A DNA stretch of 64,000 bases from Fimbriosthenelais zetlandica (GCA_977030845.1 OZ365115.1:14508001-14572000), one strand, 5' to 3'; positions 1-64,000 are shown, counted from the stretch's first letter. A program made the numbers and translations. The notes: generated by a model from the letters alone, not told the origin.

Positions 1-596
1 GTAAGGGGTTGGGTCGATGGGAAAAATGAATGAAGGAGTTTGGGAGAATGGGAAAGGTGAGGAGCAGACGGTATAAGACGAGAGAAGAGACGAGACGACA
101 CAGAAAAGAGGGATGGGGGGAATCAAAGATGAGCAGAGGGAGGAGAGGAGAGGTTGGGAACGAGGAGAGTAAGGAAAAGGGAGAGGGACAGAGAGGGGAG
201 GGAAGGGAGTGAAATAAGTACAATGAACAGAAGGAAGGACAGGGTAAGGGAGGGACTCAGGAGCGGAAGGGGAAGATTGAAGTAAACCTGGTTTGAGAGA
301 CTAATGATGATTGTGACTAATTGTTACACTCTGTCATCATCTGTTAACGTCTACACCCTGTCACCACCCATTTAACAGTGGCACGTCCCATCATACCCTG
401 TCCCCGCCTCTTTAACACTGCCGCTAAACACCTTGGGTCCGGTCCAGATATTCAGAATGTCGCTTGGCCTCAAAACATTGCTCATTGGATGTTGAACACA
501 ATATTCATCCATACATCAGAATGTCCCCAGAATGTCTATTTCTAAATAATCTAAAGATAGGTAAGTTATGATCTTGAAGATTCCTTGAACTTGACA

Positions 597-665
597 TGAC
601 GTCATCATGACGTGAACTCGCCATCTATGACGTCGTGACGTCTGCACTGACGTGACGTGACGTCA
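597..665. promoter_or_regulatory. Cluster of seven TGACGT (CRE/ATF) sites
   Basis: TGACGT at 597, 608, 628, 636, 648, 653, 658; full palindromes TGACGTCA at 597 and 658. Confidence 0.5.
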
Positions 666-750
666 GAGGGAGCGTCTCCGTGGTAATATCCCAGTAATGA
701 CTTCAATTTACTTCCAAATGTCTGCTATACTGATCGATCTGCCTCCATCA

Positions 751-808
751 CGACCTGCAGGTGACCTCTAGCCGACCTCCACCTGACCTTCACCTGACCT
801 TGAGGTCG
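751..808 (-). promoter_or_regulatory. Chain of nuclear-receptor half-sites with DR5 spacing
   Basis: (T/C)GACCT at 751, 762, 773, 784, 795 (11-bp period, differing spacers); TCAAGGTCA (ERR/NR5A-type) at 795-803. Confidence 0.5.
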
Positions 809-1894
809 GTATAGAGCGGGGGAAGGTCTCAGGTAGCCAGAGATCATGCCAGCGCATGCTACACAGAAACAGACAGCAGGAATGGCGCCCAAATCTGGCT
901 GTGAACTGCTTGAAATCGGAACCGGTAGTCATTGCTCCCTGTACATAGCTTCAGATATGAATGTTGACTTTGCATGTGGGGGGATAATGGGGCGGGGGGC
1001 CCTCATTGACAGATAGAAATCCCACTCTCAGCATGCCATATTGGTCATCCAGTATTGCCAACATTCCTCAAGAACAAATTTACAATCATGATGGTGACTT
1101 GTTTAATTGGATCGAGTCGTACTCGGTCTGGGAGAGTCTGAGCATCAATCAATGTAAAAATCATCACGATCTCGTACTCACTGACCTGGCTCATTCTCCA
1201 GGCTCAATCCTCCACCTCTGATCCTGTACAATATATATATCATCAATATGTTGGTTCTATGCTGAAATTTGAAGCCATAACTGGAGAGAAGAAAATCTTT
1301 TATATATCGTTTCTGATTATCTTTGTTGGGATGGTTACCATCAGAAATTCACCTGATTGCCTCTCCATCATATTGCATAGCCGAACATTTAAGTTAATAC
1401 TATCTACTGGGATGTGGGCAAGGGAACTCCAAAGTTGACTCAAATTGATTCAAATATCTTTTCGATTAATACATATTAGGCCTATTATGGAAACTGAGTT
1501 TGTACCAAACCAAACAACCCTCCACCCCAATTTCACAGACCTTTCAACACCCCTGGTTTACATTTATATCATCACTTCTGTCCCAAGCAAAATTTCGAGA
1601 TGGAATCATCGGATGATTGCCTTAGTGTAACCCACCCATTGCACCGCCTCATCAACCTATTGACTTTGAATTTATTGCCGTTGTAACGGGTAGCAATATG
1701 AATTCCTGGCATGGTGACCTATTTTATAGAGGACAATACATGTTTTACCTTCCAGCGTGGAATGACATGGAAATGAAAGGCTGGAGGGAGAGGGTGGAGT
1801 GGGCAAGACTACAATTATGACATTATCTAATATTTAGAGAGATCTGAGCACAATGCCAGCAATGTGAGTAGGCCATGTCACAGGCCACTCTATA

Positions 1895-2215
1895 GGCCTA
1901 GTGTTTGACTTTAATACTGGAGGTCCAGGGTTCAATTCCCTAAGTTATATCTTTCTGCAAACTGGGATATCAAAGACCAGCCATGTCAGCCATGCACTGT
2001 CTGTGGTGAGCCATGTAAAAGGCCAGCCATGTCTCCTACTGTGGTGAGAGGCATGTATGTAAAAAAAAAAACAAGCACCTTCTATTTGGTGGTGAGAGAC
2101 ATGTAAAAGGCCAGCCATGTCTCCTACTGTGGTGAGAGGCATGTATGTACAAAAAACAAGCACCTTCTATATGGTGGTGAGAGGCATGTAAAAGGCCAGC
2201 CATGTCTCACACAAT
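1895..2215 (+). mobile_element. tRNA-derived SINE with 44-bp minisatellite tail
   Basis: B-box GGTTCAATTCCC at 1929-1940, core aactgggatatcaaag, then tandem aaaaggccagccatgtctcc...gtggtgagaggcatgt units. Confidence 0.65.
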
Positions 2216-4014
2216 CTATAGGAGAGGCAGGAAACATTGCTGTCACTCGAAGTAAAACAGGCCATTGTTTGTTTCCCTCTCATCCTGAGAGGAAAATATC
2301 TGACTGGACGTTCAACAATCTTTCGCTCATTCTCTTCATTCTTCTGTCAACTGAACATTTTACAAAACAATGCGGCGGCTTGTCATATTGCTGGGATGAC
2401 TGCACAACAGTTTGATGGACCCCATGGACCCCCTAGTGAGAGTCAAACAGTCCACTGACAGACATTGTCATAAAGCTTTTGACCTGTCATTATGTGAACT
2501 GCTCATCAGTTGCTCATGGTTATGACCTGGTTGGAGAGCCAGATCAGAGGCATTACCATTTCACTGGAAATTCTCTCCCATGTTCATTACTGACATTACG
2601 TCGCAATACTGCTATGCCTAGCCGAGAAATAGATATATTTGTAAAGTAATTAAGCCAAAGATTTACAAACTATACCTTTCCTCTTGATGATATAAAAACA
2701 CCATCAAATTATTATAGTCAGTCTGGCCCTCCCTTGAACATGTGTGCTTAATTTGTAAATTATACCAATGGACATTGACTAAGAAAATAATGTGTGAAAT
2801 CAATGGTGAATGTAGAATTAATGGAATGGCTGGAGTCTGGAGGGTGGAGAGTGGCATGTATATAGCAATGATGAGAGGGGTGAGGGTTGGAGAGGGGGCT
2901 GGTCAAGGGAGGAGATTGACCACTTACCTAGTGTTGATGCTCGCATGTTACAGGCTATTGGACCAGCTCAGTACTTGGCAACAGCCACCTCATTCTCCTG
3001 ACCATTACCATGCTTATTTTCACACTCTTTAAAGCACAATGATTGCATTATTACTGCTTCAGAAATATGTTTAAATATTATTCCTATTTGCATGTAGACA
3101 CATCTTCTCAGGAAGATTTGATGGTGCTGTCGTTGCTCAAGACATTCGTCTTTATTTGTTAATAGTAAATTTAAAATAACGTACATTTGCTGAGGTGAAA
3201 GGAGATCAATTTCAGTCTTGGTTCAGAGCCAACCATTCACTCATTTTATTACCTCTTACTTCTAAGTACCTGGGTGCTAATTTAGAAGAAGATTTCTCAC
3301 GGAAAATCTATAAATTCCTCGTGATTATCTTCTCTGACATTCAAAAGTTATAAGGAATAGATGTTGAGTTACCGTATATATATATAGATATACGTTTATG
3401 ACATATGACATATACAATACAGGTATACAATATGATGATATGAGAGTGAAGACTTGTATGAACATAGCATGACTGGTCTGTAAAGGGCAGACATTGCCTC
3501 CAGACTGAGAATTTTAACGTGGATTCACTGCTGTAATCTGAGCTTCCTTCTCTGGTTCTCCCCACTCTTTCCCTCTGTCCCTGTCTCTTTCTCTTTCTCT
3601 TCCCTTCCCTGCCCCTCCCTCTCTCTCTCTTCCCCGTCCCTCTGCCCCTCCCTCTCTTATCCCTCTCTTCCCCCGCCCGCTCACCATGACCTTCACCGTG
3701 CCGCTATACATTGTTGAAGGTCATCACGTTTATGACCTCGAGTTGCCCTCTGGCTGCTGTTTGTGACCTGATCCAAGGTAAGCTTGATTAAAACCCACCA
3801 TGCCCTGCTTGTAATGGCGGCCCTATGTATCACACTATGTATCACTCTGACATTCAGCCTAGTTTGTTAAACCAGTTCAAAAGGCATTGTTTCACTAGCT
3901 CTAATCTCCTGATAATTTACCGTCCGTGCGTTTGGCTTTGAACTACTGAGGCCAAAATAATCATGCTCTGCTCATAACTTATTGCCCTGTCTCTGCTCAG
4001 GACTCTTTCACTAA

Positions 4015-5962
4015 AGGTGCCTTCCCACTGTCCCGATTTTGACAGCCGATGGACACACGAACACGGAAATTTTCAGGTTCGGGCCTGATCGTGTAAACAT
4101 CTTGCCATTCGTGATGGCATCGCCACCCATCTTATACCCGCCGGCAGGCTTCGGAAGCTACTTCCTGAGAAATGGGACAATATTTGGCATGTCCAAAAAT
4201 TGTTTCATTCTTGTGTCCATCTCGCCCTTCTTAAAGCCATCGTGAGGGCTTTTTCTGACATCGTGTAATGTTCGTGTTTACCTCGCATGAATATCGGTGC
4301 CATCGGGCAGTTTTTCCCCCAGAAGACAATACGAAGGAAAAAAGAAGAGGCCGAAGGAGACCAGAAGAGGCCGATTGTCTTGGGAAGGAAACACGACGAT
4401 GTTAAACCCTCGTTACGTAACCTAGCCTCGATTGAGTCGCTATAAATACATCTATTAAATGTGCCAACGAAATAGGCCAGGTACTGTAAAATGTTAGCCT
4501 GGCATCTTTCATTCTAATATCATCGTTTCTCTTGAAAACATTCTCCCCCTTTCCCCCTCCCTCCTGCTCCATTCTCCCTCTTCCCTCTTCCCTCCTTTCT
4601 CCTGCTCCATTCTCCCTGCTTCCTTCTCCCACCTCCATTCTCCCTCGTTCCTCCTCTCTCAACATTTTCGTCCAGGCTGATATGTAATCCTCCCAAGTGA
4701 AATTTTGGCAGTAAATAATTCTATTAAACAAATCAATGATATCAAGTGACGTTTTAAAAACCTTAGGCTAAATATTAGGCCGTCCTATTATAGGTCTAGT
4801 ATAGGTTTAGGCTTGTCCACTGGATTCTACAATTCAGGTTTCAGATTAGGCTTTGCCTAATCTCAATTACACAGCCATTTATTTTTAGTCTGTTTTATAT
4901 ACCTTTCTCTTCATGCCCGATGGCAATGATGATTCAAGAAGGTAATACGATGTAATAAGAAGCCCTCAGGATGGTATTAGGAAGGGCAAGATGGACAGAC
5001 GAAGTCAACACGAAAATGACTTTCGCGAGATAATCGCGAGGTCTTTCTCCAATTTTTTGGCATGCCAAAGATTTTGAAACCACTCACGAAGTTAGCCCCG
5101 AATCCTGACCCATTCCATCAGTTTTCATACGATGGTCAAGATGCCCTCAAGATGCCCATACGATGGTCAAGATGCCCTACAGATGCCCTCACGAATGGCC
5201 CGAAGGTTAGACGATCTGGCCGGAACATTCCATGTGAAATTCGTGTGTTCATCTTGCCATTCGTTATGCCATCGTCAAGGCATCTTGATTCATCGTGTCA
5301 CCTTCGTTGTTACTTCGTGTGATCGTCGTGTGATCATCGTATAATCATCGGTGCTATTACCTACTTTGGTTCTGAAGCTTTGCATTTGGAAATCGTGTTT
5401 CCATCTTGCCATTCGTTATGCCATCTTCAAGGCATCTTGATACATCTTGTCACCTTCGTTGTTACTTCGTGTAATCATCGTGTAATGATCGGTGCTATTG
5501 CCTACTTTGGTCTGAGAACACAATACGAAGGATACACGAATCGCCCGATGGCATCTGGAAGGCAACAGCCTTCTGGAAGGCACCGCAATAAGGTGAAGCC
5601 ATCTCGATACCATCGTGTAACCATCATGTGGCCATCGTGTTGCCTTCGTATTGCCTCTGTGTCTCCTGTGGGAATAAAATCCTCTAGAATGCATCATGCT
5701 ATTAATATCACGTCGTGTAGCCATCGTGTTGCATTCGTGTTGCCTTCGTGTGCAATGCGTGAATAAGATCCTCTAAAAGTCCACACCTCCGCTGGCATTT
5801 GTGTGTAGTTCGGGTACTATCGTGTAACCTTCTGCAGGCATCGTATTGGATTCGGCCGATGCTTTGAAAATTACCAATTTCGGGACTAACTTCGGGCGAA
5901 TTAGCACATTTCATATTCGTGTGTCCATCGGCAGGCAAAATCGGGAGTGTGGGACCTAGGCA
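4015..5962. mobile_element. Non-autonomous PIF/Harbinger-like DNA transposon remnant with imperfect TIRs
   Basis: Left end cccactgtcccgattttgacagccgatggacacacgaa (4024-4061) matches the reverse complement of 5916-5953. Flanked by TAA/TTA. Interior rich in catcgtg/ttcgtg motifs, with a ~150-bp internal direct repeat (5240-5375 and 5392-5515). Unrelated sequence at about 4400-4900. Confidence 0.65.
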
Positions 5963-6175
5963 TTAAGGGATGATAAGTCGATCAGAAGTCAAATTAAAAT
6001 TAAATTAATCGTATCTGTTGGTGTAGAAACAATCTAGCAGTGGTCAGGTTAGCCCTAAGCAATAAAAATCTTATGCAGCGACCACTTCCCCATGGATACC
6101 ATTGTTTGTCAGTCAAAATTTTATTTAACTAAATTTTAATTTTATTTTTGGTGACAGGAAGCCAAACGAAGACCA

Positions 6176-6244
6176 GGAGCCTATTTCAAAACAAAAATTA
6201 GCCATAGACTTAGCATTGCTAATTTTTATTTTGAAATAGGCCCC
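6176..6244. mobile_element. Short hairpin MITE (ggcctgtttca...tgaaacaggcc family)
   Basis: Inverted ends ggagcctatttcaaaa / ttttgaaataggcccc around the tagcattgctaa core. Relatives at about 9853-9918, 25183-25244, 25730-25774, 30310-30365 and 44892-44955. Confidence 0.6.
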
Positions 6245-6529
6245 AGGTCCTTGGTCCTGATTTGGTTTGAAATGTTTTTTTCTATATAATGCATGCCTCC
6301 TGAGTAAATTTATATAGGTGTTCCTGGATAAAAAAAGGGCCGCAGTGAGGAGTAATACTGTATACAGACAGGGTAAAAGGTAAGAGGATAAAAGAGTGGA
6401 TGAAGCCCTGGAACTGTAGCTGTGAGCTGCTCTGGGACGGGAGAAGAGCTGATGAGAGTCTGAGCCCAGCTGAGAAAGCTGAGCTCGCTTATTGTGCTAC
6501 AACGGGAACAGACGAAACCCTATACACTC

Positions 6530-6760
6530 TCAGTCTGTCTCTGTCTCTGTCTCACTCCCTCTCTTTCTCTTTCCTTTCTGTCTCTGTCTGTCTCTCTCTC
6601 TTACTCTCCCTCTTTCTCTTTCTCTCTCACTCTCTGTCGAGCTCTCTCTCCTTCATTCTGTCCACCCTCTCTCTCTCTATCTCTCTCTTTCTTTGTCTCT
6701 GAGTCTCTCTCTCTGTCTCTCTCTCTCTCTCTGTCTGCCTCTCATTCTCTCTGTCTCCTC
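6530..6760. repeat. Cryptic CT/GA microsatellite (representative)
   Basis: Similar tracts at about 30-270, 3540-3680, 4540-4660, 8990-9320, 10190-10410, 14820-15210, 16660-16800, 18420-18780, 19180-19430, 47230-47450, 50120-50340, 56890-57260 and 60180-60500. They explain most L/S-rich and R/E-rich ORFs. Confidence 0.9.
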
Positions 6761-7549
6761 ATCTGGGATTGTTTCTTGGTTTCTACCTGTATAATACATT
6801 ACCTTACATCATTATCATATGTGTCAATCTTTCTATGGTTGTGTTTCGGTCAACAAGGACATTGCGTGTTCATATATTAGATCTGTATGTCAAGGAGAAG
6901 AGACAATTAGACCTGAAAGCTCAGCCATCTAATTTAGTGACATCTAAAGAACAATTGGAGGTAGGAAGGTTATCACATATACCTGTTGTAGATTGTCCAC
7001 CCACTCCTAAGACAAACAGACGACAGACTGGAGGTGGGGAGGGGGAATGGAGGCCCCAGACTACATTGGTGGATCAGCACCCAGATTACTACTGCATTTC
7101 ATTTCATTTCAAACTTTATTTAAAGTCGGTACAGGTACAGAAAGGTGGAAACATTAGCTTGAAGCTATATTCAACCCTGCTGTAGACCGAGCTTGAGTTA
7201 CCTGTGAACAGAGCCGGGAGCGAGTATGAGATACAGGGCGATATATGACCCGGAAGTAAAGGTCATACAGCTAAACGATGGGTCATTGACCTCCATGACC
7301 TTTCTATACTATCCTATTATAGGTAAGACCTTTAAAGCCTACTATAGAAGTCCTGCAACTTTTCCCCAGTGGCCCTCTTCATACCAAGACACTGTTTTTA
7401 AGATGCTGAATAATAGAATTCGATCTAAATTTTGAAAGAATATAAGATAGGGTCAGAATCTCTGTAAGGTCTACAGTCATGATCTGTATCAAATCTTTAG
7501 GGCAATTCCTCTTCTCGAATGGCAGCAATGGTTCGACTATGGCACATAC

Positions 7550-7918
7550 AGTGGGAGAAATGGCTGGCCTTTTACATGCCTCTCACCACAGATAGAGGGA
7601 GAAATGGCTGGCCTTTTAAATGTCTCTCATCACAGACAGTGAGAAACAGGGCTGGCCTTTTACATGCCTCTCACCACACACAGTGGTTCACACACAGTGA
7701 GAGAAATGGCTGGCCTTTTAAATGTCTCTCATCACAGACAGTGGGAGACATGGCTGGCCTTTTACATGCCTCTCACCACAGATAGAGGGAAACATGGCTG
7801 GCCTTTTACATGCCTCTCACCACAGACAGTGGGAAACTTGACTCGCCTCTTTTACATGCCTCTCACCACAGACAGTGAGGAAAGGGCCGGCCTTTGATAT
7901 CCCAGTTAGCAGCACTGG
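7550..7918 (-). mobile_element. Headless copy of the SINE family: core plus about 7 minisatellite units
   Basis: Repeated ggctggccttttacatgcctctcaccacag units ending in gatatcccagttagcagcactgg. Confidence 0.7.
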
Positions 7919-10900
7919 ATGGAGAAGGACAAAGCAAATTTACAGTTGTCTATACAAGATTTATTACCGTGAAAAGAGCAATTAAAGTTTAACAGACTTG
8001 GCAGGGTGGGCGTGAAATGTCATACCTGGGCTGGCGGGGGCGGGGGGCGCCAGGGGGAGCCACTCATCAGTCATCTAGAGGTTCACAGACAGGCCGGGAG
8101 GGGCGCTGGTGATGGGGTGGGGAGGGGGGGCTGAGTCAGGGGGAGATGGAAGAGGGAAAGGTGGTGAGTCAGGGAGGAGAGAAAAGGGGGGAGTGAAGAT
8201 GGGATGTCAGGCAGGTAGATGGGAGACTTATAAATATTATAGACATGACCTTAAAATCAAGTGTACAACTACAAATAAATTATGATTCCAAGCTCTATGT
8301 GGGCCTTGACACATCCTATAGTTGACGATGACGATCACTTTCTGCATGCATTGCTGCCCCTGAAGAAAGGAATTCTATTCAATACAATTTTCAAGCAGGT
8401 TTTCTACATTTTTTAGAAGAACTTTTGAGAAGTTCGTAAATTGATACTTGCAAGAACATTCGCATTGATTTTGCATATATATTCAAACCATTGCTATACC
8501 CACTGTTTACTCTCAGCAACAATCAATCGATTTTCCAATCTATCTTAATTCTGAATTAATGTTTAATTTTCTAAAAGACATAATCTGAAGTTCACCTTTG
8601 GTGGCCACATTTCCGGTGGTCACTGACCGGAAGTATCCTTCCCAGCATTCCCATGTTAATGACCAGCAGATCGTGGCGCCCCCTCCCGTGCACCCTGGAG
8701 ACTACAGGAGAGCCTCCATGTCTCCACCATCAGTCACGTGACGAGGATTCATCATGATCACGTGATCAAGAGACGAGACTTTACGAGACCTTAATTGTCC
8801 CTTGGCATTTAGCCCCCACTTAGCAACGACCGCCAAGATCTTGTATTATCGCTCACAAAAGCCTGCCTCACAAAGGAGGTTTTTTTTGTTGCTGTCAAGA
8901 AGCGGCCATTTTTATATGGTCTCTCACATGGGCGATAAAAGATGATTATCCTGGAGGGAAAAACATGGCGGAGTGATTGGTGGCGGTTAGGTGGTTTAGA
9001 TTTAACGAGGAAGAGGAGAAGAAGAGGAGAGGAGAAGGGGAGGAGAGAGGAAAGAGTTTGAGATAACTGGAGAAACGAGAGGAGAGGTAGAAGTGGAGAG
9101 AAGAGGACATGGAAACGAGAGATCATGGAAGTGGAAGAGTTGGAGAGAAGTGAAAGGGAAGAGGAGAAAGTGAGAGGACGGGAGGAAGGGAGAATAAGGA
9201 TAGAATGAAGGGTAGAAGAGGAAGGCAAAGAGCTTGATAGGGAGAAGAGAGTGGGCAAGATGAGGATGTGCAAGAGGGGAAGGGAAGAAAGCTGAGTGGG
9301 AGAAAATAGAAAAAAAAACAAGAGTGTCTCCTGACTGGCACGAGTATTGCGATTTTATGTTAGGTTTGGAAAACCAACTTTTCTATTATTTTTAGTTGGG
9401 AATAATTGGAGCAAAGAGGCAGGGAGACAATGAAGATGGAGGGAGAAAGGACGGGAGGAGGTGGTAGTGATAGAGGTATGGGAAGTGAGGGAGAAGGAAT
9501 GGGAGGGTATAGGGGAGGTTGGAGGCATGAGGCAGAAAGATTGAGATGCTCTCATCTTCCCAGGGGAGCAGCTCATCAAAGGTCAAATGTTGGTGGTAAC
9601 CTTGACCACGTTACCACGAACCACAAGTATCCTATTTGGACCATTCCATACATATTCCATATAAATCTTTAGGTTGTGATTTATGTATTGAAAATACTTC
9701 ATTGAATGGGATTGAAAATGTTTAAAAGCATTTCAATCGTGCCAATATCAAACTTGTGATATGTTTTTCATACTGACAATAAGAAGAGTGGGTGGAAGCC
9801 TCTTTCATAAGCAAAAGTCTTATGTTACTTGTTATGAAATGCGGTTGTGACCCAGGAGTGCGTTTCATAATGAATGAACGGTAAATGAACTGTTGTCATG
9901 GTTATGAAACTCTCCTTGGTTCAGCGGTAGGGAGGGACCTGTTGTTCATTACCGTCTCTTTTTACATATTAAGGCCGGCTCTCGCCGTTATTGGCTCTGT
10001 GAGAGGGGAATGAAACTGGTTCTCAACTTGGTCAGAGATATATATGAGTTTCAGTTCCTCTTTGCAAGGTTTGTTTCTGTCTGTATACAGGCAGCAGGAT
10101 TTTGTGGATATTATTTTAAATGTTGCTGATATATTATGAATTAGAGATCTACTTTCACCGATTTCGTCCTGTCTTTCTCCTCAAGTCTTCCCTTTTCAAG
10201 TCGTCTCCCCTATACCGCCATTCCCTTCTCTCCCTTTCTCCCTCATCTCTCTCATTCTTCCCTCACGCAACCCCCATTTCCCTCTCCCCACTCCCTCCCC
10301 TCTTACTCCCCTTCTCCCACCTCCTCCTTCTCTCACCCCCTCCCCCTCTCGACCCCCACCCCCACCCCCTCCTTCTCCCAACTCCCACCCCCACCCCCTT
10401 CTCCCACCCCCTCTCAGACCTCGCCTTGTAACGTCATCGTCTCTGGTATTGTTAAATACCTGACATTAGTCTGCAGGAACTCTGAAACACAAGAAGCTCC
10501 CATCTTGTCTGAGAAGCCTTGTCTAATGGCCTGAGATGGCCCATGTCAAAGAGCTACGGCCCACGTTACCAACTCCTAACTACCTTGATTCTGATGCTAT
10601 CTAGGTCCCTATGGGCCATCAGACGCGCAGAGTGGGAGAAGACAGAAGAGAGTCCACTTCTCTCTCCTTTCCTCTCTTCCCACCAAGTCTCGCGCTGGTC
10701 CGACTCTCACGAGACTTGTTCTGGGCATGCTCAGAGAGGCGGAAGTAGCAGGTGAACTTCCGGTGGTTGTTTTAAGCCTCCGGTATGGGAGAGTTGGTTT
10801 TGCTCCTAATTGCCACTTGGAAGTCGTTGCTCTAACAAACACTCTCAAACTTACCCGAGGAAAGATTATCTTTAAAAGCATGTATTTTAAGCACTTCCTT

Positions 10901-13179
10901 CTTCTTTAAAGTCAGTGATTATTTCATTTAGGACCTATACTGAATTTCTGCTGATTTCTTTTCGAATTTGAATTTCGGACTAGATCTATAGTTGAGAATC
11001 ACTGTACTGCAACATCATTCACTTTTATTTTATTTGTTTAATGATAACTTTCCTAACTCCAAAAAAATTCTTCAAATGATAAATGTATTGAATATGCCAT
11101 TGAAAATAGGAGTGAAAAGAGTGTTGTCAAATTGTACGAAATCTCGAGCCTCCACAAAAAGTATTTTGGCCATTGCTTTATCTTAAAGTTTTCATACATT
11201 TTCTCATTAATTTCTTTATACCTCCAGCCATCTTTTGATAAGGCCATACCCCCACATCTTATTCTTTGCTCGATAATTAAGCCCTCTCTTCTTTCCCAAC
11301 GCCATCCTTACAAAATTAAAGAAAGGAAATTTTTAAAAAAATCTTCTGGCTCAGAGCTTTGCAGACATCTCCCCTGTCTGAATAAATAGGATTATTTCTT
11401 TTGTTTTCATTGAGGACAATTCGGATCTGGACAATGATCCGTTCTTGGGGAGCGATAAACCTTGGGCAAATAATGCATTAAGTCCGTGGTGGGTCCAGAT
11501 TTAGGGTAGGATGGGGGGGGGGGGGGGGGGCTGTGGGGGTTACCATCCCCCTACTTGGAAACTCTGGAAATATCTGGTCTACTCCAACAACCAACGGGAG
11601 TATTTTACTCTCGTTGCACCAACCAACGTTTAATAATTGCCATCATATTTGTCATAAAAAAGAGGGTGCGAAGCTTGTAGAGGTGGTGTTCGTGGTCAGA
11701 ATGTACTCTCTGAAAATGTGTGTGTCTATGGGCAGGGAGTAATTCTGGACCCGTCCCCCACCCCTCCAATATTGGGAAAATGCCACCAAATTTTCATCGA
11801 AATTAAAAAGAAAAGAATATTGTAAGACTAAGGGGCTGCGGTGTTGAGATTGTTTGAATATTCTCTCTGAAAATGTGTGTATTGGGACAAGATTTCATCC
11901 TTAGACCCACTCCCTTGAAAAGGATTTTTCAGCCCCCCCTCCCCCCGGCCAGACTTGTCTGTATAAGGTAGAGCCAGTAGTAGTGGAGGGTTTGGTATTG
12001 GTCTGTCTGATCAGAGACGCCCGTCTCACCGAGTCATCTATCACTGTAATGATTACCATGGATCAGCGTCATGTCAAAAATGACAATTAAGATATCAAAT
12101 GGTCCGCCAAAGACGCGGGTCCGCCTCCATCTCATCTAGGGTGGGCTTTTACTTCAGTATTAGTGAACTATGGCGGGCCTGATGCAGATTTGTCCGATCC
12201 CAAACAGACGCCCGTTTCACACAAAAAATTAGCATAGGTTTAGCATTGGGTCATTGCACAGCAATTCTTAACCTGAATTCTTAACCTGATGCAACAAGCC
12301 CATTGTCGAACAATTAGGTTGCCATAGGCTAAAGTATTGTTGTGTTATTAGCCCCTGTTTTACTCTAATTATGAAGAGCCCTCTGTACGACTGTTTAATT
12401 GTGAAAAGTTCATCACGTGTGCTCGGACCTGAGTGGAACAGAAGCCTCTATTAGGGCCTTGTGAAACGATTGTTAGGCCTGTTCACATACAATCGGGACC
12501 CACATAATGATCATGAGCAAATTTAACGCCTATAGCACTCTATATAAGCTCTTTGCTACGAGGCTATTGTAGGCCTAACCACCAAACACCTTGGTTTTGA
12601 AACGGGCCTTGTTATAATGAGCGATAATGAGTTGATTTGGCAGGTCTTGTACTTCCTGTCAGGGTGATTCATTATAAAATTTGACAAGTAGATGATGACG
12701 GTGCTAGGGCTTGAGAGGAGTTCATACTTTTAATGCTAGGGCTGCTTCAGGCAATTAGTAATACAATAAATCAAATTATTGCTCTTATTTTGTTTTATCA
12801 CCAAAAAGACTTAATTGGCTTATGCCCCCAAGTTTCAGCATAAAAGGCTTATTTCTCTATTATATTTAGTTGATCTTTAAGAATTACAGTGTGTATTCAA
12901 GTAGTTTGTTTTTGCTCTGATTTTGTTTTATTTTGGGGGGAAAAAGTTGTTTTGAGTAGCCTTTTACATATTGCAGTTTTGAAGGTAAAATTTAGATTAG
13001 CTTAAAGTTAGTGGTATCGTAGCCATGAGTGCTTTTCGATCCAAAGTGAATGAGATATAATCTTATCTGCTCATTCCATGTGAGAGTAAACTATTATAGT
13101 GGTGTACTTATTGTTGACATGCTCCTATTGTTCTGTCAAAGTCAAACCAAGGTCACGATAAACACCTGTCAAATACTGC

Positions 13180-13295
13180 CCGCTGATTGGTCGAGCCCTG
13201 GCCTACCGCCGCGCCCTCTGTGAGGAAACGCGTGCACGCGTGGGCGATAATAAAGGACGGACGCGTGTAAGGTCAGGTGACTTCCGGTTAGTTGT
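13180..13295. promoter_or_regulatory. CpG-rich promoter-like island
   Basis: CTGATTGG, repeated ACGCGT, ETS ACTTCCGGT. Confidence 0.4.
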
Positions 13296-15979
13296 AGGAG
13301 GGCTGATCGCCACTAGGTGGCCTTGTGTATGGGTGGTTAGGGGGTCGAGGGGTGGGGACTGGGAACAGGGATTGCCAAGGCCATTGGGTCATGCCCTCTT
13401 TCATTTAAAAAAAAAATATTACACTATATATGTAACAAAGATAGAAGCAAAGTCAAAGAGGGAAATGATGCTATTCTTTATGGTTGGTAATGTTATTTAA
13501 ACCCATTTCCAAACGTATAATAATTTGAGAAAGAAAAAATAATTGCCAATGCAAGCATGAAAAATCTGAAAAAGAGCCCCCTCCCCCTTTTTTAAAGCAT
13601 TGTATGCCCTAATTACATGGCTCATATGACATTCCCCGGGGGCGGGGGCTTATACTGGAAGGCACGTGGGGAGCATTCAGGGTGTCAACAATGTGGGCCA
13701 ACCCCCTGAGCAGTTTTTGCTTAGAAATATTTCAGCAATAGAAAACCTTTAAATCCAAGACTCGCATGATTTTTAAAAAAAAATCAGATTTTTTGGGCGG
13801 TTTATGCAAGTCACAAAAGTTATTTTAGTTTTGAGGTTTATTTTACATTTTATTTCATGGTTTCCTTCGTTCATATTCTCGTTCATATTCAATAATTTAT
13901 CGGAAGCGTTCTTTTCTAATTCTCTAATTTGTGCATTAATATAAAGTGCCATTTTGTCCTGTCGACATTTTCCTCTTGTCCAATTTATCCATTATCCCCT
14001 TTTAAACCCATTTTCTATATTCCCCTAATTTTTATAATTTGCACTTTTGTGTGGCACGGGCCATTAAAAAGGTCCTTAATCATATTACCAATTCTGCCCG
14101 TGACCTATTAACCTAGATTCCTAACCCAGATATCCTTGGAAACGTATTAATGGTTACAGTATTTTGCTATGTAAGGTAAGTAGTATAGGAAAGAGGTCCA
14201 TTGACACTGACTCTTCATTTATAAAGATATGTATATCATTGGCCTTGAAAATCATTATATTCCTTGCAATTAATTCTGTTTTTTTTCCTTTCAGGATTCC
14301 GCGTTTAATGGGATTGAAGAAGAATGAGTCTTGGCCAGTATAGGCCCTGAAACAGTGAGTTATAGTAAATAAGAAAATGTAGATTAAGATTTAGCTCAAG
14401 ACATTTTAGCGTTAAGCACTTTTCAGATGCAGACATATTGTTTATATATAGCCACCGACATTTCTAGCAAATCTGTAAAAGATACACTTTGTTCAATCAA
14501 ATAAAAACAAAGTTATAAATTTCAGAAAATTAAAATGTCCTAAGGGGACCTTTCTTAAAAAAACAAGCTCTTTTAGAACAGGTCCCATTTAGTCATACAA
14601 TTTCATGTATCAGTATAAGAAGCTGTAAGTTTGTAACTTTTGGATGTAGTGTGGGTTTGATATGCTGTAAGTGTGACCAGCTATAAGATGTTAATAATTG
14701 AGACCTCCCCGCTACTCATCGATCTGACGAGGCGTGCACGGATCAACCATAAAGCAACTTATGATCAATTATAAATAATAACTACAGCCAGGTGTGACGG
14801 TTTAACAGGGGGGAGGGGGTGGAGGAGAGGGAGATAGAGACAGAGAGAGGGGGAGAGAGATGCGAGGTAAGGGTAGAGATATGGAATAACAGAGAGATAA
14901 GAGAAACCTGGTTTACATAGAGATTGGGGGTATATTAAGGAGGGGCACAGATATGGAGTGAAAGGAGGAAAATGGTGGGAGATACTAAGAAATAGAGACA
15001 AGGAGTGAGAAAGTCAGAGAGAGAGGGAGAAGAGAGTGAGAGGGAGAGTGGGGAGAAAGAGAGAATTAAGAGAGAGAGGGTGAGAGTACATGACAACATG
15101 TGTCTCACTGTCTGGGTAGACGATAGAGGAAAGGCAACGGAAGAGAGAAAGCCCGGGAAAGAGAGAGAGAGAGAGAGAGAGGACATGAGAGAGAGATAGA
15201 GAAAGAGAGTAGAGAGCCTAGGCTAGGTGTGACAGGAAGATCTTAGTGATTCTGTTTGAGTTGTTTTGAGTGACTCTTGATGCTTTATTTATTGAGAGCA
15301 CGAGCAGTTAGAACATCCGTGTGTGGGGAGGGGGGCGGGGGTTGGCTGATGGAGTGGAGGTTGGCAGGGGCCTTGGTGTTTAGGTACCACTTCATGGTTT
15401 TCGACATGAATGTACTACAATAAGTGTATATAAGTATAAGTATTCTCGGGTTTCTTAGAGAAAAAAGGCTGAAACGAAGGCCAATCGGCGATCTGCGATC
15501 TTATACATGAACTCACAATGGGTTATTATCCCCATCAAAGCTTAAACGTTTCATTTTGGCCTGCCACTATAATATGAATATCTTGTACTCCTCCCTCCCA
15601 ACCCATTCTTCCCTTCTCCCAATTCACCCCCCCGCCACACCCACCCACCCAGCCATGTAGTAGTGCATTATTATAATCTATAGCCTATCAACGCTGCCCC
15701 TCTGTCTCCGGTCGCCCTCTGGTGGTAGTGATGAATAAATAGCACCAGCTCATAAACAACTATCCTTACCCCCTATCCTTCCTCCTTACCCCCCTATCCT
15801 TCCTCCTCACCCCCAACATCGCCCACCCAACTCCCACTAACTCCCACCTACCCCAAACCTGCCCAATCCCTCACAGCTGATGGTTGCTAGCCCTACCACA
15901 GTGAAATATTGATGCCCACAGCTGAATCTGATCTTTTTGTGAAAAAAACATTCATGTACCTTGAAAAATCAGGGACTTT

Positions 15980-16200
15980 TGGACTAGAATTTGGAAGGTC
16001 CCAGGTTCAATTCCCCAAACAATCTCTAAATTTGCAGTTGTCCTTCCCGCACAATGCTGCTAACTGGGATATCAAAGGTCAGCCATGTCTCCCTCTAATT
16101 ATGGTGGATGAGAGACATGTAAAAAGCCGGCCATATCTCCTATAATGTCTGTGGTCAGAGGCACAGACATGGATCATGTAAAAGGCCGACCATGTTTTCC
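15980..16200 (+). mobile_element. tRNA-derived SINE copy
   Basis: B-box GGTTCAATTCCCC at 16004-16016, then gctgctaactgggatatcaaaggtcagccatgtctccc and degenerate tail units. Confidence 0.65.
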
Positions 16201-16468
16201 ATTGTTTGTTGAGAGTAATCTATTCCTACTCTAGGAATTAGGAAGTGCAGGTCATTGTGCATTGTCATGATTTGCCTCAGGATGTAACAGGCTACAGCTT
16301 TAAGCCTCATCAACAACCAGGTCCTATTGTTCTAGTTTGCCCCCACCTGCCTGTTTATATATGACTCCATGTTTCCCTACCGCCTCAGATTGACCCCAGC
16401 CCTTCTCTCATCCATTTCCTACTCATTAGGACCTGGCTCTCCTTCCTTCGCCAATGCACAATGGGCTC

Positions 16469-16616
16469 NNNNNNNNNNNNNNNNNNNNNNNNNNNNNNNN
16501 NNNNNNNNNNNNNNNNNNNNNNNNNNNNNNNNNNNNNNNNNNNNNNNNNNNNNNNNNNNNNNNNNNNNNNNNNNNNNNNNNNNNNNNNNNNNNNNNNNNN
16601 NNNNNNNNNNNNNNNN
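16469..16616. other. Assembly gap (148 N)
   Basis: Run of N. Confidence 0.99.
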
Positions 16617-17126
16617 GCTATCTCTCGCCAATAATTTTTGCCAAAAGTTGTATAATGATCTCCCCCGCTCCTTCTCTGTGTGTATCTCTCAGTGTCTGTC
16701 CTTCTATCCCTCCTCTCTCTCACTCTCTCTCTTTCTCTTTCTCTCTCTGTCTGTCTTTTTCTGCCTCTGCCTCCTTTTCTCTGTCTCTCGCCTGCTATTT
16801 ATCTTTTGTACAACGGGGCTGTGTGATAGTTGGCTTCGAGCGCTCGTCAAAAATATTAAAACAGGGGCATTGTCATCTCTTTATAAACCCGATCCTTGTC
16901 GCGTGATGTCATCTGATGTTCTGGTTTGTCTCTCCTTCCTTCTGCTCCTTCCTCCTGATCCGCTCACCTTTCTAACTGTGGTATACCTGCCTTCCTTCCT
17001 TCACTCACATGCAAACACTAAACACAAAATGACACGCGTGCCATATTCTTACCATTAGAGAACAAACACCATTATTACATATTACATCCTCATCCCACGG
17101 TACTGTTACACAGGTTTTATATCTCT

Positions 17127-17480
17127 ACAGTGGAACCTGGCTTCATGGCCACCTCATTAAAGCGACCATGGCTGGCCTTTTACTTGCCTCTCACAGTCAG
17201 ACCTTTTACATGTCTCTCAGCATTGGCATTGGATCTCACTATCCGACCAAATGTAACCCCACTAAGACATACTCCCTAAAGCGACCATCTTGCCGTGTGA
17301 CTGCTAAAAGTAACGCCAATGAAAGATACTCACTAAAGCGACCATCTCAATATGTGATCACTAAATGGTCTGGACCAAATGTAACACCAATGAGACGTAC
17401 TCAATAAAGCGACCATTTCACTATGTGACTACAATCAATTCAGCCTCCAGGCTGGTCGTCTTAGTGAGACCTTCCTGTAC
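17127..17480. mobile_element. Tc1/mariner-pogo-like MITE (TACAGTGG end, internal aaagcgacca repeats)
   Basis: Starts tacagtggaacc and ends ttcctgta; repeated aaagcgaccat motifs. Related copies at about 46890-46955 and 63740-64000. Confidence 0.55.
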
Positions 17481-19854
17481 TCAGCTGGGTCTTCATGTCA
17501 TGACGTCACTATGACGTTAATTCGCGTCACTATGACGTTACTGTACGTCTGATCATGTTTAACATGACATGATTTTATTACTTCCTATCCTGGAAACAAA
17601 AGGCGATCACGATAGGATAACATTTCCTCTGTCAAGCATCTCTAACAAAGCCATGTAAATACTATACGTGCAGATAGTGCTTTTAAAAGATAACATGAAT
17701 GATTTTTAAAAAATCAGGAAAACAGATCAACACATACAGGCATAATCATAATACAGTAGGCCCTACTAGGTTGGGCATTTTGAAACAGATTTTCAAATCA
17801 GATTTTTTTTCTATTTATTTAAATTTTGTATAAACTTTTAGGCTTTTTTCCATGGTGCTTTTGCGAACGGATTTTTATCTAATAAAATAATCATTGTAGC
17901 CAAATAATCCTTCCCGAAACTGGACCTTTTCTTCTGTTGCGAAAGGATTCAGATTTGTGACAAATTGTCGCCAGACCCTCCACAAAAGATGGCCGTTACT
18001 TTGACAGAACTGCAGCCACGCCACATGTTATTGACAGTCTTTTCATGAATTCATTTTCAGATGGAAATCATCTGCACTTTAGGATATGAATTTTTTATTA
18101 GGTTTTTATGAAGGCATATAAAGGTGGATATCCGCCGTTTTACAGGGGTTCGTCAATAAAGCGTCCATAGTCATGGAGGCTGCATTTATTCACATTCCCC
18201 CCGCTCTCGATTGCTCTGTCCATACTACGCTAATGGAAATCTTTATGAATATGCATATAATTATTAGTTGAATGCATAAAGTTTGGATGGAAATTGGGGG
18301 GGGGGGGTTGGGGGCATATATAATCTCTTAGATCTGAATATTTTGGGGATACATAATTTCACAATTCCCACCTTGCAAGTGCATAAAATCTTTGTGTAAA
18401 AGGCCTTAGGGTGGGGAGGAGTGTGAGTAACAGGGGTGGATGGAGAGGAGTGAGTTTGGGAAGAGTGGGGAAGATTTGAGACGAAGAGACAGAGAGAGCG
18501 GGGAGAGAGACACAGAGAGGGAGAAACAGAGAAGAGAGACAGATAGAAGAAGAGAGACAGAGAGGGAGGAGAGAGACAAAGAGAGAGCAGGAGAGAGACA
18601 GAGAGGGAGGAGAGAGACAGACAGAGGGAGAGAGAAGAGACACAGAGAGGGGAGAGACAAAGAGAGAGATCGAGAGACAGAGAGGCCGGAGAGAGACAGA
18701 GAGGAGAGACAGAGATAGAGATAGAATGAGACAGAGAGAGACACACACAGTGAGAGAGGAGAGAGAGATGTGCTCTCTGAGAGGGGGGTCCATGCCCCCT
18801 GGACCCCCCTTCACCACCATCAGATGATCCACTATGGATTATGACTGTAAGGCCTTTAATCACCCCGGGTTATTAATAATGGAGCCGCCAGCCTGGGTAT
18901 GAGGGAGCGGTCCGTGAATGGCTCTATGTATATCATTGACAAGTGTCAATAGACTACATGTATAATGAATGCTCCCTCTGCCTGTGATGACATGGGTTAT
19001 TTGTAAGCCTTGACTTTATGGTCGGGGTAGGGGGTGGGGATGGGGGAGGGAGGGTAGGGGGGTGGGTGGGTGGGTGGATGATCATGTATGTGGACTATTG
19101 TACTCATCCATCTGTTTCTGTTTGATAATTTAACTGTAGTTTCCTGTCAGTTCTTCTATCGGCTATTTCTCATTTTGCTCTCTCACTATCTCTCTCCTGC
19201 CTCTGCCTCTCGATCTATCTCTCTGCCTGTCTCTCTATTCGTCTCTTTCTCTCTGTCTCTCTCCTTCTTTCTCTTGGTTTGTCTCTACCTCTCCCTTTCT
19301 GTGTCTCTCTCCTCTCCCCCATCTCTCTCTTGCTCTATCTCTCTTGCTATTTCTGTCTGTCTCGCTCCCTCCCCCCCCCCCACGCTCCCTCCCTCCCTCC
19401 CTATCTCTCTCCACTCTCTCTCACACAAGCATACAGGTCATTATACAAACATACAGACAAAAGCATTAAGCTTCTATATTTCTCTTCTCTTTTCCTTCTG
19501 TTTCCCACCATCTATCTTAACTTCTCACTGAAATATTTCCCCTGCTTCTTAATTCATGTTCAATTGTCTTAAAACCCGTGCCTTTGTCTCCTTTTATTCG
19601 TCATGCACCACACATTTCTCTTTACAAAGTTAATCATGAAAACTATTAGCCCTAACCACTCAGGAATGACCCGTCACTCAGAATGAATTTCCTCAGACAA
19701 TGAGCTCATTTTCAGGTTCCTCTCACCTGAACCTTCCCGTTTTATCATCAAACCTTTCACGGTTAACTCCCTAACAACTTTACCAAGAAATGACGATTAA
19801 TTTACACCCTCTCTCACACACCATTGCCATGGAAACGCCCTGATATGTCAATTA

Positions 19855-20090
19855 GTAATCCCTCGGTGAAGCGCGCATGCGCTGCGCACACTTCCGGCCC
19901 AATGTCATTAAACAAATTAGTGTTGCGGCGCCTGAATAGAACTCCTCAACGGGAGAGAATGGAGATATAAATGGCCATGAGCCGATTGGTGATCTCCGGA
20001 CGGAAGTAGAAGGGGCGTTCATTGTTTGGGCTTGTTTCCTGTTCCGGTCAGCGCTAGGGATTCTGGGAGATGATAAAGATGGCGGGGATG
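19855..20090. promoter_or_regulatory. CpG-rich housekeeping-type promoter-like island
   Basis: NRF1-type GCGCATGCGC, ETS CACTTCCGG and CGGAAGT, CCAAT/ATTGG, YY1-like AAGATGGCGG within about 230 bp. Confidence 0.5.
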
Positions 20091-20867
20091 GTGTAGATGT
20101 CGTCATGATCTTGTTGACAAAGCTGTTGTCAGCGTCTGAGAAGGCCACAGGGTCCTTACACATATCACATGATCAACATCCTCTCTTCCATCTTTTCTTT
20201 CTGCTAAATGTCAGTATTTGTTAGATCTCCAAGTAGACGTATCTCTCTCCTCTAGTGACCTTCAGTATGACCTCTGTGATATCAATCATGATGCAGTTCT
20301 TATTTCAAATCACTTCATGAGCCTAATGCGATAGAGTAATCTAGCAAAGTGTCCTGCCAAATTTAGAAGCAATGATCTTTAAAAATGTTTAATATTACCT
20401 CTTATGGACAAATTGGATATTACAAGGTTTACCAGATCACCTTCCAGCTACTTTGAAAAGAAGCGATCTATAAGTGCGCGATTTCATATTGGCCGACTTA
20501 TCTTTGCTTCATATTCAAAGTAATACAAATGTGGAATTTCATTTTATTGTTAGTCCTGAATGGCAAATTATTGTATTAAATGCAATCCTTTGTTTTCGGT
20601 TCTTAAGAACATTTGTAAAAATCATTTTTTGTGGGAGGGATGAATCATGTTTTAATTATATTGATTGCTCTTTGATGTGACGTCTCTTGGGTTCCCTGCT
20701 TGTTTAGCCTTCAATCAAAATCAAGTCATAACAATTTCTAATCAATACCTTGTAATTAGCCTCTTATGAGCCTGATGTCTTCTTTCACTAATTGTGACTT
20801 GACATGCAATATTTGGGTGCATTGGTCCATTTTTAGTCAGTATACTCTAAAGCCTAAAACAGACTAA

Positions 20868-21025
20868 TCCGATTCTTCATCCGGCTCCATCCAATAGCTG
20901 TCCAAATCCATATATCTATTCACACCAAATGTTTGTAATTTTAACAGACCCTTACACCTAGGTAAGGCTAACCACTGACAAAATGTCAATCTTTGGATGT
21001 CATTAGAAAAGGGGGTTCGGATAGC
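20868..21025 (+). repeat. Interspersed repeat, related to 37560-37720 and 41550-41710
   Basis: Shared ccgattct...atccggctccatcc...cacctaggtaaggctaac...ggggttcggat. Confidence 0.7.
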
Positions 21026-21275
21026 GACGCAAGTAAATTTTAAAAAAATGCATGTCCTTGCATTGTTTTAAGAATTGTAATGAGAAGCATCTGAAAAGCG
21101 TTAACTTATAAAGCAATCTCCTTTCAAAAACCAAAATTCTCTCCCCTCAGAAACGATTTTGACATAGAGCTGTCCCTCCATTGCATTGAGGCCTGTTTTA
21201 ACGTTGGTTTGGAGCAGGCACGGTGTTGTCCGCCTCATTGTTCATTGTTGAGTCTGCCTAATTGTTGAGTCCGCG

Positions 21276-24200
21276 TCATTGTTCATTGTTGAGGTGACTC
21301 GTGGCAGGCACGGTGTTGTCCAGTAGATGTTTGATGGCTGGCACCTTACGGAGAACTCGTGGAAGTTTGAACTGTGGATTCACACGAGCTCCCATCAAAA
21401 TAGGCACCATGGACTCAATGGTGCCGGGCTTCACCTGTACACAGGTAGAAATATTAATCAATTAATATGGGAGATGAATAATTATCAATTAATATGGGAG
21501 ATGAATAATTTCCTATTTATCTCTTTTGAGCTAGTTTCATAAACTGGGCCCTGACACGAAAGGAATGTCCCAAAACGGCCTCGACCCTCCATTTTACTTT
21601 TAATGTTACCATGGTTACTGAATGATACACACCTGTATCACCTCGACAACTGCGATGTTACCGACGTCCTTAAACCGCTTATAGGGGGCGTACATCTCCA
21701 CTAACTGACCGTCAATCTGAAATACCATTATCATATATAGATTTCAGTAAAAGAGACTTCCATTTAGGTACAGCCTGCTAGCAGGGATAACCTCTTGATG
21801 AATGTTCTTTTTTGAGTTGGTTTATTTTCTATTATTAGTTAAAATTATTATTAAAAATAGTAAATTTCTATTTTTACCTTTTCGCCCAAGTCAGACAAGA
21901 GTTCTGGATCCTTCACTTCATTAAACTCAATAAAGAAGACGTAATGTCCCTGAGTCTCTTTCCCTGTAGATCAGAAAATACATTACCTTAAATTCTTAAA
22001 ATTTAATATCAGTACAACAATTGATCTTAATGCTGCGGTATATGAAACCTATAAATATGTGCCGTTGGTTTTAAGAGACATATTTCAGTTCCAAGATTTT
22101 GATATTTGGACATTGACATTTTAACCTAGTATTTGGTCAGTGACTACATGTGCTCTCTGTGGTGGTAATATTTACCTAGTATTTGGTCAGTGACTGTGCT
22201 CTCTGTGGTGGTAATATTTACCTAGTATTTGGTCAGTGACTGTGCTCTCTGTGGTGGTATAGTTGGCCATGCCATCTTTCAGGTGTAGTTTAGTAGTTGC
22301 CTTGTCTAAAGCTTCATACAGAAACTTCTCAGGTGTTCTCTCATAGGCGATGTTCAGCCTCTGACCCAGCCTGTAGGTGCAGACAATAAATATAGTGGAT
22401 TTTCACATCACGAATTAACTATATATCATCAGAATTCATCATCGGATGTTTTAAATCAAACTATATAGAATGTATACAAGGACAATTACCTGTACATGAA
22501 TTGGTACTTGGGAAGACGATCCTCAAATCCGACTACTTTGATGACGTCACCAAACCTACACCGGTACAAACCGTTTAAGTTGGTATTTACTACTTCATAA
22601 AACTGACCCACTTCCACCTGAAATGAAGTCAAGACAAACTTAAGTTTATTGTTAAATGTTTTTGAAATTCCCAATTATGTGGAGTCTTCCAGAGAGTAGG
22701 AGACAGGGCTGCGGTCATTTACCTATTGGTCTTTGATCCATTATAGCAGTTCGGGTTGGAGAAAGACAATGAATGACTGATTGGGAGAATGCTCGTAGAA
22801 CCAGGGACCAACCACATTCCCAAGTCAACTGCTGAGCCACAGCCCGACCCCGGAGTCCCTTATATTAATGGGACCTTTACTTGCCTTGATATTATGAAAT
22901 AGATATATTATTTTAAATATAAAATACCTGATCAATGTTGACCGTGTCTGGGGCGTCCTCCTCCACATCCTCCAGTCGTACAAACTCCATGAAGCAGAAG
23001 GCGGGGTACATGGTGAAAGTTTCCCCGACCCAGGGCTCCTCCTCCATGTTCAGTCCCATCAATCCTTCAGTAGCCATATGAATAGTCCCGCACAGCTTCA
23101 CTCCCTTCATCTGTCTCTCCATCAGCTGATCTGCCAGCATCTTAAAGCCAGCTGATTTACCCATCAAGATGTAGTCCATGGTGGGCCACACCCTCCTGAA
23201 CAGCCCCACTGGTCCATCCTCCATGGCCTTCCTCAAGTAATCCGCTCTCTCCGGGTCAGACTTCAGTTTGCTGGACAGAGCAATCCGTACGTCCTCTGAC
23301 ATTGTCACCACACTGCCCACTCTCCCTCTCTCAATATCGTCACATAGATCACTCCAGTTCATCATCATGAACTTGACGAAGGAATTAGTAAGGTCGGCTG
23401 AAAATGATGAGATCTGGCCAAGTTCTGGTTCGGCCAGGGCGAATAGAGCCATGGCATAGAAAGATGATCGTTCATCCACTAGATTCTGGTACTCTACAGG
23501 AATGAGATTGTGTTTTGGCATAGTCTGAATAATGGCTTGCGTTAAGGCCCCCAGTGGTTCTCCACCTTCCGTTTTTGTCATTTTAGAGAAAATATGAAAA
23601 TGGAAAGTCCTCTTCAACGACATCATTGGTAAGAATCTCGTGTATAGTGTAACGAAAACTTTTTTCATTTCCTTCAGATATGTCTTTCTGATCGGGTAAA
23701 TTTTAGCCTGGCCTGTTGTGCCTGAAGTACTCGCATACACTAAGGTTTCGTCGTTGTATAGTATATTTTTCTCTCCATCCACCATTTTCTTGACGTACGT
23801 TCTATAGTGTATCTCTGTTGTGATGGGGTGACGTCTCTTGAAGTCAGCCAGAGTGCGAATCTCCCTGAATTTATACTCTCTCCCATACTCTGTATCTTCG
23901 TTGAGGCGTAGGATTTTCATCAGAGTGTCTATGTTGTACTGAAATTAATTGATTTAGTAAAGATTTATATGATGTTGATCTGGAAAATGATTATCATGAT
24001 TCACGATTTTTAATCAAAGATTGACAGTCAACGAGTATTAACTTTGCTCCATTATTGTACATTGTGACGTCAGAGTATAGCTATTTTAGGTCACCATGAC
24101 GACGATATCGTTTATTGACCAATCAGAGTGTTGGAAACTAGGGCAAAACCAGTACGCCATTAACGAGGAATACTGTAACTAATATTTCCCGCCTCCTTGA

Positions 24201-25509
24201 TGTCAAGCAATGTTATTCTTGGATACTAATAATGACAGCATAAGAGATGAATATTACCTTTGTCGGTTCCTTGGTGAGTTTGGTAAAGAAGGGCCGTTTA
24301 ACAGCCATAAAAATCCTGATGATAACAATGAAAACATATTGTGACAGTAGAGTGACAATAGTGTGACTGTCAGCTGGTGACAGTAGCCAGATATCCAGAC
24401 AAATCAGAGAGGCGAGAACCAGGACCACTAGTACACCACCTGAAACAATACACCCAGCTTTGGTCTTTGGTTTAAGAAATTGACATGTTATCAAACATTA
24501 CTTGCTAAAGCATTGTGAATCTTAAGCGCCTTCTACATTACACCGATCTAGGGCCCGATTTCATGATCTTAACGATCTGATAAGATCAAATTGAAGTCAG
24601 ATTAGAAATCGGCATAATGTGTGAAGATAAGATCATGATCGGGATCATTCTCTCATAGAGCTGTCCATGTCAGATCTGATGCGATTTGGGGGCAGATCTT
24701 GCATGTCCGATTTTGATCTGATCAGATCATAAATCGCCAGACCTATAGTGTGGAAGGCGCTTTAGGGATGGGTCCAGGGTCCCAGAAATGAAATAAGGAT
24801 CATTTCGCTAGAAATAAGGGCATTTCGGGGTCACAAGAGGTCCCTATAAGATCATCACATAATAATAATATTATGCATTATATGAGTTGGATATGGGAAA
24901 TGCCCACTGTATGTCAATATATAAATTTGAATCAAACTTTGAACCAATGATTTAGAACCAAATAACCCTGGTTACTATCAGTAAGTGATATTGACTATGT
25001 ATACAGCTAGGTTTCCTCTAATGTGGTATCTTATCTCCTGGGAAAAATTGCTTATTTATGAAGCACTTAATGATAGTCAAAGATCCCATGATCTTCAAGT
25101 CCTTAAATCTTTGTCTGACGGACTAATAATATTCTTAAACTATATTGCTAATTGACTAGATGAGATATAGAAATTTTTATAATTTCAAAAGGAAAATTAG
25201 CAATGCTAAGCATATGGCTAATCTTCCTTTTGAAACAGGCACCTGTGGATGGATCGAGTTGATCTAGTAGGCCAAACTCTTATGGCTTATCAAACCTAGG
25301 AAGGGCCAACCATATCCAATCAAGGTGTGTCTCTCCCAGCCTCTGAGACTAATGTTACTTTAAAAGAAAAGGTAAATACCAAATGAGATGAACCAGGTGA
25401 GTGAGGCGTTCCTTGACCAGGCATTAAAGATGTAGCTGGCCGTAGCTACAGCCAGAGCCGCCAGAAACAAGGCAGTCTGTAACGCGCGCCGCTCCCACTT
25501 CTCTCCCAT
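21276..25509 (-). CDS. GHDC: GH3 domain-containing protein (GHDC-like acyl acid-amido synthetase, ANL adenylating superfamily), tandem copy A, 8 coding exons, 642 aa
   Basis: Exons reconstructed by hand with canonical GT-AG sites and consistent phases: 25509-25380, 24439-24258, 23938-22928, 22617-22490, 22370-22222, 21963-21878, 21716-21633, 21434-21276 (1929 nt, open to TGA). GH3 motifs present: YASTSGTTG (motif 1 P-loop), HMATEG (motif 2), LYRCRFGD (motif 3), HYVFFIE and C-terminal QFKLPRV. N-terminus is hydrophobic (MGEKWERRALQTALFLAALAVATASYIF...GGVLVVLVLASLICLDIWLL). Confidence 0.92.
22125..22262 (-). repeat. 46-bp tandem repeat (3 units) duplicating the 3' end of exon 5 and its splice donor, copy A
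   Basis: Unit accaccacagagagcacagtcactgaccaaatactag|gtaaatatt on - strand; donor G at 22221, 22175, 22125 (last unit has a 4-bp insertion). Confidence 0.9.
22928..23938 (-). CDS. GHDC: GH3 copy A exon 3 (1011 nt; adenylation core with motifs 1 and 2)
   Basis: ORF 22913..23920 trimmed to acceptor ttcag|TACAAC (23938) and donor CAG|gtattt (22928). Confidence 0.93.
24525..24761. mobile_element. MITE, PIF/Harbinger type, in intron 1 of GH3 copy A
   Basis: TIR agcgccttctaca...tgtggaaggcgct with a TTA target-site duplication on both sides; gatc-rich palindromic interior. Confidence 0.75.
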
Positions 25510-26079
25510 CTTCTTCACTTTCACTCGTCCTACAGACAAGTAATCTTTCCCTGGTAGAGTTTACCTTGGTTGAGCTCTAGAACGGAGATTATCAGACTGA
25601 CTGATAATGCTTTATCTCTTAGACTAACTTAATTCTTAAGTTGAATCTAAAATTGTGCTCGGACATAATTTATGATAGCTCATGACTGTTGATTTTGTGA
25701 CTCCCGGGGGTCATAATCATAGGCTAAAAGCATCGTTATGAAACAGGCCTCATAGGCTTGTTTCATAACGATGCCTATGAACAGAAAAGCATCAATTTAC
25801 TTCATCTAAATTTATCTAAATCAATTATGAAACTTTCAATTTGATTCTCAATTTTTAATCATTATATACAGTGCCTATTTAATATTCTTTTGACAGTTTA
25901 ATTCACTGTAATAAAACCGACTGTTTCGAAACGTCCATGTAGGCTATTGACTAACACTTCAATAATATAAATTATTATTCTGGCTATTACTGTATATACA
26001 CTCCTATCATAGTAGGTCAGGTTCTAAAATTGACTTAATGGAAACTAGAAATAAACTACAAGACAAATGTTATTGGTCC

Positions 26080-26085
26080 TTTATT
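26080..26085 (-). terminator. Candidate polyadenylation signal (AATAAA) of GH3 copy B
   Basis: tttatt on + strand, about 100 nt downstream of the copy B stop codon. Confidence 0.5.
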
Positions 26086-26183
26086 GGTTTCACAGATCTC
26101 ATTGTTGAGTCTACTTTAGGGTTGAGTCTGCGTCATTGTTGAGTCTGCGTCATTGTTGAGTCTGCCTCAATATTGAGTCCGCC

Positions 26184-29100
26184 TCATTGTTCATTGTTGA
26201 GGTGACTCGTGGCAGGCACGGTGTTGTCCAGTAGATGTTTGATGGCTGGCACCTTACGGAGAACTCGTGGAAGTTTGAACTGTGGATTCACACGAGCTCC
26301 CATCAAAATAGGCACCATGGACTCAATGGTGCCGGGCTTCACCTGTACACAGGTAGAAATATTAATAAGGAAATGAATAATTTCTATTATATATCTTCCC
26401 AAAAGGACCTAGACATGAAATACTAATACCTGGTACTCCAACAGGAGAGGTATTTTACTTTTAGTGAGACTTATATATATTGTTACCATGGTTACTGATT
26501 GGTACACACCTGTATCACCTCGACAACTGCGATGTTACCGACGTCCTTAAACCGCTTATAGGGGGCGTACATCTCCACTAACTGACCGTCAATCTGAAAT
26601 ACCAAACATTGTCATAAGACATTCATGCTAGCCCTCATATTAGTTGACCATTATTTATTTATTTACATGTATGTAACTTTAATATTTAAATATTACCTTT
26701 TCGCCCAAGTCAGACAAGAGTTCTGGGTCCTTCACTTCATTGAACTCAACAAAGAAGACGTAATGTCCCTGGGTTTCTTTCCCTGTAAAGCACAAAATAA
26801 GTTTTAAATGTTGAATTGTGAAAACATGAATTAGGTTCACTATTATGAATGATATACTAGGTAATATTTACCTAGTATTTGGTCAGTGACTGTGCTCTCT
26901 GTGGTGGTAATATTTACCTAGTATTTGGTCGGTGACTGTGCTCTCTGTGGTGGTAATATTTACCTAGTATTTGGTCAGTGACTGTGCTCTCTGTGGTGGT
27001 AATATTTACCTAGTATTTGGTCGGTGACTGTGCTCTCTGTGGTGGTATAGTTGGCCATGCCATCTTTCAGGTGTAGTTTAGTAGTTGCCTTGTCTAAAGC
27101 TTCATAAAGAAACTTCTCAGGTGTTCTCTCATAGGCGATGTTCAGCCTCTGACCCAGCCTGTAGATGCAGACAATAATATAAGGTTTTTAGCTTAATAAT
27201 AGATAAATATAAGAAAGTCTTGATTGCACTTTATATACCTCATAGAAAAAAATACGAAAAGAAAAAATAGTCAAACTATAGTGAGGCTTACCTGTACATG
27301 AATTGGTACTTTGGAAGACGATTTTCAAATCCGACTATTTTGATGACGTCACCGTACCTACACCGGTACAAACCGTTTATGTTGGTATGAACCACTTCAT
27401 AAAACTGACCTACTTCCAGCTGAAAATAAGTCAAGAGAAATGTACTTTTATCATACATTTTGAACTCACTCATTTGACATTTTTATATGGTCATATTCCA
27501 TGCTCCTGTTCCTAATTTTCAGTTACAATATTATTGAGTAACAAATAAGGAACTGAAGGATGCGTCCTTCATTGGTCCTTGAACATGCCAGACATTGGCG
27601 ACATGGCTGACCTTTATATGCCTCTAACTGTACACAGTGGAAAAGAAGGTATACATGGGAGACATGTTATCCCATTTAGATCAATGTCAAATTAGTAACA
27701 TACATGGAAAATTACTTGTTCTTTTGCATTTGTATACCAATTATATCCTAATGTCCTAATTATAACCTACCTGGTCAATGTTGACCGTGTCTGGGGCGTC
27801 TTCCTCCACATCCTCCAGTCGTACAAACTCCATGAAGCAGAAGGCGGGGTACATGGTGATAGTCTCTCCCACCCACGGCTCCTCCTCCATGTTCAGTCCA
27901 GTCAGTCCTTCTGTAGCTCCGTGAGCAAAGCCTACCACCTTCACTCCCTTCATCTGCCTCTCCATCAGCTGATCTGCCAGCATCTTAAAGCCAGCTGATT
28001 TACCCATCAAGATGTAGTCCATGGTGGGCCACACCCTCCTGAACAGCCCCACTGGTCCATCCTCCATGGCCTTCCTCAAGTAATCCGCTCTCTCCGGGTC
28101 AGACTTCAGTTTGCTGGACAGAGCAATCCGTACGTCCTCTGACATTGTCACCACACTGCCCACTCTCCCTCTCTCAATATCGTCACACAGATCACTCCAG
28201 TTCATCATCATGAACTTGACGAAGGAATTAGTAAGATCTGCTGAAAATGATAGGATCTGGCCAAGTTCTGGTTCGGCGAGAGAGAAGATAGCCATGGCGT
28301 AGAAAGATGCCCGTTCTTCCTCTAGATTCTTGTACTCTACAGGAATGAGGTTGTACTTTGGGATTGCAATAAGGGCTTGGGATCCAGCACCCAGTGGTTC
28401 TCCACCTTTTGTTTTGCGCATTTGTGAGAAAATATGGAAAAAGAAGTTCCTCTTCAAATTCAGCATAGGTAGAAGTTTCATGTACATCAGGCCCAGAGCT
28501 TTCCGTATTTCCCTCAGATATGTCTTTCTGATCGGGTAAACTTTAGCCTGGCCTGTTGTGCCTGAAGTACTCGCATACACTATGGTTTCGTCATTGTATA
28601 GTATATTTTTCTCTCCGTCCATCATCTTTGTTACGTACGTTCTATAGTGGGTCTCTGTTGTGATGGGGTGACGTCTCTTGAAGTCAGCCAGAGTGCGAAT
28701 CTCCCTGAATTTATACTCTCTCCCATACTCCGTATCTTCGTTCAGCTTCAGGATTTTCATCAGAGTTTCTATATTGTACTGAAATATACATAACATATAA
28801 TGTAGTTAGAATTATTCTGATACAAAATGACAATTCCTTCATTTATGGAACAAGTAAAGCAGTAAGGTCTTGAACAGAGCGTTTTGCAGTTGCGTTCATG
28901 GTGCAGGAGACTATAGAAGTTGCTGGCTTTCTTTGACAAAAACACAAGCAACCATAAGCCTTCTGTGTTACCTTTTGTGGCTCCTTGGTGAGTTCGGTAT
29001 AGAAGGGTCGTTTAAGAGCCACATAGATCCTGATGACAGCAGTGACACCATATTGTGACAGTAGAGTGGCAATAGTGTGACTGTCAGCTGGTGTCAGTCG

Positions 29101-30099
29101 CCAGATATCCAGACAAACCAGAGAGGCGAGAACCAGGACCACCAACACAGCACCTGAAACATTACATTCTATTACATTTCTTGGGACAACTATTTCTATA
29201 AATAGCGATCGTGGTTGTGCCCTGCTGCAGGCCATTGTACAACCATAGGCTAGAACATTGTTATATAAAAACCAAATCTGCATGTAAATACAATGGGCAG
29301 TATAGGGCCTTATGTGTCTATTTCTGATCATACTTCTGTTGGATAGAACCCTTACAATACACTTGCATATTTACATATACATATTTAAATATGCAATAGG
29401 CGGATGTCATTTCATAATATACAATTATACATACTTTGACATTTGTTAGATATTTAGTTGTAGGCCTATACTACAGAAAACTTATCTTCTACATGTGACA
29501 AATATTTGCTTAATACTTTATTGTTTTTTGTTATATTTGCTAAGCCTGATTAGATTATACCAAATATCCTTCTATGGACTTTGATTTAATCAATACGCCT
29601 CTAATCTGGTATTATATACTGCAGCCTTATTTCTCTAGAAATATAATGTATATTTTCCCTATTATTGAAGCACTCAATGTCTATAGAGATTATCCTGGCA
29701 TGTTCAGGCACGGATTTAGGATATCAATATAAAAAGTATTGATTTGATTTCATTCCTTTCCGTGTCCTTTTGGCTTGTGCACATACATAATATTTTTTTT
29801 AATGAATTGCTATTATCTAAATATCTAGTTACTATTTCTTCAAAAATCTCCAAAAGCGTAGACCTGAAGTTGGTCACAAAATTTGAGTCGCAGATTTCAG
29901 GTGAAATCAACAAAAGTATCATGATTGTGCAGAAATTTAAGAATAATTATAAGTAAATCTAGAATTTACCAAATGAGATGAACCAGGTGAGTGAGGCGTT
30001 CCTTGACCAGGCATTAAAGATGTAACTGGCCGTAGCTACAGCCAGAGCCGCCAGAAACAAGGCAGTCTGCAGCGCGCGCCGCTCCCACTTCTCTCCCAT
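26184..30099 (-). CDS. GHDC: GH3 domain-containing protein (GHDC-like), tandem copy B, 8 coding exons, 641 aa
   Basis: Exons 30099-29970, 29153-28972, 28778-27771, 27419-27292, 27158-27010, 26782-26697, 26593-26510, 26342-26184. Sizes and phases match copy A, except exon 3 is one codon shorter. Motifs YASTSGTTG, HGATEG, LYRCRYGD, QFKLPRV. Confidence 0.92.
26862..27048 (-). repeat. 46-bp tandem repeat (4 units) duplicating the 3' end of exon 5 and its splice donor, copy B
   Basis: Donor G at 27009, 26963, 26917, 26871; units alternate cagtg/cggtg (92-bp dimer). Confidence 0.9.
27771..28778 (-). CDS. GHDC: GH3 copy B exon 3 (1008 nt; adenylation core)
   Basis: ORF 27756..28796 trimmed to acceptor ttcag|TACAAT (28778) and donor CAG|gtaggt (27771). 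Confidence 0.93.
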
Positions 30100-30404
30100 C
30101 TTCTTCGCTTTCACTCGTCCAAGTAAAATAATACTCACTTAGTGAAGTGGTTATATCTGGGCAGGGATTATCAAGGAGATTATACCTTATCTGTTTAACA
30201 TGAACTTAAGCCTTATCTTCATTGTGCCATTGTGCTATTGATACCTGGAAAAATAGCGTACATGTGAAGGAAAATTGCACCAGTGGATTTTGAGCTTTTC
30301 CTATCTGGTGCCAACCATTAGTATTGCTAATGCTATGGGACATTTCTACGCTGAAACAGGCCCCAGATCTCCTGAGAGATCTTTGTGAGGTGTCTAAGGT
30401 GAGA

Positions 30405-30635
30405 GGTATATAAAGGCTAGCCATGTCCCCCCTGTCTGTGGTGAGAGACAGGTAAAAGACAAGCCATGTTTCCCACTGTCTATGGTGAGAGGCATGTAAA
30501 GGGCCAGGCATGCCTTCCACTGTCTGTGGTGAGAGGCATATAAAAGGCCAGCCATGTCTCGCATGCACTGCCTATGGTTAGGGTCATGTATTGGTGAGAG
30601 GCATGTAAAAAGCCCACTGTTTGTGGTGAGAGACA
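30405..30635 (+). repeat. 44-bp SINE-tail minisatellite upstream of GH3 copy B
   Basis: About 5 units of agccatgt...ctgtggtgagaggcatgtaaaag. Confidence 0.7.
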
Positions 30636-31490
30636 CTTCAATGAAACCACAATCATTTGCCCAACATTATCAGATAGAAAAAGATCAATATAGGTCAGTA
30701 ATATGAGAAGCCACTTGACTTGCCTTAAAAGAAATAAAAAATAATCGTTTCACTTTCCGAGTCGACCAAGATACAAGTGAAAAAGCTTGCCATATCATGC
30801 CTCCAATCAGGATCTGGTGAATTATTAATACTATTACGACAATGGTCGCTGAGAAAAACGACGGTCATTAATGACGAAACAGCTATCTCACTTTAAAAAA
30901 TAATCTATAGCTGATACTAGTGCAATATCCAGATACACCTACAAGGTGGATAATTATACTAAATTATTTCAGATTATTTTTGAACATTGTTTCATCGAAA
31001 TCCCCTCTCAGGGACCTACTTATTTGATGCCATTTTCATCAAGAACATGAGAGGTTTTTAAGAAAGGAAACAATAATTTACATCAAATATAATTGAAGAA
31101 AAATTGAGAAATTGTCAAAGATAATATATTTAGGATTAATTCACTACCCTGTCGATTGAACAAGTTGACAGTTGACATCTATTCATTTTTAAAGCTGAGA
31201 AAGCTAAATAAAAGTCACTTTTTCTTTATTTTTATGTCATTAGTGACTTTGTGAAAATGTCTTAATTGATGAAGTGTTAATTATAGATGAAGCTTTCCTT
31301 TCTGTAAAGCCAATAAGTCATGATTGTTGCCTTTAGCCGGTTTGTACTCGGGCCGTGTGAATGAACAATTAAAGACGATAGACATTTAACCTCCAGAGTC
31401 ACTCCATGACTTCTTTGGTGCATGTTACTTAACTTATTCTAGGACTAATGTTTCCAGTCTGGAACTTTTTCCTTCTTGGAACAAGACTTA

Positions 31491-31699
31491 AGCCGAGACT
31501 CCACTGCTGCGATAGGCCTATAGCTTGCGACACTACTGCGACAAAGGTGATGCTTGTATCGCAATAAAATTTATAAATTGTGTTTGAAGAGTGCAAGGCT
31601 TTAAGACCGTTTTCCACTGGTACATTTCTCGTTGCGACACAAGCATCACCTTTGTCGCAATAGTGTCACAAGCAAAATCGCATCAGTGGAGTCCCGCTT
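31491..31699. mobile_element. Foldback MITE, Harbinger-like
   Basis: Long inverted arms (agccgagactccactg...gcgacaaaggtgatgcttgt vs acaagcatcacctttgtcgc...cagtggagtcccgct), TTA flanks. Partial related ends at about 37095-37170 and 41085-41160. Confidence 0.7.
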
Positions 31700-34159
31700 T
31701 TAGGTTCATTTAGTTCATGCAATTACAGTTAAGTTAGAGAAAAACTCTCACAGTTTCAGGTGTATCAGCAGTTCCACCTTATTAGGGATCACTTTAAATT
31801 GGTTTAAATTCAGAGGTAGGCTACTGATAATATATTATTTGTGAATATAGGACTATACTTCAACGAACATAGATTTATAATATCTAAGATCTGAGAATGA
31901 TCTTTGAGACTGTAGTATTTCGCATGTTGACATGAGAGAGCACTATAGCCGTCTATAAGAGCGGAGTAAAATGATAAAACATGGCGGACAAATAAGTTCC
32001 ATATCCTCAAAATCGTGTACAATGACATGTGAAGCTTTTTCTCTGAAAACCTGTCAGAAATCCACCCAAAAATCCCCTCTTTTATCACGTCCAGACTTTG
32101 ATGTTGGATGTTTTCTGTAAGAAAACATGTAGAGTAGAAAAGATAAGTGGATGTGTGACAAGCTAACTGATGACTACTGTCTGCGCATGGCCGTTTTTAA
32201 CCCCACTTCCGGTTGTAGGCAGCTCCTGACACCTGGTGGGGGGAGCGTTAAACATGACCTTTGTTAATGCATGAAACACCTTGTGTTTTGCTCCTGTGAC
32301 TGACACTTCACACCTACTACACACCTACACCCCTCACCCCCGCCAGATGGCCTACCTGTTACTGTCGTCAAGGTGACAGCTGTACCATAGCAACAGTTGC
32401 CATGACGTTCATCTCCCTCCAAACGTCATTATCAAGCCAGACCACCGCTCTACTGTTTAACATTTGAAAATTTCCCATAGCGAAAGGTTTCACATTAAAA
32501 TGTAAATGATATTTAGAGAAATATCACAAAGGATGTTAACTGTCATAATTGTATACATTCCATATTCATTTTGTGGGATTTTTAAACGTGTAACATTGGT
32601 TTAAAAGCATTGAATTATGAAAATCGTAAAAATTTAAAGGATTACTGCACTTGTCTTCAAAGTGAATATATTAGAGTTTGAGTTCCAAGCTCTGCATGGA
32701 AGATGAAGAAGTTTCTTCTCTTCATTTTTTCACAGAGAATGAGAGAGATTAAGGGGTAGTGCGGGGTGTTTAGGTTAGTGGAGTGATTTAGTGCCTCACC
32801 AGGTGAGAGGGGGTTGGTGGGGGGGGGGGGGGGGGGGCGATGCTAAGCTCCCACCGTTTATGTTAAACTCAATCCCAAGTTAGCATTTCATGAATTGTGG
32901 GAAAATCTATTTTAAACAGTTTCTTGGCATCTTCCCCTCTCTATAGGTCTGTATAAATGATGGCATACACATATATATGCTTATAAGTACAAGTCATTCT
33001 TTTAATAGATTTTTCAGATTTTTTGTTCAAAAAGCATTTTGGGGGCCACAAGGCTACCTCTAGGCTACTTCCTTATCTTGGCTAACCGCTCTCTCCTTCT
33101 TTCTCTCTCCCTCTTTCCCTATCTCCTTCTTTCTTTCTCTCTCTCTCTCTCCCGAAATCCCAGAGTCTTACCAGAATTTTTACCCCGCAATTTTACCAGT
33201 GAAATAGTTCTGTTCCATATTAAAGTCAGTGTCTTTCACTCCACTTATTCATGCAGGTATCTTTACATACCGTTATGTACTTGGAATGCAATGTAGTAGC
33301 CAAGTCCAAAGGTGAGCAAACAACCTTGAGACAGGGACCTATATTTTGTTGGTATTTTTTATGTTAAAGAACTCTATCCATAACTGTCACCTCGACGTTT
33401 ACATTGTCAATAGAAAATTTAATACCTTGCCAAGAGTGGCGGGGAAAAACTAAAGATGGGGTGACTAATATATGGCTCAATCTTAATATTAGAGGATGTA
33501 GGATTTTTGAGGGACGTTGAGGCAGACTTTTCCAGCCATATTATCACATAGGCCTAATCTCATAATTTTATATCACTAATGTCTATATGAAACCGCGCCT
33601 CTCAAAAAATATATTTTCTTTATGGTGAGTAGCATATAGGTAATCCCAAAGTGGGGGAAACAAATTTCCACGTCAAAAATTTTATCCAAGTCTTATTTGC
33701 AGTTTATAAGGTATAGAGCTAGTGTGAGAATGAGTTTTCTAATTACTTATTTACCAAATATAGTCTCAGTTCAGTTTTTATTCCATGATTTGCAGACATA
33801 TTAAACTGTTTGAACGAAGTCCTGAACCCTCTACACCCTCCCACTGGATGGAGCCACATCGTTTACATGTCCATCAAGTTTAGGTTAATTTGAAGGCCCC
33901 CCACCCCCCTACCCTCCCCCCCCCCCCCCCCACCACCACCGCCCACCCCCACCATCACTCCTCGTTCATCAGAAACGTTAGATTCACACCAACACCTGCA
34001 GTCTTGTACATTCACGCCTTGTCAAACACCATTAAACGAATCTAACTCATATAAAAACTGAAAGAAAGGTAGACAGTTGGTCCTACAGTGGTGGATCCAG
34101 AGGGGGGTTGTAGTGGTTGCAAACACCCCAAAGGCCCCATCCACCCTCCAACCAGTTAC

Positions 34160-34363
34160 CTCCCTGAAAAATATAGGGTCTGGCAAACTTGTTTCGGCCG
34201 CAGAAACGGAAGCACAAATTTTGGACACCAATTCGACCAATAGAACATTGACCGAGGCCTCACCAAACTGATCATAAGTTCTGGTTAAATTTGAATTTTT
34301 TAGCCCTTCAACCACAAGATGATATAGTTGCAGGTCGGTCTCCCTTTCACTTTCTAGTTCCAT
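34160..34363 (-). CDS. Probable first coding exon of an unidentified gene (68 aa, MELESERETDLQLYHLVVEGLKNSNLTRTYDQF..., LisH-like appearance)
   Basis: Strong Kozak context gccATGg at 34363 and in-frame donor GAG|gtaact at 34160 (phase 0). Protein-like composition. ETS site (ACCGGAAGT) about 60 bp upstream. Downstream exons not confirmed. Confidence 0.5.
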
Positions 34364-36777
34364 GGCAAAAACGGTTTCGTCAAATTGAACTATTATCCTA
34401 TATACGCTGTGCGAAAGTTGCAACCGGAAGTGTTGTTTTCCAACCTCCTGTAAGACTGCAGCAAGTATTTTTTTTAAATTTGAATTAGGCTAAAAAAGTT
34501 CTACTCAGTAATATTCCAGTGAATATTACCAATTAACAGAATTCCCTGATACGAATTTAGGGGGTGGAGTGACCTTTCTTCCCCACCTTAATTTGTAAAA
34601 ATTTGGCCTGTCCTGTCCTGGCAACAAGACTTACTTATAGGCCTTACATATGAATGATAGCGACCCTGGGAAAATGGTGTATAGAAGGGGTGAAGCTTTA
34701 GTTCTCACACCTGAAATGGAAACCATAGGTTAGCTTGATGCTTTCACTGAGTTCAGGTAATTTACAGGTGAGGTGAATGGAGGTGTAGGACTGGTGTAGG
34801 CAGGTATTGTGAACGTCTAACCGGCCATACGATCACACACTCACAAAACACATTCTACCAGGAGGGAGGGGGTTTACATCGAGAAATAAGTATGATTTGG
34901 TGGTAAGCAACTCTCACCAATCTTTCTGTGTGCATAGAGTCAGATTATTCGTTCATATTTGCATCGCTGCTGTTGTTTTTCGCAACAATTTGCAGTGGGG
35001 CTACAGCTGTCTATGACCTAAGTTGGTTTCTAGTATTTTCTCCGCCAATGCCCAGCCTAGAATCTGGGTCAAACAGTATGAATATAGGTCATAGTAAGGA
35101 GTTTAAAACTCATCGATGATCAGTGATAAATCCTCTTTAAATGATTATAGAAAAGGAAAACATTCTTAAGCAAATCTCTGGTTATTAACTGTATCTCTCT
35201 CACTCTTCTCAGCGAAAGAATCTTGGGCCAGAATTGATGTTGTTAATGGGGCCAACGCTATGCAATCATTCTTTATTTGTTTGTTTTATTTTTAAGATCA
35301 TATCAGCAATTTCTCAGTAGTCTCAATAATATTTACCAATAGAAAGCTAAGCTAGGCTTTCTGTCCATGAGTTGGTATTGTCTGGTAGTACATTGTATTG
35401 GGTTCTGGTAATGATGTAGACTGGGTAGCATGTGAGTGAGTGGGATGGAGCAGTAAAAGACACTACCCTCGTCCCACGGGACTCACAACCCTCCCACGGG
35501 AAGTGACATCATCATGAAAGGTGACGACATTACGTCCCCACGACGCGTCGCCATGACAACTGTTTTATTTACTGATGTATGAGTTATTTCCGCTCCCCGA
35601 CTTACATGGTCTTGTGTTTCGATATCTCTACATGTTCCATCATCATGCCTGACCATTTCATGAATGTATATTGCCCATTTCCAGACTCATTCTTCTCCCT
35701 TAACTTCCCCCTCTTTTCTTCCCCCTAGACTTGTCCGAGTCTTTGTATTGTTCTTTTGTCTTTGTCTATGAGAAACCAATGTAGCTAGGTTTCTATTTTA
35801 TTTTCTATATTATTTTCTATTCCTGAACCTTTATTCACCATTCACCTTTATTTATTGCATGCAATAATTGCTTTATTTTGTTTTATCCTAACCTCCACAA
35901 TGATTTTTGCCTGTCGGAATTCTGCCATTATTACCTCGAGAATTGCCCCATTTATCAATCCTATCCGCTCCCCTGTTTCATGACTATAAAATATATTAGA
36001 ATTGCACTTCTTGGCTAAAAAAAACTATATTGGATATTACAAAAGCCGCTTATACTGAAAAATGTTTTCAGGAATGCTTGTCTGGTTCGTTTCCAATTTG
36101 TTTGAATTGCTGCACATAGTTTAGCAGAAATCAATAGGGAAGTCGTCGGCCTTGGTATGACGTGGGTTGGCGTCGCCATGCCGACCATTGGACCATTCAC
36201 CTCTGACCTCTCGTCAATTCCCGCGGGCCCGAGATCACGCGAGACTTCATGAATGGGCGAGACTTGGAGCCGGGGAGTTGTTGGTTGGAGTGGGAAGAGC
36301 TATGAAAGGAGAGGAAAGGAAATCATGAAAAATTGACATGTTAAAATTGTAAGTGTTCGTGCTGAATTTTTTGGCTGAATTCAAGGGGAAGGGATGATTG
36401 GGAAGACGGGTGGGGGAGGGAAGGATGGGAGGGAGGGAGGGGGAAGAAGTGGTAGTGAGGGCGAGTCATAAAATGGCAAACTTGGCGAGGACCCATCATT
36501 CGGGGGCGAGAAGGTCAGGGAGGGTGTTGGAAATGATCAGGATGCTCATTGTCTGTACGATGAAGTGAATGAACGGCAGGGAGAAAGCCAAGGCGAAATT
36601 TTGTCGGTGAATTATTTTATTCTAAGATCAGTAATTCTAAGATTCATGCCATCAGTAAAAAAAAATCCTTTTGTCTTTTCTTTATCTGTATATATCTCTG
36701 TCTCTGTGTATGTCTGTCCCTCTCTCTATCTCCCTCCCATCTCTGTCTGTTTCTGACTTTCTGTCTGTCCCCATTTC

Positions 36778-36983
36778 NNNNNNNNNNNNNNNNNNNNNNN
36801 NNNNNNNNNNNNNNNNNNNNNNNNNNNNNNNNNNNNNNNNNNNNNNNNNNNNNNNNNNNNNNNNNNNNNNNNNNNNNNNNNNNNNNNNNNNNNNNNNNNN
36901 NNNNNNNNNNNNNNNNNNNNNNNNNNNNNNNNNNNNNNNNNNNNNNNNNNNNNNNNNNNNNNNNNNNNNNNNNNNNNNNNNNN
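36778..36983. other. Assembly gap (206 N)
   Basis: Run of N. Confidence 0.99.
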
Positions 36984-38504
36984 GTGTTTTTCTGGCATCG
37001 CCCATCACACTGTTGTAGCAGAATGCAGCCCCACCAAAAGACAACATAATTGTCTGCCGACTTAGACATGCAATACGCTGTGACATGGTATTGAACCAAA
37101 ACCTGCATCAGTGGAGTCCGGCCTTTAATGATGGTTTACAGCAAAATCGCACCAGTGAATCCTGCCTTAATGACTACCGTCAGCTCTACCCTTCATAATA
37201 ATAATTAGTAGACGAATTAATTATCACATTAGAAAAAAAAGCACACCCTTTCTTGCTGAGAAATGAATTTTAATATAATTATCACATTAGGCGTGTTTAA
37301 TGAGGTGTAGTGTTTGTTTGTGACTTCGGCTCTGTGTTTGTGGGGGGGGGGGATCAGTCAGGGGGGGGGGGGGTGAGGACTAATTAGCCTGTATTGGTAG
37401 AGTAATGAAAGCTTTGATCCCAGTCCAGGCTTGATCCCCGTCACGCTCTGCTGATTACAGATCTCCATCAGAGAATCTCGTCATTAAATTTTAAACGGTG
37501 AACTCAGGGAGGATTGTACCCAACCTGACCTACTCACTCAAACTGCCGACTAAAGTTGGATCCGATTCTCTATCCGGCTCCATCCGATAACTGTCCGAAG
37601 CTATATTTCTATTTACACCAAGTGCTTGTTATTTTAGCAGTCCTTTACACTTAGGTAAGGCTAACAATGGACACAATTTCAATCTTTAGATGTCAAATGT
37701 TAGAAATAGGGGTTCGGATGGCAAGGGATTGGAGAATTGGATTAGTGTGATTAGAGAATCGGATTAGTGTGTTCTAAGCTTTAGGATATACAGTTAAGCA
37801 CAGTTTCCACTGTTTTGGAAAGTCCTGGGAAAAGGGATGATTAGGGAAAGTTATGGAAAAGTTATGGAATCATGACAAAATTTCTGCATTGCCATGCGAA
37901 AATTTTTTGTTTCAATTTTCGTCATCTGGCTTTGTCTTCTTGCCGTAGTGGAGCCGCGAACTTCGCAAAAGTCTTAAGGCAGTTTCCATATTAGTGCAGA
38001 CCCTAGCAAGACTGCAAGTTTGCAAGACGAGTTATTAACGGATATATATTAGCCATTGTACGACCAAAGGCTAAAACATAGTATACTTTGTGCAACGCAG
38101 CCATAGATAATAGTAAAGGCCGAGTAAAGCCTACATTAGCGTGTTTTATACACAGGCTTCGCACCTTAAGGTGATGTAGATATGTGGGTATTATTTGAGC
38201 TCAGGTTGGGAGCAGATGTGAGCATACTTGAGAATGTTCATGTACACAAAGTAGAGAACAAAGACGGCAAGGACTGGATCAGACGCTCCAGGCCAACTAA
38301 AGGAACGAGCTGTTTCCTACATGTATATTTAAGGCTAACGTCGGACTTCAGAGGCACGGGCCTTACAAATGTGACCACCACTGGGAGGGAAACAATTGTG
38401 GTCGTCCATTAGACTTCGTACTGTGTCATTCTTTTAACTGTAACTTTAGTGATCATGTTTAGGGTTACCTTGGCTTGGTAAATGTCTCCGACTTTCTCTT
38501 ACCA

Positions 38505-38815
38505 AGTCAGTGGGAGACATAACTGGCCTTTGATATCTCAGTTAGAAGCAACGGGTGGGGAAGAATTCGGGAGACTGCTTGGGGAATCGAACCTGCAACC
38601 TGTCCCCTTTAGGGGGAAAGAAACTGCAGCCAAATAACCCACTGTATAGGCTTATCTTTACACGTCTCTCGACCCAGACAGTGGGAGACATGGCTGGCCT
38701 TTTACATGCCTCTCACCTCAGACAGTGGGAGACATGGCTGGCCTTTTACATGCCTCTCACCTCAGACAGTGGGAGACATATCTGGCCTTTGATACCCCAG
38801 TTAGCAGCACTGGGT
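38505..38815 (-). mobile_element. Two adjacent SINE copies (one with B-box head, one headless), duplicated at about 42495-42805
   Basis: Reverse-complement B-box GGTTCGATTCCCC at 38581-38593 followed by the core; second copy 38660-38815 with tail units and core. Confidence 0.65.
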
Positions 38816-38869
38816 AAAGAGTTTACTGGCAAATTTGGAGAATGCTTTCGGAATTAAACCATCCCATTT

Positions 38870-41800
38870 ACTCTCACCAATCTTTCTGTGTGCATAGAGT
38901 CAGATTATTCGTTCATATTTGCATCGCTGCTGTTGTTTTTCGCAACAATTTGCAGTGGGGCTACAGCTGTCTATGACCTAAGTTGGTTTCTAGTATTTTC
39001 TCCGCCAATGCCCAGCCTAGAATCTGGGTCAAACAGTATGAATATAGGTCATAGTAAGGAGTTTAAAACTCATCGATGATCAGTGATAAATCCTCTTTAA
39101 ATGATTATAGAAAAGGAAAACATTCTTAAGCAAATCTCTGGTTATTAACTGTATCTCTCTCACTCTTCTCAGCGAAAGAATCTTGGGCCAGAATTGATGT
39201 TGTTAATGGGGCCAACGCTATGCAATCATTCTTTATTTGTTTGTTTTATTTTTAAGATCATATCAGCAATTTCTCAGTAGTCTCAATAATATTTACCAAT
39301 AGAAAGCTAAGCTAGGCTTTCTGTCCATGAGTTGGTATTGTCTGGTAGTACATTGTATTGGGTTCTGGTAATGATGTAGACTGGGTAGCATGTGAGTGAG
39401 TGGGATGGAGCAGTAAAAGACACTACCCTCGTCCCACGGGACTCACAACCCTCCCACGGGAAGTGACATCATCATGAAAGGTGACGACATTACGTCCCCA
39501 CGACGCGTCGCCATGACAACTGTTTTATTTACTGATGTATGAGTTATTTCCGCTCCCCGACTTACATGGTCTTGTGTTTCGATATCTCTACATGTTCCAT
39601 CATCATGCCTGACCATTTCATGAATGTATATTGCCCATTTCCAGACTCATTCTTCTCCCTTAACTTCCCCCTCTTTTCTTCCCCCTAGACTTGTCCGAGT
39701 CTTTGTATTGTTCTTTTGTCTTTGTCTATGAGAAACCAATGTAGCTAGGTTTCTATTTTATTTTCTATATTATTTTCTATTCCTGAACCTTTATTCACCA
39801 TTCACCTTTATTTATTGCATGCAATAATTGCTTTATTTTGTTTTATCCTAACCTCCACAATGATTTTTGCCTGTCGGAATTCTGCCATTATTACCTCGAG
39901 AATTGCCCCATTTATCAATCCTATCCGCTCCCCTGTTTCATGACTATAAAATATATTAGAATTGCACTTCTTGGCTAAAAAAAACTATATTGGATATTAC
40001 AAAAGCCGCTTATACTGAAAAATGTTTTCAGGAATGCTTGTCTGGTTCGTTTCCAATTTGTTTGAATTGCTGCACATAGTTTAGCAGAAATCAATAGGGA
40101 AGTCGTCGGCCTTGGTATGACGTGGGTTGGCGTCGCCATGCCGACCATTGGACCATTCACCTCTGACCTCTCGTCAATTCCCGCGGGCCCGAGATCACGC
40201 GAGACTTCATGAATGGGCGAGACTTGGAGCCGGGGAGTTGTTGGTTGGAGTGGGAAGAGCTATGAAAGGAGAGGAAAGGAAATCATGAAAAATTGACATG
40301 TTAAAATTGTAAGTGTTCGTGCTGAATTTTTTGGCTGAATTCAAGGGGAAGGGATGATTGGGAAGACGGGTGGGGGAGGGAAGGATGGGAGGGAGGGAGG
40401 GGGAAGAAGTGGTAGTGAGGGCGAGTCATAAAATGGCAAACTTGGCGAGGACCCATCATTCGGGGGCGAGAAGGTCAGGGAGGGTGTTGGAAATGATCAG
40501 GATGCTCATTGTCTGTACGATGAAGTGAATGAACGGCAGGGAGAAAGCCAAGGCGAAATTTTGTCGGTGAATTATTTTATTCTAAGATCAGTAATTCTAA
40601 GATTCATGCCATCAGTAAAAAAAAATCCTTTTGTCTTTTCTTTATCTGTATATATCTCTGTCTCTGTGTATGTCTGTCCCTCTCTCTATCTCCCTCCCAT
40701 CTCTGTCTGTTTCTGACTTTCTGTCTGTCCCCATTTCNNNNNNNNNNNNNNNNNNNNNNNNNNNNNNNNNNNNNNNNNNNNNNNNNNNNNNNNNNNNNNN
40801 NNNNNNNNNNNNNNNNNNNNNNNNNNNNNNNNNNNNNNNNNNNNNNNNNNNNNNNNNNNNNNNNNNNNNNNNNNNNNNNNNNNNNNNNNNNNNNNNNNNN
40901 NNNNNNNNNNNNNNNNNNNNNNNNNNNNNNNNNNNNNNNNNNNNNNNNNNNNNNNNNNNNNNNNNNNNNNNGTGTTTTTCTGGCATCGCCCATCACACTG
41001 TTGTAGCAGAATGCAGCCCCACCAAAAGACAACATAATTGTCTGCCGACTTAGACATGCAATACGCTGTGACATGGTATTGAACCAAAACCTGCATCAGT
41101 GGAGTCCGGCCTTTAATGATGGTTTACAGCAAAATCGCACCAGTGAATCCTGCCTTAATGACTACCGTCAGCTCTACCCTTCATAATAATAATTAGTAGA
41201 CGAATTAATTATCACATTAGAAAAAAAAGCACACCCTTTCTTGCTGAGAAATGAATTTTAATATAATTATCACATTAGGCGTGTTTAATGAGGTGTAGTG
41301 TTTGTTTGTGACTTCGGCTCTGTGTTTGTGGGGGGGGGGGGATCAGTCAGGGGGGGGGGGGGGTGAGGACTAATTAGCCTGTATTGGTAGAGTAATGAAA
41401 GCTTTGATCCCAGTCCAGGCTTGATCCCCGTCACGCTCTGCTGATTACAGATCTCCATCAGAGAAACTCGTCATTAAATTTTAAACGGTGAACTCAGGGA
41501 GGATTGTACCCAACCTGACCTACTCACTCAAACTGCCGACTAAAGTTGGATCCGATTCTCTATCCGGCTCCATCCGATAACTGTCCGAAGCTATATTTCT
41601 ATTTACACCAAGTGCTTGTTATTTTAGCAGTCCTTTACACTTAGGTAAGGCTAACAATGGACACAATTTCAATCTTTAGATGTCAAATGTTAGAAATAGG
41701 GGTTCGGATGGCAAGGGATTGGAGAATTGGATTAGTGTGATTAGAGAATCGGATTAGTGTGTTCTAAGCTTTAGGATATACAGTTAAGCACAGTTTCCAC

Positions 41801-42860
41801 TGTTTTGGAAAGTCCTGGGAAAAGGGATGATTAGGGAAAGTTATGGAAAAGTTATGGAATCATGACAAAATTTCTGCATTGCCATGCGAAAATTTTTTGT
41901 TTCAATTTTCGTCATCTGGCTTTGTCTTCTTGCCGTAGTGGAGCCGCGAACTTCGCAAAAGTCTTAAGGCAGTTTCCATATTAGTGCAGACCCTAGCAAG
42001 ACTGCAAGTTTGCAAGACGAGTTATTAACGGATATATATTAGCCATTGTACGACCAAAGGCTAAAACATAGTATACTTTGTGCAACGCAGCCATAGATAA
42101 TAGTAAAGGCCGAGTAAAGCCTACATTAGCGTGTTTTATACACAGGCTTCGCACCTTAAGGTGATGTAGATATGTGGGTATTATTTGAGCTCAGGTTGGG
42201 AGCAGATGTGAGCATACTTGAGAATGTTCATGTACACAAAGTAGAGAACAAAGACGGCAAGGACTGGATCAGACGCTCCAGGCCAACTAAAGGAACGAGC
42301 TGTTTCCTACATGTATATTTAAGGCTAACGTCGGACTTCAGAGGCACGGGCCTTACAAATGTGACCACCACTGGGAGGGAAACAATTGTGGTCGTCCATT
42401 AGACTTCGTACTGTGTCATTCTTTTAACTGTAACTTTAGTGATCATGTTTAGGGTTACCTTGGCTTGGTAAATGTCTCCGACTTTCTCTTACCAAGTCAG
42501 TGGGAGACATAACTGGCCTTTGATATCTCAGTTAGAAGCAACGGGTGGGGAAGAATTCGGGAGACTGCTTGGGGAATCGAACCTGCAACCTGTCCCCTTT
42601 AGGGGGAAAGAAACTGCAGCCAAATAACCCACTGTATAGGCTTATCTTTACACGTCTCTCGACCCAGACAGTGGGAGACATGGCTGGCCTTTTACATGCC
42701 TCTCACCTCAGACAGTGGGAGACATGGCTGGCCTTTTACATGCCTCTCACCTCAGACAGTGGGAGACATATCTGGCCTTTGATACCCCAGTTAGCAGCAC
42801 TGGGTAAAGAGTTTACTGGCAAATTTGGAGAATGCTTTCGGAATTAAACCATCCCATTTA
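38870..42860. repeat. Tandem duplication unit 2 (about 3.99 kb)
   Basis: Differs from unit 1 by gap length (234 vs 206 N), a G-run length and one visible substitution (gagaatctcg vs gagaaactcg). Confidence 0.95.
40738..40971. other. Assembly gap (234 N)
   Basis: Run of N at the same relative position as the gap in duplication unit 1. Confidence 0.99.
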
Positions 42861-45800
42861 GGGAAGAAGTAACATCTTGGAGAAGAAACTTGTGTTTCGC
42901 TTGGCCTGGAGGACATGAGGGGGTGGTTATAGGTGACCCTCGGTGTCCACTCCCCGCCTCACCTGATCCGGGCTGGAGCTGGGCCTGGAGTAACTGATCC
43001 TCCGGCCTCCCACCTTCACCTCCAGGGTCAGCGGGGTGAGTAAACGCCCGGGGAACGCTGGAGTAAACCTCGAGTGGTACACGAGTGGTAGAAGAGGGTC
43101 GGCGGTATGTCTTTATATCACTCGTGCCGTTTATCAACTCCTGATCTATTAACTTAACTCCTGTGATTTATATGGATCTTGTTGAGCCCTCAGATCTATC
43201 TATTATGGTCTGAAAATGATACTTAAATCAACTAAGATTATCCAAATGATATCATACTAAATCAAACAACAAGTACGGAGAAAGGCGGAGATTGTCCTAG
43301 TGATGTTATACTTAAATCTACTGAGATTTCTGAGATATCGTTGCCCCTACCAGAATCATAGAATTTGTAATTGTTGCTTCTCATAAGATTGCTCATATAT
43401 ATGGTTGTTCTTATGATTTTGAACAAAATATAATTCAATTTTATTCAGGAGGCTAAGCGTATATGTTTTAAATTAATTACATAAAAAGAAGCTCTACCTA
43501 CAGCAAAGGGTTTAATATAGTATATTGGTTCCTTAATGCCCAATAGCTAGGTATTGTATATTTGAAATTGGAAAATTGACAGTAACATTATTTTTAGCCT
43601 TTTTCACTCTTTACCTGTAATGTGATTTACAGTTTTCAGGATTTAACTTACACTCTGGAACCGACACTGGGAGAAATCACTTTATTTCATCCAAATCACT
43701 TGTGAAATGCTCACATAAAAATCCCCCGGGAATAATATGGGTTCGCTCGGGAGTAATTCCATTGAGTAAGTGCTCGCACCTGGTTATGAAGATATCTGTG
43801 TAAAAATCACACCCCTACTATACCAGAATCCATCAACCCATCACCCTACCTGTCCCCCCTGTCATCTATAATGGTACGGTCCCTCATCCAGTGAGTCAAG
43901 CCCCCATCCCCCCTGTATGGTGAGGTGGTTGCTTCCAGGCCGGTCTCAGAGCGCGTGATAAGCAGGGAAGGTTTACAGTCGGCTTTGGGCTAGTCACTGG
44001 AGCAGAGTACCACACTCCAAAAACACTACCCCTCACTCCTCACACCAACTGATTCCACCCCTAAATCCCTCCACTATTGGATTAACTAAACCCCACAGAC
44101 ATATCTCATTATCAGAGGGATTAACACATTGAATTTTGATGTTATTTACTAAAGCGTTGCCATAGATACTGGATATTACCTTGGAGTCATCAGTGCAGTA
44201 GTAGTAGTCAACTGGATGGTTGTTCGTTTCCAAGGCAACTGGTAAGTGCGGCTTGTTGCTGGTGAGGGGAGAGGGAGAGGGATGTGGGATGGATGGGTCG
44301 GGGAGAGGGATGTGGGATGGGTGGGTGGGGTATAGCTTTCCCACCCCTACTAACCCCTGCAGTTAGACATTAGCACCTCGATTTATAAACTATCCCACTG
44401 AGGGGGTCCTAAACTCCCAAACCTATACTATTCCATCCAGTCACCCCTCGCCCTATCTCCAGGGGCAGACTTTGACATCTAGGGTGGTGATAGGACAATG
44501 TACAGACCCTTAGGAAGGGCACAGGCCCTTCAAACGACAAGCACCAAAACTTGATAGTCCCCTTTGTCGGATTGCCAGATTACAAACTTTTCACAAGTGT
44601 TTCACAAGAGAGTTGGCCCTATTTGGATCTCCTACTTGTGGTTTCTAAGACTTTTGCGAACTTGTCGTGCTTCTTCCATGTCTCAAATGTTTGACAAATT
44701 TCTGGTAGCTTTTGGTGTCACATTAATCCATTGACAAATCCATAAATGCTGTTGTTAATACTTAGTCAGAAGCCTGAATCATCCACAACCAAAATTAGTC
44801 CACTTTTAGTCACTTGTCATTGCTTTGAGACGAAACCAGATCAAATCTATTCCACTTTTCAGTGGAATTCTTTCAGAACAACCTTTTCACCCGTTTAAAA
44901 GCAACGATTAGCAATGCTAAGTCTATGGGGAATCCTTGCGCTGAAACAGGTCCCAGATGTCAAAATATTTAAATTTTGTCATGAAACTTAATGTTATGAC
45001 ATATTGGGATAATAGCATGAGGTAATGATTAGATTGGTGAGATAATCCGTGGATTAGTGAGGTCAGGTATTCAGCTGTAGACTATATATATACACCTGTT
45101 ACTGACTAACCTGCTCCATGATTCCAGTAATGGTTGAATATGTCCATCCTCTCCTACCGTCCATCCTCTCCCACCTCCCTCAATCCCTCTACCATACTCC
45201 ACAGATATCAAGGTCTCATTTCATAACAGATAATAGCAATTACATCATGAAACGTCTCCCATGCAAGGTTGCAGATATTCTACCAACGAGAGTAGGAAGA
45301 AGTTCTAACTATATATATACTCGTTGATTCTACCAATTGCCTTTTTTCATGAAATTTCCCAATTTTCAGGAATATTACTGATTTGCACATCTTTTGCACC
45401 TTTTCTCAAGGCATTTGGGAAAAATCCCTTTCAAGATCTTAGAGTACATGTACTCTAAGCAAAGATAAAGTTTTCTACTCCATGGCTACAGTATACAGTA
45501 TTTTAGAAGCATATATAATGTAATACCAAAAGATACCCTTCAATAATGGCAGGATTGCTTTGGACTTGTCAGATCCATGAATTGCATCCTGACTATAATA
45601 TTAGATGTCTAGCCGGTTTTCCTCTGTTTGGTCTATTATAGCTATATGTCTACATCTGTATTAGTGTATATTGTACCACAAGGCACGACTCACATTACAC
45701 CTAGATCTCCCAGCTTGTCATGACATCGCTGGAGGACTTGTTGCTTGCCCTTTCCACGGCTCCGCGGCAGTAATAGCTTTGTTCTGTTTGCCTTGGAGAA

Positions 45801-46097
45801 AAAATGCAATTGGTAGCTGTAGTGTCGGACAATATACACTGACAGTTATACCTGTGTTTAGCCTGGACCAAAACAACCATGTTATATAATCTATATTGTG
45901 GGACTGTTCATGGCTGAAAATGAATGCAAGAATGAAGGATCGAGATAAGACGGTGGCATCATTTTGAGTGAGGAAAGAGTAGTTTTTGAGAAAGAGTATA
46001 GTTTTTGAGTTCTTTTGTAACCAACGATAGGAATAAGAGATATGGTGCATATGGAATACTGTTAGTGAAAGAGAGACAGTGATGGGAGGGAGAGAAT

Positions 46098-46272
46098 TAC
46101 AGATGATTCAGAGAGAGAGAGAGGATTGTGTGAGAGAGAGGGAGGATTGTGAGAGAGAGAGAGAGGGAGGATTGTGAGAGAGAGGGAGGATTGTGTGAGA
46201 GGGAGGGAGGATTGTGTGAGAGAGAGAGAGGGAGGATTGTGAGAGAGAGAGGGAGGATTGTGAGAAAAATGA
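46098..46272. repeat. Compound minisatellite (ggaggattgtg + GA run, about 7 units)
   Basis: Unit of roughly 20-27 bp repeated directly. Confidence 0.85.
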
Positions 46273-49200
46273 GAGGATAAGGCAGACAGAGAGGGGAGTG
46301 AGAGAGTGAGAGACAGAGCGAGACAGAGAGAGGATTGAGAGACACGGGAGGAGAGAGAGCAAGTATAGAGATCGAGTGAGATCTTGAGGAATAGAAAGTT
46401 AGAAAGGAATATAGGAAGTGAGTAGCCTGCTCTATAGCAGTCTGCTGCAAGGCTGGCGATAGACTGGCTATTAAAGGTATAAAGTCAATAGTGATTTGGA
46501 TCTAATCGTATAGATGAGGCCTGCTGGCTTCTCTCAACCATTATTTCTCTCATTCCGCCTCTGTTTTATAGCAATATCTGATCATCTCTGTGACTGTTCA
46601 GTCGGTACAAAGCACAGATTCCCTGCAAAGAGATGCTGGGACTGGACTCAAACTGAGGAACTTAGAAAGATATGCTGCATTAACTTGCAGACTTATGAAA
46701 CAGACTTGTGCATCCCTCATATCATATGAAATGGACATGGGTCACCCTTGTTTCCCTTTCGTACTAAAAGGCTACTGCTGAGCATGCTATTAAAGAGTCA
46801 GAAGAGTCAGAGGTTAGACTATAGAAAGTGATCGACCCACAGTTCGACCACTGAAATCATCTGAACCAAATGTTTTAATTTACTTTTACCACATACTCAA
46901 TAAAGCGATCATATCCCAAGGCTAGTCGTATTAGTGAGACTGTGACTCCACTATATTTATTCATAGGTTCATTATATTTAGTTGTAAAATGACACCTTAG
47001 TTTGATGTAAATGTCCTTACTCATTAGAAATCACCGACCGTTTGATAGTCATCAATTCATGTCTGGGCTGTTTATCTCCTTTTATAAATTAGGCTAACGA
47101 GTAGAGAGGGGGGCAGTGAGAGTACTTACCCGTTAATCCCTAATCTAACTCGTTAAGTCGGCTGCCACATTCCTTAATGCTTCAGTCGCCCGCACCGCGG
47201 CGCGCCAGTCTGGTGGTGAGGCGACAGGGTGAATAGGGACAGGCTAGAAGGTATGAGACGGGGAAGAGAAGAGCGAGAAACGGAGAGAGGAGAGGGAGAA
47301 AAGAAGAGATTGATGAGTATGGCGGGAGAAACAAGGGGAGAAAAGGGTGAGAGGAGGGGAAGGAATGAGTCAGGAGGGAGGGATGGGCTGTGGAGAGAGC
47401 TATAGGGAGGAGGGAATAGGAAAGAAGGGAAGTGAAGAGACGAATTATAAGGGCAGATTTGGGGAGCAAATGTTCGGAGGATTGCATTCCAATTCAAACT
47501 TTATTTAACAGATTAGTTCATTACTTCACGTGATTTCGTGATAAAGTCAAGATAATGAAAGATTCTTTCATATTAACTGTACGTAAATTGTAGTGTAAAC
47601 TGATATCGATCATGTAAACTTTCTACATCTTTTTATTCGGAAAAAAATCATTAAATCCTTGAAATAATTCACGATTTCTGATACAAATTATATCAAAAAT
47701 TTTAATCTAAGACAATTTGCGAGACAATCATCGTTTACAAAGCGACCTCTTCAAGCAGTCAGTGTCTTTTATTTGCGTCTTTCATCAGATCAGATTGGCT
47801 ATCTCTTCCTTCCCTCTCCCCGCCATCCCTGATAAGCCACGTTCTCCATTCTCCACTCTACGTTTGAAGCATCTTAGTCTAATCTTTGATTAATGGGAAC
47901 TATTTACTACCCCTCACTCCCTGGTGATAAATCCTGACCGCTCCTAACCGCTTATCACGGCCCTCTTATCTCCCCTCTCCACCAGCCTGGTCCCCGGCTT
48001 GTTTTCATTACTAAGCCTCCTGGTACCCGGTCTTTTGGTGACAGACCTTGCTCATCATCCGCTAGAGGGAGATAGGCAGAAGCACGTTCGATTGGAGTAG
48101 ATAGATGGGGTAGCAGCGTTTCGATTGGTTGTCGTCGTTGGTGGGCAACGGGGTGGTGTCGTAATCGGGATGTCGTAATATGGTGTCGTAAACTGGGTGT
48201 TTCTTGATGCGGATGGCATTCCTTTGCTCATTCCGTTCTATTGTCTTTTGAGATCGCTCATATGTTTTACACGTGTTTTCATGCAAACTGATACCACCAA
48301 ACAGTGATTAGAATAGAGAATAGGCCAGTAAAGTAATAGGCCTTAGAGTAAAATAAAACTGGCACCTCTGAATTCTCAGACACTACTGTGTGTCTGCAAA
48401 CTGTTTCCTCACAGCCCTAAATTCAGTATCGTGATTTGATTGAAACTACACTACATTCCTTTCCAATCGTAAACACAAATGGTTACATTATTTTGGCATG
48501 ACATTATTCGTTCAAATGTATCCCAATACTGAAGGACAAATTGCAGGTCCAGATGCTACACACACTGGGACGGAGTTTATGAAACGGAGGAAAGATGCCC
48601 CGCTGTGGGGAGGATGTCTCGACGTTTGCCATTATCCTTCCCCAATATTAAACACTCACTTCAAGGGCATTAACTTCTTGGAAAGTTAAATATTTCATTT
48701 GATCAGTAACCAGTGTGCCCTACCCGTGTAGAGGCCTATCTTGGATAGATTTGAATCTGATAGACCATGTCCCACCCATGATGACCCACTTTGTCAGTGA
48801 GTGCCTGCCCCGGGCCCCATCTCACCCCGGGCTGCTTCGCTTTCACACCCTGACATGGGGGAGTGGAGAGAAACCAATTTTCAGTCGTTTTTTGTTGTCT
48901 TTCCACTCCTCCTGAGTTTATCTTCCAAACACTCCCGGCATGCCATGCGGCAACACTCACGCCCCCTATTGGTGCTGAGAGCTCGTCTGATGACTGGGCG
49001 ATAATAGGGGATCTGTCCATAGACATTCATGCTACCACCCGAACTCTGTAATGCTTATCCTGCTTCGGTTGTTTTAATAACTAAAAATCTATTTTAATTT
49101 TTAGCCAGAAAAGGCTTTTACGGAAGTATTAAACTGTATAAATATCAGAGAAAGTATTTGAATCAAAATATTAGAATTTTTGTGCCGAAAGACTTTGATA

Positions 49201-51709
49201 TTTACCATTGTTTCGACAAGAATCCCAGAGATTCGGCTTGTGCATTTGCTATTCTAAAATGCTCAAAAACCCAATAGACGATTCAATGAGGAAAATGGAG
49301 GTAATTAGAATGCTATGACAGACACTGCCTTTTTTCTCCAGTTATCAGCTGAGCTAAGCTGGGAAGATTTAGTTTAAGGGAGAGATAAAGCCTGCTCCCC
49401 GCCGTGGAAGGCATTAGATGGCCAGCGACTCTTTCTAACCAAAACAAAAATTACCAGATTTGTTTACTGTCGACAGAGAGTTTCCATTTGTAAGGGAGTT
49501 ACCTACCCAGAGCTGATATCGCCCCTACTCCGAGGCAGGGATAGCCTAGCTAAAACTAGGATTTGGTGGTTTGATATTTTCTGAACAAGTGGAAACAAAG
49601 CATCCTATTATAGAAGAATCATATTACTCTCTCCTAAAAGCTTAGCATTCATTTTATTTTGGACATATTGATGTAGATCCAATGATGAAAAACCTGAAGA
49701 ATAGATATTTTTTTCAGTTCCTACTAATTTTTCATAATATTTCTGCGTTTATCTTTGTGTTTTCAAATAATTTTGTCAAATGTCCATCCATGTTTTGGTG
49801 TAGACTTTAGTGGAGTAATTGGTGGCGCCTGGATCTGCTGGAGCCTGCTCACCACCCCATGCCCCTTCCCTCATTAATTTTACTTGCTATCTGCAGCCAT
49901 AGGGTTTAACAAGTGGTCAGGAAAATAAGAGATATAGTCAGTGAGCCTTAATGTGGCCATTTAAACCCGCCAGACTTCACTTCCGGCCTGGGTGGGATTT
50001 TACTCTCTCCACGAATACTACACTTAAGCTTTAAAATCAGCGACAGTCTCATTTTAATTTGATCTTTATTCAGTTTAAATCTGTATTGAAGGTCTCTTCC
50101 TTTCCCTGTCTTTCGACGGTCTCTCCCTCTCTCTGATCTCTATACCTCTCTTGTCTCCGTCTCTCTCTGTTCCCATCTCTGTCTGTCTCGCTCCCTCTAT
50201 CTCTCTGCTCTCTCTATCTCTGTCTGTCTGACTCTGTCTCTCTCCCTCTATCTCTCTGCTCTCTCTATCTCTGTCTGTCTCTGTCTGTCTATCTCTGTCT
50301 GTCTCTCTAGTATAAAGTATCCCCTTCCATTGCTCTCCCTCTATTGCTGTCTTCCGTGCAGCTTTGTTCTCTCTCGCTTTCGTGGTTTATAAAACATACA
50401 ATGAGATATGACAGGGGCGGGGACGGGCGAGTCCGTGACCCGGGGGGCAGAAAAGGCCCTGATTGTCACCGAGATCTGACTCGGAAGGATATTTAATTTA
50501 ATCAGGCATTTTTCTGGTCCGCTGGTGGGGAATCGTGCAGTGGGTTGGATAAAATGGGACTTTTATACGCCGAATCTCCCCAGGTGGCGTGCATGCATCT
50601 GCCTTATACACGCGGAGGAATCTGTTGCTGCATCAGCACCTGCAGGAAATGCATGCGCGTAAAAAGTAGTCCCTGTCTGTCGGTCATGCATTTGTCCTGG
50701 GATAAAACTATAGCACTCACCTTCCCACATTCATTGCTTGGCAATTGAAGCCTTCTGAGTTAAAATTGCAGACTTGGTGGTTGTATTCTACCCTCTATGT
50801 TCTATTATAAAAGTTGACCAAGTCGGAGGTGGAAGAGTTTCCATATTCAGAGCGGGTTAGGGAGAGTTTATTTGTGAGGTTATTTGATCTGGTGTTCCTC
50901 TGTTTCCGGTGTGCTGTGAATAACAATTACTGGCGATATAGGGTCAGGCTAAGCCTCAGTTCACTGGTACAGAATGCAAGGCCATATTTTTCATTTTGAA
51001 GAAATATGGGTGGGTTATTTTGGGAAAGGGGTCGAGGACTAGCCCTGAAAATAGAACTTAGATCTTGCTTTGCATTCTTGTTGCATAATAACCAGATGGG
51101 CTACAGATTCCCTGTGAAACAGGCTCATTTTTCAGCGTTTACTTAGAACTCTATGAATAAAAAATGTATCAAATGGATCGAAAGAGACAGAAAGGATGTC
51201 ATTACTAATGGATTATGACCTCAAGTGACCCATTATATAAGGTTCAGCAAAAACTAGTCAATTTGATATGTAATACCATGTACCCAATTTTGCTTTCCAA
51301 TTTATTATTTATAGATTTTAATTTGAATAATGGACACAAAATTGAAGGGGAAATGGACAGAAATGGTTGAAAAATGAGACAAATTGTGAAGTTTTTGGGT
51401 TAGGGTAATACGGTATGGAGGTTAATGATTGGAGATGGAGGTGACAAAGCGGGCATAATCACACTAAATAATGTGTAATCACCCGCCCCTATCATACATA
51501 AAACATCTGCTATTAAAAACTCTCATTTCTACTATTGACAGGGCGAAAAAAAAGTGCACCTGGCCCGGAAATTGGTCATGAATTGAGGCCAAATGGTGAA
51601 TGAGTCTTAAAAAATATGGAGGGAATTAATTCAGGCCTGAGCTTTTATTAGAGGCAGATGTAATGAAGCTTTGAGGCGACTAGGACGCCCTCTATGAGAC
51701 GCGATCATC

Positions 51710-51865
51710 ATTACCAATCATTTGTCACATGACCACGTGTCACGTGGCTTCAACAACAGCCAATCAACAGGCGGCGTCAACACACATGTGACCTATGACA
51801 TCCGGGACATCTGCCACTCAGCTTTGCCCATGCGCACTTATACTTATTGTCCACTTCCGGTTGAT
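51710..51865. promoter_or_regulatory. Promoter-like island (two CCAAT, two CACGTG, ETS)
   Basis: CCAATCA twice, tandem CACGTG, CACTTCCGG. A second island with two CCAATCAG is at about 52580-52630. Confidence 0.4.
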
Positions 51866-54800
51866 GCTGGATACACCTGGTGGGGCTCAGATTACCACGG
51901 TCCATGCTGACACCTGCCTATACACCGAGGTACCCCAGGGATTAGGGTATTATTGCCCGATTTGTTCATTTGTTGCCAGTGTCGAAGAGGGTATTGTCCC
52001 TTTGGGATTGGTTGCTCCCCTGAACAGTGTCAAGCTCTCCGTTTTCTGCATTAAATTAGGCCTAATGATGAATATGGAATAGATGTGTCAACAGAAAATG
52101 TCAAGTTCCCTCATGAGTTTTTTCAGTTTTTCTTACATGCAATATGAACATATTGTGTCCAAATTTATTTTTATAACCTATTTATTGGGCTTCTTTTCTC
52201 CTTATCAATCAATATTTCCTTACTCTTCCTTCCTCATTTTGATTGATACATGTAATTCAAGGAGGAAATGTTAATTTTGCTATTTTCAATTTTGCTATAT
52301 TACTTTTAGGGTACCTAGGCCTATATGATTATTGATCTTTTTTTCATTCTTTCATTCAGGGGGGAAGTTATATATTGTTTTTACGTTTGGCTATTTTCCT
52401 CTGTGGATTAATAGCAGGAATCCGGCCATTGTGTGGATTAATTCATGACCTCATTACCACCGACTCCACCGCCCCCTACCGCCGTCCATCTTCCCTAACC
52501 ACGTGACATACACGATTGATATTCCTTCCTTATCACATCCGGGACCCTGTCCATATGTCGCGTGTAACAAATAGCCTGTCTGCTCCAATCAGATAGCCGG
52601 AGACATCAGTGCAACCAATCAGCGCCGCGCTTACATTTATCAAGGCGCGCTATCTGATCACTCATTTGGTGTAAACGCACTGTTGAGGGACTCGATACAA
52701 TGGCTGGATGGTAACGGTGAGAGATTAGAGATTTGGGTGGTTGGGGGGTGGACAGGTGGATTTGGGAGATAAGCCGCATGGCAGCTTATAGCTTGTAAAT
52801 GGTGTATTTTGATAGGCTGATTGTTGGTAGAGGTGATGACATCATGCACCACCTAGTGGTATCTACACACATTAATACCGTGTGACTTATCTTGAGTTAA
52901 ATCAGAGAGAATCTGTAGATAAATCAATGAAAGAATAAATGCACCCAGGCTTGACATGCTGGATGTGATAAACATACAACTCATGTTGGATTTTAGTCCC
53001 TGATATGGTGTCCTCCAGGCTCCAATTTTTACGTAATTTCAGCATTAAAGCCATTTGTTGTCCGATGAAAAAGTATTGGTCAGTTGGGGGATCGGAAGGT
53101 GACGGATTGGAGAATCGGGATTAGTGTGTGGGCACCTTTAGACTTAGTCTAGTGTGGGCACCTTTAGAGTTAGTCTAAACTATTGATACTCCCCATTGTA
53201 AGTTTAAAATTACATGAGAAGTATTTTAACAATCGTGGTCAACTCGATCACCTGTAGTGTATTAAAGTCACCAAAAAAGGTTTGGGCCAAAATTGAGATG
53301 GTCAGGATAGTAGCTTTGTGGGTCCTGTGTTGTAAAAGGTATGAAATGCAGTTATAATACTATACTAGTAGATTTAGTCAGGTAAAAGTGAGAGGAAAGT
53401 GTGACGATAATGGCCATTAAATCGTCTACTATTTACATCTGGTTTATCCCACGAACACCACCACCCCTCCCCTCTCCAAACCCAAATCCTTCCCCTCTAA
53501 CCCCCTCCCCAACCCTCCAGGCTTGTGAGAGGCTGAGTCGATCTGAATTTAAGAGTAACCCCATTTTACTCTGAGTTATTATATCCTAAACTGACTATCT
53601 AGATTGTAGGTACTCAGAAATTTAAACTTCTCTGAGTGGGGCTAGTATCAGGGGTTAGTGTAATGTATACGGGATGTCTGTATGCTGTGAGAGGGGTATT
53701 TTATCATACGCTCCGTGTGTTAGAGCCCCAGCACCCCTCCACAGTTTACAGGTGGAGTTTAATCTATCTAAATCCACATCCACATGGCCCTTCTACTTCA
53801 ATCATCCTCCTTGTCTCAAGTGCCCCTCCAGGGTAGAATCCACTCTCCATGATCCTATCATCCTTACCACTTCTTCAATTCGATCTCTTCTTCCCATCCT
53901 TTTCCCCTCTTCTCTATGTTCTGTCCCTCCTCCGACTCTCCTGTACTTTACTTGTTATCTATACTGCATATATGTTTTATTGAAGTCATTATAAAAAGTG
54001 TTACATTGTATTACAATTTCTAGTCCAGTGCTTACGTATAGACCCATAATATATCCAATAGAGATCCAATATATAATCGAACCCCAACTCCCCATTTTCC
54101 ATGCACCCAACTTCCCCTGCCCAAACCACAACTCTCCCCTTTCCCCACTCCTCAACCCTCACCCCTACCCCACAACACCTCCCTCTCGCCCACCCCACCT
54201 CCCTCTCGCCCACCCCATCTACTTGCCTCTCCTCCCACAGACTCCATTTTAATGAGCCAGCGAGGTTTATATTGTCTATTTTTTCTCATTTCTCTCTAGA
54301 TCCAGGAGTAGCTCTCCTGGCAACCGGAACCGGAAGTGAGTGATGTGAGTATAGGCTTGATTTATTACCCACAATTCCCCACTCCAAAAAATAAATAAGC
54401 CGCTCTCTCTGTACCTCTGCTGATAACAGAGCTATGGAAAGCTGTGGTTCACTTCTATATAAAAACTAAATGACTGTCTGAAAGCTTCTTATATAAGGGA
54501 TTTATATAGCTTTTATACGTGTGGAGAATATTCATTCTGTATTCGCTGCTGTGGCAAATAATCCATTATTTTGTCATTATACAATGGTGATACTTTTTAA
54601 TATAAAGGATAGTAGATAATATAATAAATCTTCATGTAGTAGGCCTAATAATGCAGTATAGGTATGTGAGTTTGTATGTAGGTTGTCTCTTCAGGGGGTA
54701 TCTTAAACCTTAGAGTAAAATCATTTTACTCTATGCTTAAACTCTAAGCTCATTAAAGAAGGAAACACCAGACAAACATGGTCGTTTTAGGGCAATGGTC

Positions 54801-57800
54801 GGATACGGGGAAGCTTTAATCCAAGCAACTGGGCCCGCAGCTTTTCAGAGTTGGACATTTTGTATTTGGGTAGTTCTGAGATTTGGGGTGTGGGAGTGGG
54901 GTTGGGGCAGGGTTGTGGTTGGAGGAGGGGTAGGTAGTAGGTAGGGAGGGTAAGTGGGAGGGGAGAGGGGGGGGGGATTAGTGGTCAAACCCAACCCCAG
55001 ATATCCTGCCCCATCCTGCCCCCTCCATCATTTAACTCTAGTTCATGTCACCGTCACACCGTGTCGCTCTTGTCAACCAGGCAGACGATCCGCCACCTCC
55101 AGGCACTAGACTTGCCCCCTGTTTTGTAACATTTTATTATTCCCAACAATTATTATATCTACCAAAGAAAATATCTTAAATTAGGAATTAGGTGCCCGCT
55201 TCCCCCAAGATTAGTTTCCTGCCTTTCTAGGTCTGATGTAATTGTCTCAATAGGGAAATCAGTTTGATAATATATTTTTTCAAGACGGCTCTGGCAAGTT
55301 TAGTCCAGGCCAGTGACGTTTTCAGTGCCACCTGATACGTCGTGGTTGCCATTGGACACCCGGCTCCTGGGGCAGCGTTATTCATTTCAATCTTTTCCTG
55401 GGGAAACTTTTATTTTCTGGCCTATTTTTTGTTGTGGATCGTGATTTGAAAAGGTCATTGGAACCCTGTTAATTTAATACCGGCGAGCGTCACTCAGGTG
55501 ACGTTGCTCGGTAACCAGAGTTGTTGACAGCCGTCACCAATCTCTTCTCCATTTAGATCCACAATCGTCATCATTTTCAGTGAAAACTGAATTTGAAAGT
55601 CGCCAAAATGTAGGCCTACTTTTCACCTGTGATATGGCTGAAAATGGGAATTGAAAATGACCATTTCCACTGTGGGGCATGGAAAAGGCGAGCCATGTCT
55701 CCCACTGTCTGTAGTGAGAGGCTTGTAAAAGGCCAGCCATGTCTTTGAACCTATACGCTGCCACAATGGAAACTCAAATTATTTGGCACTATTCGAATAT
55801 GGAAAAATGTAATATGAAAACCACATAACAATGGTCTTTTATCTGTGAAATGTTGGAGCAATAACAATATAATGATTTCAATATTGTACCTCAATACAAT
55901 CCACTATAATGAAGCTATAAGCATACTGTATACGCCTAGTTATAATGTAATATAGAGATCGCCCATACAGGGAGAGTGGTATCAGATAGTTCCAGCTGCC
56001 AGGCTACAGAGTCAGAGACAAAACCTCCACATTAGATCGGGGTGTAATGTGGGATTTACTCTATACAGGCAGATATAGAGGGACGCTGGTATAATGCCAT
56101 TCTCTGATATACACTACAAACACTATACACGGACATTTAACAGTGCATCACAGACTGGAATGGTATTAGTCCGTGATACCATATTGTTGTACAATTCACA
56201 ATATGGGTTGGTCCTTTTTCCGTGCAGTCACAACAGATATCCTTGACTATTAGTACTAGTGCGTTTTGGGGACGATATATTGACTAAAATATTTGAAAAA
56301 CGATGCACAAAAGGGTCCACACAAAAGTTCAATACTACTACAGTTCTGACTATAAAAGTCTGTTGACTAGAAATGTTTTCAGTGAAAGAGCCTATAGCAC
56401 AATTCACAACGCTGGTTGGACTCTTTTTCGTGCAGTGATCAATTCAAAATATTACCACAGTATTGTAGCAAGAGCAACGAATATAGAAAGGAAATCGGAC
56501 TTGCAATGAGCAAATTGAAATATGTGAAAGTGAAAACGTTGCAAGTGAGCTTGGGGGGATATATGGCCTGCATATGCATATAGATATGACGAATGCTGCT
56601 GTTTTCCAGCCTGGTGGACTGTGAAGTGTGGTGGGGTGGGGTACAGTGATGTCCCCGGGACCTTGGCAGTCCTGGGAGCCTGACAAATGTTCCTGTTTTC
56701 CCGCTCCTGATAGAATCGTCTAGTGATGATAGCCCGTGTTTTTGTACCCATTTATTTGGTGGAAGAGAAAGAGGAGAACAACAAATTGTTGTTTGTTAGC
56801 ACCTACAGATAAATTGTTGTTTGTTGAATACAACATTGGGTCCTACTGCCCTGCCCCCTATACTCTGATAACTGAAGTCATACACATGCAAGGGAGAGAA
56901 GGACGACAGGGAGAGAGAGAGAGAGGAAGAGAGACACAGAGAGAGGCAAAGAGAGCTAGATGGGAAAAGACTGAAGCAAAAGGTGAGAGCTTCTGATAGC
57001 AAGACAAAAATATTCGCCTCTGGTCCCATCCCGCTACGTGAAAGGTGCCATCTATTCAGGCTATAGAGAGGGGGGGGGGGGGAGAAAGAGAAACAGAGAC
57101 AGAGAAGAACAGACAGAGAAGTTGGTGGGAGGGCGGAAACATGCGAGGGGAGAGTTTTGAGAGAGAGGGAGAAGAGATATAAGAGATGTTGAAGGGAAAG
57201 ATGGAGAGAGAGGCAGGATGGAAAAGGACTGAAGCAAGAGAAGAGAGCTTCAGAGAAGCAGAGCCTGAATAGAAGCGGCACCGGAAGTGCCTTTAAAGGA
57301 GAGAGTTCCAACTTGATATGGATTCAGATTTATATTGGATTCCCTTTGAATCCTTTCAATAGAATCCCGCAGTGTAAACCAATTAGTATAAACCAATTCA
57401 AAGTGATGGAATGCCTGATCCTAACTTACTACAGACATATGGACCGTGTTGTGTTCTCACCACCACACGCCCCCTGGTGTGAACATAAGTTGTTATGTGA
57501 CATATGGCGCGCCATAGGCGTCCACCGCCTGGTCACGAGGTGTTCATGTGTCCATGTTCAACATAGTTGCCATGACAACGGACCAGATTGCCATGGTTAC
57601 TGCCTGGTATTTGGACAGACTGACAGGAGTCAGAGGTGTCCATGCAGGGAGGTGGGGTCTCAAGTAGGGGGTCGTGTTGGGGAGGTACTGAGAGGTGAAG
57701 GGGGCATGGAAAGTTGCCCCTCCCACCTATCCACCCCTACTTCTCCCCCTGTCCGCCCCTCATGTCGTCCCTCCTTCATCTGTCATTGAATGTACAATGT

Positions 57801-60800
57801 AGGTCTGCTATTTGTACAATTTCAATTTTACACACATTCTGAAAAGGTTAGGGTGGCCTACTCTCATTCTAAAATTCAGACTGCAACTTTCTCAAACCAA
57901 CCTTGATGGTCTCTGATGAGTTGAAATATATATATGATTGAGTCCATACTCGCACGAGGGTCTCTCCAATGGCTTATGCAATGACTCAACACCTTTCAGA
58001 ACTGAAGGCCATATCTGCTTCCATGTTCCCATGAAAAGTGAAAGTTTTCAGTCTAAATAATCACTATTAAAATATAAATGGAAACCGTTTAGCCATAAAG
58101 CAGAGTTTGGAAGGTCTATTAGAGAGCGGTCGTCGAGCCATTACAGGCGGAATGAGCAGCAGCGTTCACCCAGCGTCCGTGTGACCTCTAGAGCTTTTAT
58201 TTCATTCCATTAGACCTCCCTCCATGACGGGCAAAAATGAACTCACTCTGAAAACACAGCTAAAGGCCAGAGCAGGCCTCTATTACTTCTGACTACCTCT
58301 GCCCCGCCGCGCGTTTGATCTCTGTTCAGCCTATTCTAACAAAGCTTTGCTCGCTAAACGCGCGCATCTTTTTATGAAAGCCGTTAAATAGGTACGATGG
58401 GAAGTGTAGATCGGGATGGACGTTATGAATGTACGGATGGATTGGTGCGCTGGGAACGCTCTCACCTTTACCTCCCTCTCTATTGTATCATAATATACCA
58501 AGGAACTTGCCCTCTTCAGTTTTTTGTACCTTTAACCTTAAATTGCTTTCATATTCTAAGAATTCCACTGGGTGTTCTTAAAATGTTAAAAGTTGATTGA
58601 AAACAGTTGAGGTTAAATTACGGACTGTAACCTTTGCATTACGTCTATACTCATTGCTTCTATATCAAACGTGATTGAATGACTTTCTTTTTAGAAAACT
58701 GTTAATTTTGAAACGATCGGGTATGAAGCTTTGTGAAATTTCAGCAAAGTTTTGGAACACTTGCAGAGAATATTATGATAAACCGGGATCTGATTATGAC
58801 AGAAATAATGTGTTCAACTAATTTCATTTCCCAAAACGCGGTTTGATATATTTTTGTGCTGCAAACAATGGTAGTTGATGTATTTTTGAGTTGCCGGCTT
58901 GTTTGCCTTGTTGTGGGTATAGTTGGTAGTGGTGTATAATAGTCAGTGACAGTCCTACATTCATACAATCAGCCTGGTATTCCTCTGATATCATCTAACC
59001 ATCATCAGAGCCGGTTAAAACCATCCCTCATGTAGCGAGAAATGATGGTAAAAAATGGAGCTACATTACATGGGGCTCTCACAAATAATCAGGGTACCCA
59101 TTCTCGTCAATTTTTCAGTGAGAAAGGGGCCTGTCCCATAAAAGCAGTAAGCACAATGTAATACAATGTACTCCCCATAAAATTGGTTCTTTTCGCCTCT
59201 AATCCTATATATAACCCGTATGTTTTGTTCACTAAGATCTAAAGAATGACTGACTGACTAGATTCAGGGGGATTTTAGAAGGGGTTATGGTGATGGGGGT
59301 AAAATCTACGAAAGGGGGTTGTGGCGAAAATAATTACCTTTGGAGCGATTATTAGTTCAAAAAGACCCTGACCCACTGACCCCGCCCCCCCCCCCCCCGC
59401 TCTTTCCGCCGGATCCACCCTTGGGATTTTGTGTGGAGCATGGACACCCAGTTTGGTTGTGGGTGCCCCTCTACCCGGGCAATACATGACAGGGGTTAGA
59501 AGTTATGTAACTCACTACCGCATGTATAGATGGCGCTGGTGTAGGGTTTGGGGGCAGTCAAGGGGTGGGTGGGGGTTAGGGGATGGGCGTAGTGATAGGG
59601 ATGCAGGTATGGTGAAGGGTTAGGGGCGGAGCAGGTTGGGGGTCGGGGATCGGGAAGGTAAAAAGATAATTAAAAGATGTAAGATAGGACCGCCTGACAC
59701 CCCGTCTACCCCCGACAGATAACAAGTAGGCCAAGGGAAAATGTTTCTGGTAACAAATATAATTAGATAAGTTAATACTTCCTTGATATACAGTCAAAAT
59801 CCTAAATAATGCTATGAAACTTTAGATTCTTTCACTGGGGGACTTTCGGTTATAAATTATAAATGTTTGCTAAGTATTACTTTTGTAAATTGCCTGAGAT
59901 TTTTAATGTGAAACTTTCGGTGTTATTTCCGGCCTGGGTGTTTTTTTCTCACCCCATGTGGTTGCTATGGCCGGGTCTATGATTGACAGGTTGTCATGGT
60001 AATGTTACGCTACCATGGTCACACAGACTCCGCCCACTACCTCACCTGATAACAGCAGGTTTACCTTCACTAAGTCATCTACATCACCAGGTCGATCTGC
60101 TTTTTTGCTTATACTTCACTTTTATCTTTATTTATGTGGAATTCCAGGTTAAACCTAAATAATGTTCCTCCCAAACCATCCTGCTCTCACTCTCTCTTAA
60201 TTCTCCAACCTATAGGCTCTCACTCCCAATGCCTTTTCTCTGTCTCTTTTCTCAGTTTCCCTTCTCTGACCAACAGTTTCTCTCACTCTTACTCTCTCTC
60301 TCTTTCTCTCTCTCCCTCTCTGTTTCTCCCTCTCTGTTTCTCCCTCTCTTTTTCAGATTCTCTCACACTCTCTCTGTCTCTTCCCTCTTTCCCCTCTCTT
60401 TCCTCTCTCCCTAGCTCACTCTCTCTTCTCCCTCTCCCTCTCTCTCCCTTTCCCTCTCCCTGTCTCCCTTTCTCTCCCTCTCTCTCCCCCTGTCTCTCAT
60501 TATAGATAGTTGAGTCTGTGGACAGCTGGGTGGACAGCCTGGAGGTATATCTGTACCTGATAAAGTATAAGAGACAGGCGGGGAGACAGGTAGAGATCTA
60601 ATCTGTCCCCCGCCTCCCCACACATACCTATTATAGCAGGACACGGGGTACAAATAGAGGGACCCATACCCCCGGCTAAAACCGGCGAATTATAATCATA
60701 CAGCAAAGGTCACAATGTTAAACCTGTCTTACAGGCATGGAGGGAGTTCATCCTATAGTATATTGTCATATGAAAAGAAAAGTTTTACCAAAAGTGTATA

Positions 60801-61479
60801 CCAAAAGTGTATACCAGAATAGTGTTAAAAGGAAAGTTTCTTTAACGGGAAAATCTGCCATATTTTATATAAACACTACATTTGACATATAGTAAAAGTA
60901 AGTAGTACGACTTTATTCTTCCATGAGAATTCAAAGTATTGTAAATTTGCAGCTTCTTTAGGTAAAGCCTATATTGAAGGAACACTTATTTAACCAGAAA
61001 TTCAGCCTTATTTCCAGTATTCCAAGTAAATCTCTATTCTTCATTGCATTTAAAGGTGTACAGGGTATAATTAAAGGAAACTTTAACCAGAAATTCAGCC
61101 ATATTTTATAGTACTTCTTTATTGTTCTTCTGGAAACTTTAACCAAACATTCTGCCATATTTATAGCTACTCCATGAGACATCAGAGAACAAACAATACT
61201 TTATTCTTCCCCGAGTGTTAAAACAGCCTCTCAAAAATAGATTAGGTGAGTACAAGGTATTTAACCTGCTCATAAATCAGGTGAGGCGGCCTTTACCTGG
61301 CCAGGTAATGTATGTAGTGGTTCTGTACTTTAACCTGGCCAGGTAGGGGGGCCCAACACCTGCCGGGGTCTTACTTAAATCCCAGATCAACTGTGCTATG
61401 TCAGGGTCTTAATTAGACTCCAGAACAACTGTGCTATGTCATCTCAATATTTTTCATTGGGACTTTGACATGAGTCTCC

Positions 61480-61630
61480 ACAGTCGGAGACATGGCAGGC
61501 TTTCACATGCCTCAACACAGTCAGTGGAATACATGGCTGGCCTTTTACATGCCTCTTACCACACTTAGTGATGGCTGGCATTAGTAGGGGACATGGCTGG
61601 GCTTTGATATCCCAGTTTGCAGCACTGGGT
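61480..61630 (-). mobile_element. Headless SINE copy (tail units plus core)
   Basis: ggagacatggc...ccttttacatgcctc units ending in ctttgatatcccagtttgcagcactggg. Confidence 0.65.
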
Positions 61631-62704
61631 GGAGAATCTCAAGGAAGGACAATACATCTGACAGTGTGTCCATGCTTTAGTAGATCCTAGTTTGACAGTA
61701 GTTCTTCCTTGTGACTGTGAGAGCCCTGGGGGATGGCATTTGGATAAGTTATTGGCACATGGCCTTAAAAGAACCCCACCCCCCACACGACGACCACCTC
61801 AACTTACCTCCCTACCCCCAGGCTGAGGAACCACACAAAAACATGGACAGGAAAAACAACCACAGGAATGTCTGAATACATAAACAGTCTCTGATACAAA
61901 TGTGTCTTTTATAGTACAAATTTAAATGTCTTTCCCTTCAATCTTCCCCACCTGGGGAAAGTGGTTTCAGATACGGGCATTCACTGTGTTAAAAAATGAA
62001 TTATGCAATAGGGCGCCATTGCGTTGGTCTTAGAAATCTGTACTGATTAAAACAAAGACAGCTTGTCATAGGCCAATGGAAATATCTATTTTAAATTTAG
62101 ATTTTTTTCTTTTGTTTTATCCCTTTTAATCTTATTTTAGAGTATTTCCTCTGCGTTTAAATCTTAGGTCAACCAGTTTTTATTTCACTTTTTTCACTTT
62201 AAAAGTTTAATTACAGCAAAAAGAGACATGATTACGATCCTCTATAATTTGAGGATTTCATTTTTTCGTGTCTTTTTTTAATTTCCTTGAAGTTTTTGAG
62301 GCTGTTTTGCCTGCAGGAAGCCATCGTCCCAGCTATTACTCCTCCAATAACAGGCCTAACCCTGTTCACAGTAATTGCCTAGTAAGTTTAGTGGGAATAA
62401 TTTAAACGCACGCTTTACGCCTTGCCTGTTCTTATTTAGCCTCATAAGGCGGTTTAGAAGCTTCTCGAAGGTCACCTCACTGAGCTGTTTTTTATATACT
62501 TCTTTTTTATAAATTAAATTTGTATAAAAACCATGTTATTAGTGCAAGCCAGCTGCCAGACTGATTCCCAAGTTTGTGTGTGATTTTCAGCTGGGGCTCT
62601 TTCTGTTTCATGTATATGTGTTGCCTTCTATGTCACAGTTACTTCTTGGGTACAAGTGCTTTTAAACATGTATATAAAACACTAGGGATGGAGTGAAAAA
62701 GCCA

Positions 62705-62790
62705 TGGACAGCTCAGGGATTGAACCACAGACCTTTTGATTATTGGTGACCCCCTGAATGGCCTGGCGCTTACCTGAACTAACTCCTTGA
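62705..62790 (-). pseudogene. Degenerate tRNA-like sequence (tRNA pseudogene or SINE head)
   Basis: On - strand: A-box-like ttagttcaggtaag, B-box GGTTCAATCCC, ends CCA followed by a T5 run. The acceptor stem does not pair. Confidence 0.45.
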
Positions 62791-62823
62791 TCTCCATGCC
62801 TACCTCCTGTTGGCTTTGCCAAC

Positions 62824-62962
62824 TCCCTTCGTCTATGCCTCTCATCTCCGTTTGCCTTGCCTCTCACTTCCCTTCGTCTATGCCTCTCATCTCCGTTTGC
62901 CTTGCCTCTCACCTCCCTTCGTCAAAGCCTCTCACCTCTGTTTGCCTTGCCTCTCACCTCCT
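62824..62962. repeat. 45-bp minisatellite, about 3 units
   Basis: cttcgtctatgcctctcatctccgtttgccttgcctctcacttcc repeated. Confidence 0.85.
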
Positions 62963-63739
62963 GCCCCTGTGTGTAACTGAAAACGAACCCCACTTCAAAC
63001 ATAAAGGAAGGTGTCGTGCCATGAATTACCCTACGATCGGATCAAAACGCCAGCCCCCGGGGGCACACGCCACCCGCGGAGCCTCCAAAAACCATTCTGG
63101 CACTTTCTGTGTTAGTTTTTGTAGGATAGTTCTACCCCGCTGTCCAGGTGGCGCTGTGAGCAGTGGGGGACGCACCCCCTGGTGGGTGACTTGAAAAGCT
63201 GCCAGAAGTCTCATGGCCTCTTCTTAAAAACATGGCCTTTGAGGGATAGCCTGATCGCCTGAGCCCGACCTATTTTCTCTGACCTTCTCACTCCCTCACA
63301 CTTTACGCCAGGCAGGAGGCTGTTGAAGGGAAACTTGGTGAAGGAACAACAGCTGTTGATGGTAAAAGAGGCATGCACGCTTTATACATTGTTCTGACTG
63401 ACCAATAGGTTTACACTCAATACATGGAATCATGTTTGGTGCTAAATCCAGACCAAACATCTGTCCTCATCATGGTTTTACCCATAGATTCTTAATTACT
63501 GCAAATTTGAACCTGTGACAGATTATTTCCATTCATCATTTCCTCGGACAATTTCCCAAGAGAAGGCTTATACATTGAACAAATCTTCGCCCGAATTTTG
63601 GGGTTTCAGTTCCACAATTCATGTTTTGGACAGTCCCTCAAGTGATTATGTCTACTTGGGTTTATATTAGATTATTTAGATATTCCTAATGAATGAATTT
63701 ATTAATTCAACCTTGGATCCCTTCAGATAACTATTAGTG

Positions 63740-64000
63740 TACAGTGGCGTCTGCCTAATGGACATTTCGGGACTAATTGAACTAATTGTGGGCCAACTAA
63801 AACGACCATCTCTCTTGTGGCCACTAAATGGTCAGAAACAAATTTGTATAACACCGCAAAGACATGCTCTCTAAAGCGACCAACTCACTATATGTGACCA
63901 AAAGATGGTCAGAGCCATTTAATACTACAAAGGTTTTCACCAAATGTTTTCACATCGCTAAGACATGACCACTAAAGCGACCATTTCACCATGTGAGCAC
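63740..64000. mobile_element. Tc1/mariner-pogo-like MITE, truncated by the window end
   Basis: tacagtggcgtc start; repeated aaa(a/g)cgacca motifs shared with 17127-17480. Confidence 0.5.

Follow-up and report, generated by a model that had tools for sequence, protein, structure and literature searches.

The 64,000-nucleotide stretch of Fimbriosthenelais zetlandica DNA analyzed here (the window) carries two adjoining, intact eight-exon GH3 genes, both on the minus strand, that belong to a concertedly evolving family. Most of their coding sequence is nearly identical, and much of what divergence they have is gathered into three short patches that align with the acid-binding pocket of plant GH3 enzymes. 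The explanation toward which we lean is that these are GH3 ligases evolving in concert, whose patches have been retained since each paralogue takes a different acid.

The exon structures of the two genes, copy A and copy B, were modelled manually on the sequence (Table 1). Every intron is bounded by GT-AG and neither frame contains an internal stop, so that with complete frames, canonical splice sites and catalytic motifs in place, the initial annotation was right to call both copies intact. The exon 5 donor is multiplied in tandem, and choice of the wrong donor would shift the frame.

Table 1. Positions of the two GH3 genes and their features, counted from the first nucleotide of the window.
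Feature	Position	Strand	Remarks
GH3 gene copy A, ATG to stop	21276..25509	-	8 exons, 642 aa; GT-AG introns, open frame
Copy A exons 1-4	25509-25380, 24439-24258, 23938-22928, 22617-22490	-	
Copy A exons 5-8	22370-22222, 21963-21878, 21716-21633, 21434-21276	-	
Membrane anchor and linker, copy A exons 1-2	24258..25509	-	hydrophobic segments around residues 9-31, 34-68, 68-92 (Kyte-Doolittle scan)
Nucleotide-binding motif I, STSGTTGQAK, copy A	23702..23731	-	same in B; compare plant S-SGT-x-G-x-x-K (PMC12493201)
Variable patch 1, copy A, KEMKKVFVTLYTRF	23633..23674	-	predicted helix 85-105 of exon 3
Variable patch 2, copy A, GALTQAIIQTMPKH	23510..23551	-	aligned to plant pocket segment 174-195
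Variable patch 3 and motif II, copy A, LCGTIHMATEGLM	23057..23095	-	predicted beta-turn-beta
104-codon block (SFSADL...QMKGVK)	A 23096..23407, B 27939-28250	-	protein identical, 4 silent changes
Exons 7-8 and short flanks, copy A	21200..21790	-	both exons 100% identical to B
GH3 gene copy B, ATG to stop	26184..30099	-	8 exons, 641 aa; GT-AG introns, open frame
Copy B exons 1-4	30099-29970, 29153-28972, 28778-27771, 27419-27292	-	
Copy B exons 5-8	27158-27010, 26782-26697, 26593-26510, 26342-26184	-	
Copy B intron 1	28973..29969 as listed	-	91% identical to C25d intron 1; without detectable homology to that of A
Variable patch 1, copy B, REIRKALGLMYMKL	28473..28514	-	
Variable patch 2, copy B, GAGSQALIAIPKY	28353..28391	-	one residue fewer than A
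Variable patch 3 and motif II, copy B, VVGFAHGATEGLT	27900..27938	-	

Membership of the GH3 family is clear from several directions. The Pfam GH3 N-terminal domain (PF03321) scores 178.8 bits in A and 180.4 bits in B against a cut-off of 23.6 (E 1e-52), exon 4 matches GH3_M (PF23571; 56.8 bits, E 2e-15), and the full-length proteins align to positions 4-588 of an animal (invertebrate) GH3 profile with E 5e-205 (A) and 5e-200 (B). This profile in turn matches the plant GH3 crystal sequences end to end (E ~1e-117), and it is through the profile, which reaches plant GH3 residue ~576-595, rather than through a direct Pfam scan that the C-terminal domain is assigned. All three nucleotide-binding motifs of the plant enzymes (S-SGT-x-G-x-x-K, Y-x-S-S-E and G-L-Y-R-Y-R-x-G-D; PMC12493201) have counterparts in A and B: motif I is well preserved, motif II, H(M/G)ATEG, retains the glutamate with Ala-Thr in place of Ser-Ser, and motif III, GLYRCR(F/Y)GD, is intact, as is the C-terminal lysine within QFKLPRV. 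An AlphaFold2 model of exon 3 (pLDDT 94.4, pTM 0.90) superposes on GH3.5, GH3.6, JAR1 and PBS3 with TM 0.81-0.86 in Foldseek, and plant GH3 structures make up the whole of the top 28 matches (TMq 0.77-0.86, E as low as 2e-21). The region encoded by exons 1 and 2 matches positions 4-46 of the invertebrate profile, and in copy A its linker carries a conserved LDIW.L.PADSHT motif. The vertebrate-type N-terminal domain GH3_N_vert (PF25146) was considered and rejected, as A and B score 27.4 and 25.9 bits, below the cut-off of 34.1, and the match falls within the GH3 domain instead of at the N-terminus. By homology, A and B are predicted to be membrane-anchored, complete GH3-type acyl-acid amido synthetases, and they are ordinary representatives of a family with predicted members in several invertebrate genomes.

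A global alignment of the two proteins shows 70 differences over 642 positions, and their distribution is strikingly uneven. The proteins encoded by exon 1 and by exon 8 are the same in both copies, and exons 7 (84/84 nt) and 8 (159/159 nt) are identical in DNA as well; the identical stretch continues for 20-45 nt into the introns and 3' UTR before collapsing, which is the mark of short conversion tracts. The long block within exon 3 has a dS of 0.06 between A and B, and 0.06-0.17 across all paralogues. Within exon 3, 23 of 40 aligned patch positions differ as against 22 of 296 in the remainder (p=5e-13); patch 1 differs at 11 of 14 positions. Our alignments reproduce the identical exons, the 104-residue run with its four silent changes and the three patches that had been noted from the sequence, and confirm the coordinates of the patches. 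The accompanying claim that the copies differ mainly at the pocket holds as a statement about clustering, but only 25 of the 70 differences lie inside the three patches, and another 16, previously unmentioned, lie in exon 2, where anchor and linker are encoded and dN/dS is ~0.9. The C-terminal domains differ at a single residue, and any difference in specificity between A and B must therefore lie in the N-domain.

In this genome the family comprises four or more intact genes, three copies that have decayed, and further paralogues at a greater distance; the second tandem pair, C25c and C25d, lies on the same contig 12.5 Mb from A and B. In every pair of paralogues, dS is 0-0.17 in exons 1, 5, 7, 8 and the 104-codon block, as against 0.33-1.6 in the variable zones. 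Between A and B, silent changes affect 25% of identical-residue codons in the variable zones and 7% elsewhere (Fisher p=8e-6), and the longest run free of silent changes spans 87 codons (run test p=0.003). The introns tell the same story. Introns 1-3 of A and B are similar only at the level of shuffled controls, introns 5-6 of A are 95% identical to those of C25d, which is also the relative of intron 1 of B, and C25c and C25d share introns 2-4 (92-94%) and not introns 1 and 5. Silent divergence is thus heterogeneous beyond chance and the closest relative changes from segment to segment, non-coding sequence included: exons and introns form a recombination mosaic, and the family evolves in concert. 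This mosaic, together with the peak of silent divergence within the patches, shows that much of the clustering between A and B, and largely the contrast itself, is the work of gene conversion erasing differences in the remaining gene.

Concerted evolution with islands of divergence, in which conversion between duplicates is interrupted where function differs, is familiar from population-genetic theory and from cases such as opsin and globin duplicates. The family described here has the same features: dS is near zero in most exons, dS and dN both peak sharply in short segments, and the nearest relatives shift along the gene. Here at least four genes take part, in two tandem pairs on one contig, and the tracts are short (~150-300 bp, around small exons).

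In plant GH3s, published acyl-pocket residues lie in the helix after motif I, in a loop and helix at 174-195, and in the beta8-turn-beta9 element at motif II (PMC9894192, PMC10747189, PMC12493201). This agrees with the picture of the plant pocket from which the initial annotation started, and the three patches align to these three elements, patch 1 to the helix with R130, Y134 and L137 and patch 3 to M337, A339, S340, S341 and Y344, a mapping by sequence alignment at ~22% identity, not by distances in three dimensions, and with patch 2 placed differently by one residue in two alignments. The helix of patch 1 carries a five-residue deletion relative to the profile. The variable residues align to contacts with acyl ligands or inhibitors in GH3.6, OsGH3.8 and JAR1, and at pocket-aligned positions 7 of 15 differ between A and B compared with 38 of 321 elsewhere (p=0.0014; subject to the one-residue ambiguity in patch 2). 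The same alignment-based enrichment reaches p<0.05 in nine of ten paralogue pairs, including the young pair C25c/C25d (4/15 versus 23/321, p=0.025), and each paralogue has its own combination of residues in the three patches. Five Lingula paralogues show it as well (19/45 versus 84/480, p=2.6e-4); close paralogue pairs of Lytechinus and Hypsibius, which have few differences, do not.

For selection, the evidence is indirect. The sliding-window dN/dS proposed as a check on this locus is indeed raised locally, about threefold (0.40 in the pooled patches versus 0.13 elsewhere), but the A-B windows range over 0.24-0.72 and none exceeds 1. Since dN/dS stays below 1 in all A-B windows and in the pooled patches, positive selection at the pocket segments is not demonstrated, and relaxed constraint would give the same numbers. 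Only the C25c-C25d patches give a value above 1; with Nd 6 and Sd 1, this 2.0 falls short of significance. The proposal that A and B are a pair of ligases selected for different acids therefore stands in part: the patches match pocket elements, selection is not shown, the contrast owes much to conversion, and the unit is a family, not a pair.

These values are also what would be expected if the patches and exon 2 were simply the least constrained parts of the gene, diverged early and then became too dissimilar for conversion, leaving A and B with the same or overlapping substrates. We consider this neutral history a serious, though less probable, alternative. Silent divergence is just as concentrated in the patches (dS 1.13 versus 0.14 between A and B, and 4-8 times higher there), many of the replacements are conservative (K/R, M/I, F/L, L/M), and exon 2 varies as much as the patches while lying outside any pocket. 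Moreover, plant GH3s with near-identical pockets can differ in profile, so that pocket residues are not the sole determinant (PMC11253546). Against a neutral history it counts that pocket-aligned positions are specifically affected in almost every paralogue pair, and that C25c and C25d are enriched too, despite little silent divergence in their patches. Several of the changes at pocket positions also alter side-chain volume or charge (L/G at 132, I/A/Q/L at 286, M/G at 288, I/R/F at 137), and the Lingula paralogues vary in the same segments.

It is improbable, in our judgment, that the variable segments adjust some property other than the choice of acyl acid, be it that of the amino-acid or amine acceptor, adenylate proofreading, or, for exon 2, contacts with the membrane or a partner. 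In plant GH3s the acceptor site, too, is part of the N-terminal domain and close to the helices concerned (PMC12493201), substrate choice involves more than the acyl site (PMC11253546), and, owing to exon 2, the third N-terminal segment is not equally hydrophobic in A and B (Kyte-Doolittle); against this stands the alignment of the varying residues to acyl-ligand and inhibitor contacts. We give very little credence to the idea that one copy is a silent or decaying duplicate kept intact-looking by conversion from functional relatives: decay does occur in the family (exon 3 of C38 is frameshifted, C39f consists of nothing but a truncated exon 3, and C39e is without exons 1-2 and has GA at its exon 4 donor), a look-up of sequencing runs listed neither RNA nor DNA, and the multiplied exon 5 donor could disrupt the frame, but both genes retain the features of intact ones and their dN/dS is well below 1 even in unconverted zones.

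If A and B work as their plant homologues do, ATP and a carboxylic acid would bind in the large N-terminal domain, an acyl-adenylate would form, the C-terminal domain would rotate, and an amino acid or amine would then receive the acyl group. Across the family, gene conversion or non-allelic recombination holds most exons near-identical, silent sites included, and old divergence survives in the three short segments and in the anchor and linker of exon 2. In the reading we favor as the most likely, conversion into the patches is selected against because the paralogues each take an acid of their own. A lipophilic acid is suggested by the membrane anchor, and the bacterial GH3 enzyme OlsH, which joins fatty acids to ornithine, provides a precedent for lipid substrates outside plants (PMC12493201).

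Several known GH3 systems can be compared with the two genes. The plant enzymes (AtGH3.5/3.6, OsGH3.8, VvGH3.1, JAR1/GH3.11, PBS3/GH3.12, GH3.15) share the family, the fold over residues ~105-630 and the three motifs, and the variability between A and B sits in the elements that set acid specificity in plants; yet the plant proteins are only ~20-23% identical to the animal proteins A and B, lack the ~104-residue N-terminal membrane anchor, and have a longer helix after motif I. Closer are the predicted invertebrate GH3-like proteins of Lytechinus ('JAR4-like'), Lingula ('GH3.9/GH3.12-like'), Haliotis, Dimorphilus and Hypsibius ('GH3.1'), whose names are automatic: at ~640 aa they match A and B in length, their GH3 part is preceded by an N-terminal extension, their genes frequently stand in tandem on a single contig, and those of Lingula vary in the same three segments, while identity across exon 3 is 31-35%. 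Among 1.8 billion cluster representatives, the best match reaches 47% identity. For bacterial GH3s, identity to exon 3 of A and B is 25-31%; OlsH of Singulisphaera acidiphila is a non-plant GH3 that joins a lipophilic acid to an amino acid at the expense of ATP, but it is a soluble protein of 526 aa encoded in a lipid-synthesis operon, unlike the anchored A and B, and a link to ornithine lipids is not implied (PMC12493201). Vertebrate GHDC (GH3 domain-containing protein, LGP1) is likewise an animal GH3-domain protein. In the literature we searched, we found no substrate or enzymatic datum for any animal GH3, and in particular no paper giving one for GHDC, in keeping with the earlier statement that it has no established substrate.

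The locus and its sister pair together offer four intact natural variants that are near-identical save for ~40 residues aligned with the acid pocket. Should the four differ in specificity, and should these differences track the patches, animals would be shown to possess a small-molecule conjugation system of the GH3 type; otherwise, the locus would be a clean case of concerted evolution in which islands of divergence have been kept. It is possible, and we offer this more tentatively, that invertebrates hold a battery of membrane-bound, ATP-dependent GH3 ligases whose products are different acyl-amino-acid conjugates (lipo-amino acids or signalling acids in conjugated form), with the acid specificity of each paralogue set by a pocket code of ~10 residues that selection shields from conversion. 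If this pocket-code reading is true, animals would have their own equivalent of the hormone conjugation seen in plants, together with a way of making N-acyl amino acids that does not depend on CoA.

The models that we built from sequence for the interval 21276-30099 clearly show two GH3 genes arranged head-to-tail on the minus strand. Each has 8 exons, open frames and only GT-AG introns, and the products are 642 aa (copy A) and 641 aa (copy B) long. The Pfam GH3 profile matches exon 3 (337 codons) at ~1e-52, GH3_M matches exon 4, and the catalytic motifs are all present in both copies. Pfam and structure prediction were run on exon 3 (Pfam also on exon 4) and the full-length proteins were checked by hmmsearch; every sequence and fold criterion that we tested places A and B in the GH3 family. 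The N-terminal extension encoded by exons 1-2 (~104 residues) contains two to three hydrophobic segments and an LDIW.L.PADSHT linker motif that is kept in the corresponding extension of invertebrate homologues. The third hydrophobic segment, which lies in exon 2, is strong in A and not in B. A Pfam scan of 10 neighbouring ORFs in the window (123-199 aa) gave no matches and so identified neither a host nor a neighbour gene.

The Pfam domain specific to vertebrate GHDC scored below its cut-off in both copies, so we do not file them as GHDC orthologues. Predicted proteins of the same architecture and of ~640 aa occur in sea urchins, abalone, a tardigrade and an annelid, and as tandem copies in Lingula, all under automatic, plant-derived names. 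As this architecture has already been predicted in several invertebrates, A and B are new members of a known GH3 family. A word-indexed protein search with exon 3 gave 7 matches owing to its length window; an exhaustive search of 1.8 billion cluster representatives was then used, and the nearest sequence was only 47% identical. Our literature search found no paper giving the substrate of an animal GH3.

The initial annotation described a pair of genes, but A and B belong to a larger family, as exon 3 recovered 13 matches when searched against the genome of the organism itself (79 contigs totalling 447 Mb). The copies that we use for comparison, together with the features discussed below, are listed in the table.

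Positions of the GH3 copies and of features in and around copies A and B
Feature	Copy A	Copy B	Elsewhere	Remarks
GH3 gene, minus strand	21276..25509	26184..30099		intact, 8 exons
Exon 2	24258-24439	28972-29153		16/61 residues differ
Patch 1 (exon 3)	23633..23674	28473..28514		11/14 positions differ
Patch 2 (exon 3)	23510..23551	28353..28391
Patch 3 (exon 3)	23057..23095	27900..27938		spans motif II
104-codon block	23096..23407	27939-28250		SFSADL...QMKGVK
46-nt tandem repeat, exon 5 donor	22124-22259	26860-27047		2.9 copies in A, 4.1 in B
17-nt tandem repeat, 3' UTR	21244-21283	26098-26191		2.4 copies in A, 5.5 in B
44/88-nt tandem repeat			30391-30557	~300 nt upstream of B start codon
Repetitive ORFs ('CLSPQT...')			30206-30656	overlapping, minus strand
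N runs			16469-16616, 36778-36983, 40738-40971	148, 206 and 234 bases; all outside A and B
C25c			contig 25 (C25 copies: L013 3422-6900, L018 2101-6275)	intact, 8 exons; tandem with C25d, 12.5 Mb from A and B on the same contig
C25d			contig 25 (C25 copies: L013 3422-6900, L018 2101-6275)	intact, 8 exons
C39e			contig 39 (C39 copies: L014, L015)	exons 1-2 not found; exon 4 donor GA; decayed
C39f			contig 39 (C39 copies: L014, L015)	exon 3 only, truncated; decayed
C38			contig 38 (L016)	exon 3 frameshift; decayed
Three more paralogues			contigs 11, 1, 27	distant, 33-50% identity

In a global alignment A and B differ at 70 of 642 residues, and these differences are unevenly placed. The proteins encoded by exons 1 and 8 are the same in both copies, and the block of 104 identical residues in exon 3 carries exactly 4 silent changes, both as originally described; the DNA of exons 7 and 8 is identical. 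The three short patches quoted as divergent were also correct, and their clustering is borne out, with 23 of 40 aligned patch positions differing against 22 of 296 in the remainder of exon 3 (p=5e-13). Outside the patches lie 45 of the 70 differences, and exon 2, which encodes the anchor and linker, holds 16 (dN/dS ~0.9). Only one residue differs between the C-terminal domains, which places any functional difference between the copies in the N-domain or the anchor.

The patches align to elements of the plant acyl pocket, as had been proposed, by sequence alignment at ~22% identity. An AlphaFold2 model of A exon 3, from an alignment of 80 homologues, reached a pLDDT of 94.4, and its high-score structure matches were plant GH3 proteins only (TMq 0.77-0.86). 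Published pockets comprise Tyr134, Leu175, Tyr178, Tyr179, Phe184, Thr193, Tyr195, Val231, Ile312, Met337, Ala339, Ser340 and Ser341 in AtGH3.6 (PMC9894192), Arg130, Leu137, Val174, Leu175, Met337, Ala339 and Tyr344 in OsGH3.8 (PMC10747189), and residues 113-125 and 335-336 in JAR1 (PMC12493201). We mapped them by pairwise and profile alignment (E ~1e-117) together with predicted secondary structure. Plant positions 130, 134 and 137 fall on a predicted helix at 85-105 (patch 1), positions 174-195 on patch 2, where the two alignments disagree by one residue, and positions 337-344 on a predicted beta-turn-beta at motif II (patch 3). At the alignable pocket positions 7 of 15 residues differ between A and B, compared with 38 of 321 elsewhere in exon 3 (p=0.0014, alignment-based), and the enrichment has p<0.05 in 9 of 10 paralogue pairs. 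The divergence that is retained coincides with the pocket-aligned segments and with exon 2.

Each intact copy has its own combination of residues at eight pocket-aligned positions of exon 3 (91/95/132/136/137/286/288/293): M F L I I I M L in A, I L G L I A G L in B, L L G V R Q G F in C25c and L L G A R L G F in C25d. The volume or charge of the predicted pocket would change with the exchanges L/G at 132, I/A/Q/L at 286, M/G at 288 and I/R/F at 137. A shares L132 and M91 with the distant contig 11 paralogue, so part of its distinctness is retained ancestry. As an independent check, the same three profile segments vary preferentially among five close Lingula paralogues (19/45 vs 84/480, p=2.6e-4). 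No such preference was seen in very close Lytechinus and Hypsibius pairs, which have few differences.

Silent divergence follows the same geography. By Nei-Gojobori estimates from our own script, exon 3 as a whole has dN 0.078, dS 0.285 and dN/dS 0.27 between A and B. The three narrow patches (41 codons) have dS 1.13, dN 0.46 and dN/dS 0.40, the variable zones minus the patches (81 codons) 0.45, 0.107 and 0.24, and the remaining exon 3 (221 codons) 0.14, 0.018 and 0.13. In sliding windows the variable zones show raised dN and also much raised dS (0.6-1.3), and the 104-codon block has a dS of 0-0.06. Silent changes affect 20 of 79 same-residue codons in the variable zones and 33 of 462 elsewhere (p=8e-6), and the longest stretch free of them is 87 codons (p=0.003). 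All paralogue pairs, including those on different contigs, share this pattern: dS is high in the two variable zones and low in exons 1, 5, 7 and 8, in the 104-codon block and at the end of exon 3.

Intron alignments, judged against a shuffled control, clearly show that the family is a mosaic at the DNA level, produced in short tracts by non-allelic recombination or gene conversion. Introns 1, 2 and 3 of A and B match at the random level, intron 1 of B is 91% identical to that of C25d over ~800 nt, and introns 5 and 6 of A are 95% identical to those of C25d. C25c and C25d have introns 2-4 in common (92-94%), but not introns 1 and 5. In a 100-nt map the identity of A to every paralogue is only 62-76% over patches 1-2, but over exon 6 and intron 6 it is 96% to C25d. 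Perfect identity of A and B at exons 7 and 8 extends 20-45 nt into flanking introns and UTR and then collapses. Quartet site patterns in coding sequence are mostly AB|cd; these reflect only the recent C25c/C25d duplication and are uninformative on recombination, for which the introns are informative. The contrast within A and B therefore comes in large part from homogenisation elsewhere in the gene rather than from acceleration of the patches.

The main alternative to a functional reading of the patches is neutral: segments under low constraint may have diverged first and then become refractory to conversion, and a dN/dS that stays below 1 is in keeping with this. The stronger proposal, that the copies were selected for different acid substrates, is not borne out as positive selection. 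The anticipated local rise in dN/dS was found (0.40 in patches vs 0.13), but local values of 0.24-0.72 never exceed 1, and we reject positive selection as the cause of the clustering; the mosaic explains much of the contrast. RNA-templated (cDNA) conversion as the source of exon-limited identity is rejected, since identity continues beyond exons 7 and 8 into the adjoining introns and non-adjacent paralogues have whole introns in common. Haplotype mis-assembly is rejected because introns 1-3 of A and B lack homology.

Tandem repeats accompany both genes. A 46-nt unit made up of the exon 5 donor and the final ~37 nt of this exon is tandemly repeated, and C25d has one extra partial copy of it; only the first donor keeps frame with exon 6, and use of the next, 46 nt further on, would shift it. 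A 17-nt unit around GACTCAACAATGAGGCG (gene strand) runs from the stop codon through the 3' UTR, and every unit has an in-frame-looking ...AACAATGA that resembles the real gene end. The 44/88-nt repeat upstream of B, which yields the repetitive ORFs, has no counterpart upstream of A.

We suggest that the A and B enzymes adenylate a carboxylic acid and then amidate it. Given the membrane anchor, and with OlsH as a precedent from bacteria, a lipophilic acid is probable. We favour, with moderate confidence, the reading that differences in acid specificity among the paralogues cause conversion into the patches to be selected against. The locus clearly exemplifies concerted evolution in which islands of divergence persist, and offers an experimental handle in the form of natural variants at the predicted pocket of an otherwise near-identical scaffold.
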